This document shows, piece after piece, positions 1 to 64,000 of a DNA stretch of 64,000 nt (within the stretch, counting starts at the first letter, position 1; each line of letters begins with the position of its first letter). The stretch lies in contig CAWFGE010000023.1 in NCBI GenBank assembly GCA_963815195.1, positions 1-64,000 of the forward strand, in the 5' to 3' direction. The notes below the pieces were generated by a model. That model saw only the letters and a list, made by a program, of their open reading frames with translations, had not been told where the DNA came from and did not search any database. The translations under genes were made by a program, and so were the position numbers. This stretch comes from an uncultured Planctomycetaceae bacterium. GTDB lineage: Bacteria > Planctomycetota > Planctomycetia > Planctomycetales > Planctomycetaceae.

Positions 1-2067
1 TTGTTGTGCCCCCTTGGGATAGTGATTTGCTCGGTTTCGTGATTTTTGAGTTTTAGCATGGCGTCTTTAACCTCCTCAGTTTTGGGAAACAGATAGCACC
101 GATAAGTTGGATCGACAGAAACCACGATCTGTCTTTGCTCAATTTTATGATACATCCAGGATATGTTGCGCCCGATTTCCTGAGCCATTTCCGCGGCGGT
201 CCAGGCATGGGGCAGGTTCTTTGCACGCGGGCTTTTGATCCGGTAGCGATGTCTTAACTTGTTCACGATTTGCGAGGTGAATTGTTCGCCACGACAGGGA
301 TGATGGCCTTCGCGATTGAGATCCGCCGCGATCATTTCACTCGACCGGCCTTCGCTGGTTTCTTGCCGGATGCGTTCCACGATGTGCTCTTCCAAGTCCG
401 TGTGTTTCATTGAAAAACGCCGTAGGAGAGCCGACGTTTCGGTCACCGAACCGCCGGCCCAGACCATGCGAATTTGCACCAGCCCATCCGATTGCCGGTG
501 AAGATTGACTCCCGTAATCATCGTCCGCAACAACGACTTCTTCGCCTCCCAAGACAACTCGGGCCAGAGTTCGGGAAGCTGCCGCCCGACATCCGCGAAG
601 GCGTCTCGCAAGGACTTTGGTACGCGGATCGGTTGGGGAATTTCTCGGCGGGCATCCGCCAGGTTTTCTTCGGCTTGCTTTTGCGCCAACAAAGCCGATT
701 CCCATTTCTCTTCCAGACTGGCCGCAATCAAACGGTTCTTGGGATCGACACAGTCGTATTGTTGCTCGGCCCGATGGGCGGCGTATTGCAAGCACCGACG
801 TCTTGCTCCAAATGCCGAACCACGTCCGCATGCGTGCGAGCCCTTTCGGCGGAGAGTTTCTCCAACACATCGATCTCGGCAGGCCGCAGCACTTCAAAGA
901 AAGCTTCCGTCACCGCCTCGTCGATCTTGTTGCCGCCCAAGTACTGGCAGGATCGTTGGGCGTAATGCCGATAGCCAGAATTGCATGAGTATTGAAAGCG
1001 GTTCTCCTTGTAATTCACTCCCATCGTTCGACCGCATTTTCCGCAGCGCAATAAGCCCGTTAACAACGCGCAGCCGTTGCGGATGGCTTGCTTGGCGGCG
1101 AGTCGTTGTTGGATGCGGAGGTTGTTTTGAGCGATTCGGCGTTGGTTGTCTTCGTACTGCTCCCAACTGATATAGGCCGGGTAGATGCCGGGAATTAAGA
1201 CCGACCATTCCGCTTGGGGCCGGCGCGTGCGACCCGTGGCAGGACGACCGGGAATTCGTAGCGTGGGATCGACTTGCCGACGCCCATGAGCAAACGCGCC
1301 TGCATAAGCCGGGTTATGCAGGATCGAGCCCAACGAAGCGGCCGTGGCTTCTCTCCAAAACACTTCGCCCGCATAAAGGCCCGAAACTTGGCGCCGGGGA
1401 ATCTTCAAATTTTTCTTGGCCAGGAACGTCAAGACTTTTTGAATCGTGCCCAACTCCACGAACTTGTCGAACACCAAATGCAATCGCTTTTGAATGCTCA
1501 GATCGGGATCGAGCATCACCGTCTTGTCCAGATTGCGGACCAAGCCCGTCGGCAAGTTTTGCACCAACTCGCCCCGCGCGGCCTTCGACAATCGACCCGC
1601 GTCCAATCGCAATCGGAGGCTATGGAGTCTGCCGAAGACATCGTGCCCTTCAAGCCTAAGAGGAGCCTGTCGTTGAAATCCCGTGGATGATACAACCCAT
1701 CCACATCACCGATGAGTGTGTCAAAGATCGCACACAATTCCAACAGTCGATGCCAATCCACATCGTTGCGGGAAAGCCGTGAAACTTCATAGCCCAGAAT
1801 GATGCCAACCTTACCCAAGCCGACGTCGGCGACCATCTGTTGAAAGGCCCCGCGTCCCGCCGTTTGCGTGGCCGATTGCCCTTGATCATCCTCCAGGATG
1901 CTGACTTGTTCCGGCTTCCACCCCAACTCCAACAACCGGGTTTTCAAGGCTCGCTGGTTGTGGGCACTCTCTTGGTTTTTCTCGACCTGCTTCGTCGTGC
2001 TCTGACGAAGATATACGATCCCGCGGCGATTCAAATGGCTGGTGCTGACTTTCATCGATCCGTTCAT
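1..2067 (-). CDS. Large serine recombinase (resolvase + recombinase + zinc ribbon + coiled coil + C-terminal HTH-like extension); frameshifts near 1615 and 790; runs off the left edge
   Basis: YLRQST nucleophile motif, EVSRLSR, DRLLLGLKGTMS, ILHNPAYAG, CGKCG...C...C zinc ribbon; corrected frame gives QYDCVDPKNRLIAASLE and stays open to base 1. Confidence 0.9.
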
Positions 2068-2170
2068 GCTCCAGTTCCTCCGTTAGAATGACGACGATTT
2101 GCTGGATGATCCGCTGCTGCTCTGGAAGAGTCAGACGGTTCCACACCTGGTCCGTGGCAATGGGTGACAT
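1886..2170 (-). CDS. Small helical protein preceding and overlapping the recombinase start (possible accessory/directionality factor)
   Basis: MSPIATDQVWNRLTLPEQQRIIQQIVVILTEELEHE, with GGAAG upstream. The 3' part overlaps the recombinase and is uncertain. Confidence 0.5.
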   Translation of the reverse strand: MSPIATDQVWNRLTLPEQQRIIQQIVVILTEELEHERIDESQHQPFESPRDRISSSEHDEAGREKPRECPQPASLENPVVGVGVEAGTSQHPGG

Positions 2171-2462
2171 CGGCTTCCCTCCGAGAAAGAATATCCCGAA
2201 AGGTAGTCACCAAATCCTGGAGCGCGTCCAGGGTCAGACAGGAAGTTTTTTGGGGAGGAGCGGTGGAAAGGTTCGTGCTGCTGACGTCGATGTAGGTCAT
2301 CTCGTCAGGAAAAATCTCGACTTGATAATACTGACGATAACCTGGCAGGCGGGCTAAGCCGAACAAATCAAATGTTCGGCCATAAAGCGGATGGGCCGGA
2401 TCGGTGACGGTGATCTCACCGCGCGATAACTGAGTGACCAGAGGTGTCTTGTGATGGTCGGA
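2064..2462 (-). CDS. DUF5372/Y4bD-like small protein, with no start codon inside the element upstream of its conserved motif
   Basis: Frame open from the junction: SDHHKTPLVTQLSRGEITVTDPAHPLYGRTFDLFG...LTLDALQDLV. Resembles the VTHPFHPLxG proteins seen upstream of such recombinases. Confidence 0.6.
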   Translation of the reverse strand, partial: SDHHKTPLVTQLSRGEITVTDPAHPLYGRTFDLFGLARLPGYRQYYQVEIFPDEMTYIDVSSTNLSTAPPQKTSCLTLDALQDLVTTFRDILSRREADVTHCHGPGVEPSDSSRAAADHPANRRHSNGGTGA

Positions 2463-2463
2463 C

Positions 2464-2796
2464 CTTTCCAGTGCCGGGCGGACCGAGCAGTAAAATGTCG
2501 GCGGCTTCGCGAATAAACTTCCCCGTCGCCAGGTCCATGATTCGGCGTTTGGGCAGCGAGGGGTTGAAGGAAAAATCGAGTTGGTCGAGGGTTTTCATCT
2601 CGCGGAACTGGGCCAGCTTCAATCGCCGATCGATCGCCCGTTGGCGACGGATTGCCAACTCATCGCTTAACACCAGTTCCAAGAACTCGGCATGCGACAA
2701 GCCGTTGCCGATGGCTTCTTGCAGCCTGACTTCCAAGGATTCGATCAGGCCGCTCAAGCGGAGTTGCTTCAGCATCTGCATTAAATTTCCATTCAT
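2464..2796 (-). pseudogene. istB: IS21 helper ATPase IstB, 5' fragment truncated at Walker A
   Basis: LKQLRLSG...KTLDQLDFSFNP...ILLLGPPGTGK, then unrelated residues and a stop at 2416. Confidence 0.9.
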
Positions 2797-4377
2797 CGGT
2801 TTTGCTCCTTTCGAAGAGCGGCTTTGACAAACTCGGAATAACTCACCAGCGGCCGAATGACCGGGTGTTCGTCTAAAAACTCAAACTGGGCTTGCACGGG
2901 GGCGTTGCGGTCGATCAGCTTGCGAACGGTCCTCAGTCGGTAGGCTCCATACGAGTGGGCGGTGCGGCACGCGCGTTCGATGTCCTCGCGCGAATGCTTG
3001 TCGGCCAGTTGCTTGAGGCCCATCAACACCCGCACGCCCTCAATGCCGCGTGCTCCCAGCATGGCCGCGGACCAATCCCTGGTTTCCGGGCCGATTTCGC
3101 TGACTTTCGCCAGCCACCAGGTGGCTCCGCGTTCCACGCCGGAGATTTTCCTCGCGTGCAAATGGGTGTTCTGCGTGCTGAACTTTCCCGGTTCTTGACG
3201 GGCATGCAAGGCGATCTGTTCCAGCTTGGCATTGAAGATGCGCACCAGCCGCGCATCCCAGCGCACCCAGACTTTCCTTCCCAGAAATTCCGGCGGCACG
3301 GAGTAATACGCCTTGTCCACGGAAATGTGCCCATCGCGATGCACGCTCCGCAGGGCTTCATGGAAAAACGGAAATCGTTCCAACGGCAACGGCAACGGAA
3401 ACAGTGCTGACCGTTCCCGTTCGCGAAACGCCTTGCCCACTTGCTCTCTGGTCGTTCCATGAATCCGCGTATCGGCCACGGTGGATTCCCAGGCCCACAA
3501 GTGTTCGTTCTGTTCGCGCAGGCTTCGGAACGTCCGCCCTTTGAGTGCGTTTTCTTGGGCGTAGTCCACGCCGCGTTCGACCTTGCCTTTGTGTCGGGGC
3601 GTGCGAACCCGCGTGGGCAAAAACACCGTGCCGTAGTGCGCGGCGAACGATTGAATCTTGGGGTTCAGTTCCGGGTCGAACCAATCCGCCTTGCTCACGG
3701 CGGCGCGCAAGTTATCGATGATCAGAGTCTTGGGCACACCTCCAAAATGCCAGAACGCACTCTCCAGACACCGAATGAAGTTGTCGGTGGTCTGGCGATC
3801 GATCGCTTCCGTGTAGCCTTTACGGCTGTGGCTCAGCACGACCCGCAACACGTGTGGCCGGCGACGACGGCCGTTCTCATCCACGACGGCCGCGGCTTGG
3901 CCAAAGTCCACTTGAGCTTCCGCGCCGGGCTGCGCATTCCAATCGACGAAACGGCAACTCCTTCGAAGACCGCAACTGCCGCACGAAGCGTTTCACGCTG
4001 TCGTAGCCATGGGGAAAATCATGGTCATTCGACAGGTCCTGGAAAATTCGCTGCGCGGAAAGTCCCTGGCCGAGCTTTTCTAAAATGACATCCCGCCAAG
4101 GCTCGCAGCGGCTCCGCGAAAGTTCCGACTCGTCCTTCTCAGAATCGTCTTCAAGGGCCTCACGAAGGTCCTCCGACCCGGCGGGCAGTTGGCCCTCGGA
4201 CCCGGTGGGCACTTTGGCCTCGGACCCGGTGGGCACTTTGGCCGGTTTTGAAGCGAGATGGGCGGCCACCGTTGAACGGTGAATGCCCAATTCGCGGGCA
4301 ATCTTGCGCAAAGACCAGCCTTGAGTGCGCAAAGTGTGAATGGCTTGAACCGTGTCCATCGAGAGCTGATTCGACAT
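2793..4377 (-). CDS. istA: IS21 transposase IstA (frameshift near 3925)
   Basis: N-terminal HTH SLRKIARELGIHRSTV; QVDFG, IIDNLRA and KGKVERG form the DDE triad; YSVP motif. Confidence 0.93.
4170..4241. repeat. In-frame 24-bp tandem repeat in istA (two identical copies, one degenerate)
   Basis: cctcggacccggtgggcactttgg at 4194-4217 and 4218-4241; degenerate copy at 4170-4193; encodes AKVPTGSE. Confidence 0.9.
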
Positions 4378-4440
4378 CGCTTGTTTTCCTCTGAGAAAAC
4401 TCAAAGGAGAACAAAATGTCGAATCCCTTTCCTCTCAAAA

Positions 4441-4491
4441 TGGCCGGTTTTGAACTGCCCACAAGTGGCCGGTTTTCACTGCCCGGTGACA
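4441..4491 (-). repeat. IS21 left terminal repeats (transposase-binding sites)
   Basis: tggccggttttgaactgccc at 4441-4460 and tggccggttttcactgccc at 4466-4484; terminal CA at 4490-4491. Confidence 0.88.
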
Positions 4492-4951
4492 CACGGCACT
4501 GGGCAAGGTGACGCAGCAAAATGGCCGCCGGCTGGCGATACTGGAGGGGAATCTAGCCAAGCCGGAGATCATGTCTGTTGTTTCCAAGCACGGGGACCGG
4601 GCGGTGGACTTTCTCTGGGAGAATCGGAACACTCTCGCTGGGGGAGCGGCACTGACAGCGTTTCTCGTCAATCCCGAGCCGTTTCTGAATGGCACGCGGG
4701 ACATCGCGGAAGTGGCGACAAATGGAATTGTTAAACCCGTTGTGAACGGCGTGTCCACCATCGCCAGCCTGGTATTGGGAGTCCTGGCAGTGCTTCTTGT
4801 TTGTGGAACATCGCTCATTTCCAAGCATGGTTTTCCCCGGCTGTCTCAGATGCATTCGGGGTTCGCATTGCTGAAAAAATCGCGGGTCAAGCTGGAAAGT
4901 GATTCGAAGCGAACCGTTGTGACCGACCAGATTCCTCCTCGGCAAGAGTAG
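4492..4951 (+). pseudogene. 3' part of a membrane protein gene interrupted by IS21
   Basis: Frame open from the IS end (TALGKVTQQNGRRLA...GDRAVDFLWENR...FLVNPEPFLNG) with a C-terminal hydrophobic helix and no RBS. Confidence 0.6.
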
Positions 4952-4997
4952 GTTGTAACCCGGCCAGGGAGGGCCTTATTTCCGAAAGGATAAATCA

Positions 4998-5090
4998 ATG
5001 GAATTCATCGTGATTCTCGCCATACTGGCCGGCCTTGGTCTCAAATACAAAGTCAAGGAAACCGAGTGGCGACTGCGCAATAAGAAATGA
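4998..5090 (+). CDS. 30-aa single-TM basic peptide (not in the ORF track)
   Basis: AAAGGA RBS, then MEFIVILAILAGLGLKYKVKETEWRLRNKK*. Confidence 0.6.
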   Translation: MEFIVILAILAGLGLKYKVKETEWRLRNKK

Positions 5091-5131
5091 ACGTCCCTGG
5101 GCCAGGGAGGGCCTGCTTTGTCAGGTGCTAT

Positions 5132-5331
5132 ATGTCAAAGCCATTCCGTGATGAATTCGCGTGGGCAACCGCCTGCCGCTTGGTTGATATTGTCGCGCCA
5201 TGTCTTCGCGAGGAAGAGCAGGCCGATGCCCGCGAAGAATTCTACGATCTCATCATAGTGGCGCTTAGGGCCTACGACGGCATGTCGAGCCGTAAGGCGG
5301 TTCGGCGGCGGTTCGCCCCAGCAATAACTGA
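5132..5331 (+). CDS. Small hypothetical island protein (probably a separate gene, fused to the next ORF by an indel)
   Basis: MSKPFRDEFAWATACRLVDIVAPCLREEEQADAREEFYD...; one extra C in the gcccc run would end it as PSNN* near 5331. Confidence 0.5.
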
Positions 5332-5428
5332 GAAATGCCACAAGCAGTCAGAGATAGGCTGCATAAACGGCCCGCATGGATATGGAGTGAAAACCAGTCG
5401 CGGGCATTTCGGTTTCGGAGACATGATA

Positions 5429-5704
5429 ATGACACTCGACGAACGGCTGGAGAAAATCGAGTCCATGCTCGCGGTCTTGATCGAACGCCAGATGGTGAGG
5501 GAATTCTATGAGGTGGAGGAGTTTGCCCGGATCGTGGGCAAAGCTCCCTTTACCGTCCGCGAATGGGCACGGCTCGGCCGCATCAATGCGCAGAAACGGG
5601 GATCAGGTCGCGGGCTGCATGCCGCCTGGGTGTTCTCACATGCGGAGTTGCTCCGGTATCAGCGGGACGGGCTGCTTCCCATCCCGCGATTGCAAGGCCA
5701 GTAG
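5429..5704 (+). CDS. Excisionase-like HTH (HTH_17/MerR-type) protein
   Basis: GGAG RBS; YEVEEFARIVGKAPFTVREWARLGRINAQK; convergent with the integrase. Confidence 0.75.
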   Translation: MTLDERLEKIESMLAVLIERQMVREFYEVEEFARIVGKAPFTVREWARLGRINAQKRGSGRGLHAAWVFSHAELLRYQRDGLLPIPRLQGQ

Positions 5705-5708
5705 GAAT

Positions 5709-7142
5709 TCACAAGCGTGAGGACTGCCGGTCGCCTTCAACTCCCCGTGTGTTCTCAGTCTTCCGGCTCCGTTCTGCTGTCTGCGGCTGCGATTCGTGTT
5801 GTGTATGCGAAGCGCCGAAAATGGCGGAAAGGGCTTCCCGTTGCGTGCTGGGATACATGTGGGAGTAGCGGCGGCTCATCTCCTGGCTCATGTGTCCGGC
5901 CCACGTTTCCACCAGCCGTTGGTCGATCCCCCGGTTGGCACAGGCGGATACGAACGAGTGCCGCAGGACATGCCAACCCTTCAACACGTTCCATTGGCTG
6001 TTACTCAGGGTGCGTTTGAAATGATCATGGGCCTCGTCCTTGGTGAGAGGCGTTAGCGTCCCGGTCTTGCGTTGGTGAACGCCGGCCTGTCGCTGTGTTG
6101 CTTTGGTGGATCGCTTCTTTTGACCCAGGTGGCCGGTGGTGGAACTCCGCTTCCGACTGCGGTTCACGATGGTTTCATGGCAGAATAGCCAGGAGCCGCC
6201 GGGATGATGGGACAACCATTCCTGCATGACCTCGACGAGAAATTCGGACATCGGCACGCGGCGGGTTGTCTCACGTCCCTTGACTCGCTTTCGTTCATGA
6301 ATCGTCAGGATTTGGCCCTCAAGATCCACATCCGCCACTTTCAGCCGGAGCAGTTCCGAGCGCCGTGCCCCGGTGTGAGCCGCCAGGCAAAACATGGAAT
6401 AGATGAATCCGTGAGCGGCATGAGCTTCGACATGGCGGAGCAGTTCCGAGATTTCGCCGATCTGGAGATACAGCGAATCGTACAACTCCGCTTGCTGGGC
6501 TTCGCTGAGTCCCCCGGCGTTGATCTGCCGTTCGATTTCCGCGAGGGTCTGGAACGGTGGCTTTTCGGTCGTTTTCGGGTAACGCAGGCCCTCATTGGGA
6601 AATCGGCCAGAAACAAGGTCCATTCTCGCGGCCCAATTCCAGGCCGTCCGCAGTGAGACGATCTCTTTTTTGATGGTCGTGGCCGAGACTTTTCGGGCCT
6701 TCTTGCCATGAGGTTTCATTCGCCCGTCAACGTATCCTTGAAGATCCGCCAACGTCAGATCGGCAATGGGAAAGGAGTCGCCAAAATGCCTTGCGAAATG
6801 GCGAAAGTGAATTTGGAGGGTGGCCAGCGTGCTTGCTTCCAGGGAGTTCTCATGGGTTGCCAGATACTGCTGCTGAAGGGCCTGAAGCGTCAGTTTGGCG
6901 GGAGCGGGAAGGGGGTCTTCGACGGGCGGCTTCTGGCCATCAAATTGAACATACTCCACGATGTCCATGCCTGCCGGCAGGACGGCCAGGTTTTGCCTCA
7001 GCCGCATCAGCAGATAATCGACCTGGGCGCATTTTGTGGCCGCTTCTCCGCTGGACACTTTGCCAATGGTAAAACTCTGCTGTTTACCCTGGTATCGGAA
7101 GATCACCCGGTAGGTTTCATTTCGGTATTGCAAGGCGGCCAT
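5709..7142 (-). CDS. Tyrosine recombinase/integrase
   Basis: TGARRSE, HVLRHS, AGH, RRYSH catalytic residues; N-terminal arm-binding-like region; adjacent to a tRNA. Confidence 0.95.
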   Translation of the reverse strand: MAALQYRNETYRVIFRYQGKQQSFTIGKVSSGEAATKCAQVDYLLMRLRQNLAVLPAGMDIVEYVQFDGQKPPVEDPLPAPAKLTLQALQQQYLATHENSLEASTLATLQIHFRHFARHFGDSFPIADLTLADLQGYVDGRMKPHGKKARKVSATTIKKEIVSLRTAWNWAARMDLVSGRFPNEGLRYPKTTEKPPFQTLAEIERQINAGGLSEAQQAELYDSLYLQIGEISELLRHVEAHAAHGFIYSMFCLAAHTGARRSELLRLKVADVDLEGQILTIHERKRVKGRETTRRVPMSEFLVEVMQEWLSHHPGGSWLFCHETIVNRSRKRSSTTGHLGQKKRSTKATQRQAGVHQRKTGTLTPLTKDEAHDHFKRTLSNSQWNVLKGWHVLRHSFVSACANRGIDQRLVETWAGHMSQEMSRRYSHMYPSTQREALSAIFGASHTQHESQPQTAERSRKTENTRGVEGDRQSSRL

Positions 7143-7173
7143 CGAATTGCGGCTCCAATGTCACCGCAACGCC

Positions 7174-7191
7174 GTTACCATTTTGTTACCA
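7174..7191. promoter_or_regulatory. Candidate integrase arm-type sites
   Basis: gttacca repeated with 11-bp period (7174-7180, 7185-7191) between the int start and the tRNA. Confidence 0.45.
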
Positions 7192-7221
7192 ATTCGGTTT
7201 TTCCGGCTCCGAGAAATGCGT

Positions 7222-7253
7222 TGCGGCTTCCTAAATAATTCTAGGAAGCCGCA
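7222..7253 (-). terminator. Hairpin downstream of the tRNA (probable terminator)
   Basis: Perfect 12-bp stem tgcggcttccta/taggaagccgca with an 8-nt loop; no clean U tract. Confidence 0.55.
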
Positions 7254-7289
7254 CGAAAAGGCCATGTTTTTCAGGGCTTTTTGCCTGAG

Positions 7290-7374
7290 TGCCCAAGAGA
7301 GGACTCGAACCTCCACGTCCGTTAAGGACACTAGGTCCTGAACCTAGCGCGTCTGCCAATTCCGCCACTTGGGC
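7290..7374 (-). tRNA. tRNA-Leu (anticodon CAG), CCA not encoded
   Basis: GCCCAAG/CTTGGGC acceptor stem, CTAGG-TTCAGGA-CCTAG anticodon arm, long variable arm, GGTTCGAGTCC T arm. Confidence 0.97.
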
Positions 7375-7582
7375 GTTGGGTCGGATTTCTTTCAGGAAGG
7401 ATAACGGGTTAATATCCGGTCGGCAAGAGCCTGGCGCGAAATCTTGCCGATGGGGATTTAAGGAACGCCTTCGATGGGAGACGCGAACGGTTTTGTCTAA
7501 GATAGGCTGAGCGGGGCGGGTGGATTTTGAAGATTGGATTTGGGGGCCGCAAGCTTAGACATGGCGTTTTTCTCGGCGAATT

Positions 7583-8304
7583 TTGAGCCGCCTTCTGTGC
7601 GGGTTCCGCGGATGGGAGTTGCGGCGGTTCTGTGTGAGCGAACTGGGCAAGCCCGAGTTGGCGTTTTGGATTCCCGCGGACCCGGACGCGTTTTTGGAGG
7701 ATGAGGAATCCATCGCGGCCCACGGGCCTGTGCCGGACCGCCCCCTGCGGAGCGATATTCCCTTCTGGCAGTATTTGTGGCCCGCCGCCGAGCCCATGGC
7801 CCGGTTGGTGTTTGCCCAAGATTGGCGGGCGGATGGCTTGGCGGCGGGGGAACCGATCCGGGCGCTCGAGCTGGGGGCGGGCGTGGGTTTGGTGGGCTTG
7901 GCGGGGCTTGCGGCGGGATTGCACGTGACGTTCAGCGATTACCAGGAATCCGCGCTGGCCGTGGCCGCGGACAATGCCCGGCGGAACGGGTTTTCGGAAT
8001 CCGAGTTTGAGACAAAGCGGTTGGATTGGAACGCTCCGTCCAATGCGCAGTTTCCCGTGATCCTCGGCTGCGAAGTGATTTACGAGCGTGCCATCCACGA
8101 GCCGATTTTGAATGTGCTCGACCAGATGCTCGCGCCGGGCGGAGTGGCGTGGCTGGGCGATCCGGGACGCGCCGGCTGCCCCAATTCCTCGAGGCGGCTC
8201 GTGATCGAGGCTATGCCGTCGAACTCCAGAACGCCCAGGGGCAGACTCAGCCCGACTTAGCGTTTGGCGAGTTTCAACTCTTGATCCTGCGGCGCGAAGG
8301 CTAA
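7583..8304 (+). CDS. Class I SAM methyltransferase, Methyltransf_16-like (frameshift near 8180; start uncertain)
   Basis: FWQYLWPAA, LELGAGVGL, SDY, LDW, GCEVIYE, GDPGR motifs. Confidence 0.8.
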
Positions 8305-9143
8305 TCGGCTGGGGGCGATTCGGGCGTCGAGCCAATCGGCAATCGTTCCCGCGGTGACCGGCCAATCGGGTTCGTTGAGCAACTCGTGCAAGTGGTCGGG
8401 ATACGGGCGGAATGTTTTGTCAGGGCTGGGCACGTTTTCCAGCCAGAGTTCGGGGGCCTTGGGGTCGACGATTTCATCGGCCCCGGCTTGGAGGACGAGG
8501 ATCGGAACCTTTATCTGGTTGGCATGTTTCCAGGCCGACTGCACGCCGGACCGCATCGCAAAAAACCAGCGGGCGGTGACCGAGCGGTGGACGAGGGCGT
8601 CGTTCATCCGCCGCTCGAGAGCCTGCGGGCAGCGGGTCGTCAGCCGGGGATCGACGCGGGTGCGAAACCGCGCGCGGGCGCGACGACCGAAAGCACCCGC
8701 CCCAAGGCAAGCGTCCGGCGGGAGATGGGAACCTTCACCCTCAAGAGCGGCGACACCAGCACCAGCCCGGCCACGCGGTCCGGATAGAGCTGCGCGTGCC
8801 GAATCGCAACGAGACCGCCCATGCTGTGGCCCAGGACAGCCGTCGATTCGGGAGCCAGGTCGTAATGCGCGCGGATCAATTCCAGATCGTGGGCATAATG
8901 CCGGAAGGATTTGACGTGCGTGGGCACGCCGGTGGATCGCCCGTGCCCGCGGTGATCGCCGATGATCACGTTCCAGCCGCGCTCCGTGAAAAACTCGGCG
9001 ACGTGGGCGTAGCGTTCGCCGTGCTCCGAGGCCCCGTGGGCAATCAGCAAGGTCCGGCCGGCGGGGGCGACCCGGGATTCGTACCGCCGCACGAACAGCC
9101 AATGCCGATCGGGGGTGCGAATCTCGGTTTCGTGAAAGTGCAT
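8257..9143 (-). CDS. Alpha/beta hydrolase, lysophospholipase/monoglyceride lipase type (frameshift near 8660; true stop may be at 8301)
   Basis: HGASEHGERY, DHRGHGRS, GHSMGG nucleophile, DEIV and HELLNE catalytic residues. Confidence 0.88.
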
Positions 9144-9449
9144 CACGCGCCGCCTTAAAATTGCATCGCACGTTCCTGATGCCCCATCGGCACTGAACGG
9201 GGGAAGGGAGCGTTTCCGTGCGGGTCTCAAGAATTGTAGAAGGAGATTGAGGACGGACCAGGGGTCAATTCCTCCAGGCCCCATCGATCAATTATCGGTG
9301 ATGCGTCGACCGGTTCGGTGGAAGAACTGGCCCGGAATTCCCACGGACGAGGAAATTGCAACGAATCCCCGCATCCTGCCAAATGGAGAGACTTTGCCGG
9401 AATTCACGCTTGTCGCCCCTTGGTCTTGGCATCGGGGATTGGCCGTGGG

Positions 9450-10466
9450 TCATTTCTTCTTGAAGAACTGCTCCAATTCGCGGACGTTGGGATCGATCAG
9501 TTCCACCTGGCCTTGGGGATTGATCAGGTACATCGCGGGGATGGTGGGGACGCGGAACCTGTCGCGGGTGGCGTCGTTGTCGCCGCTGCTGAGGGCGAGG
9601 CTCCAGGGGAGGTTCCAGGTCTTTTGGAACTCCTCGACTGTGTCTTGCTTCTCATCCAGGCTGATGCCCACGATTTCGAGGCCCTGCGGATGGCGTTTTT
9701 CGTAGAACTGTTTCAGCCGAGGGAATTCCTTCAGACAGGGCGGGCAATTGGTGGCCCAAAAATCGACGAGCACCCATTTTTCCCGATAATCCTTCCAATC
9801 GACGGCTTTTCCGTTCAAATCTGTCACGGACGACTTCGGGGCCGACTGGCCGATGAGGTCCAGCTTCGCGAGCTTCGTTTCGCACAACAGGCGGACGTTT
9901 GCATTGAGGAACAGCGTCCGCGAGAGGTTCTGATAAATCTCGCGGGCCGTTTCCGGCTTGCCGGCGATTTGGGCCTGGACCGCCAGGGTTTTGGCGAGAT
10001 CGACGGTCTGGTCGGGCATGCGAAAGCGGACGTTTGCGAGTTGCCTTTCAAAATCCAGCATCGCCTCGTCCCATTGCCCGGCCTTGGCCCGGCCGACCAT
10101 TCGCACCCGGGCCGCCGAGTCTTTTAAGGGCAGTTCTTTGCCGGCTTGCTTTAGATACAGATCGGCGAGCGAAACCGCTTCCGATTCCCAGGCCTGCTCC
10201 GAGGCGGTCTGAAACAGCCACTTGTAGGCCTGCTCCGCATCGTCGGCTTCGGGGTGATCTTTGATGTAATTCTGGATGGCATCAAATGTTTTGCGGGTCT
10301 GCCTGTCGAGGATCTCGGAAAAATTGCCCGCCGGGGCCGGTTTTACGTCCTCCCCGCGAATGGGAGCCACGCTTTGGATCGAAAAGACGATAACCACCAA
10401 AAGGCCAATCCCGAGACTTCGCCCCCGCGAAGGGGTTTGAAAACATTGAAGGCGGAGAGCTTTCAT
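9450..10466 (-). CDS. Exported TlpA-family thiol-disulfide oxidoreductase with N-terminal helical/TPR-like domain
   Basis: LVDFWATNCPPC, VGISLD, TIPAMYLI; signal-like N-terminus. Confidence 0.88.
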   Translation of the reverse strand: MKALRLQCFQTPSRGRSLGIGLLVVIVFSIQSVAPIRGEDVKPAPAGNFSEILDRQTRKTFDAIQNYIKDHPEADDAEQAYKWLFQTASEQAWESEAVSLADLYLKQAGKELPLKDSAARVRMVGRAKAGQWDEAMLDFERQLANVRFRMPDQTVDLAKTLAVQAQIAGKPETAREIYQNLSRTLFLNANVRLLCETKLAKLDLIGQSAPKSSVTDLNGKAVDWKDYREKWVLVDFWATNCPPCLKEFPRLKQFYEKRHPQGLEIVGISLDEKQDTVEEFQKTWNLPWSLALSSGDNDATRDRFRVPTIPAMYLINPQGQVELIDPNVRELEQFFKKK

Positions 10467-10759
10467 GGACGACACCTCTTTCATCCATCACCGGGATCTT
10501 CCCGATATTGACCAAAGGGAAACCATTTGTTTTTTTGAAAATATTTGGGGAAACATCAAGTTCCGATTGAACTGATGGTGGGAATGGGTAAACTAACTGA
10601 TATTGTGCAATATTGATATGTAGCCGAAGTGGCCGTCCAAAACCACCCTCCGCACACAAAAGAGACAACGACTGGCCGAGTCGTCCGCTGGCGGAACGGG
10701 CGCGTGAAAGCGCGGGCATCCCCTTTACGTTGTTCATCATCCTGACCTAGGAGTTTCCC

Positions 10760-12673
10760 GTGAGTTCTCGTTCTTGGAATGAGTCGGCCAGTTACGATCA
10801 ATTGGCTCAAGACACGGGGGTCCTGGCCAACATGCGCGAAACGCCGTCGTGGGTCATCAGTTGCGTGGTGCACGTCGCGCTGTTGTTCTTTCTGTATCAG
10901 ATCACGTTCAAAAACCTGGTGGACCGGGATCAGGTGATCGACAGCGCGATGGTGGAAGACGAGATGAAGCCGGAGGATTTCAAGTTCGACGCCACGGTGC
11001 AGGATGAGATGGGCAGCGACAGCCCGATCAACGTGATGAGCCCGTCCCAAGCCGCCGCGACGGAAGCGGGCCAGAATCCACAAAAGGATTTGGTGCGGGA
11101 GCTTGAAAGCGAAGTCTCCGTGCAGAAGCCGGTGACGGATACGGTGCCGCAGCCCAATCAGGCCGACCTGGTGAAAGCGATCGACACGACGGGGGCGACG
11201 GAATACACGGGCGGCGTGGAAGGGGCGATCGATCGGCTGACGTACGAGATCGCCGGCTCGCTCCGCGAACGCAAGACCCTGGTGGTGTGGCTGTTCGATG
11301 CCTCCCTGTCGTTGAAGGAACGCCGGGAAACGATCGCCAAGCGGTTTGAAAACGTATACGCCCAACTGGGGCAGTTGGACGTCAACACCGACCGGGCCTT
11401 GAAGACGGCGGTCGCCAGTTACGGATCGACGACGCACCTCATCACAGAGGATCCGGTGGACGATGTCCAAGACGTGATCCAAGCCGTGCATGGGATCAAG
11501 CCGGACGAAACCGGCAAAGAGAACGTGTTCTCGGCCGTGCAAGCTGTGACGAACAAATGGAAATCGTACCGCACGGCGATGCACCGCAACGTGATGGTCG
11601 TGATCGTCACCGACGAGCGGGGCGACGATTATGGGATCATGGAAGACGTGATCCGCGATGTCCGCCGATTGGGGATTCGCGTGTATTGCGTGGGGAACGC
11701 GGCTCCGTTCGGGCGGGAGAAAGGCTACGTCACCTGGCGGTACGAAGACGGCTCGACCGAAGAGCTTCCCGTGGATGCCGGGCCCGAAACCATCGCCGCC
11801 GAGCGGTTGCGGCTGGGCTTCTGGGGCACGTCGGGCCGCGACCTGGAGAAGATGTCGGCCGGGTTCGGCCCGTGGGCGATGACCCGGCTCTGCGCCGAGA
11901 CGGGCGGGTTGTATCTCGTCTCGGAAGAAAGCGTGAAAGGCCCGCGGTTCGATCCCGAAGTCATGCGGGTTTATGCTCCCGATTACCGCCCGATTCGCGT
12001 GTATCAGGACGAACTGCGGAAGAACCTCGCCAAGCGGATGCTCGTCGAAACCGCCGCGGCCACGCACGCCGAGAACGTCGCCTCGCCGAAGTTGGCCTTC
12101 AAAGCCGACAACGACAACATCCTCCGCCAGGAAATCACCGAAGCCCAAAAGCCTCTGGCCGTTTACGACTACAAACTCCAGCAAATGGTCAACAAGCTCG
12201 AACTCGGCGAAAAGGAGCGGGACAAGCTGATCACGCCGCGGTGGCGGGCGAGCTTCGACCTGGCGATGGGCCGGGTGCTGGCGCTCAGGGCCCGGGCCTA
12301 CGGCTACAACATCGTCTTGGCCGAGATGAAGTCCACCCCCAAAACCTTCGAGAAGCAAGGCAGCAACCGCTGGCGGCTCGTGCCCTCGAAAGACATCGCC
12401 GGCGGGCCCACGATCCGCAAGATCGCCACGAAAGCCGAGGAATACCTGACCCGCGTCATCGACGAGCATCCCGGCACGCCTTGGGCGATGATCGCCGAGC
12501 GCGAGTTGGGAACGCCGCTGGGCTGGGCCTGGGAAGAATACCGCGATGCGTCCGGCGGCGGCATGAAAAAAGGCGGCAACAATAACGATCCGAAACTTCA
12601 ATTGGCCGAAGAGAAGAAAAAGCAGATGCAAAAGAAGATGGCCCAGAAGACGCGGGTCAAACCCAATCTCTGA
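10760..12673 (+). CDS. Membrane-anchored vWA-domain protein (planctomycete type), paralog 1
   Basis: Single TM (SWVISCVVHVALL), acidic linker, MIDAS DASLS, VTDERGDD, C-terminal HPGTPWA. Confidence 0.85.
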   Translation: MSSRSWNESASYDQLAQDTGVLANMRETPSWVISCVVHVALLFFLYQITFKNLVDRDQVIDSAMVEDEMKPEDFKFDATVQDEMGSDSPINVMSPSQAAATEAGQNPQKDLVRELESEVSVQKPVTDTVPQPNQADLVKAIDTTGATEYTGGVEGAIDRLTYEIAGSLRERKTLVVWLFDASLSLKERRETIAKRFENVYAQLGQLDVNTDRALKTAVASYGSTTHLITEDPVDDVQDVIQAVHGIKPDETGKENVFSAVQAVTNKWKSYRTAMHRNVMVVIVTDERGDDYGIMEDVIRDVRRLGIRVYCVGNAAPFGREKGYVTWRYEDGSTEELPVDAGPETIAAERLRLGFWGTSGRDLEKMSAGFGPWAMTRLCAETGGLYLVSEESVKGPRFDPEVMRVYAPDYRPIRVYQDELRKNLAKRMLVETAAATHAENVASPKLAFKADNDNILRQEITEAQKPLAVYDYKLQQMVNKLELGEKERDKLITPRWRASFDLAMGRVLALRARAYGYNIVLAEMKSTPKTFEKQGSNRWRLVPSKDIAGGPTIRKIATKAEEYLTRVIDEHPGTPWAMIAERELGTPLGWAWEEYRDASGGGMKKGGNNNDPKLQLAEEKKKQMQKKMAQKTRVKPNL

Positions 12674-12841
12674 TTCGGCCGGTGGCCGCCCGGCATTCGT
12701 CAACCGCTTTTCGCCTCCGGCCGACGTCGCATCGCCGGGGGCGTTTGGTTTGAGACTCCCTTCCCTCCGCTGTACAATACACCCAGGGGTTTCCTCAAAA
12801 CTCCGCCCGCCCGCCCACCGATCATTCCGGGGACAAGACTG

Positions 12842-14806
12842 ATGACAACCGAAACGACAACCGAAATCAAACACGCTTCCGCTTCGCATTGGAAGCAGTT
12901 TTCGAGCTTCGGCGTTTCCATCGTCGTGCACGCTGTGATCCTGGGAGGCATGTGGTTCATCCGGAACGAAATCGTCCGGCAGCAGGAGCAGTTCACCGTC
13001 GAATCGGTGCTCAACGACGATGAGCGGATCCCCGAAGAGATCACCCAGCAACTTAATGTGAACACCGAAGTTGCCACGAGCATGAACGTGGTTTCGGGCG
13101 GCGTCGTCTCGACGAACGTCGGCTCCACCACGAACCCCTCGGTGGCCAAGGTCAAAATGGAGACCTCGGAACTCATCCAGACCGATGTCAAAGTCAACGC
13201 CTCGCAGGTGACGATGCCCGGCGATTCCGACCTGGGCACGGACCTGGGCGAAGGCGAAGTCACGGGGGAAATCGGCGCGGTGGTCACCGGCTACGGGCCC
13301 GCGCTCAGCCGGCTCACCCAGGAAATCATCCGCCACATGCGGGAGCAAAAAGTCCTCGTGGTCTGGCTGTTCGACCAGTCGGACAGCATGAAGGACGACC
13401 ACAAAGAGATCGCGGCCAACTTCCACAAGGTTTACGAGGAACTGGGCATTGCGCAGAAGCAAGACGAGAAGCTGAAGACGCGGATTAAGGACCAGATTCT
13501 GCAAACGATGATCGTCGCCTACGGCGAAGCCTTGAAGCCGATGCACAAAGACCCCACCACCGACATCAAGATCATCGAAGACGCGATCACGAAGATCCCC
13601 ATCGACGAGAGCGGCAAGGAGAACATGTGCGCCGCGATTCAAGCCGTGACGGAGGAATTCGGCCGCCGGGTGCTGCGGGACAAGCGCAAACTTTTGATCG
13701 TGGTGGTTTCGGACGAGTCGGGCGACGACGGCGAACTCGTGGAGCCGACGATCGAAAAGGTCAAAAAGCTCAAAGCGCCCGTGTATGTTCTGGGCCGGGA
13801 ATCGGTGTTCGGCTATCCCTATGCCCGCATCAAATGGCAGGATCCGAAATACCATCTCTGGCATTGGCTGCGGATCAACCGCGGGCCGGAAACCGCCTTT
13901 CCCGAATGCCTGCAATGGGACGGCCTGCACAGCCGCTGGGACGTGCACAATTCGGGCTTCGGTCCGTACGAGCAGGTTCGCCTGGTGAAGGAATCGGGCG
14001 GGATCTTTTTCGTGCTGCCGGGCGAGGAAGAGGACCTGTCCGGCGAAGGCGCCCGCGAACGCCGGGAGTACGCCGCCTTGGACATGAAGCCTTACACGCC
14101 GATGCTCTTGGCCCGCCGCGACTATGCGGAGGGCGTCAAGCACAGCAATTTCCGCAAAACGATTTGGGAAGTCATCGTGCGGCTGAACCCGACCAAGCAC
14201 CAATTTCTGCCGGCCTACGACGAGAAGTTGAACATCCGCGAGCACTGGTATCCGCTCGCCCCGGCCGAGTTCAAAGAAGAGGCCGCGAAGGAAGTCGTCA
14301 AAGCCGCCAATGCGATGAACCTGCTCAATACGGCCATCGGGATGCTGGAGCGGATCAAGCCGGAGCGGGATTCCGAGCGGTTCGACCGCTGGCGGGCGAA
14401 TTACGATTTGATCTGCGCCCAGTGCATCGCCTACCGCGTGCGGCTGTTCCAGTTCCTGCTGGCGATGGACGACCACGCGGCCCATATGCCCAAGCCGAAG
14501 GACCGCAAAACCAACCGCTGGAACGTGGGCCGGACCCGCAACGTGATCGTTCCCGATGAAGGCCAGTTCCAACGGTTGAAAACGGCGTTCAATATCAAAA
14601 AGACGCGGGAAGAATACCTCGCCTACGTCAAAGCGGAGGAAGACCGGGCGGTGGCGATGTATCAACAGGTCTTGGAGAACCATCCCCGCACGCCTTGGGC
14701 CCGGCGGGCGAAGTTCGAACTCGACCACGGCTTCGGCATGCACTTCTACGAAGCCCACCGCGATCCCAACTACGACCGCCGCGACATCAAACTGCCCAAA
14801 CCGTAA
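12842..14806 (+). CDS. Membrane-anchored vWA-domain protein, paralog 2
   Basis: Single TM (SFGVSIVVHAVIL), MIDAS DQSDS, VSDESGDD, C-terminal HPRTPWA. Confidence 0.85.
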   Translation: MTTETTTEIKHASASHWKQFSSFGVSIVVHAVILGGMWFIRNEIVRQQEQFTVESVLNDDERIPEEITQQLNVNTEVATSMNVVSGGVVSTNVGSTTNPSVAKVKMETSELIQTDVKVNASQVTMPGDSDLGTDLGEGEVTGEIGAVVTGYGPALSRLTQEIIRHMREQKVLVVWLFDQSDSMKDDHKEIAANFHKVYEELGIAQKQDEKLKTRIKDQILQTMIVAYGEALKPMHKDPTTDIKIIEDAITKIPIDESGKENMCAAIQAVTEEFGRRVLRDKRKLLIVVVSDESGDDGELVEPTIEKVKKLKAPVYVLGRESVFGYPYARIKWQDPKYHLWHWLRINRGPETAFPECLQWDGLHSRWDVHNSGFGPYEQVRLVKESGGIFFVLPGEEEDLSGEGARERREYAALDMKPYTPMLLARRDYAEGVKHSNFRKTIWEVIVRLNPTKHQFLPAYDEKLNIREHWYPLAPAEFKEEAAKEVVKAANAMNLLNTAIGMLERIKPERDSERFDRWRANYDLICAQCIAYRVRLFQFLLAMDDHAAHMPKPKDRKTNRWNVGRTRNVIVPDEGQFQRLKTAFNIKKTREEYLAYVKAEEDRAVAMYQQVLENHPRTPWARRAKFELDHGFGMHFYEAHRDPNYDRRDIKLPKP

Positions 14807-14830
14807 ACCTCGAGCCGCCGACCGCTTTTC

Positions 14831-14886
14831 GTACCGGTGGCTTCCAGCCGCCGAATGCATCACCGGCGGCAAGATGCCGACGCTAC
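14831..14886. repeat. REP-like palindromic doublet overlapping the lutC stop codon
   Basis: gtaccggtggcttccagccgccg ... cggcggcaagatgccgacgctac. Confidence 0.65.
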
Positions 14887-15505
14887 GACTCCAGCAGGAT
14901 CACCGTCAGCGAACGCGCACCGTGGGCTCCGATGACCAGCGACTGTTCGATGTCCGCCGTCTTCGAGGGGCCGGAAATAAACGTGCCGAAGCCGGCCTCG
15001 GTGAAATGCGGGGAACCGTCTTCTCGGTCATGCTTCGCCAGCCAATCATACGCCTGGTGCATGTTGTGGAGAACTTCGTTCGCGGGCACGACAGCGCCAC
15101 ATGCTGGGGCAGAAAGAAAATCACGCGGTGCTTGATGCCTGAATCCGTGACCCACACCGCGCCATTCTCCGCCACCGCGAACCGGCCCGGCAGCACGGCG
15201 AAGTCCACATCCTCCAGATCGTGCGGATCGCCGATCGCATCGAAATCCACGTTCGGCTCGCCAATCCCGGGCACCAGGGACACGATCTTCTTCGCCTCGG
15301 CATAGGCCGGGACATTCGCCAACTCGGCACAGGCCGCCTCGCGGTCCGCCGTCTTCACACACCGCCCGCCCACGCTCTCGAGGACTTCCGCAAACTTCGC
15401 CAGTGGATCGGGATATTCAATCCATTCCGCATTGAGTTCGGGCAAATCCACCGCTTCCACCAACTGCCGGTGAACGGCCTTCAAAATCTCCGACCTGCTG
15501 GACAT
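14883..15505 (-). CDS. lutC: LUD-domain protein, LutC/YkgG family (frameshift near 15090)
   Basis: [33 protein letters not shown]. Confidence 0.85.
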
Positions 15506-15538
15506 GGTCTCGGTCAATCATCAGAAAACATCAGGATT

Positions 15539-15688
15539 GGGTGGCACGCTCTGAGCGCAGCGAAGGGCGTGGCGATCCCGTGCCATCCGCCTTTGGGCCC
15601 GGCTATGTCCGCTGGATCTCTTGCTAGCCCGAAGCGCCAGCGAGGGAAGCCACGTTCCGGGGAAATCCCTCGCTGGCGCTTTGGGCTA
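15539..15688. repeat. REP cluster: GGGTGGCA-type arm plus a 23-bp inverted repeat
   Basis: gggtggcacgctctgagcgcagcgaagggcgtg near 15539; tagcccgaagcgccagcgaggga (15625-15647) pairs with tccctcgctggcgctttgggcta (15666-15688). Confidence 0.75.
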
Positions 15689-15763
15689 CGGAAAATCATC
15701 CCAAAATCCGATATCACCGGACACAGCCTGGTCTCTGCAGCATAGGGAATCGGAGGCGGCGTG

Positions 15764-18092
15764 TCATGGGCAGCAGCACTTGGGGCGGCAGCAATTTTCG
15801 GGCGCGGCACCGGGGCTTGCGGGGAGAGGGGCCGCCTGAACGCGGGCGAGAATGGGAACAGCATCGCCCGTGCGGGTGGAGCCTTTCACGCGGGAAGTCA
15901 ACTCGCCCGCGCTCCCGGCCTGGAGGCGGACGCTGAGCGTTCGGGTCTCTGCCGGAGGCAACGACGCGAGTTCCCAGGTGACGGTCCCGGCTTCGCGGTC
16001 ATAGACCCCGGCATCTTCCACTTGGACCACGCGAAATCCCGCAGGCACGGACTCGACGATTTTCACATCCTGTTGAGGGGAAGCCGTCAGGTTTTCGACG
16101 TGGTTTGTGAACACGATCGACTCGTCCAGCGAGACGGTTCGGTAGCCCGATCGCCGGAGCCGGATCGGCGGGCCGGCGGGTTCCGGTTGTGCGGGTGGAG
16201 CCGGTGCTTTTTCGATGTGGGTGACCGAGGCGACGCTTGCCTCCGGGCGGACGCTGGTCGTGGTTACGATGGTCCCGGTCTCGGTGGGGACGACCTCGAC
16301 GGACAGCCTGCGTTTTTCGCCCGGTCCGACCGACTTGAGCCGCCACCTGAGGGTGTGGTCCTCGAAATATCCCGCCGGGGACACGTCGGTCAGTCGATGC
16401 GTGGGCGGCACCGCCTCGTCCACGTCCACGCTTTCGAGCATTTCCCGCCCGCGGTTTTCGATGAGGATCTCGTACTGAAAGGGCTCGTGGGCCGAGGTCT
16501 TCTGGGGCAGCCGTTTTTCAATCGCCAGCGAGAGTTCGCTGTCCGGCGCGGGACGCGGAGGCTCCTCGTAACTCGGCGAGGCCGCGTTCGCGAGTTCCCG
16601 TTCAACCCGCTTGCGGTCCTCCGGAGACAGCCGATCCCAATAGGGCGGCCGCGGCGCGGCCGGCGGCTGGTCCGATGACAAATGCCGATCCCACGCATCC
16701 ACACCCCGAGGTGGCGGGTTTTTCGGCGGGACGGAATCGCCGGATTTGAGCAGAAACCGCTCGGGATCGTCATCGGGCAGCCGCAAAAATTCGATCGCCA
16801 TATTCACAGACGGAGTGGCCGGTACGTTGGGTTCCACAGGCGCGGATGGCGGCGGTTCGGGTTTTGGTTCCCGCGCGGCCGGTTCACTTGGAAAGAGATT
16901 GTCCAAGGGATCCGCAAACGGCTTCGATGGCGGCATCGGCGGTACGGGCGGTTCTTCGCGCGGAGTTTTCGTTTCGCTGGGCGCGGAACTCGCCGGCGGC
17001 AGGTTGTCGAGCGGATCGACGAACGGCTGCGGTTCGCTTTTGGGGGGAGCTTGCGGAGCTTCCGGCGGGGCCGAGGGCGGTTCCAACGGCGGCGGAACGG
17101 GATTCGTCGGCGGCAGATTGTCGAGCGGCTCGACGAACGGTCTGCGGCTCCTGTTCCGTTGGCCGTCGAGGTGCATGGGGTGCCGTCGCGGGAGCCTGCG
17201 GTTCGCTTTGCGGTTCCAACGGCAAAGGATTGTGGGGCGAAAACTCCTGCGGCGCGGTATCGGGTTGGGGCGGCGTTTCCACCGGCGGCGACTCGGCGGG
17301 CGGCTTGCTTGGCTCGCTGACCGGCGGAAAATTGTCCAGCGGATCCACAAACGGCACCGGCTCGGCGACGTGCGGCGGCATCGGTGGTTGCGGCGGCGGG
17401 TCCGAAGGGAACTTGGGCGGATCGGCAGAGAACTTCGGCGGGTCCGCGGTAAAAGGCACGCCGTCGGCTTGAAATCGGCCCTGTGGAGAGCCCGATCCCG
17501 AATCGGCAAACGATTCCACCTGGGCGACTTTTGTGACAGTCATTTCCGTGGACCAGCCCTGCGGCAGGCCCGGATCGATCCGCATCTTGGCCGCGGCATC
17601 GGTTGAAACCTTCGCGGACCGTTGTGACGACTCCTTCGCCCGCAGCGTTTGAAACGAATACATCATCTGCAGCAGAATCATCAGCAGGATGCCCAGCGTG
17701 CCCGTCACGCCCGCAAAGGTCCAAGCCGTGCGCTTCTGGAACAGCACGCGTGTCCTGAGCCCGGCCCGGCGGAGTTGAATCCCGTAAATCCGCGTCCCGC
17801 GTTTGAGCAACCACCAAACCCCTCCGGCCCCTTGGCGAACCGGCCGCCAAACGACGCGACCGCCGCGCCCCAGGCCGGCCGCAATGTTTGCCCGCGAGCC
17901 CCAGACTCGCCGAAGGCTCAAAACGCTCCGCTTGAGTTGAATCAAGAGACCGCTCAACAACATCACGAATCGCGATCGAGGCAAATGGCGGTTTCGTGCC
18001 GGCACTGGTTCTCTCCGCTGAGCCGTCTTGGTGACAGAACTCCCTTTCCGCCGAACCCCGAACCGGCTGGCCCGAAAGTCCCAACGGCACAT
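15764..18092 (-). CDS. Membrane-anchored proline-rich protein with two C-terminal DUF11-like domains (frameshift near 17165; start uncertain)
   Basis: TM segment GTLGILLMILLQMM, repeated PFxDPLDN motifs, YEILIENRG...VDEAVP and VKIVESVPAGF...TVTWEL. Confidence 0.75.
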
Positions 18093-18290
18093 CACACGAT
18101 GCAGCGATTCCTTATCACAAACCCCCGAAAAACAAAAGAGGGATTCATAGCGCGCTGAGGATTTGTGAGGGTTTGAATTGATGTTTTGCCGCGGAAGAGG
18201 CCGTCCGGTTGATTCTCGTCCGCCAGGGCCGCAAAATGGGCGGGATGTTTTGACTTGGACTTCCCGAACTGATTTGCGAGGAGAGAGACA

Positions 18291-19283
18291 ATGCGAATTC
18301 CACGTGCGCTGGGGCAACTGTTGGCTTTGGGGGTGTTAAGCGGAATGGCGGCATTCGCGGCCGACAAGCCCGAGAAGAAGGTCTTCCTCGAACCCGCCGA
18401 GGCGGGCGTCGATTTCAAACTCCAAGGCGAATACAGCGGCGACATCGGCACCGACAATGGCGGGGAGAAAGTCGGCGTGCAGGTGGTCGCTTTGGGCGGC
18501 GGGAAGTTCCGCGCGGTGGGCTATCCCGGCGGACTGCCCGGCGACGGCTGGAGCGGGGAAAAGAAAGTCGAGGTCGAATCCCAACTCGAAAACGGCGAAG
18601 TCCGCTTCGGAGCGAAGGACCACGCCGGCGTCCTGAAAAAAGACGGCACGTTGACGATCGAAGCCGGCGGCCAGGTCTTGGGCACGCTCAAAAAAGTCCA
18701 CCGCAAAAGCGAGACCCTCGGCCAAAAGCCCCCCAGAGGAGCCGTGGTGCTGTTCGACGGCAGTTCGGCCGACAAATTCCAAGGCGGGAAAATGACCAAA
18801 GACGGCCTCTTAGAGCAAGGCGCGACCAGCAAAGAGAAGTTCCAGGGCTTCAAGCTGCATTTGGAGTTCATGCTGTCCTTCATGCCCCAAGCGCGGGGGC
18901 AGGGCCGAAGCAACAGCGGCGTCTATATGCAGGGCCGGTATGAAGTCCAGGTCCTCGATTCCTTCGGGCTGGAAGGCAAGAACAACGAGTGCGGCGGGAT
19001 TTACACCGTGAGCGATCCCCGCGTCAACATGTGCTATCCGCCCTTGTCCTGGCAGACTTACGATGTCGATTTCACGCCGGCGAAGTTCGACGAGTCCGGC
19101 AAGAAAACCGCCAACGCCCGCATGACCGTCCGACACAACGGCGTCGTGATTCAGGACGATGTCGAAGTCCCCAAAGCCACCACCGCCGCCCCGGTCAAAG
19201 AAGGCTCCGAACCGGGCCCGCTCTACATCCAAAACCACGGGAACCCCGTGCGCTACAAAAACATCTGGCTCGTGGAAAAATAG
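18291..19283 (+). CDS. DUF1080 (3-keto-disaccharide hydrolase-like) exported protein
   Basis: Signal peptide, VLFDG, NSGVY...YEVQVLDS, IQNHGNPVRYKNIW. Confidence 0.9.
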   Translation: MRIPRALGQLLALGVLSGMAAFAADKPEKKVFLEPAEAGVDFKLQGEYSGDIGTDNGGEKVGVQVVALGGGKFRAVGYPGGLPGDGWSGEKKVEVESQLENGEVRFGAKDHAGVLKKDGTLTIEAGGQVLGTLKKVHRKSETLGQKPPRGAVVLFDGSSADKFQGGKMTKDGLLEQGATSKEKFQGFKLHLEFMLSFMPQARGQGRSNSGVYMQGRYEVQVLDSFGLEGKNNECGGIYTVSDPRVNMCYPPLSWQTYDVDFTPAKFDESGKKTANARMTVRHNGVVIQDDVEVPKATTAAPVKEGSEPGPLYIQNHGNPVRYKNIWLVEK

Positions 19284-19309
19284 TCGCGACCGCGAACCGA
19301 CCCGGCAAG

Positions 19310-19336
19310 GCGAGCCGCCGGCGTAAGCCGGCTGAT
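19310..19336. repeat. REP-like arm between convergent genes
   Basis: gcgagccgccggcgtaagccggctgat; shares its start with gcgagccgccggtc at 20528. Confidence 0.6.
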
Positions 19337-19374
19337 CACTGGCAATCAAAAATCGGCACCGATTCCAACATCAA

Positions 19375-20394
19375 CTACGACTTCGGAACGTTGTAAAACT
19401 CCCGATACCAGTCCACGAAGCGGGCGATGCCTTCTTCGATGCTGGTATTTGGCCGAAAGCCGACATCGTCCGCGAGGGCGTCGATGTCGGCATAGGTCGC
19501 GAGCACGTCGCCGGGCTGCATCGGCAAGAGGTTCTTTTCCGCCTTCTTCCCGAGGCAGTTTTCCAGAACCTCGATCACAGACAAAAGCTCCACCGGATTG
19601 TTGTTGCCGATGTTGTAGATTCGATACGGAGCCTGGCTGGTCGCCGGATCGGGCTGGTCGCCGGACCAATCGGGGTTCGGTTCCGGCACGCGGTTCGCCA
19701 CGCGGATCACGCCTTCCACAATGTCGTCGATATACGTGAAGTCTCGCTGCATCTGGCCACGGTTGAACACGTCGATCGGCTGCCCGGCCAGGATCGCCTT
19801 CGTGAAAATGAACATCGCCATATCAGGCCGCCCCCACGGACCATACACGGTGAAAAACCTAAGCCCCGTCGTGGGCAAGCCGTAGAGATGGCTGTAAGAA
19901 TGGGCGATGAGTTCGTTGGCCTTCTTGGTCGCGGCATAGAGGCTGAGCGGATGGTCCACGTTGTGATGCACCGAAAACGGCATCTTCGTGTTGGCTCCAT
20001 ACACCGAACTCGAAGAGGCATAGGCGAGGTGTTTCACCCCATGATGCCGGCAGCCTTCAAGAATGTTCACAAAGCCGGTGAGATTGCTGTCCACATAGGC
20101 GTGCGGATTTTGGAGCGAATACCGCACTCCCGCCTGAGCCGCGAGATGGATCACGATCTCGAATTCGTGCTCCTCAAATAACTTCTTCATGCCGGCGCGG
20201 TCGGACAGCTCGAGCTTTTGAAACTCGAACCCCGCCTGATTCTCCAATTGGGCGAGGCGGGCCTGTTTGAGTGTGACATCGTAATAGTCGTTGACGTTGT
20301 CGAGCCCGACCACGTTTTCGCCGCGAGCCAACAGCTTGTTGCAAACGTGAAAGCCGATGAATCCCGCCGCTCCCGTCACCAGGTAGTTTCTCAC
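19375..20394 (-). CDS. NAD-dependent epimerase, UDP-glucuronate 4-epimerase type
   Basis: [33 protein letters not shown]. Confidence 0.95.
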
Positions 20395-20594
20395 CGAGGT
20401 TGCTCCCGTTCCATGATTTCAGGTCACCAATCAAAACGTCCGCCGTAAGTAAACTGAAAACCCGCGCATTCTGCAACGGGAGTTTGTCTGAATCGCGAAC
20501 GTCGCGATTCCACCGCAAGCGACGCGGCGCGAGCCGCCGGTCTTGATCTTGGCGAATATCGCTTCATCGAAACCGGAGCCTACCGCCGCCTACC

Positions 20595-20711
20595 GCCTAC
20601 CGCTCAGATTTCTGAAATCTAAGAAACCGGAGGCTAGCGCCTACCGCTCAGATTTCTGAAATCTAAGAAACCGGAGGCTAGCGCCTACCGCTCAGATTTC
20701 TGGAATCTAAG
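20595..20711. repeat. 44-bp tandem repeat (about 2.7 copies) of a REP arm plus a palindromic spacer
   Basis: gcctaccgctcagatttctgaaatctaagaaaccggaggctagc at 20595 and 20639; partial copy at 20683. Confidence 0.9.
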
Positions 20712-22278
20712 GATTCAGCTTCAGCACGAAACTCTGCTGAAGCTCGAACGTTTCCGGATTCCAAATCCGCACTTCGCCGACGCCGCTGCTGGTCGCGAGG
20801 AAACTGCCCGTCGGCGAGTACACGACCTGCCGGATTTCGCCTTTGTGCCCGGTGAGCTTGGCGATCGGTTTCGGCGACTTGATGTCCTCCCGCAACTGCT
20901 TGATGCGGCTGAGGAGGCCTCCCTGAGCTGTCCGGGCGGCTTCCTTCAAAACCGCATCCGCGGGAAGGCCGATCTTGCGGAGTTTCTCCGCGGCCTCGGT
21001 TTGCGCCTTCTCATCGGTCTCCGCCAATTGCTCGGCGAGTTTGCGGTAGGCTGCCTGCTCCTTTTCGGTCGGTTCGGACAGGTCCAAGCGAAAAATGCGA
21101 ACTTCTTCCAGCGTGGAAGCCGCGATGTGCTTGCCATCCGGATGCACGGCGACATCCCGGCCGACTGCGTCCAGTTCGGCCCGGATTTCATACGTGTCCC
21201 GCGACCGCAGGATGACCGCCTGGCTCATGATGCCGTTGCTCACAATGTGCCGTTCATCGGGGGTGAATTTCACGCCTTGCGACGATTTCTCGATGTCGGA
21301 AAAGGCCTGGTCCATGCCGCCCGTGGTGAGGTTCCACAGCCGGGTCGTGCCGTTCCATCCGCCGGAGAGCAATGTCTGGCCGTCGCGCGAGACGGCCACG
21401 TCCCAAAGGTTGCGGTCGTCGTGGCCGCCGAGTTTGGGGTTGGAAATCCCGTCGGCCGCCCAGGTGTCGAGCGATGTTCGCAGCGTGCCGCAATCCGCGC
21501 AGAAGCGTTTGATAAATCCATTCGCGCAGGCGGCGATGACGTCGCGATTGTCGGGAGTCCAAGTGATTCCAAACACCGCCCACTTCCCGGTGTGCCAGCG
21601 GTTTTCGATCTCCCCGGTCTTCACGTCGAGAATCGCCACCTCGCCGACCTGGTTGCCGATGGCGAGCTTTTCGCCATTGGGAGAAACCGCCACGCAGGTT
21701 GCGGCCCGCTGCTCGGTGTGGGACAAGGCGACCCTTGCATCTTTGATATTGAGCAGCACGACCACGCCTCGACCGTTTCGCCGGCCGCCCGCAATCGCGA
21801 GCCGGTTTCCATCGGGCGAGCCGTCCAAACACCAGGCGGGGACCGCGGGTGTGGCCTCGGGTTTGGGCCGCTTGAAGGTGAGAAAATCCGCCCCGTCCGT
21901 GCCGCGGAATTTGCCGGGCCGAGTTTGGCCAAGACACAACTCCAGGGCATCATTTTGGAAACGGTAGATCCCCAGCTTGGAGGTCGCCGGCGTGGGGTGC
22001 TCGCTCGCGGCAAAATCGATTTCGGGAATGTTCTTTTTGGGATGGAGTGCAAACCGGTGCGAGCCGACGCGTTTGTTTCCTTGATAAATCGTGACCAGAT
22101 TCTGCTCGAAGACGAAGCGGGAGTCGTTGAGTGCCGCGCCGGAATCGACCTTTCCGTTCGCCTCGAGCGAGACCGCGTGCCAAACGCCCTGGAGCTTTTC
22201 GAGATCGGTCGGCTTCGCGGCTTGCGAAAATCCCACGCTCAAGAACGCCCCACAAAACGCCAAGACGCGAATGCTCAT
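20707..22278 (-). CDS. Exported TIGR03067-domain + WD40-repeat protein
   Basis: DLEKLQGVW...LGIYRFQNDALELC; WD repeats such as LLSGGWNGTTRLWN and GHKGEIRQVVYSP. Confidence 0.85.
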   Translation of the reverse strand: MSIRVLAFCGAFLSVGFSQAAKPTDLEKLQGVWHAVSLEANGKVDSGAALNDSRFVFEQNLVTIYQGNKRVGSHRFALHPKKNIPEIDFAASEHPTPATSKLGIYRFQNDALELCLGQTRPGKFRGTDGADFLTFKRPKPEATPAVPAWCLDGSPDGNRLAIAGGRRNGRGVVVLLNIKDARVALSHTEQRAATCVAVSPNGEKLAIGNQVGEVAILDVKTGEIENRWHTGKWAVFGITWTPDNRDVIAACANGFIKRFCADCGTLRTSLDTWAADGISNPKLGGHDDRNLWDVAVSRDGQTLLSGGWNGTTRLWNLTTGGMDQAFSDIEKSSQGVKFTPDERHIVSNGIMSQAVILRSRDTYEIRAELDAVGRDVAVHPDGKHIAASTLEEVRIFRLDLSEPTEKEQAAYRKLAEQLAETDEKAQTEAAEKLRKIGLPADAVLKEAARTAQGGLLSRIKQLREDIKSPKPIAKLTGHKGEIRQVVYSPTGSFLATSSGVGEVRIWNPETFELQQSFVLKLNP

Positions 22279-22371
22279 CGTGCTTCTCCAGGCAAGAGAC
22301 ATCGAGATGTGATTCTCCGGGATGTGCCTTGCCAGCATAGCAAACGATTCGCCGCGACGCACCCTTTCGCT

Positions 22372-23268
22372 TCACACCGCTTTCTTTTTCGCTCGGCCGG
22401 TGGAGCGGCCGCCGCGGGTTCTCTGGGGGCTGCCGGGTTCTTTGGCGAGGGCTTCCATCGAAATCAAATGCACCACGTCCTGGGCCAGGAGATCCATTTC
22501 CATCACGAGGCTGTCCACGCGGCCGGCGAGATACATGTAGAGAATCAGAGCCGGGATCGCGATCATCAAACCGAGAGCCGTCGTCAACAGGGCCATCGCG
22601 ATGCCCACCGCGAGTTTGTCGGCTTTGCCCATGGCATCGGCCGCCGCGATTTCGTTGAAGGCCATGATCATCCCGATCACCGTGCCCAACAATCCCACCA
22701 GCGGCGTCACCGTGGAGACGCCGTTTAAGATGCGGAGGTGTTTTCGGAGTTGGCTCACCTGGCGTTCGCCGCCGTCGATGATCGCCTGCTCGACTTCCAC
22801 GCTGGGTTTGCCCCACTTGCGGACGCCGTGGGCGAACACCGACGCGACCGGGCTGCCGTTTTCCTCGCAGAGTTCGAGGGCGCTGTCCTGGTCGAGCTTT
22901 CCTTGTTCGAGATGCTGCAGGAAGCGGTCCACAAAGGCCCGGGGAATCACCCGGCCCCGCCGCAGCACGACCAGGCGTTCGATGCCGAACCAGATCGCAA
23001 TGAACGAGGCGAACAAGAACGGGGCCAGAAAATACCAGCCGACGGCGTCGACCAACTCCTCGGGGGTGTAGGGAATCGCCATCCGCTGATTCGCGGGCGC
23101 TTCGGCGGCTTCATTGGCGGCGGGTTGGCTCTTGGCCGCGGGTTCCGCGTTTCCCGGTTCTTGGGCCAGCGCGAGCGAACCGAAACCGAGGAGAGCACAA
23201 AACACAACGGCGAAAAGCAACCAGCCCCGCCAAAACGCGCCGGCTTGCCGAGCGAACGAAACTTTCAT
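22372..23268 (-). CDS. MotA/TolQ/ExbB proton-channel family protein
   Basis: [32 protein letters not shown]; signal peptide. Confidence 0.92.
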
Positions 23269-23418
23269 GACCGGGATCTTCAATCCGTGAACGATGAGGG
23301 GAGGCAATTCACGACGGCCTGTTATCATAGATGTTCCGAAGGATCAGATGAACCCCAACACCGTAGCCCAGCGGCATTTCAGGGCATAATCGAAGCATGT
23401 TCACAAGTTGAATTTAAG

Positions 23419-24273
23419 TTACGACTCCACCGTGGCAGTTTCCTCGGCCGGGTCTTCTTTCGGGCGGTCCCAGTCGCCCCAGTGGGTCAAGTAGTGGTCG
23501 TACGCCGGGTTGGTTTTGCGTTCCGACTCCAGCCAGGCTTTGGTTTCCCGGACGATGACCTGCTCGTCCTCCAACGGAAGTTGCCCCAACAGCACGCGGG
23601 TGCGGAGGAACACAAAGTACGTGTCCAACACGTCGCAGCGGCAGTAATCGTTGATGGCCTCCTTGTGGCCGGCGTCGTACATGTCCTGGATCTTCGAGCC
23701 GTCGATCCCCGTCTTCCCCGGCTTGCCGATGATGTTTGCGAGCAAATTCAAGCCCCCCGTGATGCGGTAGGCGCTGAAGTTGGAGAACAAATCCATCATG
23801 TCCAAATGCGAATCTGTGTTGTAGCGGTTTCGCGATTGCTCGTACGTGCGGGCGTTGATGTTGAACCAGTCCGGCAGGCTGATCCCATACCGGTATGCCG
23901 CCAGTTCGAGCACCGGCAAATCGTAGCCCCGGCCGTTGAACGTCACGAGCGGCGGGCGTTTGTAATGCCGCCAGCCTTGCCAGAACTTCTTGGTGATTTC
24001 GTAAGGCCGATACAGCGGGGCATCGAGCGTGGCTACGTCGATCACGTGGAACGACGGGTCCACCTTGGCGACCGCGACGGAGGTGGGCAGCATGAACGTC
24101 GGCGGGATCACATCGTTGCCGTATTTCTCCAACAGATCCGCCCGATACCTTCGGATCGCCTCTTCGGGCGTGAGGTTCAAATCCGGAAACCGCACATTCT
24201 TCACGAGTTGGCCGTCGGCGACGGCTTCCACATCAAAGATCAAATACGCCACGTGTTGTCGGGACTCGTCCAC
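23419..24273 (-). CDS. PolB-related 3'-5' exonuclease (DNA_pol_B_exo2-like)
   Basis: [29 protein letters not shown] (DEDDy). Confidence 0.88.
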
Positions 24274-24635
24274 GGCTCCGGCTCCTTTCTTATCGAAGAC
24301 TTTCCGCTCGGGGCAAGCGGGCGTTACCGTCGATGGTATCAAAGCCCGATCGGAAATGACACGATTGAGTCGAGAGCCGCACACGACAAGGCGGTAATTT
24401 TCTTCATAGGAGGATTTTTAACGGGTGGCGTCCCGCGTTTTTCGGCGGGGCGGAGTTGGCGCCGGCGATTTGAGGGCATTCCCCGCTTTACGCCGCTTGG
24501 AAATGGGGGCCTTGGGAGCTTTGCGAAAAAACGGCAAACCGGTCCGGATTGACCTGTCTTTTCATACTGGGTATCATCTTTGCCCTTTCTTTCGTCGAAT
24601 GGATTCTCCCCGCAAGTTCGTCAAGGATGACGGTC

Positions 24636-25679
24636 ATGAGTTCGATCCCTGTGGCCTGGGCCGCGTCCCTCACTCCGCTCGAGCAACTCCGAGAGGCCCG
24701 CTGTGTTTTGCGGGACGAAGCCGACGCGCTTTCGGCTCTGTCCAAGCGTCTCGACGCCGAGTTCTGCACGGCCCTTCAGACGATTTGCGAACGCAAAGGC
24801 TGCGTGATTGTCACGGGCGTGGGCAAGGCGGGCTTGATCGGCCAAAAGATCGCGGCGACCTTGTCCTCCACCGGCACGCGGGCGTATTTTCTGCATCCGG
24901 TGGAAGCCATGCACGGCGATTTGGGCTGCTTGCATGCCGACGATGTCGTGCTGGCGCTTTCCAACAGCGGCGAGACGGAAGAGATTTCCCGCCTGATTCC
25001 GATGGTGAAACAACTGCGGGTGCCCATCATCGCGATCACGGCCACGGACACGAGCACGCTGGGTTCGCAGGCGGACGTGACGATTCGCTTGGGCAAGATT
25101 CATGAAGCCGGCCCCCACGGCCTGGCCCCCTCGACGAGCACCACGGCCATGCTGGCGATGGGCGATGCTCTGGCCTTGGTGCTTTGCCAGATGAAAGGCT
25201 TTACCCCACAACAGTTTGCGGTCTTCCATCCGGGCGGAAGCCTGGGCCGGCGGTTGGCGCGGGTGAATGAAATCATGCGGCGGGGCGAGGAAGTTCGAAT
25301 CGCTCCCGCGTCCGCGACGGTGCGGGACGTGTTCATCACGCTCGCCAAACCCGGCCGACGGACCGGGGCGGTGATGCTCGTGGACGCGGGCGGCAAGCTG
25401 GCGGGACTGTGCACCGACAGCGACCTGGCCCGCTTCCTGCAATCGCACCACGAATTCCCCTTGGATTGCCCAATTTCCGAAGTGATGACCAAAAACCCGC
25501 TGACCACCACCGCCTCGGCCCGGCTGATCGATGTTGTGGACACGCTTTCCGTGCACAAGATCAGCGAGTTGCCGGTCGTGGATGATGCGGGTTGCCCAAT
25601 CGGTCTCATCGACATTACCGATGTCATCGGCCTGATGCCCCCGGACGATGCCGCCGACATCATCCAAAACGCGGGCTGA
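24636..25679 (+). CDS. kdsD: Arabinose-5-phosphate isomerase, KpsF/GutQ family (SIS + CBS)
   Basis: GVGKAGLIGQKIAATLSSTGT, EAMHGDLG, SNSGETEE, APSTSTT, HPGGSLG. Confidence 0.92.
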   Translation: MSSIPVAWAASLTPLEQLREARCVLRDEADALSALSKRLDAEFCTALQTICERKGCVIVTGVGKAGLIGQKIAATLSSTGTRAYFLHPVEAMHGDLGCLHADDVVLALSNSGETEEISRLIPMVKQLRVPIIAITATDTSTLGSQADVTIRLGKIHEAGPHGLAPSTSTTAMLAMGDALALVLCQMKGFTPQQFAVFHPGGSLGRRLARVNEIMRRGEEVRIAPASATVRDVFITLAKPGRRTGAVMLVDAGGKLAGLCTDSDLARFLQSHHEFPLDCPISEVMTKNPLTTTASARLIDVVDTLSVHKISELPVVDDAGCPIGLIDITDVIGLMPPDDAADIIQNAG

Positions 25680-25747
25680 CTGACCGGAAATTCCGATACG
25701 AAGGAAAGAACACCCCCAAGACTGCTTCCGCCTGAAGAGGTCGTCCC

Positions 25748-28700
25748 GTGTCTGAGGACAAAACCAATTTCATTCCCTCGCGTTTTGGATGCTGGTTCAA
25801 GCGCGTGGGGATAACGTTCACGGCAGGGGCGCTTCTGACGGGGTTTTACAGCATTTACGCGATGGTGCTGCGCCCCGTGGTCGAAACGCCGGGCCTGGCT
25901 CCCGTGGCGGCCAGCGAGACGGTCCCCGCTCCGCCGCCGCCCCGCCAAGGCGTGGAGATGGCGGAACGCTACTTGGCCTCCCAACGATGGGCCGCCAAAG
26001 CGAAATATGTGATCCGCACGGAAGAGGCGTTCGTGTATTTTGAGGAATGGGAGGATTTGGAAAATAGCGAAGCCGCGCGTTTTACGCCGTTCGCGATGAT
26101 CTACACCACCAAAAACCGGGAGCCGGACGAGGAACCAATCACGGTGATCAGCGATTCGGCTTACGTGCGGTTTGCCCGAAAATTCAGCATCACCACGCCC
26201 GACCCCGGCCGGGTGGTCGGCGGGAAGCTCGAAGGCAACGTGCAAATTCGCGGCAACAACAATCTGCAGGTGCTCGGCCGCAATTTTGTATTCAACGAGC
26301 AAGCCATGCGCATCTGGTGCGACAATCACGTGGATTTTGTCTACGGGCCGCACAAGGGCAACGGCCACGGTTTGCAAATCGAACTGATTCCCGATCCCGT
26401 GGCCCGCGCAAGAAAAGCTCGCCGTCAAAGGTTTTAAGACGGTCCGTTTGCGGCGGAACGTTTCGATGGATTTGGAGTTCCGGAATGGCAAGGCCGGGAA
26501 CGCAATGGCCCCGGACCAGAACGAGAAAAATCCCGAAGCGCCGCCGTTCGCCCAGGCCGCTCCGGCCCAGGACGAATCCAAGAAGCCCACGATCGTCAAA
26601 GTCCGCAGCGCGGGCCGTTTTGAATTCGTCGTCGCCACGAACGTCGCCACGTTTGAAGATGAAGTCCGGGTCTATCAACCGACGGAGCCCGGCAAATACA
26701 ACTCGCTGCAGTCCGACTTGATGACCCTGTATTTCGAGCCAAAAAAGAAAGTGCCCAATGCTTCGGGCGATCCGCCCCCAGAGGCGAAACCCGAAGCCGC
26801 GCCGCCGCAGAAGGACCGGTTCCAGTCGGTGGATTCCAACTTGACGTTTCGGCGTCTGGTGGCGGTGGGCGAGAACGTCATCCTCCGGTCGGAAACGAAC
26901 GACCTGATCGCGATGATGCACCAACTCGATTACGACGCCCTCAAACGCGCGGCCGAGATGACCAGCCGAGCGACCGTCCGCGTGCTCCAAAAGCAAAGCG
27001 AAATGCACTCGCCCAACATTCAGTTGTGGCATCAAGAAGGCGGGCGGGTGACCCATCTGAACGCGGCTCGGTCCCGGCTGGCTCAAGAGCCTGGACAAGA
27101 CGACCGGCAAGCTGTCTTTCGCCGCCCAGTGGAAAAAATTACTGAGAAAGGAGCCCGACCCGCGGTCGGGAGAGGACACCATCACCTTGGAGTCGGAAGC
27201 CTTGGTCCACCAACCCCAAGACGGGATCGGGCTGGCAGCGGAGAAGATCAAAATCTGGCTGAAACCGGAGGAAGAATCGCAAGCGTCGGCCCCGGCGAAG
27301 ACGCCCGGGAATTCGGCGGACGAACAAACCGACCGCTCCAATCGCATGCAGCCCACAAGACTGGTGGCTGAGACGAACGTGGCCATGGCCAGCCCCGACA
27401 TGCAGGGGCAGACGAACCGGCTGGAAGTGTGGTTCGAACCGGCACCGGCCGCGAATCCGGTCCCCGAGACCGCGCAGAGTCTCCAAGACAAACGGTCGCG
27501 CGACAATCTGCAACCGGCCATCCGCCAGGTTCCCAAAGCCCCAGGTCCGTCCCCCCGTCCGCAATCCCCGAATGTGCTCGCAGTCTCGCAGGAACGTCCC
27601 CTCGACAACATCCCCTTGGCCCCGCCCGCCAGCGACGATTCGCGGTCTGTGACCGACAAAACCAACACGAACGAAACCCGCCCGGCGCCCGGATCTCCGG
27701 AATCCCAAAAACCCAAAGACGGCCCGATCGAAGTTCGGCACGCAGACTTGATCCGCGTCAAAGTGCTGACTCGACCCGGAGACCAAAAGTCGCAGATTTC
27801 GGAAGTTTGGACGGAAGGACACGTCCACATTGTCCAGCAGCACGCCCCCGAAGAACTGCCCTTGGAGATGACGGGCGAGCGGTTAAACCTGCAAAACGGG
27901 GCCGACGAAAAGACCGACCAGGTCCTCAGGCTCTGGGGCAGCCCCGCGCACGTGCGGGACCGCGGAACGCACATCGAGGGCCGGGACATTTTTCTGGATC
28001 GGCAGAAGAATTTTTCCCAGGTCACCGGAGCGGGGTTATTGCAGCTGCCCGTCAAACGTTCGCTCGATGGCGAGGAACTCAAGGAAGCCAAGCCGCTGGA
28101 CATCTGGTGGGAAGAGCAGATGACGTTCGACGGGCTGGATGCGAATTTCTTCGGCAACGTGCGGGCGGTCCTCAACAACGAGGGCCAGCGGAGCAACGTG
28201 CGCTGCGAAGAAATGAACGTGGTCATGAACCGCCGGGTTTCCTTCATCCAAAGCCGCGATTCGCAGCAAAAGGACGAGGCCAAGGTCGAGATCGAGCGCG
28301 TGTTCTGCAAAGACGGCGTGGAGTTCGACAGCTACAAATACGAAGAGAACAAGCTCACGGAAGTCCGCCGCGGACGCTTTGCCGAGTTGGAGATCAACCA
28401 GACCACAGGAGCGACCTCCGCCCAGGGTCCGGGGGTGATCAAGCTCTGGCAGCGCGGCCGCGGCAAACGGGCCGGCATGACGCCCAACGCGTCGGTCAAA
28501 GCCAACCGCGCCCTCAAGCCGGATGCGGCCGAATGGGAATACATGCGAATCAAGTTTGACGGGACGTCCGACGGCAACCTCAAGCAGAAATTCAACACCT
28601 TCAAGGATGAAGTCAGAATCGTCTATGGTCCGGTGGAACGCGCCCTGGTGGTGATCGAGTCGGACAAAGCGGAAAACCTTCCCAAAGATGCGGGCTGCAT

Positions 28701-29025
28701 GCATTGCCAAAGCCTGCGGATTACGCAACACGAGCCGGCGCAAAAAAATCAGGAAAGCCAAGTCGGCCTGTTGGCGCTGGGCAACGTGCATCTGGAAGGG
28801 CGATCGCTCAACGGCCTCTTCTACGGCCGCGCGGATTCCGTCTCCTTTGATGAATCGAAAGGACTCTACACGCTCCGGTCGCAGGGACAGCAAAAGGCGG
28901 CCATCTGGCGGCAAACGCAGATCGGCGGGGACTACAGCCGGGCGGACGCTCAAATGATGTATTTCATTCCCGCCCGCAATTTCCTTCAACTCGATCAGGC
29001 CACCGGGATCGACGGCGTGAATTGA
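25748..29025 (+). CDS. Large (~1090 aa) membrane-anchored LptA/OstA-like beta-jellyroll protein (frameshifts near 26405 and 27070)
   Basis: N-terminal TM; recurring beta-strand motifs (GNVQIRG, FEDEVRV, AVGENVIL, EGHVHI, FFGNVRA, ALGNVHLEG); directly downstream of kdsD. Confidence 0.6.
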
Positions 29026-29059
29026 TCCAAGACAACTCTCGTTCCGCAGCAGGCAGGGG

Positions 29060-30262
29060 TTAACGGACGTTGTGCAAATCCGCGCACGCCGCTTGATCCA
29101 ACCACTCTTCGGCGGGAGCCGGCCGCCCGTAATAAAAGCCCTGGGCCAGGTCGAATCCCAGTTCCTCGCAAATCTCGGCTTCTTCCGGTTTCTCGACGCC
29201 TTCGGCCAACGTCAGCCCGTTGAGGGCTTTGACGATCTTCAGCAGAGACCGCACCAGCCGCCGACGCTTCGCCGACGCTTCGTGCAAGCCCTGCACGAGT
29301 TCGATGTCGAACTTCACGATGTCGGGGGGCGTCTCCGCCAGGGCGTTCAAGCGGGACTGCCCCCGCCCGAAGTCGTCGTAGGCGAGCTTCATGTCCAACT
29401 CCGCCAGTTTGTTCTTGAGTTCCTCCAGATACTCGATCGACATCGTTCCGCCTTCGTGAACCTCCAACACGATGGACGCCGACGGGTTCTGCCCGCGAAG
29501 TTGTTCCAGCGAGATAAACAACTCGTTCCGCCCCATTTCCGCGGGATGCGTGTTGAGATAGATCGAATGACCCGCAAGGAGCCGTTCCGCTTTCTCAAGG
29601 CTGGCTTGGCGCAGCAGCACGCTCAGTTCCGCTTCCGCTTTGTGCTGCTTGGCAATTTGGAACATTTCATAGGGGGACTCCAAACCGGGAAAGTCGCTCC
29701 GAGCCAGGGCTTCAAAGGCGACGATCCGTTTGTCTTCCAGACGCACGATCGGTTGGAAGTGCGGGTTCAGTCCTTCTCCGTCCCATAAGCTGGCGAACTG
29801 CAAATGGGCCAAGGCGTCCACCTCGGCATCAAACGCCAACGTGGCCCGAGGCATGGACTCCTGGTTGCCTCGCACGTGAAACCGCACCTTGCCGAAGTGG
29901 ATAATATCCCCGTCCGCGAGGGACGCGGAGGATCGCACGCGTTTGCCGTTGAGAAACGTCCCGTTCGTGCTGCCCAAGTCGCGGACCAGCAGTTCCTCGT
30001 TTTCGAGCGTCAATTCGGCATGCTGGCCGGAGACCGTGCGATTGGAGATGGTGAGATTATTGCTCGAATGCCGGCCCACGCGAAAGGGGCTCGAATTGAC
30101 GAAGACGTGGTTCAGTTCGCCGCTGGAAGTCGTTTCCCCTTCCAAGAGCCATTTGGTCGACGGGTTCCGTTCAAATCGCGCTAAAGCCCCCGAAACTCCA
30201 CCGGCCAAACTCTTCAGGGAGCTTTCGCGCCTCTCGTTCGGTAGGGAATCGCTGGACTTCAT
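29060..30262 (-). CDS. FHA + EAL domain c-di-GMP phosphodiesterase
   Basis: FHA: VGRH, VSGQHA, GSTNGTF. EAL: FEALAR, LEVHE, DDFGRG, VKFD, AEGVE, QGFYY. Confidence 0.92.
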   Translation of the reverse strand: MKSSDSLPNERRESSLKSLAGGVSGALARFERNPSTKWLLEGETTSSGELNHVFVNSSPFRVGRHSSNNLTISNRTVSGQHAELTLENEELLVRDLGSTNGTFLNGKRVRSSASLADGDIIHFGKVRFHVRGNQESMPRATLAFDAEVDALAHLQFASLWDGEGLNPHFQPIVRLEDKRIVAFEALARSDFPGLESPYEMFQIAKQHKAEAELSVLLRQASLEKAERLLAGHSIYLNTHPAEMGRNELFISLEQLRGQNPSASIVLEVHEGGTMSIEYLEELKNKLAELDMKLAYDDFGRGQSRLNALAETPPDIVKFDIELVQGLHEASAKRRRLVRSLLKIVKALNGLTLAEGVEKPEEAEICEELGFDLAQGFYYGRPAPAEEWLDQAACADLHNVR

Positions 30263-30595
30263 AAACGCAACTCGTGAAAGGAGCGTCCGCTGAGCCGGAC
30301 TTGTTTCGGAGATTCTCTCATCGATCCTTGAGGGAGATCTTGCTTCAAAAACCTACATTGCAAAATCGAGGATGCGGCCGGTTTTTTTTCAGGATTCGAT
30401 GTTTTTTGAAGCGTTCAGAAAACATCCCACGTCGTAACAATCGAATCCGGGCGATTAGGGGAGCACATCGCATGAACGCCGGCGTAAAACGGCCCTCATC
30501 CGCAAAATTGCCAAGATCCGCATCACCGAAAGAAAGCGGCAGCGCATCTCCGGCCCTGCGCCTTTTAACCGCCGAAGCGAACGGCGGGCGACGTG

Positions 30596-32062
30596 TCAGT
30601 CGGCCTGTGTCATCGTCAAGACCGGATCGCGAACATCCCGCTGCCAGGCGCGGAGCTTCTTCAGCAAGTCCCGGCGGATATTTTGCGCCGCCGGATCGTC
30701 CGCCAGATTGTGCAGCTCCCACGGATCCGCGGAAAGATGAAAAAGCTGAACTCGGCCGGCTTCCGGATATTCGATGAGCTTGTAATCCGCCGAGCGGATC
30801 ATTCGCTGGGAACGGCGAAAATAGCCGAAGACCTCGCCGTAAACCGCCTTTTCGCGGCCTGTCAAAACGGGCACCAAACTTCGCCCCTCGACCGTTTTGG
30901 GAACCGGAATCTCGGCCAGCACGCAGACGGTCGGAAACAGATCCCGCAAATAGCATTGTGCCGCGCACGTCTTCCCCGCGGCGATGCCGGGGCCGTTGAA
31001 GATCAACGGCACATTGATCGTGTGCTCGTATTGATTTTGCTTGCCGCGCAGTCCGTGGCTTCCCACCGCCAGACCGTGATCGCTGGAAAAGATGATCAAC
31101 GTCCGCTCGCGCTGGCCGGTGTCTTCGAGCGCCTGAACAATGCGGCCGACCTGCTTGTCCATGTAACTGATGACCGCGTAATACACCGCCAGCTCGTCCC
31201 GCACCATCTCGGGCGTCCGCGGCCATTCGAACAGCTTTTCGTCCCGCCCCATAAAATTGCCGTGATCGAACGGATGCTCCGGCAAAAGATTCTTCGGCAG
31301 GGGCATGTTTTTCGGGTCGTAGACCTTTTCATAACCCGGGGGCATCAGCAGCGGATCGTGCGGCGACGTGAAACTGACTTGCAAGAAAAACGGTTTCTCC
31401 GGCTTGGACTGAATGAGGTCGATCGCGGCATCGGCGAAGGTGTGGCTGATGTCGGGCATCAAGCCGACGCCCAGTTCGGGCAGCAGCTTGCCGTCGTCCG
31501 TCTGAAACACCCAGCCCCGGTAGCCCGTCACCGTCCGGCCGTTCGAATCCCGCGGATGCTGCGGGTAGTCCGAGTTCCCCCACCATTTCCCGCCCCCGCC
31601 GGAAAACAGGCCCTTCGTCCGCTCGAATCCGCGCTCGGTGGGCCGGCCGTCGTTGTGCCATTTCCCCACGAACCAGGTTCGATAGCCCGCGTCCTGCATG
31701 GTGCGCGGCCAAAGCGCGAGTTCGGGATCGATCTTGCGGCCGAAGTCCAAAACACCGTTGCGGAACCCGCTGCATCCGGTCAGGATCTCGGCCCGGCTTG
31801 GCGTGCAAATCGGATTGGCACAAATCGCCCGCGTAAACGCCGTGCCCCCTTGCACCAGCCGATCCAAATGGGGCGTGTGGATGAGCGGATTTCCGAGCGC
31901 CCGGATGCAGTCGGGCCGCTGGTCGTCCGCGAGCAAAAACACGACATTGAGCGGCTTCTCCGCCGCCGCCGCGAAGAGAGTCGGAAATGCGAAAAAGAGA
32001 ACAGCCAACAACCCCGCCCGCAAAATCCGCTTGCCCGCCCACTGGCATTTCAAATCGCGCAT
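30596..32062 (-). CDS. Sulfatase (Cys-type)
   Basis: LADDQ, CTPSRAEILTG, GKWH, SDHG; signal peptide. Confidence 0.93.
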   Translation of the reverse strand: MRDLKCQWAGKRILRAGLLAVLFFAFPTLFAAAAEKPLNVVFLLADDQRPDCIRALGNPLIHTPHLDRLVQGGTAFTRAICANPICTPSRAEILTGCSGFRNGVLDFGRKIDPELALWPRTMQDAGYRTWFVGKWHNDGRPTERGFERTKGLFSGGGGKWWGNSDYPQHPRDSNGRTVTGYRGWVFQTDDGKLLPELGVGLMPDISHTFADAAIDLIQSKPEKPFFLQVSFTSPHDPLLMPPGYEKVYDPKNMPLPKNLLPEHPFDHGNFMGRDEKLFEWPRTPEMVRDELAVYYAVISYMDKQVGRIVQALEDTGQRERTLIIFSSDHGLAVGSHGLRGKQNQYEHTINVPLIFNGPGIAAGKTCAAQCYLRDLFPTVCVLAEIPVPKTVEGRSLVPVLTGREKAVYGEVFGYFRRSQRMIRSADYKLIEYPEAGRVQLFHLSADPWELHNLADDPAAQNIRRDLLKKLRAWQRDVRDPVLTMTQAD

Positions 32063-32128
32063 CGGGCCGAACCCCTCGCCAGAAAAAGTTTCGCTTCGTC
32101 TTTAGCAACCTCGCGGCTCGCGGCGGAC

Positions 32129-33472
32129 TTATTCCCCGACCGCTTTGGGGCGATGCCGGGGGATTTGGGCTTTGAAGTCGCCCAGGCTTTGCCAATGCAG
32201 CGGCTGCCCGAGTTCCACGTCCGCGACCGCGACCGTGCCCCATTCGCCGGCTTTGGAGAGTACTTTGCCGTCGCGGCCGTAGATCGCGGAGATCATCCAG
32301 TTTTGCGTGGCATCGGTGTAGGTGCTGCTCGCGATATAGACGTGATTCTCCGCGGCTCGGGCTTGGGCCAACAGCGGATTGCAGCCCCACACCGGCCAGG
32401 CGATGATCTCCGCGCCGCGGTTTCCGAGTTCGCGGGCGACTTCGGGGAAGAAGCCGTCGTAGCAGACCATCATCCCGACTTTGCCGAACCGCGTGTCGAA
32501 CACGGGATAATCCTGGCCGGGCGTAATGCCGCCTTCGATCTCGCCGCGGGGCAGCGTGACCTTGCGGTATTTGCCGACGACCTCGCCGTCCGGACCGATG
32601 AGCACCGCCACGTTATAAACCAGATGCCGATCCCGCTCCAACAGCCCCGCGACGATGTAGAGATCGTGCTGTTTCGCGAGTTCGCCGAAGTACTTCGTGG
32701 ACGGACCGGGAACGGGCTCGGCACACTCCGCGTAGGTTTTTCCCGTGCCGTAAAAGGTCAGCGTTTCCGGCAGCACGACAAGTTCGGCCTTTTGCTTCGC
32801 GGCATTCTCGATCAGCGGGCCGAACTGCTCGCGTTTTTCTTTGGGTGTGGAGCCGGGCTGCGGGCGATAGTGCACCGTCGCCACACGCACCGTGCGCGAG
32901 GCGGGCGGTTCGGTTGGTTTGAGATTCACCTCGGCCCATTGCACTTCGCCGGCGGGCTCCCAGCGATACCACAGCTCGACCACGGCCTGCGTCGCGTCCG
33001 AGGGGGCGTGATAGATCCCCGAAACCTCGGTCCAACCGTTTTTGAGCAACTTCCCGTCGGCGGGAAATTCGGGTTCCGCGCGGGGCCGGTCTCCGGGGCG
33101 ATACGAGGCATACGAAGGCCGATCGCGGAGCACCTTTTGCCCCCGGTCGTTTTGCCAAAGGATCCGCGCGACGGCGACCCGGCGGGGCGTTTCCACGCCC
33201 ACCGTTCGCCGCAGGCTCGAAAACCGATAAAAATGCCCGCCTTGGACGGGAAGGGCTTTCTCCCAATATCCGACCAGACCTTCGCGGTCGTCGGCCCGAA
33301 TGACAAAACAGCCGCCCCCGTTCGGACCGCCCGCGGCGTCGAACTGAAACGCGGGCCGAACTTCGTCCCGCGGGGCTCTGGTCACCCATCCCTTGGGCAC
33401 CGGCTCTCCGGAATGCGCCAAAGCCGGAACGACAAGCAATACCGCGAGGCTCAAGAGACGGGAAACAGTCAT
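32129..33472 (-). CDS. Exported carbon-nitrogen hydrolase with an N-terminal beta-sandwich domain
   Basis: E-K-C triad in LPET, YRKV and VCYDG; signal peptide. Confidence 0.88.
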   Translation of the reverse strand: MTVSRLLSLAVLLVVPALAHSGEPVPKGWVTRAPRDEVRPAFQFDAAGGPNGGGCFVIRADDREGLVGYWEKALPVQGGHFYRFSSLRRTVGVETPRRVAVARILWQNDRGQKVLRDRPSYASYRPGDRPRAEPEFPADGKLLKNGWTEVSGIYHAPSDATQAVVELWYRWEPAGEVQWAEVNLKPTEPPASRTVRVATVHYRPQPGSTPKEKREQFGPLIENAAKQKAELVVLPETLTFYGTGKTYAECAEPVPGPSTKYFGELAKQHDLYIVAGLLERDRHLVYNVAVLIGPDGEVVGKYRKVTLPRGEIEGGITPGQDYPVFDTRFGKVGMMVCYDGFFPEVARELGNRGAEIIAWPVWGCNPLLAQARAAENHVYIASSTYTDATQNWMISAIYGRDGKVLSKAGEWGTVAVADVELGQPLHWQSLGDFKAQIPRHRPKAVGE

Positions 33473-33599
33473 GCTTCGGCCCTTCCTCTGGTTCGGGTCA
33501 TGGGGCGATCGCATCACGAGCGAGATGCAACCCCTCTGTTGTACCCGACACCCGGCCCCATTTTCCAGCGATGGGGAATGCGCCTGTGCGCGACTCGAA

Positions 33600-34881
33600 T
33601 CAAAAGCGGGCGGCGACGCCGAAGCTGAGGAAGTGCGTGCTGATCGTGTTCGTCACCGAGGAGCCGGGGATCGTTCCCACGGGTAGAACGATGGGACCGG
33701 TGCGGCTGATTTGCGGCATGTAGGAATACGCGAAATTGAGGGCGAAACGCTCGTTGACGTTCCAGGTCGTTCCCGCGCTGATCATGTGCTGATAAATCAA
33801 AGGCGAGGCGGTGTTGAAGAAGGATTCGCTGTTCTTGATCGGGTTTTGGTTGTACGTGTAACCCGCCCGCACGGCCAGCCGGTCCGTCACCTGCCGCTGA
33901 ACCCCGAGCGCCGCGGCCATCACGCTGCTCCAATCCACTCCCTGAAGCGCTCCGGCGGCGTCATAAATCGCCCGGTCGCCGAAGCCGTCGGTGTGGCCGT
34001 AGTCAAAATAGCGAACATCGAGCGCGATCAGCCAATTGTCAAAGCCCGTGTAAGCCGTGCCCACGGACACGATCAAAGGCAGGTCGAGATCGGCGCGCAG
34101 GACGCGGGGCGCTCCCGTCGCCGTTTGCCCGAAAAAGCGGAAGGTCTCCATCCACATGGGGCTTTTGATCGACGCCCCGAACCGCCAATCGCTGGTGGGG
34201 ACATAATAGATCCCGGCTTGCGCTCCGCCGCCCCAGTGATAGCGCGTCTCCCGGCCGGGGGAATACACTCCGTTGGCGTTCGGCGAGTCGAACACGAACG
34301 GTTCGATGCCGACCTGCCCCATCGTGACCACCGGACCGGCGGCCACGGAGATCTGGTCGGTCAGCGCCACCGAAAGCACGGATGCGACCTCGGAGAACGC
34401 CGCTTCGGAACTTACCCGCCCCAATCCCAAAGGTGCGGGGGCCAAAACCGGGTTCGTCGGATCGGCCGGCAAACTCGTTTTGAACCCTGCCACGGAGTTC
34501 ACCGCCAGCCCGAAGGTGTAGGCGGAGTTCGGCCGTTTATAAACCCAGGCCGCGTTGGGAATAGGAAACACCCCCGGCTCAGCCTTCGTGGTTCCGCTGA
34601 AGGGGCCGACGGTGGAGGAGACCTTGTGGTTCGTCAGCAGCAGGTCGAGTCCGAAACCGAGTTCCGACTGCGGGAGGCCGCTGATCGTCGCCGGGTTCCA
34701 GTACATGGCCCCCAACGCATCGATCGGGGCCGCCGTGGACGCCCCGCCCATGCCGCGGTTCACCGGCCCGCCCGCCGAGACGTAGGCTCCCTGCCCGAAA
34801 CTTTGGTTCGCAAGCGAAATCAACGCGATCGCAGCAACACACGCGATGCGCAGCGTTCCCGATTCGACAGATACTCTTCAC
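33600..34881 (-). CDS. OmpP1/FadL-family outer-membrane transporter (probable indel in the signal-peptide region)
   Basis: GMGGA, YWNPAT hatch motif, beta-strand periodicity, C-terminal F. Confidence 0.85.
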
Positions 34882-35285
34882 GTGGCCCCCCCGAGCAACA
34901 AATGTGATTCGGCAACCGCTTGAGGGATTTTCGACGGATATACCGATTTTCTTGAATCGATTGATAGGAAACGTTTTGCGATTCGTGCGAATCGTGCGGC
35001 CTCGCCCGATTCTTTTCGCATGCGGTTTTGCCTATGCGTCACCCGCCGGAATGTGTTAGACTGGCGTGACTCGAGATTTCCATATCGAATAAAAGTCCCC
35101 GGTTGTTCTCTGGCGGGATCTGCCGAACCGGGGCGGTTCCAATCGGAACTCAGGCGGCTCGTTCCATCTCTGGGCGGCGGGCCCCGGCCTCCGTTTCGTC
35201 GAGGCTGGACGTTTTTGCAATGCATTTGCGTTTTTACACCGGAGGGAGGAATCCGCTTCCTCCCGCGCACCGTGAGTTGGGAAGA

Positions 35286-37991
35286 ATGATGCTCCGAAAT
35301 ATCCTTTGTTTTGGCGGGTTCTTGGGAATTCTTTTGACGGAAGCTCAGGCGGCGGACCAGCCCGCTCCCGCCGTCGCCGAGCCTTCCACGTTTGCGTCCG
35401 ACCCACCGCCGGCTCCCGCGGTCGCCGAGCCTTCCACTTACCATGTGGATCCTTCCCCGGCGAAGGACGTGTTTCAATTCAGCTTTCGCGAAGCCCGCTG
35501 GGAGCGGGTCTTGACCTGGTTCGCCGAGAAAGCGGATCTCACGCTGGATTTGACCGACTTGCCGCCCGGCTCGTTCAACTATGTGGACGACCGCAAGCAC
35601 AGCGTGGCCGAGGCTTTGGATGTGCTCAACGGTTATTTGCTGCCCCGCGGTTACGTGGCGCTTCGGCGAAATCAATTCCTGGTCGTCTTGAAAACCGACA
35701 ACGCGATCCTCCCGAATCTGCTTCCCACCATTCCCGTCGAGAAGCTCGATGAATACGGCAACAACGAACTCTTGCGGGTCCTGGTCCCGGTCGAGGGGTT
35801 CAAGCCCAGCGAAGTCGCCGAGCAGCTGCAAACTTTCCTGGGAGCCTACGGGAAAGCCTCGCCGGTGGATGCGTCGCAGTCGGTGCTGTTGCAGGGCTTC
35901 GGGAAGAGCCTGCGGATCGCCGTCGCGATTCTCTCCCATGCCCGGGCCCCGGTGACGGAGAACGAACTCCAGTTCCGGGCATTTCCGCTCGAGCACATTC
36001 CCGCCGCCGATGCGGAACGGCAGATCCAAAAGCTGTTCGGCTTGGGCGGGGCGAACCCTTACGCCGCTTCGATGCAGAGGCGTCAATCGTATTACGACCG
36101 CCGCCGGGGCGATGACGACCGCAAGTCTTCCCAAAACCAAGGCCCGTCGCCTTTGATGCAAAACCTCTCCGCGAACATGAAAGTCTCTTCGTTGGGGCGG
36201 ACGAACAGTTTGCTCGTGGCGGCGACACCCTCGGCCGTGAAGCTCGTGGAGAATATCCTCCAATCGATCGACGTCGAGCAACCGGGGGGCAAGCAGGAAT
36301 TTCTCGACGACACCACGCCCGAGCTGCGGGTGTATATTGTCGACGAGGCGGACGAAGATGACGTCGCGGAGACCGTGAATGCGATTATGCCCGGCGTGGT
36401 CATCAACGAAGACGGCCGGCAGAATTCGATCCACATTTTCGCGACGCCCAAAGAGCACAAAGACGTCGAAAAGCTGATCAACATCATCGATCAGGGCGGC
36501 GGAGCGGGAGGCGGCGGCGTGGAAGTCATTCCGCTGGTTCGCTCCGATCCCTACATGATGGGCGATCTCTTGATGTCGCTGTTCGCCAACGAGGACCGCG
36601 ACGACCGCCCGGTCATCACGCCGGAACCCCGCACCCGCTCGCTCGCCGTGCGGGCCACCAGCAGCCAGATGGCCCAGATCAAACAGACGCTCGCCTCCTA
36701 CGGGGAGACGGGATCCTACCGCATGCAGACCGAGGGCGCTGCGAGCAGCCGGTTCCGCAAAGTCGCCGTGCCCGGCGGCCGGGCGGAATGGATCGCCCGC
36801 GCGGTCAAAGACCTGATGGCCGAGGACCGCGAGTTCGGAAATCCGATCCGCGTCGTCGTCCCCGCGGATGTCTCGGAGAAACCTTCGCCCGAAAGAAACT
36901 CCCTGCGGAGCGATCGGCGGTCCACCAGCAACAAAATCCGCATGGACCTGGGAGCCGGTCCCAGAAACGCCATCCCCGCGACGCAATTCGCCAGCGCAAA
37001 CGAAGCCCGAAGAGAAATCCGCTCGGGACAACAGCGACCCCGGCCGGCCGCGGGTGACGATTGAAGTCCAGAACGGCGAGTTGTTCATGTACTCGAGCGA
37101 CGGCCGGCGCTCGATCAGGTCGAAGAAACCGTCCGCGAGCTGATGCGGCACATGCCCGCGCGGACGAACTGGACCGTGTTCTATCTCCAAGCCGCCACCG
37201 CCGCGGAAACCGCCGAGCAGTTGGGGCAGCTACTCCAGGATGCAGCCAACCCCTACGTCGGCGTCGGCCTGCCGAGCGAAGCCGAAAGCACGCTGGGCTA
37301 CGGAGTGCAATCGGTGCGGCTGATTCCCGACTCCCGCACGAATGCGATTTTCATCAGCGGACCGGAATCCAAGATCAATCAGGCCGAGCGGTTCTTGAAG
37401 TTGCTGGACACGTCAGAATTGCCGCCGTCGATGCGGGAACGCATCCCGCGCACGATCGCCGTGGAGCACGCGGACGTGAACGCGGTCGCCGAGATGGTCC
37501 GCGAGCTTTACAAGGATTACATGGAAGACCCCAACGACCGCCGGCGGCAAATCCGCCGCGACGGCCGGCGAAGCGAAGAGGAAGAGCGGGCGATTCGCGT
37601 GGATGTCGAGCGGCAGGGCGACACCCCGCAGCCGGTGGGGATTCGCTTGACGCTCACCGTGGATGCCCGCGCGAACGAATTGATCGTGTCCTGCAACGAA
37701 TCTCTGTTCCAGCAGATTAAAGGTCTCGTCGAAAGCCGGGACCAGGCCGCGATGGAAACCCGGCCGCAGATTCAGATTCTGACGTTGGGCGAAGGCACGG
37801 GCGAGGCGTTGGTGGAATCGCTGGACACCCTGTCCCCGAAAATCAGCGTGGGCACGACCACGCCGACGGGTTCCAGGTCCTCATTTTCCAGCCGCACCAC
37901 CTCGCCCTCGCGATCCTCGTCCTCGCGAAGTTCCTCATCGCGTTCGCCCTCGTTCCGCTTCGACACCCGCAACAGCAACCGCCGCGATTGA
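35286..37991 (+). CDS. Secretin_N-repeat (GspD N-domain-like) protein lacking the secretin barrel (frameshifts near 36980-37110)
   Basis: FSFREARWERVL N0-like domain; repeats RTNSLLV, RQNSIHI, RTRSLAV, RTNAIFI, RANELIV; ends in a Ser/Arg tail. Confidence 0.75.
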
Positions 37992-38048
37992 AGAACGCGA
38001 TTTCAAAAGCAATATCGAACCAGAAATTTGCTGGTGAAGACGGCTCTT

Positions 38049-38708
38049 TCATCCATTTCGCCATACATAGGCCCGTTGTTTGAATCGGTTCTCGGCCGCA
38101 TTCATTTGATCTACGTCCGAGGTCAAATTGCGTAGCATCTCAATGACATCTATATAAAATGCATCACAATGTATCGTCCAAACCTCAGATTCAATTGTTA
38201 TTCCTTGGTATGGAAACGAATAGGAGGAGAAAGGGTTTTCAAGATCTTCTAATTCCTTGTCATTCCACCCGACCCCGTCATGAGTGGGATCGAATATCCG
38301 TGTGAAGAATACCTGTTTTGGCGCGTGTTTATCGAGAACACCAAGCGAATGTGCCATAGGGTTTCTTGCGATTTTGTAAAGCTTTTTGGGGAAATCCGTT
38401 ATTCCTGAAGGAGTATACGGAAAATAATCGCGAACCAAATCTTGAAATGCTTGGCCGGAGCCGTACTTGGAGCGAACACTGCCCTCCAATAGACTTTTGG
38501 GTTTGAAAATAGTGACGGAAAGACCGCTGATCAAGTTGGTAAGAGATGATACGATCGAATAATTACAGGCTGGTTCAATCCCGACGTCCGGCCTAGGCAA
38601 TTGTAGCATTCCCCTCACATCCGCAAATTGGTTGTCCAGGATCTGCCTTATAAAGTCCTGTACATTGATATTTTCACCTTTCACTACGGCCAACCGGCTC
38701 ACCCGCAT
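38049..38708 (-). CDS. AT-richer hypothetical protein with a HEPN-like RNxxxH motif
   Basis: LYKIARNPMAHS; codon usage unlike its neighbours. Confidence 0.6.
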   Translation of the reverse strand: MRVSRLAVVKGENINVQDFIRQILDNQFADVRGMLQLPRPDVGIEPACNYSIVSSLTNLISGLSVTIFKPKSLLEGSVRSKYGSGQAFQDLVRDYFPYTPSGITDFPKKLYKIARNPMAHSLGVLDKHAPKQVFFTRIFDPTHDGVGWNDKELEDLENPFSSYSFPYQGITIESEVWTIHCDAFYIDVIEMLRNLTSDVDQMNAAENRFKQRAYVWRNG

Positions 38709-38802
38709 AGCGTTGCTCCTTTTGAACGAAACCAGTCGTACGAGTTATAAGGCGGCTACGTTAGAATTGTACGACGGATGTGCTTTCATTCTTCATAAAT
38801 AT

Positions 38803-42728
<3,926 letters not shown>

Positions 42729-42816
42729 TTGGGGGAGAGGGTGGCACAAAGGGCGAATGGAGATTTGCTGTCTTCTTTTTCTATCAAATCATACTGAAAC
42801 GCCGACGCCTTTGGCC

Positions 42817-42978
42817 ATGCGGGAGCGGCGGATATCGGGGGCCGCGTTCAAGGCTAAGGTGGCGTCGGCGGCGGTCACGGGTGACAAGACGACGGCGTGG
42901 ACGCGACCCAAATCACGGTGTGGAAAAAGCCAACGGAAGGAGTGAGCGCGTGGCCGAAGGCGAGGTTTATGAACGGAT
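42817..42978 (+). pseudogene. Decayed, internally deleted IS3-family orfA relic (duplicated at 44078-44239)
   Basis: MRERRISGAAFKAKVASAAVTGDKTTA, then AEGEVYERMG in another frame. Confidence 0.6.
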
Positions 42979-43136
42979 GGGTGGCATGCTCATGGCTTTG
43001 CATGAGCATGAGTTTTGACGAAACCCTGGTTTCTCGGCATCGAAGACACGGCCCCTCAATCCAATGACAAAGTCACGTCACGGACTCATCGAACCTGCAG
43101 AAGACATGCTCATGCAAAGCCATGAGCATGCCACCC
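42979..43136. repeat. REPIN/MITE-like element with perfect 32-bp inverted arms (second copy at 44240-44397)
   Basis: gggtggcatgctcatggctttgcatgagcatg at 42979-43010 and its reverse complement at 43105-43136; each arm is internally palindromic. Confidence 0.88.
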
Positions 43137-43141
43137 TGCCG

Positions 43142-43318
43142 CTGAAGCGTGAACAAGGTGGTCATCGCTTCCAAAGGAGAGAGATTCCATTCCCCCGTTT
43201 GGAAAAAGTCCTCGAGCGCCTGTTGATGATCAAACCCACTTTGCTCCAGATAGGCATACCCATCAAATCGCAGAGCACAATGCGTGAGAATGTCGTGTTC
43301 GTCAAATGGTCGGTTCAA
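43142..43318 (-). pseudogene. 5' fragment of a hypothetical gene, truncated by repeat copy 1
   Basis: TTGA-coupled start; NRPFDEHDILTHCALRFDGYAY...LFTLQR then reads into the REPIN arm. Confidence 0.55.
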
Positions 43319-43752
43319 TGGACAACTCCCAGATGGTGTTCCGCGCAACCATGACAGACATGCTTCCCCTCCATCTCGTGGGCATGTTCAATGGGTGTCG
43401 GTCGCTGACAAAAGTGACAAGGCCGAATTTCCGCTTGCCGCGTCTGCCGGGCTTGATCGAGCAATTTTTGGAGTCGTTCATCCGAAAGCCGGGCGTGCGA
43501 AGCCCGTTTCCAAAATCGGCTGATCCCCACCGGACCGTGAGTTCCGTGCGTCCATTCCACGCTGGGAATACGAAACTCGATCGACTCGGGCGTGACCAAC
43601 ACAACCACACCCGGTTCGGTTTCCTGAATAATCTCAATGCAATCCCGCGTGCGAGTCACTTCGGGGGAGACAAGGAACGAAATCACACGAAGTGCGACAT
43701 CGGCAAAGGCCCGTTCATCGTTGTTGAGTTCGGAATAGAGATCAGTATCCAT
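43315..43752 (-). CDS. Hypothetical 145-aa protein with a C-terminal CxxC...CxxC zinc finger
   Basis: MDTDLYSEL...PCHFCQ...VCHGCAEHHLGVVH. Confidence 0.7.
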   Translation of the reverse strand: MDTDLYSELNNDERAFADVALRVISFLVSPEVTRTRDCIEIIQETEPGVVVLVTPESIEFRIPSVEWTHGTHGPVGISRFWKRASHARLSDERLQKLLDQARQTRQAEIRPCHFCQRPTPIEHAHEMEGKHVCHGCAEHHLGVVH

Positions 43753-43786
43753 GAGTGAGCGCCCTTCATTATTCAAATCGCCCGGA

Positions 43787-43947
43787 TCATTTGCCGGGAT
43801 TGGGTTGGTCTTCGTTCGTAATAAGGCCCTTGGCCAACTCCGCAAAGCGGGACAGTCGCTTTTGCTCTTGCTCAATGGACTCCAAGGAGAGAAACGTTTT
43901 GTCCGTTTCGAGACTGCTCACGGCATATCCGACATTGTCCTGCACTT
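43787..43947 (-). pseudogene. 3' fragment of an unknown gene at the edge of repeat copy 2
   Basis: Frame open from the junction: QVQDNVGYAVSSLETDK...NPGK*; no start codon. Confidence 0.45.
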
Positions 43948-44402
43948 GATGTCGCGTTCGAGTTGGGAGATGGAGGTTGTTTCAGACATTTGGGGGAGAG
44001 GGTGGCACAAAGGGCGAATGGAGATTTGCTGTCTTCTTTTTCTATCAAATCATACTGAAACGCCGACGCCTTTGGCCATGCGGGAGCGGCGGATATCGGG
44101 GGCCGCGTTCAAGGCTAAGGTGGCGTCGGCGGCGGTCACGGGTGACAAGACGACGGCGTGGACGCGACCCAAATCACGGTGTGGAAAAAGCCAACGGAAG
44201 GAGTGAGCGCGTGGCCGAAGGCGAGGTTTATGAACGGATGGGTGGCATGCTCATGGCTTTGCATGAGCATGAGTTTTGACGAAACCCTGGTTTCTCGGCA
44301 TCGAAGACACGGCCCCTCAATCCAATGACAAAGTCACGTCACGGACTCATCGAACCTGCAGAAGACATGCTCATGCAAAGCCATGAGCATGCCACCCTGC
44401 CG
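43948..44402. repeat. 455-bp direct repeat, copy 2
   Basis: Matches 42687-43141. Confidence 0.95.
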
Positions 44403-44529
44403 ACTCTGCGAATGACATCCTCAAGGGCCGGCACAAGGGACCTACGCTACTAAAAAACAGTCCTAACCTCAATCGAGTCGAGTAGCAGTAGGGCAGGCTC
44501 CCGCCGGCAGGAGATTGACCTATTGTCTA

Positions 44530-45534
44530 CTACTGGTCGATCCACTTGCGGAAGGCGTCTTCGTCCACGTTGCGGCCGCTCATGACGACCACGATGTCTC
44601 CCTCGCCGCTCAAATCGACTTGTCCCGACAACAGGGCGGCGGTGGTGATGGCACCGGAGGGTTCGGTTCGCAATCCGTGATGATCGTAGACCCATTTCAT
44701 CGCCCGCCGAGTTTCCCGATCGGGAACCGCGACCGATGTGCGAACCAGTCGGCTCAGAATCGGCCAGTTGTGCTCTCCCACGTCATAAGACAGCAAACCG
44801 TCGCAGATGCTCTGGGGATGCTCGATTCGCACCCGCTGTCCCGCCGCCAGCGATCTGGCAAAATCGTCGGCCCCGTCCGGTTCGACGCCGACGATTTGGG
44901 CCGCGGGAAAACCATCGGCAATCGCGAGCGCCTGCCCGGCCATCAAACCGCCGCCGCTGACCGGGCAGAGAAAATGCGAAATCGTCCGGTCCCCGGCCTT
45001 CAAATCGCGGACCACTTCCAATGCCCCCACGCCGTTCCCAGCGATCACGTGGGGATCATCATAGGGCGAAGCCTGAATCCCTTTCCCCTCCTCGGCAATC
45101 TCCCGCGTGATTTGGTCCCGCTGGCCGGTTTCGTGATCGGTGGAAATATCATAGGTGCGAATCTCCGCACCAAAGGACCGCGTGCGATCGAACTTCACCT
45201 GGGGCGCGGTCTCGGGCATCACGATGATCACCCGCTTGCCGAACCGCATCCCGGCATAGGAAATCCCCGACGCAAAATTCCCGGACGAGTGAGCCGCCAC
45301 CGGCCGATCCCCGATCTCATCCCGATGGAACGCCATCCAATTCAGCGCCCCGAGCAACTTAAACGACCCCACCGGCGTCCAACCATAATCCTTAATCCAG
45401 ACCCGCCGACCGTCCGCCAGCCCCAATGCCTTTTCCAATTCATAAGAGCGAATCAAAGGCACCGGAGAAACATGCGGCCGAACCCGCGCTTCGGCCTCGT
45501 GGACATCTTGGATCGTGGGAATGTATAAAGGCAT
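44530..45534 (-). CDS. PLP-dependent threonine/serine dehydratase family protein
   Basis: GSFKLLGA, SSGNF, PVSGGGL, EPSGA, SGRN. Confidence 0.9.
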   Translation of the reverse strand: MPLYIPTIQDVHEAEARVRPHVSPVPLIRSYELEKALGLADGRRVWIKDYGWTPVGSFKLLGALNWMAFHRDEIGDRPVAAHSSGNFASGISYAGMRFGKRVIIVMPETAPQVKFDRTRSFGAEIRTYDISTDHETGQRDQITREIAEEGKGIQASPYDDPHVIAGNGVGALEVVRDLKAGDRTISHFLCPVSGGGLMAGQALAIADGFPAAQIVGVEPDGADDFARSLAAGQRVRIEHPQSICDGLLSYDVGEHNWPILSRLVRTSVAVPDRETRRAMKWVYDHHGLRTEPSGAITTAALLSGQVDLSGEGDIVVVMSGRNVDEDAFRKWIDQ

Positions 45535-45623
45535 ATGGTGATTCAAATGAAAAGGTGTGGGGCGGGCTCTGCCGACTGCGAACGAGTTGCGACCTCGAAC
45601 TAAAAATTGGCCTACATCAATTG

Positions 45624-46475
45624 TTACCATTCCGGAAACTTGGACGTGTGAATGATAAATGCTCGGTCACCACGCTTTTTTCGATAAGGTTCATTGCGCT
45701 TGTAAAAGGCGAGTTGCTTCATCAAAAAAGGCTTCTCGAAGCCGCCGAATTTGAGAACAAAATCACTGTCCATCTCAAGAACCGCTTCTTGATAACGACC
45801 CAATTCCGCATAGACAGCCGCCCGAACGACTGCGTGCTGCCAACTGGCCCAACGGGCTTCGTAATCGCTTTGGGTCAGTTTCAACGCTCTGTCCCCATCC
45901 CGAAACTGCTCCTCGGGACACGTCGCAAGAAACCATGCGAGCGTCAGAACGGCCATTGGCTCCTTGGGATCGGCCTGGATCGCTTGCTCCAAACGTGTTT
46001 GTGCTTCTTCGTAGCGATCCAAGTAATACAATGCCTGCCCGGCAATTCCGTGAGCTAATCCCAAGCTATACTCTTTTGGCTCTTCGAAATCGCGTTTGAT
46101 AGTAATTCCCTCTCCTAACCGAATGGAGTCATTCGCCAGTTGGATTGCATCTTCATATCTCTGCTCCCCAATCGCCTCCATTGCCGTCCATAACATTGTC
46201 TCCGCTCTGGCATAGGCGTCTTCCAAGTGAAAGCGTCGGTTCTGCTTTTGCTGAAACTCCAAGTGAGTACCGAAGACACGGAGCGCCTGGACCATGGGCC
46301 ATGTTGACCCAACGGAAATTGCTATTCCCAAAATTGCACAAAGTCCACGCACTCCCGGATTGAGGGGTTTCCCGTTTTGCTCCTGTGTCCGTATTGCCTT
46401 GACCACCAAGACAATGCCCGCAATGAACATTGCAAGAAAGCCAAAGAATTTGAGCGTTTCCAGGAGAGCAACCAT
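45624..46475 (-). CDS. AT-richer TPR-containing membrane protein
   Basis: Two N-terminal TM segments; TPR-like helices; LAWFLATCPEEQFRDGDRALKL. Confidence 0.75.
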   Translation of the reverse strand: MVALLETLKFFGFLAMFIAGIVLVVKAIRTQEQNGKPLNPGVRGLCAILGIAISVGSTWPMVQALRVFGTHLEFQQKQNRRFHLEDAYARAETMLWTAMEAIGEQRYEDAIQLANDSIRLGEGITIKRDFEEPKEYSLGLAHGIAGQALYYLDRYEEAQTRLEQAIQADPKEPMAVLTLAWFLATCPEEQFRDGDRALKLTQSDYEARWASWQHAVVRAAVYAELGRYQEAVLEMDSDFVLKFGGFEKPFLMKQLAFYKRNEPYRKKRGDRAFIIHTSKFPEW

Positions 46476-46487
46476 GAGGAGTCTCGC

Positions 46488-49115
46488 TTAGGTGGTAAGT
46501 CTCCCGCGGTAGAAGTCCGCGGCGGCTTTCATGGCGTCGGGGAGGCCGGCGGGGTTTTTGCCGCCGGCTTCGGCGAGGTCCGGGCGGCCGCCGCCTCCGC
46601 CGCCGACGGGTTTGGCGGCGGCTTTGATGCAGTCGTTGGCGGTGACGCCTCGTTTGATGAGGTCTTTGCTCACGGCGGCTAACAGCGCGACTTTGCCTTC
46701 GATTTCGCAGCCTAACAGAATCGCGGCGGGGCCGCCTTTACTGCGGAGTTGGTCGGCGAAGTCGCGGAGCGTCTCCCGCGTCGCACCCTTCGCGATGTGC
46801 GTGATGATCTTGACGCCGTCCACCTCCTCGGCCTCGGCGATCAACTCGTCCACCTCGCCGCTGACGGACTTCAGCGTCTGCTTCGCGAGTTCGCGTTTGG
46901 CGTCCTTGAGTTCGTTTTGCAGACTTTCCACCCGGCGGGGCAAATCCTGCGGCTGCGGGGTTTTTAAGAGGCCCACCAGTTCCTGGAGCAGTTCTTCCGT
47001 CTCGCGGATTTTGTGGAGGGCCTGTTTGCCGGTGAGGGCTTCGATCCGCCGCACGCCCTTGGCCACGGGTTCTTCGCTGATGATTTTGCAGAGGCCGACT
47101 TGCCCGGTGTTCGTGAGATGTGTGCCGCCGCAGAACTCCCGGCTGTATTCGCCCATCGTGACCACGCGGACGCGGTCGCCGTACTTCTCGCCGAACAGAG
47201 CCATCGCCCCGAGTTTCTTGGCTGCATCGAGATCCATCACGGCGGTGATGATCGGCGAACCCTCGGCAATCTTGCTGTTGATGATGTCCTCGACCCGTTC
47301 GATTTCCTCTTTGGTGAGCGAGCGGTTGTGGGCGAAGTCGAACCTGAGGCGGTCGTTCTCCACCTTGGAGCCGCGCTGCGTGGCTTTCTCGCCGACGACT
47401 TGGTGCAAGGCATGATGCAAGAGATGCGTGGCCGAGTGCGCCCGGCGAATCCCGGCCCGGCGGTCACATTCGACGACGGCTTTCACCTTGGCCCCGAGCT
47501 TTAAGCTGCCGGTTTTCAGATGCCCGACGTGTAGGACGAGATCGCCCTCTTTTTGCGTATCGAGAACCTGAAATTGAAAGCCCTCGCCCGACAGCGTGCC
47601 CACGTCGCCGACCTGCCCGCCGGCTTCGCCGTAAAACGGAGTGCGGTCCAACACCACGCCCACGGGCGAATCGTGGCCGACTTCGGTGAGTTCCTCGACG
47701 AGCCGTTTCTCGGCGATGATGCCCACGATTTCGGCCTCGGCTTCGGTGACATCGTAACCCAGAAACTCCGTGCCGCCGGAGGTCTTGCGAATCGCATCCA
47801 ACGGCCCCTCGGCCATCACCGAGTCCATATAGCCTTCGCTGCTGCTGATAGTTCGATGACCTTCGAGCAACTCCTTGAACTTTTTGCGATCGACGTCCAA
47901 GTTCCGCTTGGCGGCCATGGCTTCGGTGAGTTCGATCAAAAACCCTTCCTGGGTGTGCAGCGTGAAAGCATCCTCGCCGGAGATTTTGGAAACGCCCGAA
48001 GCCTGGGCTTTCTCCACGCATGTTTCGAAGCGGTCGAGGCCGCGCTCGATTGTGCCCAGGAACTGGGTTTCTTCTTCTTTGATCGTGCCTTGGACGGAAT
48101 CGATCGTCTCCGCGAGTTCGGGGTAGGCGGGTTTCATGACTTCGACCACGGCCGGGACGAGCGTGTATAAAAACGGATCCTTCTGGCCGAGCAGATAGCC
48201 TTCGAGCAAAGCCCGGCGGAGGAGTTGGCGGACGACGTAGTTTTCCTCCTGCTTGTCCGGGACGACGCCTTCGTGGATGCAGAACGTGATCGCCCGCACG
48301 TGGTCGGCAATTCGGCGGAGCGGTCGGCCTTCGGGGCTGTCGAATTGATACTTCACGCCCACGGCCTTCCCGGCCGCGATGCACACGGGTTTTAAGATAT
48401 CGATTTCGAAATTGCTTTGGACGCCTTGCATTACCGAGGCGGTGCGCTCGAGGCCCATGCCGGTGTCGATGTTTTTCTTGGGGAGCGGGCGGAGGTTGTC
48501 CGGCGGATCGCCCACGCGGTTATACTGCGTGAAGACGAGGTTCCAGATCTCGACCGCTTTGCCGCCGTTGGGGGGGTGGTAATAGATCTCGCTGCACGGG
48601 CCGCAGACGCCGTCGGGGCCTTGGGACGGAGCCGAGGCCGGCCAGAAGTTTTCTTCCTCGCCTTCGCGCTGGATGCGGTCGGCGGGAAGTTTGACCTCGT
48701 TATGCCAGATGTTGTAGGCCTCGTCATCGTCGAGATAGACGGTGACGGACAGTCGCTCGGGATCGAGGCCCAGCCATTTCTTGTCGGTGAGAAATTCCCA
48801 GGCCCAGTGGATGGCTTCTTTTTTGAAGTAGTCGCCGAAGGAAAAATTGCCGAGCATTTCGAAGAAGGTGTGGTGGTAGGCCGTCACGCCGACGTTGGAG
48901 ATGTCGCCGGTGCGGAGGCATTTCTGGCAGGTCGTGGCCCGGGAGAATTCCAGCTTGCCGATGCCTAGGAACTGGTTTTTGAACTGGTTCATCCCGGCGG
49001 GGGTGAACAGCACGGTCTTGTCGTCTTTGGGGACGAGCACATCGCTGGGCCGGCGGATGCAGCCTTTGGATTCAAAAAACGAAAGGTACTTTTCCCGCAG
49101 TTCGTCGGTTTTCAT
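46488..49115 (-). CDS. alaS: Alanine--tRNA ligase
   Basis: [52 protein letters not shown]. Confidence 0.98.
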
Positions 49116-49188
49116 GGTGAAGGCTTTCGAGGGGTGTTGAATACGTTTGCGTTGCGATTGGCGGGAACGATGATCCACTCCCATTCGG

Positions 49189-49228
49189 CCCCCTCACCCT
49201 AACCCTCTCCCCCAAGGGGAGAGGGGAC
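49189..49228. repeat. CCCCTCACCCTAACCCTCTCCC-type palindromic repeat upstream of alaS
   Basis: ccccctcaccctaaccctctcccccaaggggagaggggac. Confidence 0.7.
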
Positions 49229-49417
49229 AAAGGCAAGAGCGTTCATTGATTCTTCGTTCCCGGCGATCGCGACTATTTGACACAAATTCCCTCCGGATAT
49301 GAAGGGAAGCCCAGGAGGCGGAACGGTCCGCGATCCTGGGCTATCGGATGTCACAGAAGATTCTTGCCAGATCGCCCCGTTGGATTCTTACGATTCGGGC
49401 CGGGGGATTCTTCAGAT

Positions 49418-50234
49418 TTAGTTCTGCGCGGGGGATGCCTTGGTGTCGGGGGTGACGATGTCTAACAATTCGACTTCAAACACGAGCACCTGGTTCGGGC
49501 CGATTTTGTTGCCGGCCCCGCTCAGGCCATAGGCTATTTTCGAGGGCACGACCAGCCGCCATTTGGAGCCGACGGGCATCATCTGCAGGGCTTCGGTCCA
49601 GCCGGCGATCACGCCATCGACCGGATACGTGGCGGGGGATTTGCGTTCCACGGGAGCTGTCGAAGACTTCGCCGTTGGGCAAGGTGCCGTGGTAATGCGT
49701 TTTCACGATGTCCGTTTTGGCGGGCTTCTTGCCGGTGCCCGCTTTCAGTACCTGATACTGCAGACCGCTTTCGGTGGTTTTCACGCCTTCTTTGGCTTTG
49801 TTTTCGTTAAGGAAGGCGGTTCCTTCTTGGGAGTTCTTGTCGGCCTGGGCTTTGAAGACGGGGTCGGTTTTCAGACGTTCGAGAGCCTGGTCCTCTTTGC
49901 GCTTTTTGGCCTTGGCAATCAATTCTTCCTGGAAGGCCTCGAAAGCCGCCTCCAAGTCCTTCTCGGGCACGCGGGATTCCTTGCCTGTCAAGGCATCTTG
50001 AAGGCCTTTCAACAACGCGGCCGAATCCACATCAATGTCTTGGGATTTCAAGCTGCGGGTGATGTTGTTGCCGAAGTTCATCCCCAAGCCGTAGCTGACT
50101 TTCTCTTGGGTGGTTTTGAACTCGCCGGATTTCGGGGCGGGATTGGTTTTGGCATCCTGGGCGTAGCCTTGGAACATAAACACCAGCAATCCGATGGCGG
50201 CCAACGAAGTCACGATCATCCCTGCACGTTTCAT
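49418..50234 (-). CDS. FKBP-type peptidyl-prolyl isomerase, FkpA/Mip-like (frameshift near 49650)
   Basis: [41 protein letters not shown]. Confidence 0.93.
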
Positions 50235-50538
50235 GGGGAAACCTTTCGCGTGTTTTACATGAGGACGGCGCGGCGACGGCCCACGCCGGTGAGTCGGGTC
50301 AATTCGGAATATAGCAATTTGACGGGGAGGCTGTCACTACCGCGTTCGATGGGGGAAAGGCGGGAAGGCGGGCGAAATGGGTCCAGACGGAGGAATCTTA
50401 GCGCGAAACGGCCGGCGAGGAAAGAGGTTTTTCCTATTCCTTTGAGATGACTGATGTTGCGCTTTGTCCGGGTGATGCGTCAGCCGCTTCAGGTGCCGAC
50501 GCGAAGAAACCGGTGCCGGCTGATGGGCATACGGATAT

Positions 50539-51584
50539 TCAACTCCAGCGTTTCAGAATTTCCTCAGCCACGATTTGGATGTAGCGGCTCTTTTGGGTGA
50601 GGCCCATGTGGCCGGTGGGATGCATCGTGAACCTGGCATCCCAGCGGTCGGCGAGTTCGCGAATCCGGTGCGTGGGGACGAAGCGGTCGAACTCGGCGGC
50701 GTAAAGAGAAATCCGCGCGGATCGAGCCGGGGCGTCCAATTCGAGGGGGTGACGGCTTTGACGGCTCGGCGAATGGTTTCCTCCGGCAGCGGGCCGGGCC
50801 CCAATCCCCGCCGCACCGCGCGGACGATCGTGCCGCCCTCGTCCAAAAGAGTTTCCAGATCGACGGGCGGAGCGACCGCTGTGACCCATTGCAGATCGGA
50901 CGCGACGACGCTGGTCATCAGCGACATCCAGCCGCCGAAGCTCACGCCGACCAGCCCCACCTCCCGGCCTTCCGCTTGGAGGTTTTTGACGAGCGTCCAT
51001 TGATCGAGCACTGCCTGGCGGGTCACGGAGAGTTGATGCTCCAAGTCGCCGCTTAGAATCAGTTGCCCGGGCCGATAGCCGGCGGGCGTCCGGCGGAAAT
51101 TGAACGGGGCATCCATCATGATCACATCGATGCCGGCGGGGTTGAGTTCATCCGCGAGTTGACCGAACCAGTTCGCATGGACCTGCACCACGCCGTCCAC
51201 CCCGACGATGCACCGCCGCGCCGGTTCTTTTCCGCGGGTCCACATCCGCGCTTGGACCTGGGCGTTCTCGGGGACGGACGTCAACACGGGGCTGGGAAAC
51301 GAAAAATCCCAAGCCGTCCGGCTGTCCCGCGAGGTGCGCTCCCGCAGGTTTTCCCACAAATTCAACCGCGGCGGCTCCGGGCGGAACACGGTTTCCAACT
51401 CGCCGCTGAACAGCCCGTCAAACGGTTCAAAAAACGGCTCGCCGGCCGCGAGGGAATGCTTGCGATAATGAAAGACCACCCGCAGGATCAACAGGCCGAC
51501 GGCTTCATCGACGAGGTTCGACCACACGCGTTGGCAAAGCTTTAAGGGCCAAGGCCGGTGTTGTTGCAGTTTGCGCGGGTTCAT
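50539..51584 (-). CDS. Alpha/beta hydrolase family protein (frameshift near 50700)
   Basis: GVSFGG nucleophile elbow; DRFVP and TGH in the corrected frame. Confidence 0.75.
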
Positions 51585-54283
51585 TCCAGTTCGTCGAGGT
51601 CGTCGTCATCGAAATCATCGTCCAGGTCGTCGTCAAAATCTTCGTCCTCGTCGTCGAGCGCGAAGAACGGCGGCTGATGCGCCCCTTGCCAGACGATGCC
51701 CGGCGAATCGCGGTAGCCCTCGTTCTGAAGCTGCACGTCGAGCACTTCCATCTCCAGCGGGTAGCACTGCGACTGCCATTTTCGCGCCCACTGCTCGGCT
51801 TCCTCTTCATCGCGGGCAAGCACACCCCAAGGACAAACGTACGCGGGCCATTGCTCCTGCCCGCTCAAACAGCCGGGATGATTGGGCCAATTCTCGTCGA
51901 GCGGCTGCCGGATGAGGACCACAAAATAATTGATGCCTTCCTCGGGCGGCTCGGCGGCGCGGTGCGGCTCGAACAGCGTCTCCGCCGCCAATCCCGACTG
52001 CAACGACAACTGTTGAAAGGCCCTTCGCGTTTCATCGTCGGGGGGCAGGCAAACCGCGGCCTTCGTCAATTTGTGGAACAGCCGCGTGAGATCCCGCTGC
52101 GAGAGAGACTCCGCCTCGGTCAACCGGTGTTCGAGCAACTTCGCGAGTTCCTTCCGGAACCGCGGGGGATCGTTCAAGCCTTCCGCTCCGCACAGGCACG
52201 CCCGCAATGCGTCCACGTGGTAACGGCATTCCTTGTTGCGGAGTGATTCGGAGTCCAAGGCTTTCAAGGCTTCGTCGTACTTGCCGCTCTCCATCAAAGC
52301 CCAGGCCAAAAAGAAAGGCACCCAGGGTTTCTCGGGCCAGATCGCTTCCAGGCGGTTGTAATAGGTCAGCACCCAGTCGTATTTTTCCTGCTCGAACGCG
52401 ATCTGCCCCGCCTGCCAGTAAACCGCCGGATCGTCGCAGCCTTCCCGCACGCACAAATCGAGCACCGCCATGGCATCGCGGGCGCGGTCGGTCTCGTTGT
52501 AAAGGTCCGCAAGCCGAAGGGCCACATCACTGCGGCTGCGGTCCAATCGAAAGCTCCGGGCGTAGCAGCGCTCGGCTTCGCCCATCTCGCCGTGCTGCAA
52601 AAAGAAGGCCCCCGCCCGCGCAAAGTTGCCCGCGTGGTGCGGGTCGAGATCCAGCGATTCCCGCAGCATGCGTTCGAGCTCTTCGACCGTGGCGATCGCG
52701 TCGGGATCCTCGTCGGTGGTTTCGCGGGCGGTGTCGCCCAGATCCGCGACGACGTTCATCACGACGGCATCCTGCGAAAACTTTTTGAGAAACTGCTGCG
52801 ACCATTCCCACACCTCGCCCGCGTTCTCGCTCAGACTGCTGAAGACATGGGCCATGTGAATCAGCCGGGCCGCATCGCGGGGATGCTCCACCATCTCGGC
52901 GGTGTAGGCCATCATCGCCTTTTGCACGGACCGGCAGACTTCTTCCTCGCCGCCGGATTCCTGGAGCCTCTTCACGTACTCGTCGAGTTTGGCTTTGAGC
53001 GGGGTGTCCTCTTCGTCGAGGTTTTTGGCGTTCCGGCTTTCGTGTTCGGTTTGCGATGCTTCCGTGCTGGACGAACTCGCCTGGGTCTTCGCGGCCATTG
53101 ATGCGGTCTCGGGGGCAGACTCGGCAAACAAGCCCGTTTCGAAAGTCCCCAGCGTGGCAATCGGATTCGGGCGGACTTCTCCCGACTTCAAGAGGTTCAG
53201 CCGGCGGAGCGTGAGCCAATCGCGGGCGGCTTGGGCTTTGGGTTCCAACTGGCGAACGAGGGCCGCCGATTTGTCTTCCAGCCCGGCGAGCCGATGCACC
53301 GCAATCAACCGCAGCCGAACTTCCAACCAATGGGACAAACACTTCTGTGAAAGCATTTTGCGGTCCCAATCGACCAAACGGGAAATCGCCCCTTCATATT
53401 CGCCCCGGCAACACGCGGCGACGGCTTCGTGCATCGCGCGGAGCAGATCGAGTTGCGGGTATTCGTCGGCTTCGATTTCGGGAAACGCCGACGCGTCGAC
53501 GCCGCACTCGGCGAGAATCGCCTCTAGCTTTTCGGGGCGGCCTTCGAGTTCCAGCACCGTCGCCAAAAATCCCGCCGACTCCATCTGAGCGGAGAGCACC
53601 GAGTGATACGTCTCCGCGAGCTTGAGCGCTTCGATCCCCGCGTCCCGGGCGGCGGCGAGTTGCCCACTGAGGAGCAACAGTTCCGCCGCGTCTTTCGCCC
53701 CCACCCAGCGGCGGTCGTTGTCGGAATCCGGCTGGGCGTTCCCGGCGATCATCCGCGCATAGTGCAGGGCCATGTCAATGTCGTCCGCGGCCCGGTACAC
53801 ATCGGTGGCGTATTCGCGAAAGCACGTCACGCATTCCAGCTTTCCCGTTCGCCGGCAGACCTGGATCCCCTCGTTGATGCAATCGTGCACGCCTTCGGAG
53901 TTGTAGCCTTCCTTCTCGGCGGTGTGCGTGGCGAGGTTGTCGTAAGCGCAGGACGACATCCAGTTCACGGTGTAATAATAATGGTCTTCGGGCAATTCCG
54001 GCTGGAGCTTGCGGGCTTTGTCTTCGCTCTCCAGAAACGCAATCGAATCCACCGCCGCCTCGAGGCCCGTCTCCACGTCCAGAAGAGACTGGGCATCGTT
54101 CATCAGGTAAAAATTCGCGTGCAGGTAGGGGATGATCTGCTTCTCGGCCTTGGCGAACCGCTTGAGTTCCCGGCTGAGCCGCGAGGAAGACCGATACCGG
54201 CATTGCTCGCGCATTTCGGAAATCCGGTCCATCAATTCGCCGATCTGCTGTTCGACATCGACATCGCGAAATTCATCAGTCAT
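51581..54283 (-). CDS. Large TPR-repeat protein with an acidic C-terminal tail
   Basis: TPR helices (AERCYARSFRLD, ALKALD); DDEDEDFDDDLDDDFDDDD tail. Confidence 0.8.
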   Translation of the reverse strand: MTDEFRDVDVEQQIGELMDRISEMREQCRYRSSSRLSRELKRFAKAEKQIIPYLHANFYLMNDAQSLLDVETGLEAAVDSIAFLESEDKARKLQPELPEDHYYYTVNWMSSCAYDNLATHTAEKEGYNSEGVHDCINEGIQVCRRTGKLECVTCFREYATDVYRAADDIDMALHYARMIAGNAQPDSDNDRRWVGAKDAAELLLLSGQLAAARDAGIEALKLAETYHSVLSAQMESAGFLATVLELEGRPEKLEAILAECGVDASAFPEIEADEYPQLDLLRAMHEAVAACCRGEYEGAISRLVDWDRKMLSQKCLSHWLEVRLRLIAVHRLAGLEDKSAALVRQLEPKAQAARDWLTLRRLNLLKSGEVRPNPIATLGTFETGLFAESAPETASMAAKTQASSSSTEASQTEHESRNAKNLDEEDTPLKAKLDEYVKRLQESGGEEEVCRSVQKAMMAYTAEMVEHPRDAARLIHMAHVFSSLSENAGEVWEWSQQFLKKFSQDAVVMNVVADLGDTARETTDEDPDAIATVEELERMLRESLDLDPHHAGNFARAGAFFLQHGEMGEAERCYARSFRLDRSRSDVALRLADLYNETDRARDAMAVLDLCVREGCDDPAVYWQAGQIAFEQEKYDWVLTYYNRLEAIWPEKPWVPFFLAWALMESGKYDEALKALDSESLRNKECRYHVDALRACLCGAEGLNDPPRFRKELAKLLEHRLTEAESLSQRDLTRLFHKLTKAAVCLPPDDETRRAFQQLSLQSGLAAETLFEPHRAAEPPEEGINYFVVLIRQPLDENWPNHPGCLSGQEQWPAYVCPWGVLARDEEEAEQWARKWQSQCYPLEMEVLDVQLQNEGYRDSPGIVWQGAHQPPFFALDDEDEDFDDDLDDDFDDDDLDELE

Positions 54284-54494
54284 GGTTCCGAGTCCCGCTG
54301 GAGAGATGGAAGGAGAAGGAGTCGAAAAGTGCAAAAATGAACGAGCCGCCTGGTATCAGCATCGACAATTGAAGATAGCAGGAATCCCGCCGCGGCGGAA
54401 ACATGGTTCATACCGTTTGGAGCAAATTGGGAAAACCTTCCGACATCATAAGGATCGCCAAGGAAGTAATTTAAACTCTTGAACGGCTCAACAT

Positions 54495-54522
54495 AACCAG
54501 GGGGCTTACGCCCCCCGCTCGC
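54495..54522. repeat. REP-like arm
   Basis: aaccagggggcttacgccccccgctcgc. Confidence 0.6.
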
Positions 54523-54671
54523 CTTTTTATCCCCATGTTGACGTGCTTTTCTTGACGTTCCCAACGCCTCGTTCGCTGGGAAAATTCGCGGGAAGGGATT
54601 ATGGTGCGGATAGGAAAACTGTCGATTCGACCCGCCAGAAAAAACTTTGACTTTTCACCCAGGAGTTTCAC

Positions 54672-55223
54672 ATGGATTATGCCGCGAAGTTTGCCGAGGG
54701 CTTGACGTACACGGGCTTTTTGGAGCGCTACGCGAACGCCGATCAGAAGAGCCGCTGGGCGGGCGTGTTTGAGAGCGTGAAGCTTTCAGATGCGCAGTCG
54801 GCCCTCCTCAAAACTTTCGTCCGCGAGATGAAGGTGCTGGTGACGGCGGGGGCCTGGTGCGGGGACTGCGTGAATCAGTGTCCGATCTTCGAGCATTTCG
54901 CCCAGGCGAACGAGAAGATTCAGGTTCGCTACTTCGATCGGGACGAGCATGCCGACCTTTCGAGGGACCTTGCAATTTGCGGTGCCCCGCGGGTGCCTTC
55001 GGTGCTGTTTTTGAGCGAAGACAACTGTGTCTGCGGGCGATACGGCGACCGCACCTTATCCAAGTATCGCCAGATGGCAAGGGCGCTGACCGGGGCCGCC
55101 TGCCCCAGCGGACACGGCGACACGCTGCTGGCGTCCGTGACAGAGGAATGGCTGGACGAGTTCGAGCGGATCCAATGGATGCTCCGCACCTCCGGCCGAT
55201 TGCGCGAACTGCATGGGGACTAA
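54672..55223 (+). CDS. Thioredoxin-fold protein (Thioredoxin_9-like)
   Basis: AGGAG RBS; WCGDC, RVP cis-Pro, C-terminal GAACP. Confidence 0.88.
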   Translation: MDYAAKFAEGLTYTGFLERYANADQKSRWAGVFESVKLSDAQSALLKTFVREMKVLVTAGAWCGDCVNQCPIFEHFAQANEKIQVRYFDRDEHADLSRDLAICGAPRVPSVLFLSEDNCVCGRYGDRTLSKYRQMARALTGAACPSGHGDTLLASVTEEWLDEFERIQWMLRTSGRLRELHGD

Positions 55224-55244
55224 CTAACAGACCTGTCGGTTGAT

Positions 55245-55311
55245 GTGAGCGGCACGGCGCTAGCCGCCGGTTCCTCGTGCGAAGACCGGCGGCCAAGGCC
55301 GTGCCGCTCAC
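55245..55311. repeat. REP doublet hairpin between convergent genes
   Basis: gtgagcggcacggcgctagccgccggt ... accggcggccaaggccgtgccgctcac. Confidence 0.8.
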
Positions 55312-55324
55312 GTGCGTGCGGACC

Positions 55325-58300
55325 TTACTTCCCGCGCGGCTGTTTTTCGGTCGTGTTGGGCTGTTGCGTTTCGTTGGGCTTCGGGGGTTCCGGTTTTTGG
55401 GGTTTCTCGGCGGGGTCGGGGGCGAACATGCCGGGCCAGGTGGGAATGAACGCCGACGGCGGCAAGAGGTCCACACTTTCTCCGGTCGCGTGGCCGATGT
55501 AGAGGGCGGCGAGCGGGCGATAAATGGATTCTGGATTGATGTCGAGGAGCCGCTTCAGCCGCTCGGCGGCCTTCTTTGGCCGGCCCCGCTCCAGGTCGCT
55601 GAGAGCCGCATTGAACAAAGGTCCGTCGGCCATCTGCGGCAATTGCTGCGTGAGCACGTATCCCATCTGCCAATTCGCGGAGGCCCAGTCGTCGCCCACG
55701 CGTCGAAACAGCGGCGGATCGATGGGCCGCTCGGCCATGGGCAGCGTGCCGAGCGTTGCGAACATCATCGCCTCCATCATCTCGTCCGCTTCGGTCGACC
55801 ACAGGTCGATGGCCCGCTCGTATTCTCCCACGACCAAGGCCGACATCGCGATCAAATCCTTTCCCTGGGCCGACGACCCCGCCGCGCCTTGCTCTTTCAT
55901 CACGCCTTCCAATCGTCCGAGCGATTGGTAGGCCTCTTCGATTTCGCCGGCCTCGAGCTCGAGCCCGGCCTGGATCATCGAGACCAGGGGGTTCGAGAGC
56001 TGAGATTCGTCCGCGGTCTCGAGAAGCTTCGAGCGCCAAGAGCACGCAGCCGCCCTCTTGGGCCATGTTGGCGAGTTGGATCGCAGAGGCTTTGTTCTCG
56101 GCCGCCTTGTCGATCTTCGTCTGAACCTGTTTGACCTGGTCTTTGAGGTTCTCGATGATTCGCAATCGGCGTTCGTAGGTTTCCTGGGCTTGCTTATCGT
56201 CTTCGTCCGGCATTTCCGTGAGTTCCAGGAATCGCTCGAACTCGCGGACGGCCAGGTCGTACCGATTGGAATTCGTGTAGAGCGTGCCCAAACCGCGGTG
56301 CAGGCCGGCATTGTCGGGGTCGGCGACGATCGCCTGGTTGTAAGCGGCAATCGCTTGCAGCAGCCGCCGCTTGGAATTTCCCAGCGGCTGGCCGTATAAC
56401 TGGCTGGTCTCCTGTTCCAGAGCACCAGTCTCAGGCAGCATTCCGCCAAGGCCCGGTAAGCCAGCGTGGAATTGGGATTTTTCTCGAGGGCCTTGTGAGC
56501 ATGACGAATCGCGAGATTGCCCATAGCCAGCCCGGTCTGGTTGATGATTTCCAGGGCCTGCACATCGCCTGGATTGCGGAAAGTCAACGTGCTCCGCTCG
56601 GGCAGCAAATAGTCGTTGATCAAGACCGTGTAATGCCAGGCGAGCAACGCGTCGGGCGGATTGGTCTGCCGGGATGGGGACGCAAACAGCTCATCGGTCC
56701 AGCCGGGCGGACGCGGGAAATAGCCGGGCGACTCGGCGTCCGCCTTTTCGCCGGTTTTCTCTTCCGTGCGAAACGCCAACTCGAAGAAATCGAGCCCGTG
56801 CTCGGCCAGGTAGGTTCGGTCGTTGAGGCCGGACTTCTCCGGATTGTAGCGATAGAACCAGGCCGCCATCGGCCCCAGGCGGATGGGCCGCCAATCGGAA
56901 TATCGAAACAGATTGAATAGCACGCCGTACTGCGGCACGTCCGGCCCCAGCGAGACCACGGCGTGGGTGATCTCGTATTCTTCAAATTGCTTTTTGCTCT
57001 TTTCCAGAAGTTCCGCCCGCGCGAGCCGCCGGGCTTGGAAGGCTTTTTGGGTTTCGTCCCGCTGGACCGCGAGAGGCGAGAGGGCTTCCGCGAACCGGCG
57101 ATACCGGGCGAAAACGCTGTCCGCCCCGTCTTGGGTGAACACGTTCAAGCGGGTGTCGATGAACGGCTTGCGATCGAGCCAAATCAAGACATCGCCTTGG
57201 CGAATGCTGAAGTTGAAGCCGTTCCCCGGGACTTCGGTCTCGTTGAGATCCTCCCGGATTCCCTCGATGAGGTTCGCCAACGAGGGCCGAAACCCAAAGC
57301 CGAGCCGGTTGGACCCCGGCCCGAGCAATCGTCCCGAGACCGCCAGGAACGCCAGCCCGAAAAACGCGAGGGCGGTGACGGCTCGCCCGCCCACGGAAAA
57401 CACCCGCTCGCTGAGTTCGACCGAATAACCCTGCCGAAAACTCTCCGCGTACCATTCCTGGGCGTTAAGCGCCGCAAGCGCTGCAAACACCAGGCTGGCG
57501 GCGGTGAGGTCGTGGCTGTTGGCGAGACCCAGGCCCGCCATCCCCAAAAACAAGAGCCCTTGGGCCGGCGCGATATTTCGCCAGTTGAGCGCGAACGTCA
57601 CCGGCACCGTGGCCGCCAAGACCAGGGCCGTGATGACCGGCAGCGTGAGATTCTGCCAGAACGCAGCCGCGGTCAGCGGGAGATAGCTGTGAAGCGAACC
57701 GCCCGCGAGTTCCATCAACTCCCGCCACGCCGGATATTCCCGGCCGTAGAGGCTCGCAGGCGAAATCAGGGAATGCCAGAAGAAGGGGTTGATAAAAAAC
57801 ACGCCGATCGAAACCGGCACCATCAGCCAAAGCTGCCGGCGTTTGGCTTCGTCGCTCTGAAAACACCGGCCGGCGAAGAGTCCCAGCCCCTCGCCGAGCG
57901 CGAGCAGAATCAGCACGATCAGACCGAAAAACGCGCGGGGGTCCATGTTGCACCACACGAGAAACACCGGCACGAGGGGCCACAACGATGCGGGGGAATC
58001 GGCGGGCTGCCAGCGGAAGATGATCCACAACGTCAGCGCCAGCCCCAACAGCGTGATGAGTTGCGGTTCAAAGGTCAGCTGCCCCGCGCAGACGATCAAC
58101 GCCAACGCGGCGCAGATCGAAGCCCACCAGGACGGGACCGGGCGTTTGACGGCTTTGAGCAAAAGGAAAAACGTCGCGCCGGCGATCAGGGCTTTGACGA
58201 TCGTCAGCGCGATCGCACCGCCCGCCGCATACACGCCCGCCGCGAACAAATCGAACAGCCACGACAGGTTGACCCAAGGCTGTTTGGCCGCGGTGTGGGT

Positions 58301-58666
58301 GAAGACATCGGTCCGCGGGGGCAAAACGCCGTGGCCGGCCATGTACGCGCCCGCTTTGACGTGCACCAACGTCGCCGTTTCGCCGATCTGCGTGCAGGCG
58401 AAGAGCACCGCCAACAGCACGACCGCGAACCGCAGCATGAAATCGTTCCGGAGCGCCTCGTCTTCGATGATTTCCGGCGTCAGCTCGATTTGCTGGGGAA
58501 GCTCCTCCGCCGGGGCGTTCTCGGCCGGTTTTTCCTCGCCGCTGGAAGGTTGATCCGCGGCGGATTCCTCGGCGGCCGGCTGATCCCCGGTCGTCGGTGT
58601 TTTCTCATCCTCCGTTTCCTCCGCGGATTGCATCGGGGAACCGGCGGAAGTATCGGAAGAGGTCAT
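55325..58666 (-). CDS. Polytopic membrane protein (GT-C-like) fused to C-terminal TPRs; two compensating frameshifts near 56420 and 56030
   Basis: About 11-13 hydrophobic segments; PRTDVFT...WVNLSWLFD, WCNMD, FIDTR. The real TPR segment (AYNQAIVADPDNAGLHRGLG) lies in the alternative frame. Confidence 0.7.
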   Translation of the reverse strand: MTSSDTSAGSPMQSAEETEDEKTPTTGDQPAAEESAADQPSSGEEKPAENAPAEELPQQIELTPEIIEDEALRNDFMLRFAVVLLAVLFACTQIGETATLVHVKAGAYMAGHGVLPPRTDVFTHTAAKQPWVNLSWLFDLFAAGVYAAGGAIALTIVKALIAGATFFLLLKAVKRPVPSWWASICAALALIVCAGQLTFEPQLITLLGLALTLWIIFRWQPADSPASLWPLVPVFLVWCNMDPRAFFGLIVLILLALGEGLGLFAGRCFQSDEAKRRQLWLMVPVSIGVFFINPFFWHSLISPASLYGREYPAWRELMELAGGSLHSYLPLTAAAFWQNLTLPVITALVLAATVPVTFALNWRNIAPAQGLLFLGMAGLGLANSHDLTAASLVFAALAALNAQEWYAESFRQGYSVELSERVFSVGGRAVTALAFFGLAFLAVSGRLLGPGSNRLGFGFRPSLANLIEGIREDLNETEVPGNGFNFSIRQGDVLIWLDRKPFIDTRLNVFTQDGADSVFARYRRFAEALSPLAVQRDETQKAFQARRLARAELLEKSKKQFEEYEITHAVVSLGPDVPQYGVLFNLFRYSDWRPIRLGPMAAWFYRYNPEKSGLNDRTYLAEHGLDFFELAFRTEEKTGEKADAESPGYFPRPPGWTDELFASPSRQTNPPDALLAWHYTVLINDYLLPERSTLTFRNPGDVQALEIINQTGLAMGNLAIRHAHKALEKNPNSTLAYRALAECCLRLVLWNRRPASYTASRWEIPSGGCCKRLPLTTRRSSPTPTMPACTAVWARSTRIPIGTTWPSASSSDSWNSRKCRTKTISKPRKPTNADCESSRTSKTRSNRFRRRSTRRPRTKPLRSNSPTWPKRAAACSWRSKLLETADESQLSNPLVSMIQAGLELEAGEIEEAYQSLGRLEGVMKEQGAAGSSAQGKDLIAMSALVVGEYERAIDLWSTEADEMMEAMMFATLGTLPMAERPIDPPLFRRVGDDWASANWQMGYVLTQQLPQMADGPLFNAALSDLERGRPKKAAERLKRLLDINPESIYRPLAALYIGHATGESVDLLPPSAFIPTWPGMFAPDPAEKPQKPEPPKPNETQQPNTTEKQPRGK

Positions 58667-58850
58667 GGCATCGTCTGACTGGCGAGAAACAGTCTCATCG
58701 TGCGGAGCAATCACGGGAGAACTCTGACTCCTGCGCGTTAGGATGTAAGATGGGTCGTCGAACGGGAAAGGCTCAGGTTTCCATCATACTGGAACGGCAA
58801 CCCCGTTGCCCAACCCAATGAGGGGTTCGGTTTTCAGTTTTTCGGTGTTT

Positions 58851-58922
58851 AGCCGCGAAGCGGAGGGCGCCTGGAAGCGAACCGTTTCCCCAGAAATCCG
58901 TTGCTGTCGCCGCTACGCGGCT
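58851..58922. repeat. REP-like inverted pair between divergent genes
   Basis: agccgcgaagcgg ... ccgctacgcggct. Confidence 0.6.
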
Positions 58923-59005
58923 GAGGAATAAAAAAAACGCTTACTTCGTGCGGCCCTCAAGATATAAACATCATTTTCCGAGTATTTGGGAACGGATGAA
59001 TTTCC

Positions 59006-60187
59006 ATGATGACCAGTCGATCAAACCTTCCCGCGCTTTTGGGTGGAGACGCCGTTCGTCCGCAGGGGCCGCCCGCTTGGCCGCCGGAGCGGGCGGATGT
59101 GCGTGCGGCCGTGGAGGCTGCGCTCGCGGATGGCAGTTGGGGACTCTACGACGGACCGCACACCAAGGCCCTCGAACAGCAATTGGCGGCGGATCATCAC
59201 TCCGAGCATGTCGTGCTGTGTTCCAGCGGCACGGTCGCCGTGGAACTCACTCTCCGGGGCGTGCCGGTGGGAAGCGACGACGAGGTGATCCTCGCCGATT
59301 ATGATTTCTCGGGGAACATGCAAAACATATTGGCGCTGGGTGCCAGGCCGGTGCTCGTCGATATCGATCCCCAGACCGGCACGCTCGACCCGATGGATTT
59401 TTCTAAAGCGATCACCCCGCAAACCAAAGCCGTGCTGGTGTCCCATCTCCACGGCGGGATGGCGAACTTGCCCGCGATTTTGGAAATGGCGCATCGGCAT
59501 TCGATCGCGGTGATTGAAGACGCCTGCCAGATGCCGGGGGCGAAACGGAACCATCGCTTGGCGGGAAGTTTTGGCGATGTTGGCGTGTTGAGCTTCGGCG
59601 GCAGCAAACTCGTCACCGCCGGGCGCGGCGGAGCGCTCATCACCAAGGACGCGGGCATCGCCCAGCGAATCCGGTTGTATCGCCTCCGCGGGAACAACGC
59701 CTATCCGCTTTCGGAACTCCAAGCCGCCGCGATTCTCCCGCAATGGCAGCGGTTGGAAATCGATAACGAAACCCGCACTTTGGCCGTGGACTCGTTAGTT
59801 GAACAACTGCCGAAAGACGGCGGCCTCGCCCCGTTTCAAAACCCGCCCGGCGACTTGCAGCCGGCGTTTTACAAACTGGGATTCTGGTACTCGCAGGAAT
59901 TCTTTGAAGGCCTGTCGCGCGAGACGTTTGCGCGGGCGATGCGGGCGGAGGGGCTTGCCCTCGATCCCGGTTTTCGGGCCTTGCATTTGACGCACAGCAA
60001 GCGCCGGTATCGATCCGTCGGCGATCTTCTCCACGCAACCCGCGCGGATGCCGAAGTCCTCACGCTGCATCATCCGATGTTATTGGAAGGCGAACCTGGC
60101 GTTGCCGAGTTCTTATCGGCCCTCGAAAAAATCCGCCAACACGCGAAGTCATTGCGCGAGTGGGAAGTGCAATCAGCCCCGGGATAG
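59006..60187 (+). CDS. DegT/DnrJ/EryC1/StrS sugar aminotransferase
   Basis: SSGTVA, IEDACQ, SFGGSKLVTAGRGG. Confidence 0.9.
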   Translation: MMTSRSNLPALLGGDAVRPQGPPAWPPERADVRAAVEAALADGSWGLYDGPHTKALEQQLAADHHSEHVVLCSSGTVAVELTLRGVPVGSDDEVILADYDFSGNMQNILALGARPVLVDIDPQTGTLDPMDFSKAITPQTKAVLVSHLHGGMANLPAILEMAHRHSIAVIEDACQMPGAKRNHRLAGSFGDVGVLSFGGSKLVTAGRGGALITKDAGIAQRIRLYRLRGNNAYPLSELQAAAILPQWQRLEIDNETRTLAVDSLVEQLPKDGGLAPFQNPPGDLQPAFYKLGFWYSQEFFEGLSRETFARAMRAEGLALDPGFRALHLTHSKRRYRSVGDLLHATRADAEVLTLHHPMLLEGEPGVAEFLSALEKIRQHAKSLREWEVQSAPG

Positions 60188-60202
60188 CGCCGTGCCGCTC
60201 AC
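60185..60202. repeat. Single REP arm overlapping the DegT stop codon
   Basis: tagcgccgtgccgctcac is the exact reverse complement of 55245-55262. Confidence 0.75.
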
Positions 60203-60223
60203 AGAATACGAACCGTTGCGGCA

Positions 60224-62002
60224 TCAGTTTGCGTTGGGCGTGCCGGGAGCGGTTTTGGCCGCCAGGCGGTGCGGGGTGAGTTTCACGAGCACCAGATCGC
60301 CTTCGAGGGGTTCCTGGTCGTGTTGGCCTTTGGGTAGTCGGGCCAGGGAGCGAGCTTCGCCGAGGGTTTGCAGTTCCCGCACAAAATGCGCGTAGCCCAG
60401 GACGTAAAGCCGGCCCTCTTCTTCCAAAGTCTGCCGGATCGAAGCCGGCGTTTCGCGGCGGAACACGGGCGACCCCAGGTGGTACACAATCGGGTCGAGT
60501 TCCATGCGATACACGCACACGGGCCGATTCGGCACGACCTCCTCGCGAATCTCCGCCGCGAACTCCTGGACCCTCATCCGGCGGTCGCAGTGCGGAAGAA
60601 TCCAGCCCGCGACCACCACGCCTCCGACCACGATCGTCAACACGTTGAGTGCCATCGCGGGAAATACCCGGCGGGAGTTGAGCAAAATCCAGCCCGCTCC
60701 CTCGGCGAACGTCAGGAGCACCGCCAGGATCACCGCGGGCCCCGTGAGTGCCGGCCATTGTTTCGCCATCGCCGCAACGAGAACCGCGCCCAATGCGAGA
60801 TTCATCCCGATCAACAGCCCGATCCAGTTCCAAGGCAGCCGCCAGCGGCCTTCCCGGAACTTGTGCAAAGACTCGGAAAGGCTCCGGGCCGCGAGCAGGG
60901 TCAACATCGGCATCATGGCCAGCAGATAATGCTTGTGCTTGCTGACGGAGAGCATCACGATGACCAACTGCGTCAAACACCACACCCAGAGAAACCGCTC
61001 CTTCGGGTCTTTTTCTTTCCAAGCGGCGCGCCAACTTCGGCGGACGGATGCGAACGCGAACAGCGTCCAGGGCATGGGCATCCACAGAAAAAACGGCAGG
61101 TAATACAACAGCGGATGCGATCCCATCTCGCCGAACGCCCGGCCGACCGTCTCCCGCCGCCAGATTTCCCAGGCGTCGGGCACATGCCGGAGCACCAACA
61201 TCGGCCACGCAAGGGCGGCCGCCAAAAAGCAAACCCAGCCCAGCGGGTGCACAAACTTTTTGAGCTGATCCCAGCGGCGTTCGATGAGCACAAACACCGC
61301 AGCGGGTGCGAGGACCATCGTCGGCCCGTAATGAAACTTCGCCAGCCACGCCAGCGAAAGCAATCCGTAAACCGCCAGCCAGCGAAAGAACGACCGCCGG
61401 GAAGATTCGCCCAGCGGCTCGTCGGCGATGAGGAACAGGGCGGTCGTCGTGAACAGGCACAAGGCCATGTCGATCTCGGCTTTGCGGGCGAAGATCACAA
61501 ACCAGGCTGAAGTCAGTTGCACAAACGCCGCCGCCCAGCCCACGCGCGGCCCGTACCAGCGCCAGGCCCATACGCCCATCAAACCCGCCAACAACAGCCC
61601 CGCGAACGCCGACGGCAGCCGGGCCGAGAGCGGCGAAAGTCCGCCGAGCATCCGGGCGGAGCCGGCTACAATCCAATAGGCGAGAGGCGGTTTTCGCAGG
61701 CGCTCGAGGCCGCCGAACTTGGGCAGGATCCAATCGCCGGTTTCGAGCATTTCCCGCGCGGGGACGACGGCGTAGACTTCGTGCGAGCTGAACGTGCGAA
61801 ACGATCCCAGCCGATAAAACAGCACCATCCCCGCCACGACGACGAACCCCGCCAAGGCCCACCGCCAGGAGCAAATCCGCCCCGGTTCCGGCGGTCGCGC
61901 GGACGCGGACGGTTCCCTATCGATTGACGCCCGCCGGCGCGATGAGGCCCGCGGAAGGGTGATTCTCATTCTCGCATCCCTGCGAAAGACGGGTTCATCC
62001 AA
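60224..62002 (-). CDS. ArnT/PMT-family (GT83/GT39-like) glycosyltransferase
   Basis: HEVYAVVPAREMLETGDW, KPPLAYW, ARLPS, KHKHYLL; many TM segments. Confidence 0.9.
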   Translation of the reverse strand: MDEPVFRRDARMRITLPRASSRRRASIDREPSASARPPEPGRICSWRWALAGFVVVAGMVLFYRLGSFRTFSSHEVYAVVPAREMLETGDWILPKFGGLERLRKPPLAYWIVAGSARMLGGLSPLSARLPSAFAGLLLAGLMGVWAWRWYGPRVGWAAAFVQLTSAWFVIFARKAEIDMALCLFTTTALFLIADEPLGESSRRSFFRWLAVYGLLSLAWLAKFHYGPTMVLAPAAVFVLIERRWDQLKKFVHPLGWVCFLAAALAWPMLVLRHVPDAWEIWRRETVGRAFGEMGSHPLLYYLPFFLWMPMPWTLFAFASVRRSWRAAWKEKDPKERFLWVWCLTQLVIVMLSVSKHKHYLLAMMPMLTLLAARSLSESLHKFREGRWRLPWNWIGLLIGMNLALGAVLVAAMAKQWPALTGPAVILAVLLTFAEGAGWILLNSRRVFPAMALNVLTIVVGGVVVAGWILPHCDRRMRVQEFAAEIREEVVPNRPVCVYRMELDPIVYHLGSPVFRRETPASIRQTLEEEGRLYVLGYAHFVRELQTLGEARSLARLPKGQHDQEPLEGDLVLVKLTPHRLAAKTAPGTPNAN

Positions 62003-62360
62003 TGGTCAGCGTGAGGCAGGCCGGTTCGCCGTGGTCTAGTCTCACAATCCACAGACCGCCGCGATGATCGCTGCGTTCGCAGTGCGAAACGTCATGCCCA
62101 CCTCCGCTTTATGAAATCGCGGAGTTTTTAGTGCAAACTTGCTAACGACTCAAGGGCAAATGAGACGGGAAGGAAAGACGGGAAGGCAGGGAAAGATGGT
62201 AAGACGAAGCCCGGTAACGTTCCCGCTAGCGGAGCAATTCGGGTTCGGCCTGCCCTGACGGAACTGCCGATCAGGTTGGAAAAATCGCGAGATCCGGGTG
62301 CGCTTTTTGACGTTGCCCTGAACCAGACGGTCCCCATGTCTGGTTTGAGGAAGCCGGGTC

Positions 62361-63495
62361 ATGTTTCTGCCCATCGGCACCGATGCGCCCATTTATTATC
62401 GCCCCTTCGTCACCTCGGCGATTATCGTGGCCAACATCGTCGCGTTTGTCAAAACTGGCGGCGGCGAAATGGCCGAGGGCTGGCTGCTCAGTTTCGGGCG
62501 CGGCTTGCATCCAGGCGAATGGCTCGCTTCGGCCTTTCTGCACTTCGGCATCGCGCATCTTGTCGGCAATATGGTGTTTCTCTTCATCTTCGGCCTGGTG
62601 ATCGAAGGGAAAGTCGGCCCGCTACGGTTCGCGTTGCTGTACGTCGCATTGTGCCTCATGGACGGCTTCGCCGGCCAATTTCTGATGCTGAACTACACCG
62701 GCGAGTCGCTGGGAGCCGGCGGAGCTTCCGGCGTCATCTTTGCCATGCTCGTCATCGCCTGGCTTTGGGCGCCGCAAAACTGCATCGAGTTTGTGTTCAT
62801 CTTCCGCTACCACTGGATCAATACGTTCGAGCTGACCCTGCAAACGGTGGCTCTGTATTACCTCGGCACGAATATCCTCTTCGCCTGGGCGATCGGATTT
62901 GAAGTGAGCACGCCCGTGCTGCATCTGCTCGGAGCGGGCGTGGGATTGGGGGCCGGGCTGTGGATGCTCAAAAAGAAGTGGGTCGATTGCGAAGGCTGGG
63001 ACTTGCTTTCGCTGCGCGGCGGTGACTGTCCGCGGCAGGAATCGATGGACGCGCTGCCGACTCGCGCGACTCCCGAAGCGGCATCCGATCGGCCCGATCT
63101 CCGAAGGCGTCTGCGGGAGGTGGAAACCGCTGTCAGCGAAGGCCGATTTGACGAAGCCTGGGAATCGTACTCGGCCCTCCGGCATTCGCAACATCTCCCT
63201 AAGGATTTGCTGGAAAGGCTCCTTAAAGGTGTCGTGCGTGCGGGGAACTGGAGGGCCGCGGCCGAGTTGCTGCGGGAGTTTTTGGAGCGATTTGACGAAG
63301 AGACCGTTCGCCGCCGGCTCGCGCTTGCGTCCCTCTTGACCCGCCACCTCGAACGTCCGCGCGGCACTCAAGGTGCTCGAGGAAATCCAGCGATGGAGAT
63401 TGGAACCGCGGGACGCAGAGCGTTTTGAGCAAATTCAGGCCGAAGCGTGCCGGCGAATCGCGGACGGGGTGCTGGAACTCGGGGACTCCACCTGA
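62361..63495 (+). CDS. Rhomboid intramembrane serine protease with a C-terminal helical domain (frameshift near 63365)
   Basis: FLHFGIAHLVGNM, GASG, HLLGA. Confidence 0.9.
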
Positions 63496-63557
63496 TCGCA
63501 AACGCGAACCGGATTCATCGGAAGAGCTCAGCCGGCTGACGCCGACCGCTCGCCGGG

Positions 63558-64000
63558 TTAGACGCGAAGGCGTCTCCAAGCGAAAACGCCGAGGAACAAT
63601 AATATCCCCGCGAAGGTGACGACCGGGAAAATCCAGCCGAACCAAAGTTCCTCGGGCGCCGGCGGCGGCGCTTCGTTCCAGCGCACGTTTTTGACGGGTG
63701 CCGGAGGCGAATCCAGGTTGGCCGAGCCCGCGTACAGGAAGCGGGGCGTCTCCACGGAGTTGGGCGGCGGCAACGGCGGCGCGGGCGTGGTCATCAGCGA
63801 GGGATCCGTCATCGCCAGTTCGACCGGGGGCAACGCGGATTCCTCCGCAGCCGGCGGAGCCAGCGGCAAGTCGGGAAGCGGCGGGTCGGCCGGCGGATTG
63901 AGCTGCCCCTCCACCGTCACCGTCGCCCCCTGATTGGCACTCACCCGCCGGGCATCGACTTTGAACGTTCGGCGGTGCCTTTGGCCGGGAGCAATCCGAG
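63558..64000 (-). CDS. C-terminal part of a proline-rich, C-terminally anchored protein (partial)
   Basis: Pro-rich linker, then WIFPVVTFAGILLFLGVFAWRRLRV. Confidence 0.65.
   Translation of the reverse strand, partial: RIAPGQRHRRTFKVDARRVSANQGATVTVEGQLNPPADPPLPDLPLAPPAAEESALPPVELAMTDPSLMTTPAPPLPPPNSVETPRFLYAGSANLDSPPAPVKNVRWNEAPPPAPEELWFGWIFPVVTFAGILLFLGVFAWRRLRV

Follow-up and report, generated by a model that had tools for sequence, protein, structure and literature searches.

The window – the whole 64,000-nt stretch of DNA considered here – covers the opening 64 kb of contig C23, one of the 25 contigs of an 8.9-Mb genome. Near its left edge lies a copy of IS21 that starts at position 4491 on the reverse strand and whose helper gene, istB, is interrupted by a compact element carrying a large serine recombinase, hereafter E1 (Table 1). 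The istB gene opens with an ATG at 2796 and its remaining 5' half matches positions 2-106 of the 238 in Pfam IstB_IS21 (E 4.6e-26); an intact relative (89% DNA identity) is found at C23:241690. The istA gene of the window copy contains one extra base at 3930, while the copy on contig C18 is an open frame. An initial annotation had read LLGPPGTGK followed by unrelated sequence: this junction is present and falls exactly at 2465/2464, with host sequence ending in the AA (2466-2465) of the Lys codon. E1 thus starts at 2464, inside the Walker A Lys codon, and the contig ends 12 nt before the right end of the element. The gene order given in that annotation (two small ORFs, then a large serine recombinase) also holds, but the recombinase of the window copy lies in three pieces. 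The IS21 itself sits in an island (4492-7374) adjoining a tRNA-Leu(CAG) (7289-7374); the island also holds an HTH_17 excisionase-like ORF (5087-5704) and a tyrosine integrase gene (5709-7142), and an ORF ending at 4951 appears to have been cut by the IS21 insertion.

Table 1. Features of the IS21 copy and of the element within it (window positions unless a contig is named).
Feature	Position	Strand	Basis or remark
E1 (2,476 bp + AA core = 2,478 bp)	1..2464	-	other copies in genome
Large serine recombinase, 691 aa in intact copies	1..2067	-	Pfam, fold matches; ATG 2067
ORF2, candidate directionality factor, 94 aa	1886..2170	-	ATG 2170; frame continues into recombinase gene
ORF1, DUF5372-like	2064..2464	-	no start codon inside inserted element
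attL crossover core AA (first two bases of Walker A Lys codon)	2465..2466	-	common to all left/right junctions
5' part of IS21 istB, ending at Walker A Lys	2465..2796	-	IstB_IS21 and IS21_help_AAA matches
IS21 transposase istA	2793..4377	-	transpos_IS21 matches
IS21 left terminal inverted repeat	4445..4491	-	matches right ends elsewhere in genome
Second family element	C21:190-2790 (L002); also C14 end, C19 end, C18, C16		5 places in genome

E1 encodes the DUF5372-like ORF1, an ORF2 of some 40 conserved aa and the 691-aa recombinase. The recombinase gives Pfam matches above cut-off to PF00239 (Resolvase), PF07508 (Recombinase) and PF13408 (Zn_ribbon_recom), with no match to DUF4368. Its structural model (pLDDT 88.9) has serine integrases as best fold matches and contains a coiled coil (helices 396-475). 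The C-terminal tail resembles HTH_17/MerR-type proteins (atlas 0.95), a domain found on only 14-19% of the members of the top matching clusters. In the window the gene is broken by single-base deletions near 1627/1628 and 796/797; because the copies on C12, C15 and C18 have a single open frame of 691 aa, these frameshifts, like the extra base in istA, are probably consensus errors at the contig end, decay being possible.

Elsewhere in the genome E1 is present as seven complete copies (99.3-99.6% identity) and one partial copy, which differ from one another by 2-10 substitutions and by scattered single-base indels that vary among copies. All junctions share the 2-bp core AA, there is no target duplication, and the joined flanks restore the istB frame. 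Three contigs (C14, C19 and C21) begin exactly at the matching 3' half of istB, and one of these ends probably belongs to the window copy. Around the AA the element arms show imperfect inverted symmetry, at 8/20 positions in E1 (shuffle p 0.09), and at 11/20 (p 0.005), 16/20 (p <0.0001) and 11/20 (p 0.014) in the homologs L006, L007 and L036; for the joined arms of E1 and for the second family element the symmetry is not significant against shuffles. In the C18 copy, predicted promoters and terminators were no more frequent than in shuffled sequence. No match to E1 was found in the three same-genus genomes searched, which fits a recent arrival and spread. At C6:1400-1550 a strongly AT-shifted remnant of the E1 right end (79% identity) stands ahead of a type-A 3' istB half, reflecting either decay or poor consensus. 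At C7:38958-39265 a type-A IS21 carrying E1 lies within one of the repeats (at least 5, ~73 nt apart) of a CRISPR-like array.

The copies reveal a highly restricted choice of target. All ends of E1 – 9/9 left and 7/7 right – lie at the Lys codon of the istB Walker A motif, and the targets comprise three types of IS21 (A, B and C) whose IstB C-terminal halves are only 29-42% identical. The proposal that the Walker A codons of IS21 istB serve a compact recombinase element as attachment site is therefore upheld by all 16 ends, with the frame restored on joining. Had E1 marked a mere deletion or fusion junction, no 3' half of istB should follow the recombinase: such a half is present, and resumes in frame, in 7/7 complete copies. 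Intact relatives at C23:241690 and C9:15059 confirm the reading of the empty site. By our pattern the genome contains 269 uninterrupted Walker-A-like sites, six of them in istB, and no E1 end was found in any other gene despite ~260 such sites outside istB; the 269 empty sites nonetheless overstate specificity, because insertions in essential ATPases would be purged. One housekeeping-type Walker A site scores above several istB sites by our matrix. A search with the left motif, allowing 3 mismatches, gave three further matches with unrelated flanks, and the one examined proved to be an ordinary coding frame.

The same codon is used outside this genome. Ten distinct loci with close homologs (52-70% identity) were recovered from the genomes and metagenomes searched; seven of these form a clade with E1 (support 1.0 in a tree of 105 recombinases), the other three, found after the tree was built, being placed by identity only. 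Against the expectation, raised with the initial annotation, that homologs of a low-specificity element would insert at unrelated sites, the right end lies at the Walker A codon of istB in 9/10 close homologs. Both ends are visible in six, and element lengths range from 2,478 to 2,499. In the exceptional L012 a tyrosine integrase gene is entered instead, the right end of the element falling on a GK codon pair. The istB codon itself is also used by two sister loci of 40-44% identity. A 400-genome sample from the phylum of the L006 genome held no further close homologs, and a search for the right-end pattern in five genomes did not recover known ends. L012 shows a further arrangement (positions 1-3010), in which the recombinase gene of the close homolog is split at its conserved LLGLK/GT motif by an oppositely oriented family member – a parasite of the parasite. 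A larger Walker A element at L047 (3,234 bp) has an additional HTH transposase-like ORF (L047:2888-3410) as its cargo; at L049 and L050 this ORF is placed after the recombinase.

Among more distant relatives, targets sort by recombinase clade, and the insertions fall on codons for conserved motifs in enzymes of other mobile elements: group II intron reverse transcriptase, IS4/IS5 transposases, IS21 IstA, IS3, IS66 TnpB and two further istB sites. Right-hand flanks from 55 loci (150/157 segments) gave a Pfam match in 29 cases, 26 of mobile-element type and three not; cargo probably accounts for two of the 26, and such contigs may be rich in mobile genes in any case. Insertions of the E1 clade at Walker A are all co-oriented with istB; related clades are oriented opposite to their targets, and co-orientation is thus no rule of the family. 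In a further clade (L130 and L131, 40% identity) the insertion point in istB is a third one, located upstream of Walker A. Many relatives on Bradyrhizobium/Rhizobium plasmids (L033 and plasmid matches H7-H40) overlap IS66 tnpB and are annotated only as 'recombinase family protein'. We also considered E1 as part of a phage and rejected this: viral contigs gave just two distant relatives. The genome under study holds a second family element of 2.6 kb, whose recombinase is 35% identical to that of E1 and which lies directly after Walker B of type-B istB with a CC core; it is broken in 3/5 copies, and the allele on C16 is 85% identical.

The two small ORFs differ in how they depend on the state of the element. 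Joining the ends of E1 supplies ORF1 with a start codon from the right end, giving a protein of 137 aa; with its start codon at the opposite end of the element, ORF1 would be whole only in a circle. An in-frame ATG is contributed by the right end in 6/6 Walker A elements tested with both ends (at -13 in five and at -40 in L007), where a random join has a 14% chance each of giving an in-frame start, and the first ORF of the second family element likewise obtains its start only by joining of the ends. ORF1 is a remote member of DUF5372: 30/30 of its atlas matches are DUF5372 (0.94), hhalign gives 81% to the DUF5372 protein of NGR234, and Pfam detects the domain in 11/28 homologs, E1 ORF1 itself having no direct Pfam match. 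The predicted fold is an SH3/KOW-like barrel plus a helix (pLDDT 84.5); since Foldseek returned no match at E 0.001 and the best Z was 6.2, it indicates only a common barrel.

ORF2 overlaps the start of the recombinase gene in a shifted frame. Its conserved part, ~40 aa and helical, spans 2170-2054. A pattern search recovered ORF2 at 52 loci, of which 50 were aligned; the invariant W and L were the selection pattern itself and so provide no evidence. No solved relative was found by sequence (best E 0.025). The predicted complex of ORF2 with recombinase residues 130-691 scored 0.74 against 0.00 for the best control, a level reached by 116/157 solved pairs and 2/215 mismatched pairs (contact agreement between runs at least 92%, partner pLDDT at least 77, with our own alignments). 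The predicted interface comprises recombinase residues 389-405 and 481-545, which flank the coiled coil, and the ORF2 helix packs tightly on helices 505-517. Known directionality factors are described as binding at the base of the integrase coiled coil (bioRxiv 2024.06.11.598349; PMC11722253), and ORF2 is predicted by the model to bind at this very place. We infer that ORF2 is a directionality factor licensing excision; the score predicts binding, not function, and may reflect likeness to solved integrase-factor complexes.

Near-identical composites of IS21 and E1 are seen with differing flanks, run X1 adding one more, which suggests that E1 is copied with its IS21 as a unit. No matching target duplications linking the flanks of composite copies were found. 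A clear target duplication (6-bp) is seen only in an empty IS21 copy (C23:239640-242449), and a 7/8 match between a left end on C12 and a right end on C14 is unproven as such. Type-B copies also carry the second element, so that their istB is doubly interrupted, and in 3/7 complete copies the two halves of istB come from different IS21 types. At C12:939-6340 IS21s are nested, a type-A right end lying inside the 3' part of a type-B istB; this chimera is accounted for by loss of DNA between two E1 copies in the nested IS21s, whether in the cell or during assembly.

These arrangements bear on the suggestion, made in the initial annotation, that E1 is an on/off switch for IS21 transposition. Under such a regime a signal would drive excision, restore istB and turn transposition on, just as skin and SPbeta restore sporulation genes. 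Several features would suit it – excision is frame-exact, ORF2, complete while E1 is inserted, overlaps the start of the recombinase gene in the manner of skr-spoIVCA, the Walker A insertions of the clade all run with istB, and transient excision could explain near-identical left halves of IS21::E1 at different flanks when the assembly has no intact type-A istB. However, the assembly contains neither the exact excised istB junction (4 probes) nor a circle junction, and no such joint occurs among the matches listed between the C18 copy and the contigs of runs X1-X4, contigs being prone to drop rare forms; in X1 there is a break 20 nt in from the left end, possibly reflecting a second left allele. 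Restoring type-B istB would moreover take two separate excisions, with the second element broken in 3/5 copies, the istB halves of 3/7 complete copies are mismatched, many copies are doubly inserted, truncated or chimeric, and related clades run opposite to their targets. A regulated switch is therefore not supported, and we regard it as unlikely. We attach equally little credence to a broader version in which each recombinase clade has the codons of one conserved enzyme motif of another mobile element as its address and two states are built in: a circle-only SH3-like protein steers integration to the host element, excision gates IS21 transposition, and copies recombine. If true, the inserted state would make a directionality factor and the circle alone the steering protein, while exchanges between copies would reshuffle the halves of IS21 and cause chromosomal rearrangement.

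Three other readings concern specificity, ORF2 and the assembly. E1 might be a TnpX-type transposon of relaxed specificity that recognizes a short G-rich motif around AA, its bias to istB arising from selection against insertions in needed ATPases. The host arms do share little besides codon-constrained bases, and L012 lies in a different gene at a GK pair, but 0 of the ~260 other Walker-A-like sites are occupied when many Walker A ATPases should be dispensable; with nine of ten homologs in istB and target choice following recombinase clade, relaxed specificity seems distinctly improbable. It is somewhat less doubtful that ORF2 is an obligatory structural subunit completing the zinc-ribbon domain, with direction set by ORF1 or by the level of recombinase: the tight packing on helices 505-517 and the fact that ORF1, and not ORF2, is state-dependent would accord with this, whereas the match of binding site and gene position to known directionality factors speaks against it, and on balance we doubt it. 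Finally, a collapsed or mis-joined repeat could have created both copies and chimeras, given that four contig ends break at the E1 right junction, that single-base indels differ between copies and that istB halves are mismatched. Yet in another assembly (X1) E1 and the 3' half of istB lie together on one short-read contig, at 99.9%, the copies differ by 2-10 substitutions and homologs in other genomes use the same site. Artefact may explain the chimeras and the frameshifts of the window copy; as an account of the whole it is very improbable.

At the level of sequence, then, the boundaries of E1, its core, its codon-exact target (in three IS21 types and among homologs), the restoration of the frame and the start of ORF1 in the joined form are established, and we infer the existence of an E1 circle. 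We consider it highly probable that E1 is an element the size of an insertion sequence whose own recombinase excises it as a circle and integrates it at the AA core in the Walker A motif of IstB, inside IS21. Recombinase and ORF2 would excise the circle; the circle would make ORF1 – produced from no other form and perhaps helping integration or target choice – and would integrate by conservative exchange at any istB Walker A site. Insertion would knock out the helper ATPase of IS21, E1 could be copied along with IS21, and integration would outweigh excision, leaving IS21 copies mostly silenced rather than switched. In this genome most IS21 helper genes are disabled (of the Walker A sites whose 5' half is visible, 9 are occupied and 6 empty). 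Such elements would form a layer of parasites on mobile elements, finding safe and always-available sites by reading DNA that is fixed by protein motifs. With its exact att sites, numerous natural targets and candidate directionality factor, this 2.5-kb recombinase system allows directionality and target reading to be tested directly, and it suggests a first role for DUF5372.

E1 is related to an element on pNGR234a of Sinorhizobium fredii NGR234, named NGRIS-4, that is composed of DUF5372, HTH, small ORF and recombinase genes; a literature search found no paper on it. It shares with E1 a homologous recombinase (39%) and an upstream DUF5372 gene in the same order, but belongs to a different clade, and its additional HTH gene, placed between the DUF5372 and recombinase genes, is lacking from 2464-2067 of E1.

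In Bacillus subtilis, skin (skr-spoIVCA) and SPbeta (sprB-sprA) are gene-interrupting serine-integrase elements with a directionality factor (PMC6957869). Like E1 they lie inside coding sequence, excise frame-exactly and have a tiny gene overlapping the recombinase start out of frame; unlike them, E1 targets the gene of another mobile element, enters many diverged copies of that gene and has no phage cargo, with no regulated excision observed. Tn4451/Tn4453 (TnpX) and the serine-integrase IMEs of Firmicutes, the latter inserted in conserved ICE genes (PMC5704250), resemble E1 in their large serine recombinase, 2-bp core, multiple copies and parasitism of a mobile element's conserved gene. E1 differs from Tn4451 in its high codon specificity (16/16 ends at one codon), and its 2.48 kb contain only ORF1, ORF2 and the recombinase, with no relaxase or mobilisation gene and no match to a relaxase family. 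For serine IMEs the review reports that a directionality factor has not been identified (PMC5704250), whereas E1 carries a candidate. HE-PICI, helper-embedded phage satellites, sit in late genes of prophages, with delayed helper expression described (PMC10111431); they too are parasites integrated within a gene of the element on which they depend, but the target of E1 is an IS helper ATPase and no regulation was observed. Durrant et al. 2022 distinguished site-specific from multi-targeting large serine recombinases and tied clades to one target gene family (PMC10083194); a term search of eight supplements gave 0 occurrences of IstB, IS21 and IS66, and the main text has 0 of IstB. Our search of the openly available literature found no published description of an E1-type element, though one may exist. 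E1 is apparently an undescribed variant of gene-interrupting serine-recombinase elements, to which this locus adds spread over three IS21 types in one genome, doubly inserted and chimeric istB, and a controlled prediction of a directionality factor.

Follow-up and report, generated by a model that had tools for sequence, protein, structure and literature searches.

A large serine recombinase element in a planctomycete IS21 istB gene and an accessory gene whose start lies at the opposite element end

The window analysed here is a stretch of 64,000 nt from an uncultured Planctomycetaceae bacterium (assembly GCA_963815195.1, contig CAWFGE010000023.1). Its base 1 is the first base of this contig, referred to as C23, in the 8.9-Mb assembly, and the assembly break falls inside a large serine recombinase (LSR) element. 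The element contains three genes that encode a DUF5372-like protein (orf1), a small protein (orf2) and an LSR of 691 aa (Table 1). Upstream lie istA and the 5′ half of istB of an IS21 insertion sequence, while the small ORF and the LSR gene lie downstream. As the original prediction had stated, the recombinase frame is still open at base 1, where it runs off the contig start; the right end that the window copy lacks is known from other copies in the genome.

Table 1. Features of the LSR element and of the interrupted IS21 (window coordinates).
Feature	Position	Strand	Remarks
LSR element body	1..2464	-	2,476 bp in full; last 10 nt and right-hand AA core just past base 1
AA crossover core, left junction (attL)	2465..2466	-	first two bases of the istB Walker A lysine codon
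orf1 body, DUF5372-like	2064..2465	-	133 codons, without a start of its own
orf2	1886..2170	-	94 aa
LSR gene	1..2067	-	stop 7 nt past base 1
orf1 start signal at the far end	1..15	-	AAGGGGG at 15-9, 7-nt spacer at 8-2, A of ATG at base 1
IS21 istB, 5′ half	2467..2796	-	interrupted at Walker A GK; the frame read on into the element stops at 2416
IS21 istA (host IS)	2793..4404	-	one extra base near 3929 compared with the copies on C18 and C12

The genome harbours eight full-length copies of the element, seven of them with both ends, and one partial copy; they differ from the copy on contig C15 by 3-12 mismatches. All copies are inserted at the AA of the istB Walker A lysine codon, in at least three istB types, and contigs C14, C19 and C21 start or finish with a matching istB 3′ half. 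At three positions (C12:1850-4315, C15:137094-139559 and C16:84397-86861) the left and right istB halves belong to different IS21 types, as would result if element copies had recombined with one another or if the 2.5-kb repeat had been misassembled. A second LSR element, only distantly related (L002 and L006; ~34% identity), resides in the istB 3′ half, ~190 nt downstream, at a proline codon after Walker B. It was located at C21:1-2900, at the ends of C14 and C19 and on C18 and C16, and one istB is hit twice; judged by eye, the split start described below fits this second element of the same istB family, too. In the window, the IS21 is neighboured by an HTH_17 protein (5087-5704), a tyrosine integrase (5709-7142) and a tRNA-Leu (7289-7374), which together suggest the edge of a genomic island.

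The crossover position was set by the flank divergence among the copies. It agrees with an uninterrupted related IS21 istB at C23:241687, and empty-site contigs in the public runs X1 and X3 depart from the reference exactly at the core. The core has the 2 bp of LSR elements, and taking the element out leaves no target duplication, the rebuilt targets being open through the motif. On the minus strand, the orf1 frame is open from 2594 to 2064, straight through the junction, with no ATG, GTG or TTG before the conserved HPLYG motif, and its first standard start, TTG 2366, lies downstream of this motif, both in agreement with the original prediction. Only four non-standard start candidates exist between 2594 and HPLYG, namely ATT 2576, CTG 2471, CTG 2441 and ATC 2414.

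It had been proposed from the window alone that the far end of the element supplies the missing start codon and RBS across attP. Joining the ends in silico bore this out, as an ATG came into frame with orf1 in all seven complete copies of this genome, yielding a protein of 137 aa. The ATG sits 13 nt ahead of the core's end, with AAGGGGG 7 nt upstream (SD duplex of −9.1 kcal/mol), and opens 5 nt ahead of the LSR stop. When the element is integrated, this ATG leads out of frame into the istB 3′ half, giving 31-56 residues. At the other end of orf1, its stop overlaps the LSR start (ATGA, 2067-2064). A CTG start, one of two weaker alternatives considered earlier, is not needed.

The frame match was then followed across homologous elements at ~290 loci with LSR relatives (roughly 31-69% identity, many phyla), for which three inputs were set independently. 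The orf1 frame was taken from iterative profiles, the start was the one with the most favourable SD energy no more than 40 nt from the right junction, and the junction itself was obtained blind to orf1, from a reconstruction of the interrupted target protein guided by intact homologues; loci were clustered at 85% LSR identity. A junction was obtained for 75 of 209 testable loci, including 57 DUF5372-type loci in 29 clusters. The best-SD far-end start was in frame and open at 56/57 of these loci and in all 29 clusters, which are not independent trials because of their shared ancestry, compared to 13/49 for the remaining starts in these windows. The histidine kinase flank of L080 makes its junction doubtful; once this cluster is dropped, 28/28 clusters are in frame. 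The clusters span deep branches of the LSR tree (a quick tree), and the spacing on both sides of the core varies.

The sole DUF5372-type locus out of frame, L005, was considered as a counter-example and rejected: the istB sequence beside it seems to carry a frameshift, and the start is in frame when exact copies are compared. L258 has a CTG at the usual ATG position and is not a counter-example because an in-frame SD and ATG lie 27 nt upstream. For 6 of 27 later testable loci a junction was obtained, with the start in frame at 3/3 DUF5372-type loci and at 1/3 of the short type, and a nested 2,415-bp element with an empty site at the DNA level was also in frame (SD −6.1). The multi-copy boundary method agreed for 6/8 DUF5372-type clusters and disagreed for L034 and L088. 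A class with shortened orf1, which forms one side of a well-supported branch of the LSR tree and keeps the C-terminal helix only, was in frame at 11/17 loci (8/12 clusters) in a wider window and at 8/17 loci in the narrow one. In a Wolbachia chromosome, two identical copies of a compact element (L070 and L072) were found with the far-end ATG present.

Of 649 interior ATGs, 16% had an SD of −3.5 kcal/mol or better, compared with 29/29 of the far-end starts, and a strong SD plus start occurred near the LSR stop in 88/126 clusters versus 82/504 interior windows. An internal start is not a consistent feature of the homologues. Some internal GTG, TTG or ATG is present in 16/29 clusters, in only 2/29 with an SD ≤ −3.5 kcal/mol, and 13/29 clusters, the window's own included, have no internal standard start. 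The second of the earlier alternatives, a +1 shift from istB, failed as a general source of orf1 because 25/29 tested clusters lie antisense to the target gene. In L257, an in-frame ATG straddles the integrated core and the gene is annotated from it, so that most of orf1 could be made when integrated, provided that the target supplies an SD. What the sequences themselves show is the split layout, an orf1 frame that matches over the 2-bp core, also in distant relatives, and the purifying selection described below. We are nearly certain that the split-gene layout is real and selected, and the orf1 protein is very probably made mainly from joined ends.

A direct Pfam search matched the orf1 protein of the window to no family. 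Reciprocal iterative profiles tie it to the annotated DUF5372 protein of pNGR234a, and PF17342 (DUF5372) was matched by 48/86 aligned relatives; the Atlas score for orf1 as DUF5372 was 0.94, but with a recognition value below threshold. Judged by profile and model features, orf1 belongs to the DUF5372 family, and its profile matches 4,940 clusters at 50% identity. The AlphaFold model (pLDDT 87.7) has four strands and a helix at 79-99, a predicted SH3-like barrel with a C-terminal helix. The best structural match by VIA was to SH3-like domains and weak (Z 6.3, rmsd 3.1 over 60 residues), Foldseek with the model returned nothing at E ≤ 0.001, a PDB sequence search returned nothing below E 0.14, and no phage match was found. 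Over 26 pairs, dN/dS was 0.21 in the orf1 body, 0.12 in the LSR and 0.32 in the 12 codons that precede the orf1 body; by this measure orf1 is under purifying selection, including the stretch upstream of the database-assigned start.

The first ~38 aa of orf2 correspond to a conserved W..L...Q helix that was found in 126/185 clusters; Atlas matches of orf2 reach just 0.78. A strong SD of its own makes orf2 expressible in the integrated form. The LSR has the Resolvase, Recombinase and zinc-ribbon domains in 25/25 scanned proteins, and Y19, R21 and S23 of the catalytic YxRxS motif are invariant in 77 sequences. Its 691-aa frame is whole in three integrated copies (C15, C18 and C12), and the window copy shows 1-nt losses near 1630 and 793. 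Because other copies have 1-nt indels at the same two spots and a public contig nearly spans the element without gaps, these losses are probably consensus errors. The C-terminus of the LSR extends ~150 aa past the usual LSR domains, with an excisionase-like HTH_17 in 8/25 close relatives. A promoter scan gave two sites; these lie on the opposite strand and do not stand out from chance.

Joined ends were also sought in existing sequence data. No end-to-end element junction was present in the 231 loci with downstream sequence; five downstream orf1 matches, considered as tandem or circle junctions, were rejected as they belonged to neighbouring second elements. Eight public runs contained no circle junction, an absence that proves nothing as the contigs are of low depth, and viral contigs contained five integrated relatives and no element-sized record. 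Among 269 database homologues, two proteins picked by eye, P0358 (from a 2,600-nt contig) and P0126, have a far-end-type N-terminus in the register of the joined products. P0391, a cluster-mate of P0126, has the same body preceded by a read-through leader of unrelated sequence, the two diverging where the junction is predicted. We regard P0358 and P0126 as leads only to possible circle junctions.

In our reading, circles would form and be translated, and the orf1 protein would serve as a directionality switch. The RBS, the ATG and the first codons of orf1 lie at the opposite end of the element, so that orf1 would be complete only after the recombinase has joined the ends on excision. The integrated element would express orf2 and the LSR from their own RBSs, and occasional excision would restore istB. 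On the circle, ribosomes ending the LSR would restart at the overlapping ATG and cross attP into orf1, whose stop would in turn abut the LSR start. The SH3-like orf1 protein, probably via its conserved C-terminal amphipathic helix, would turn the LSR from excision to attP × attB integration, with conserved catalytic motifs of other mobile-element genes as the sites of re-insertion, and orf2 would be a candidate excision helper.

The accessible part of PMC11795197 describes known RDFs as acting on the integrated form, where they promote excision and inhibit integration. Because the orf1 protein would exist only after excision, it cannot start its own first excision. For this reason, and because the elements are found integrated and in multiple copies, we favour a pro-integration helper over an RDF latch, a translational loop or another task on the circle. 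Pro-integration is our best guess for the direction that orf1 favours, and we give the helper function about an even chance of being right.

Alternatively, orf1 could be a classical excision-type RDF that is turned on by rare basal excision and then acts as a latch, blocking re-integration and excising sister copies in trans; the circle would be prolonged for spread, and the host IS genes would be restored in a burst. A small accessory gene beside the LSR is where an RDF is usually found, and RDFs do not share a fold according to the accessible part of PMC11795197; moreover, with nine copies in this genome, action in trans would be possible. We nevertheless consider this latch and its outcome unlikely. 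Classical RDFs are expressed from the integrated state to trigger excision, and the integrated copy offers orf1 no standard start ahead of its conserved core. The inability to trigger its own first excision counts against the latch, as do the integrated, multi-copy state of the elements without a joined junction in the loci searched, and the availability of orf2, expressible when integrated, as an alternative excision helper.

The joined ends could instead be mainly regulatory, closing a translational loop from the LSR stop to the orf1 start and from the orf1 stop to the LSR start that raises LSR output, with the protein being secondary. In line with this and with our main reading, the orf1 frame is open across orf2 to the LSR start in 42/52 clusters versus 25.7 expected, and the orf1 stop lies within −8 to +4 of the LSR start in 44/69 compact elements, with the exact ATGA overlap in 28/69. 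None of the 27 long elements shows this coupling, however, and the LSR start has its own strong SD (median −9.5), so that translational coupling with orf1 is not required. Because the orf1 protein is moreover under purifying selection and has a conserved fold, a mainly regulatory function appears improbable.

Still less probable, in our view, is another circle-specific task of orf1, such as the recognition of target DNA or protein or the protection and maintenance of the circle. The family has many different motif-encoding targets, and nucleic acid or peptides are frequent ligands of SH3/KOW-like barrels, but the fold matches are weak (Z ≤ 6.3), and an entire clade has lost the barrel yet continues to insert into mobile-element genes. 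That the frame match is incidental and orf1 is made from internal GTG or CTG or target-derived starts when integrated is hardly credible: 83/120 database homologues are annotated to start within 8 residues of the HP motif and L257 has its ATG at attL, but a match in every cluster against about one third by chance, the clusters without an internal standard start and the selection on the upstream codons speak against it.

The pro-integration reading can be set beside several known systems. A cassette of pNGR234a (NC_000914.2:33989-37258), with the gene order DUF5372, HTH, small ORF and recombinase, has an LSR and an orf1 homologous to those of the window element. It lies within an ISNCY transposase gene, and the window element shares both the insertion in another IS and the order with the DUF5372 gene first and the LSR last. 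The same far-end SD and ATG are in frame in this cassette, and the RefSeq DUF5372 start is internal. The cassette measures 3.3 kb and includes an extra HTH gene, whereas the window element is a compact 2.5-kb form at the istB Walker A motif that lacks the HTH gene and has only 397 nt between core and LSR start. We take the cassette to be NGRIS-4 with the genes y4bA-D, which was reportedly described in 1997 as targeting other ISs.

Genes split by attP are known from the SSV1-type archaeal integrases and the repressor of mycobacteriophage BPs, in which the coding content depends on the integration state. These involve tyrosine integrases, and either the integrase is split or the 3′ end of the repressor is trimmed; here, a serine-recombinase element has the translation start parted from an accessory gene and the LSR gene whole. 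Unlike in the SSV type, attP does not lie inside the recombinase, as the LSR stop is located just inside the right end and the full frame is intact in three copies. In Tn4451/Tn4453 with TnpX and in IS circle junctions, the joined ends build a promoter on the circular intermediate, whereas the junction described here builds a reading frame with SD and start codon.

With phage large serine integrases that have RDFs (Bxb1, phiC31, SPbeta), the window element shares the catalytic, recombinase and zinc-ribbon domains, a 2-bp core and a small accessory gene (accessible parts of PMC11795197 and PMC12286644). According to the same sources, phage RDFs are made from the integrated state to cause excision, whereas the accessory gene here is incomplete until excision. 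One LSR using several related target sites, as here, is also a feature of the multi-targeting LSRs of Durrant et al. (accessible part of PMC10083194), but the targets here are catalytic motifs of other mobile elements, and none of the 25 scanned LSRs has DUF4368. Because just 63% of the multi-targeting clade has DUF4368 (PMC10083194, same part), its absence does not exclude kinship with this clade. That part of the paper does not mention a split accessory gene for these LSRs. Our literature search returned no description of the split-start design; subscription journals and the supplements of Durrant et al., which lay outside the search, may list these LSRs. Searches for DUF5372, y4bD or PF17342 likewise returned no literature. 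The split-start design thus appears to be a new, unpublished variant of attP-split genes.

If the proposed mechanism holds, a DNA-state switch that acts on translation initiation would be self-contained in a 2.5-kb element, and the so far unannotated DUF5372 family would gain a testable role and a correct start. Known cofactors of serine recombinases only promote excision; orf1 would be a possible integration-promoting one, with a bearing on direction control in bidirectional serine-recombinase transposons and on LSR genome-engineering tools. In its widest form, the proposal is that attP serves as a translational on-switch in a very large, cross-phylum family of minimal LSR elements that parasitise catalytic motifs of other mobile elements, where the DUF5372 gene is put together by excision, which also makes the element a closed loop of coupled genes. 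Its product would be a new type of directionality factor, opposite to known RDFs in that it sends the circle back into a target, and DUF5372 database entries would be systematically truncated at the N-terminus. We put this combined picture forward tentatively, considering it somewhat more likely to fail in some part than to hold in full.

The targets of the family were surveyed in 37 flanks, which comprised seven IS21 istB, six istA, six group II intron reverse transcriptase and three IS701 genes, two each of IS3, IS4 and ISNCY, one each of IS5, IS481 and a histidine kinase, and six unassigned flanks. The cut sites lie in conserved motifs (for example Walker A, KGxVE, RWxIE and DxxxxFD). Genes of IS21, IS3, IS4, IS5, IS701, ISNCY and group II introns would be reversibly inactivated by these elements. 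The group II intron reverse transcriptase genes are hit antisense (L021, L030, L057, L123, L139 and L201), in 5/6 cases at DxxxxFD. Close relatives also hit the Walker A motifs of other ATPase genes (right end of L259; loose ends in runs X5 and X8), and the right flank of L259 resembles a non-IS AAA ATPase. At L301:2469-4876 (NZ_CP023072.1), a compact element lies antisense within the recombinase gene of a larger, pNGR234a-type relative; members of the family thus serve as targets, too.
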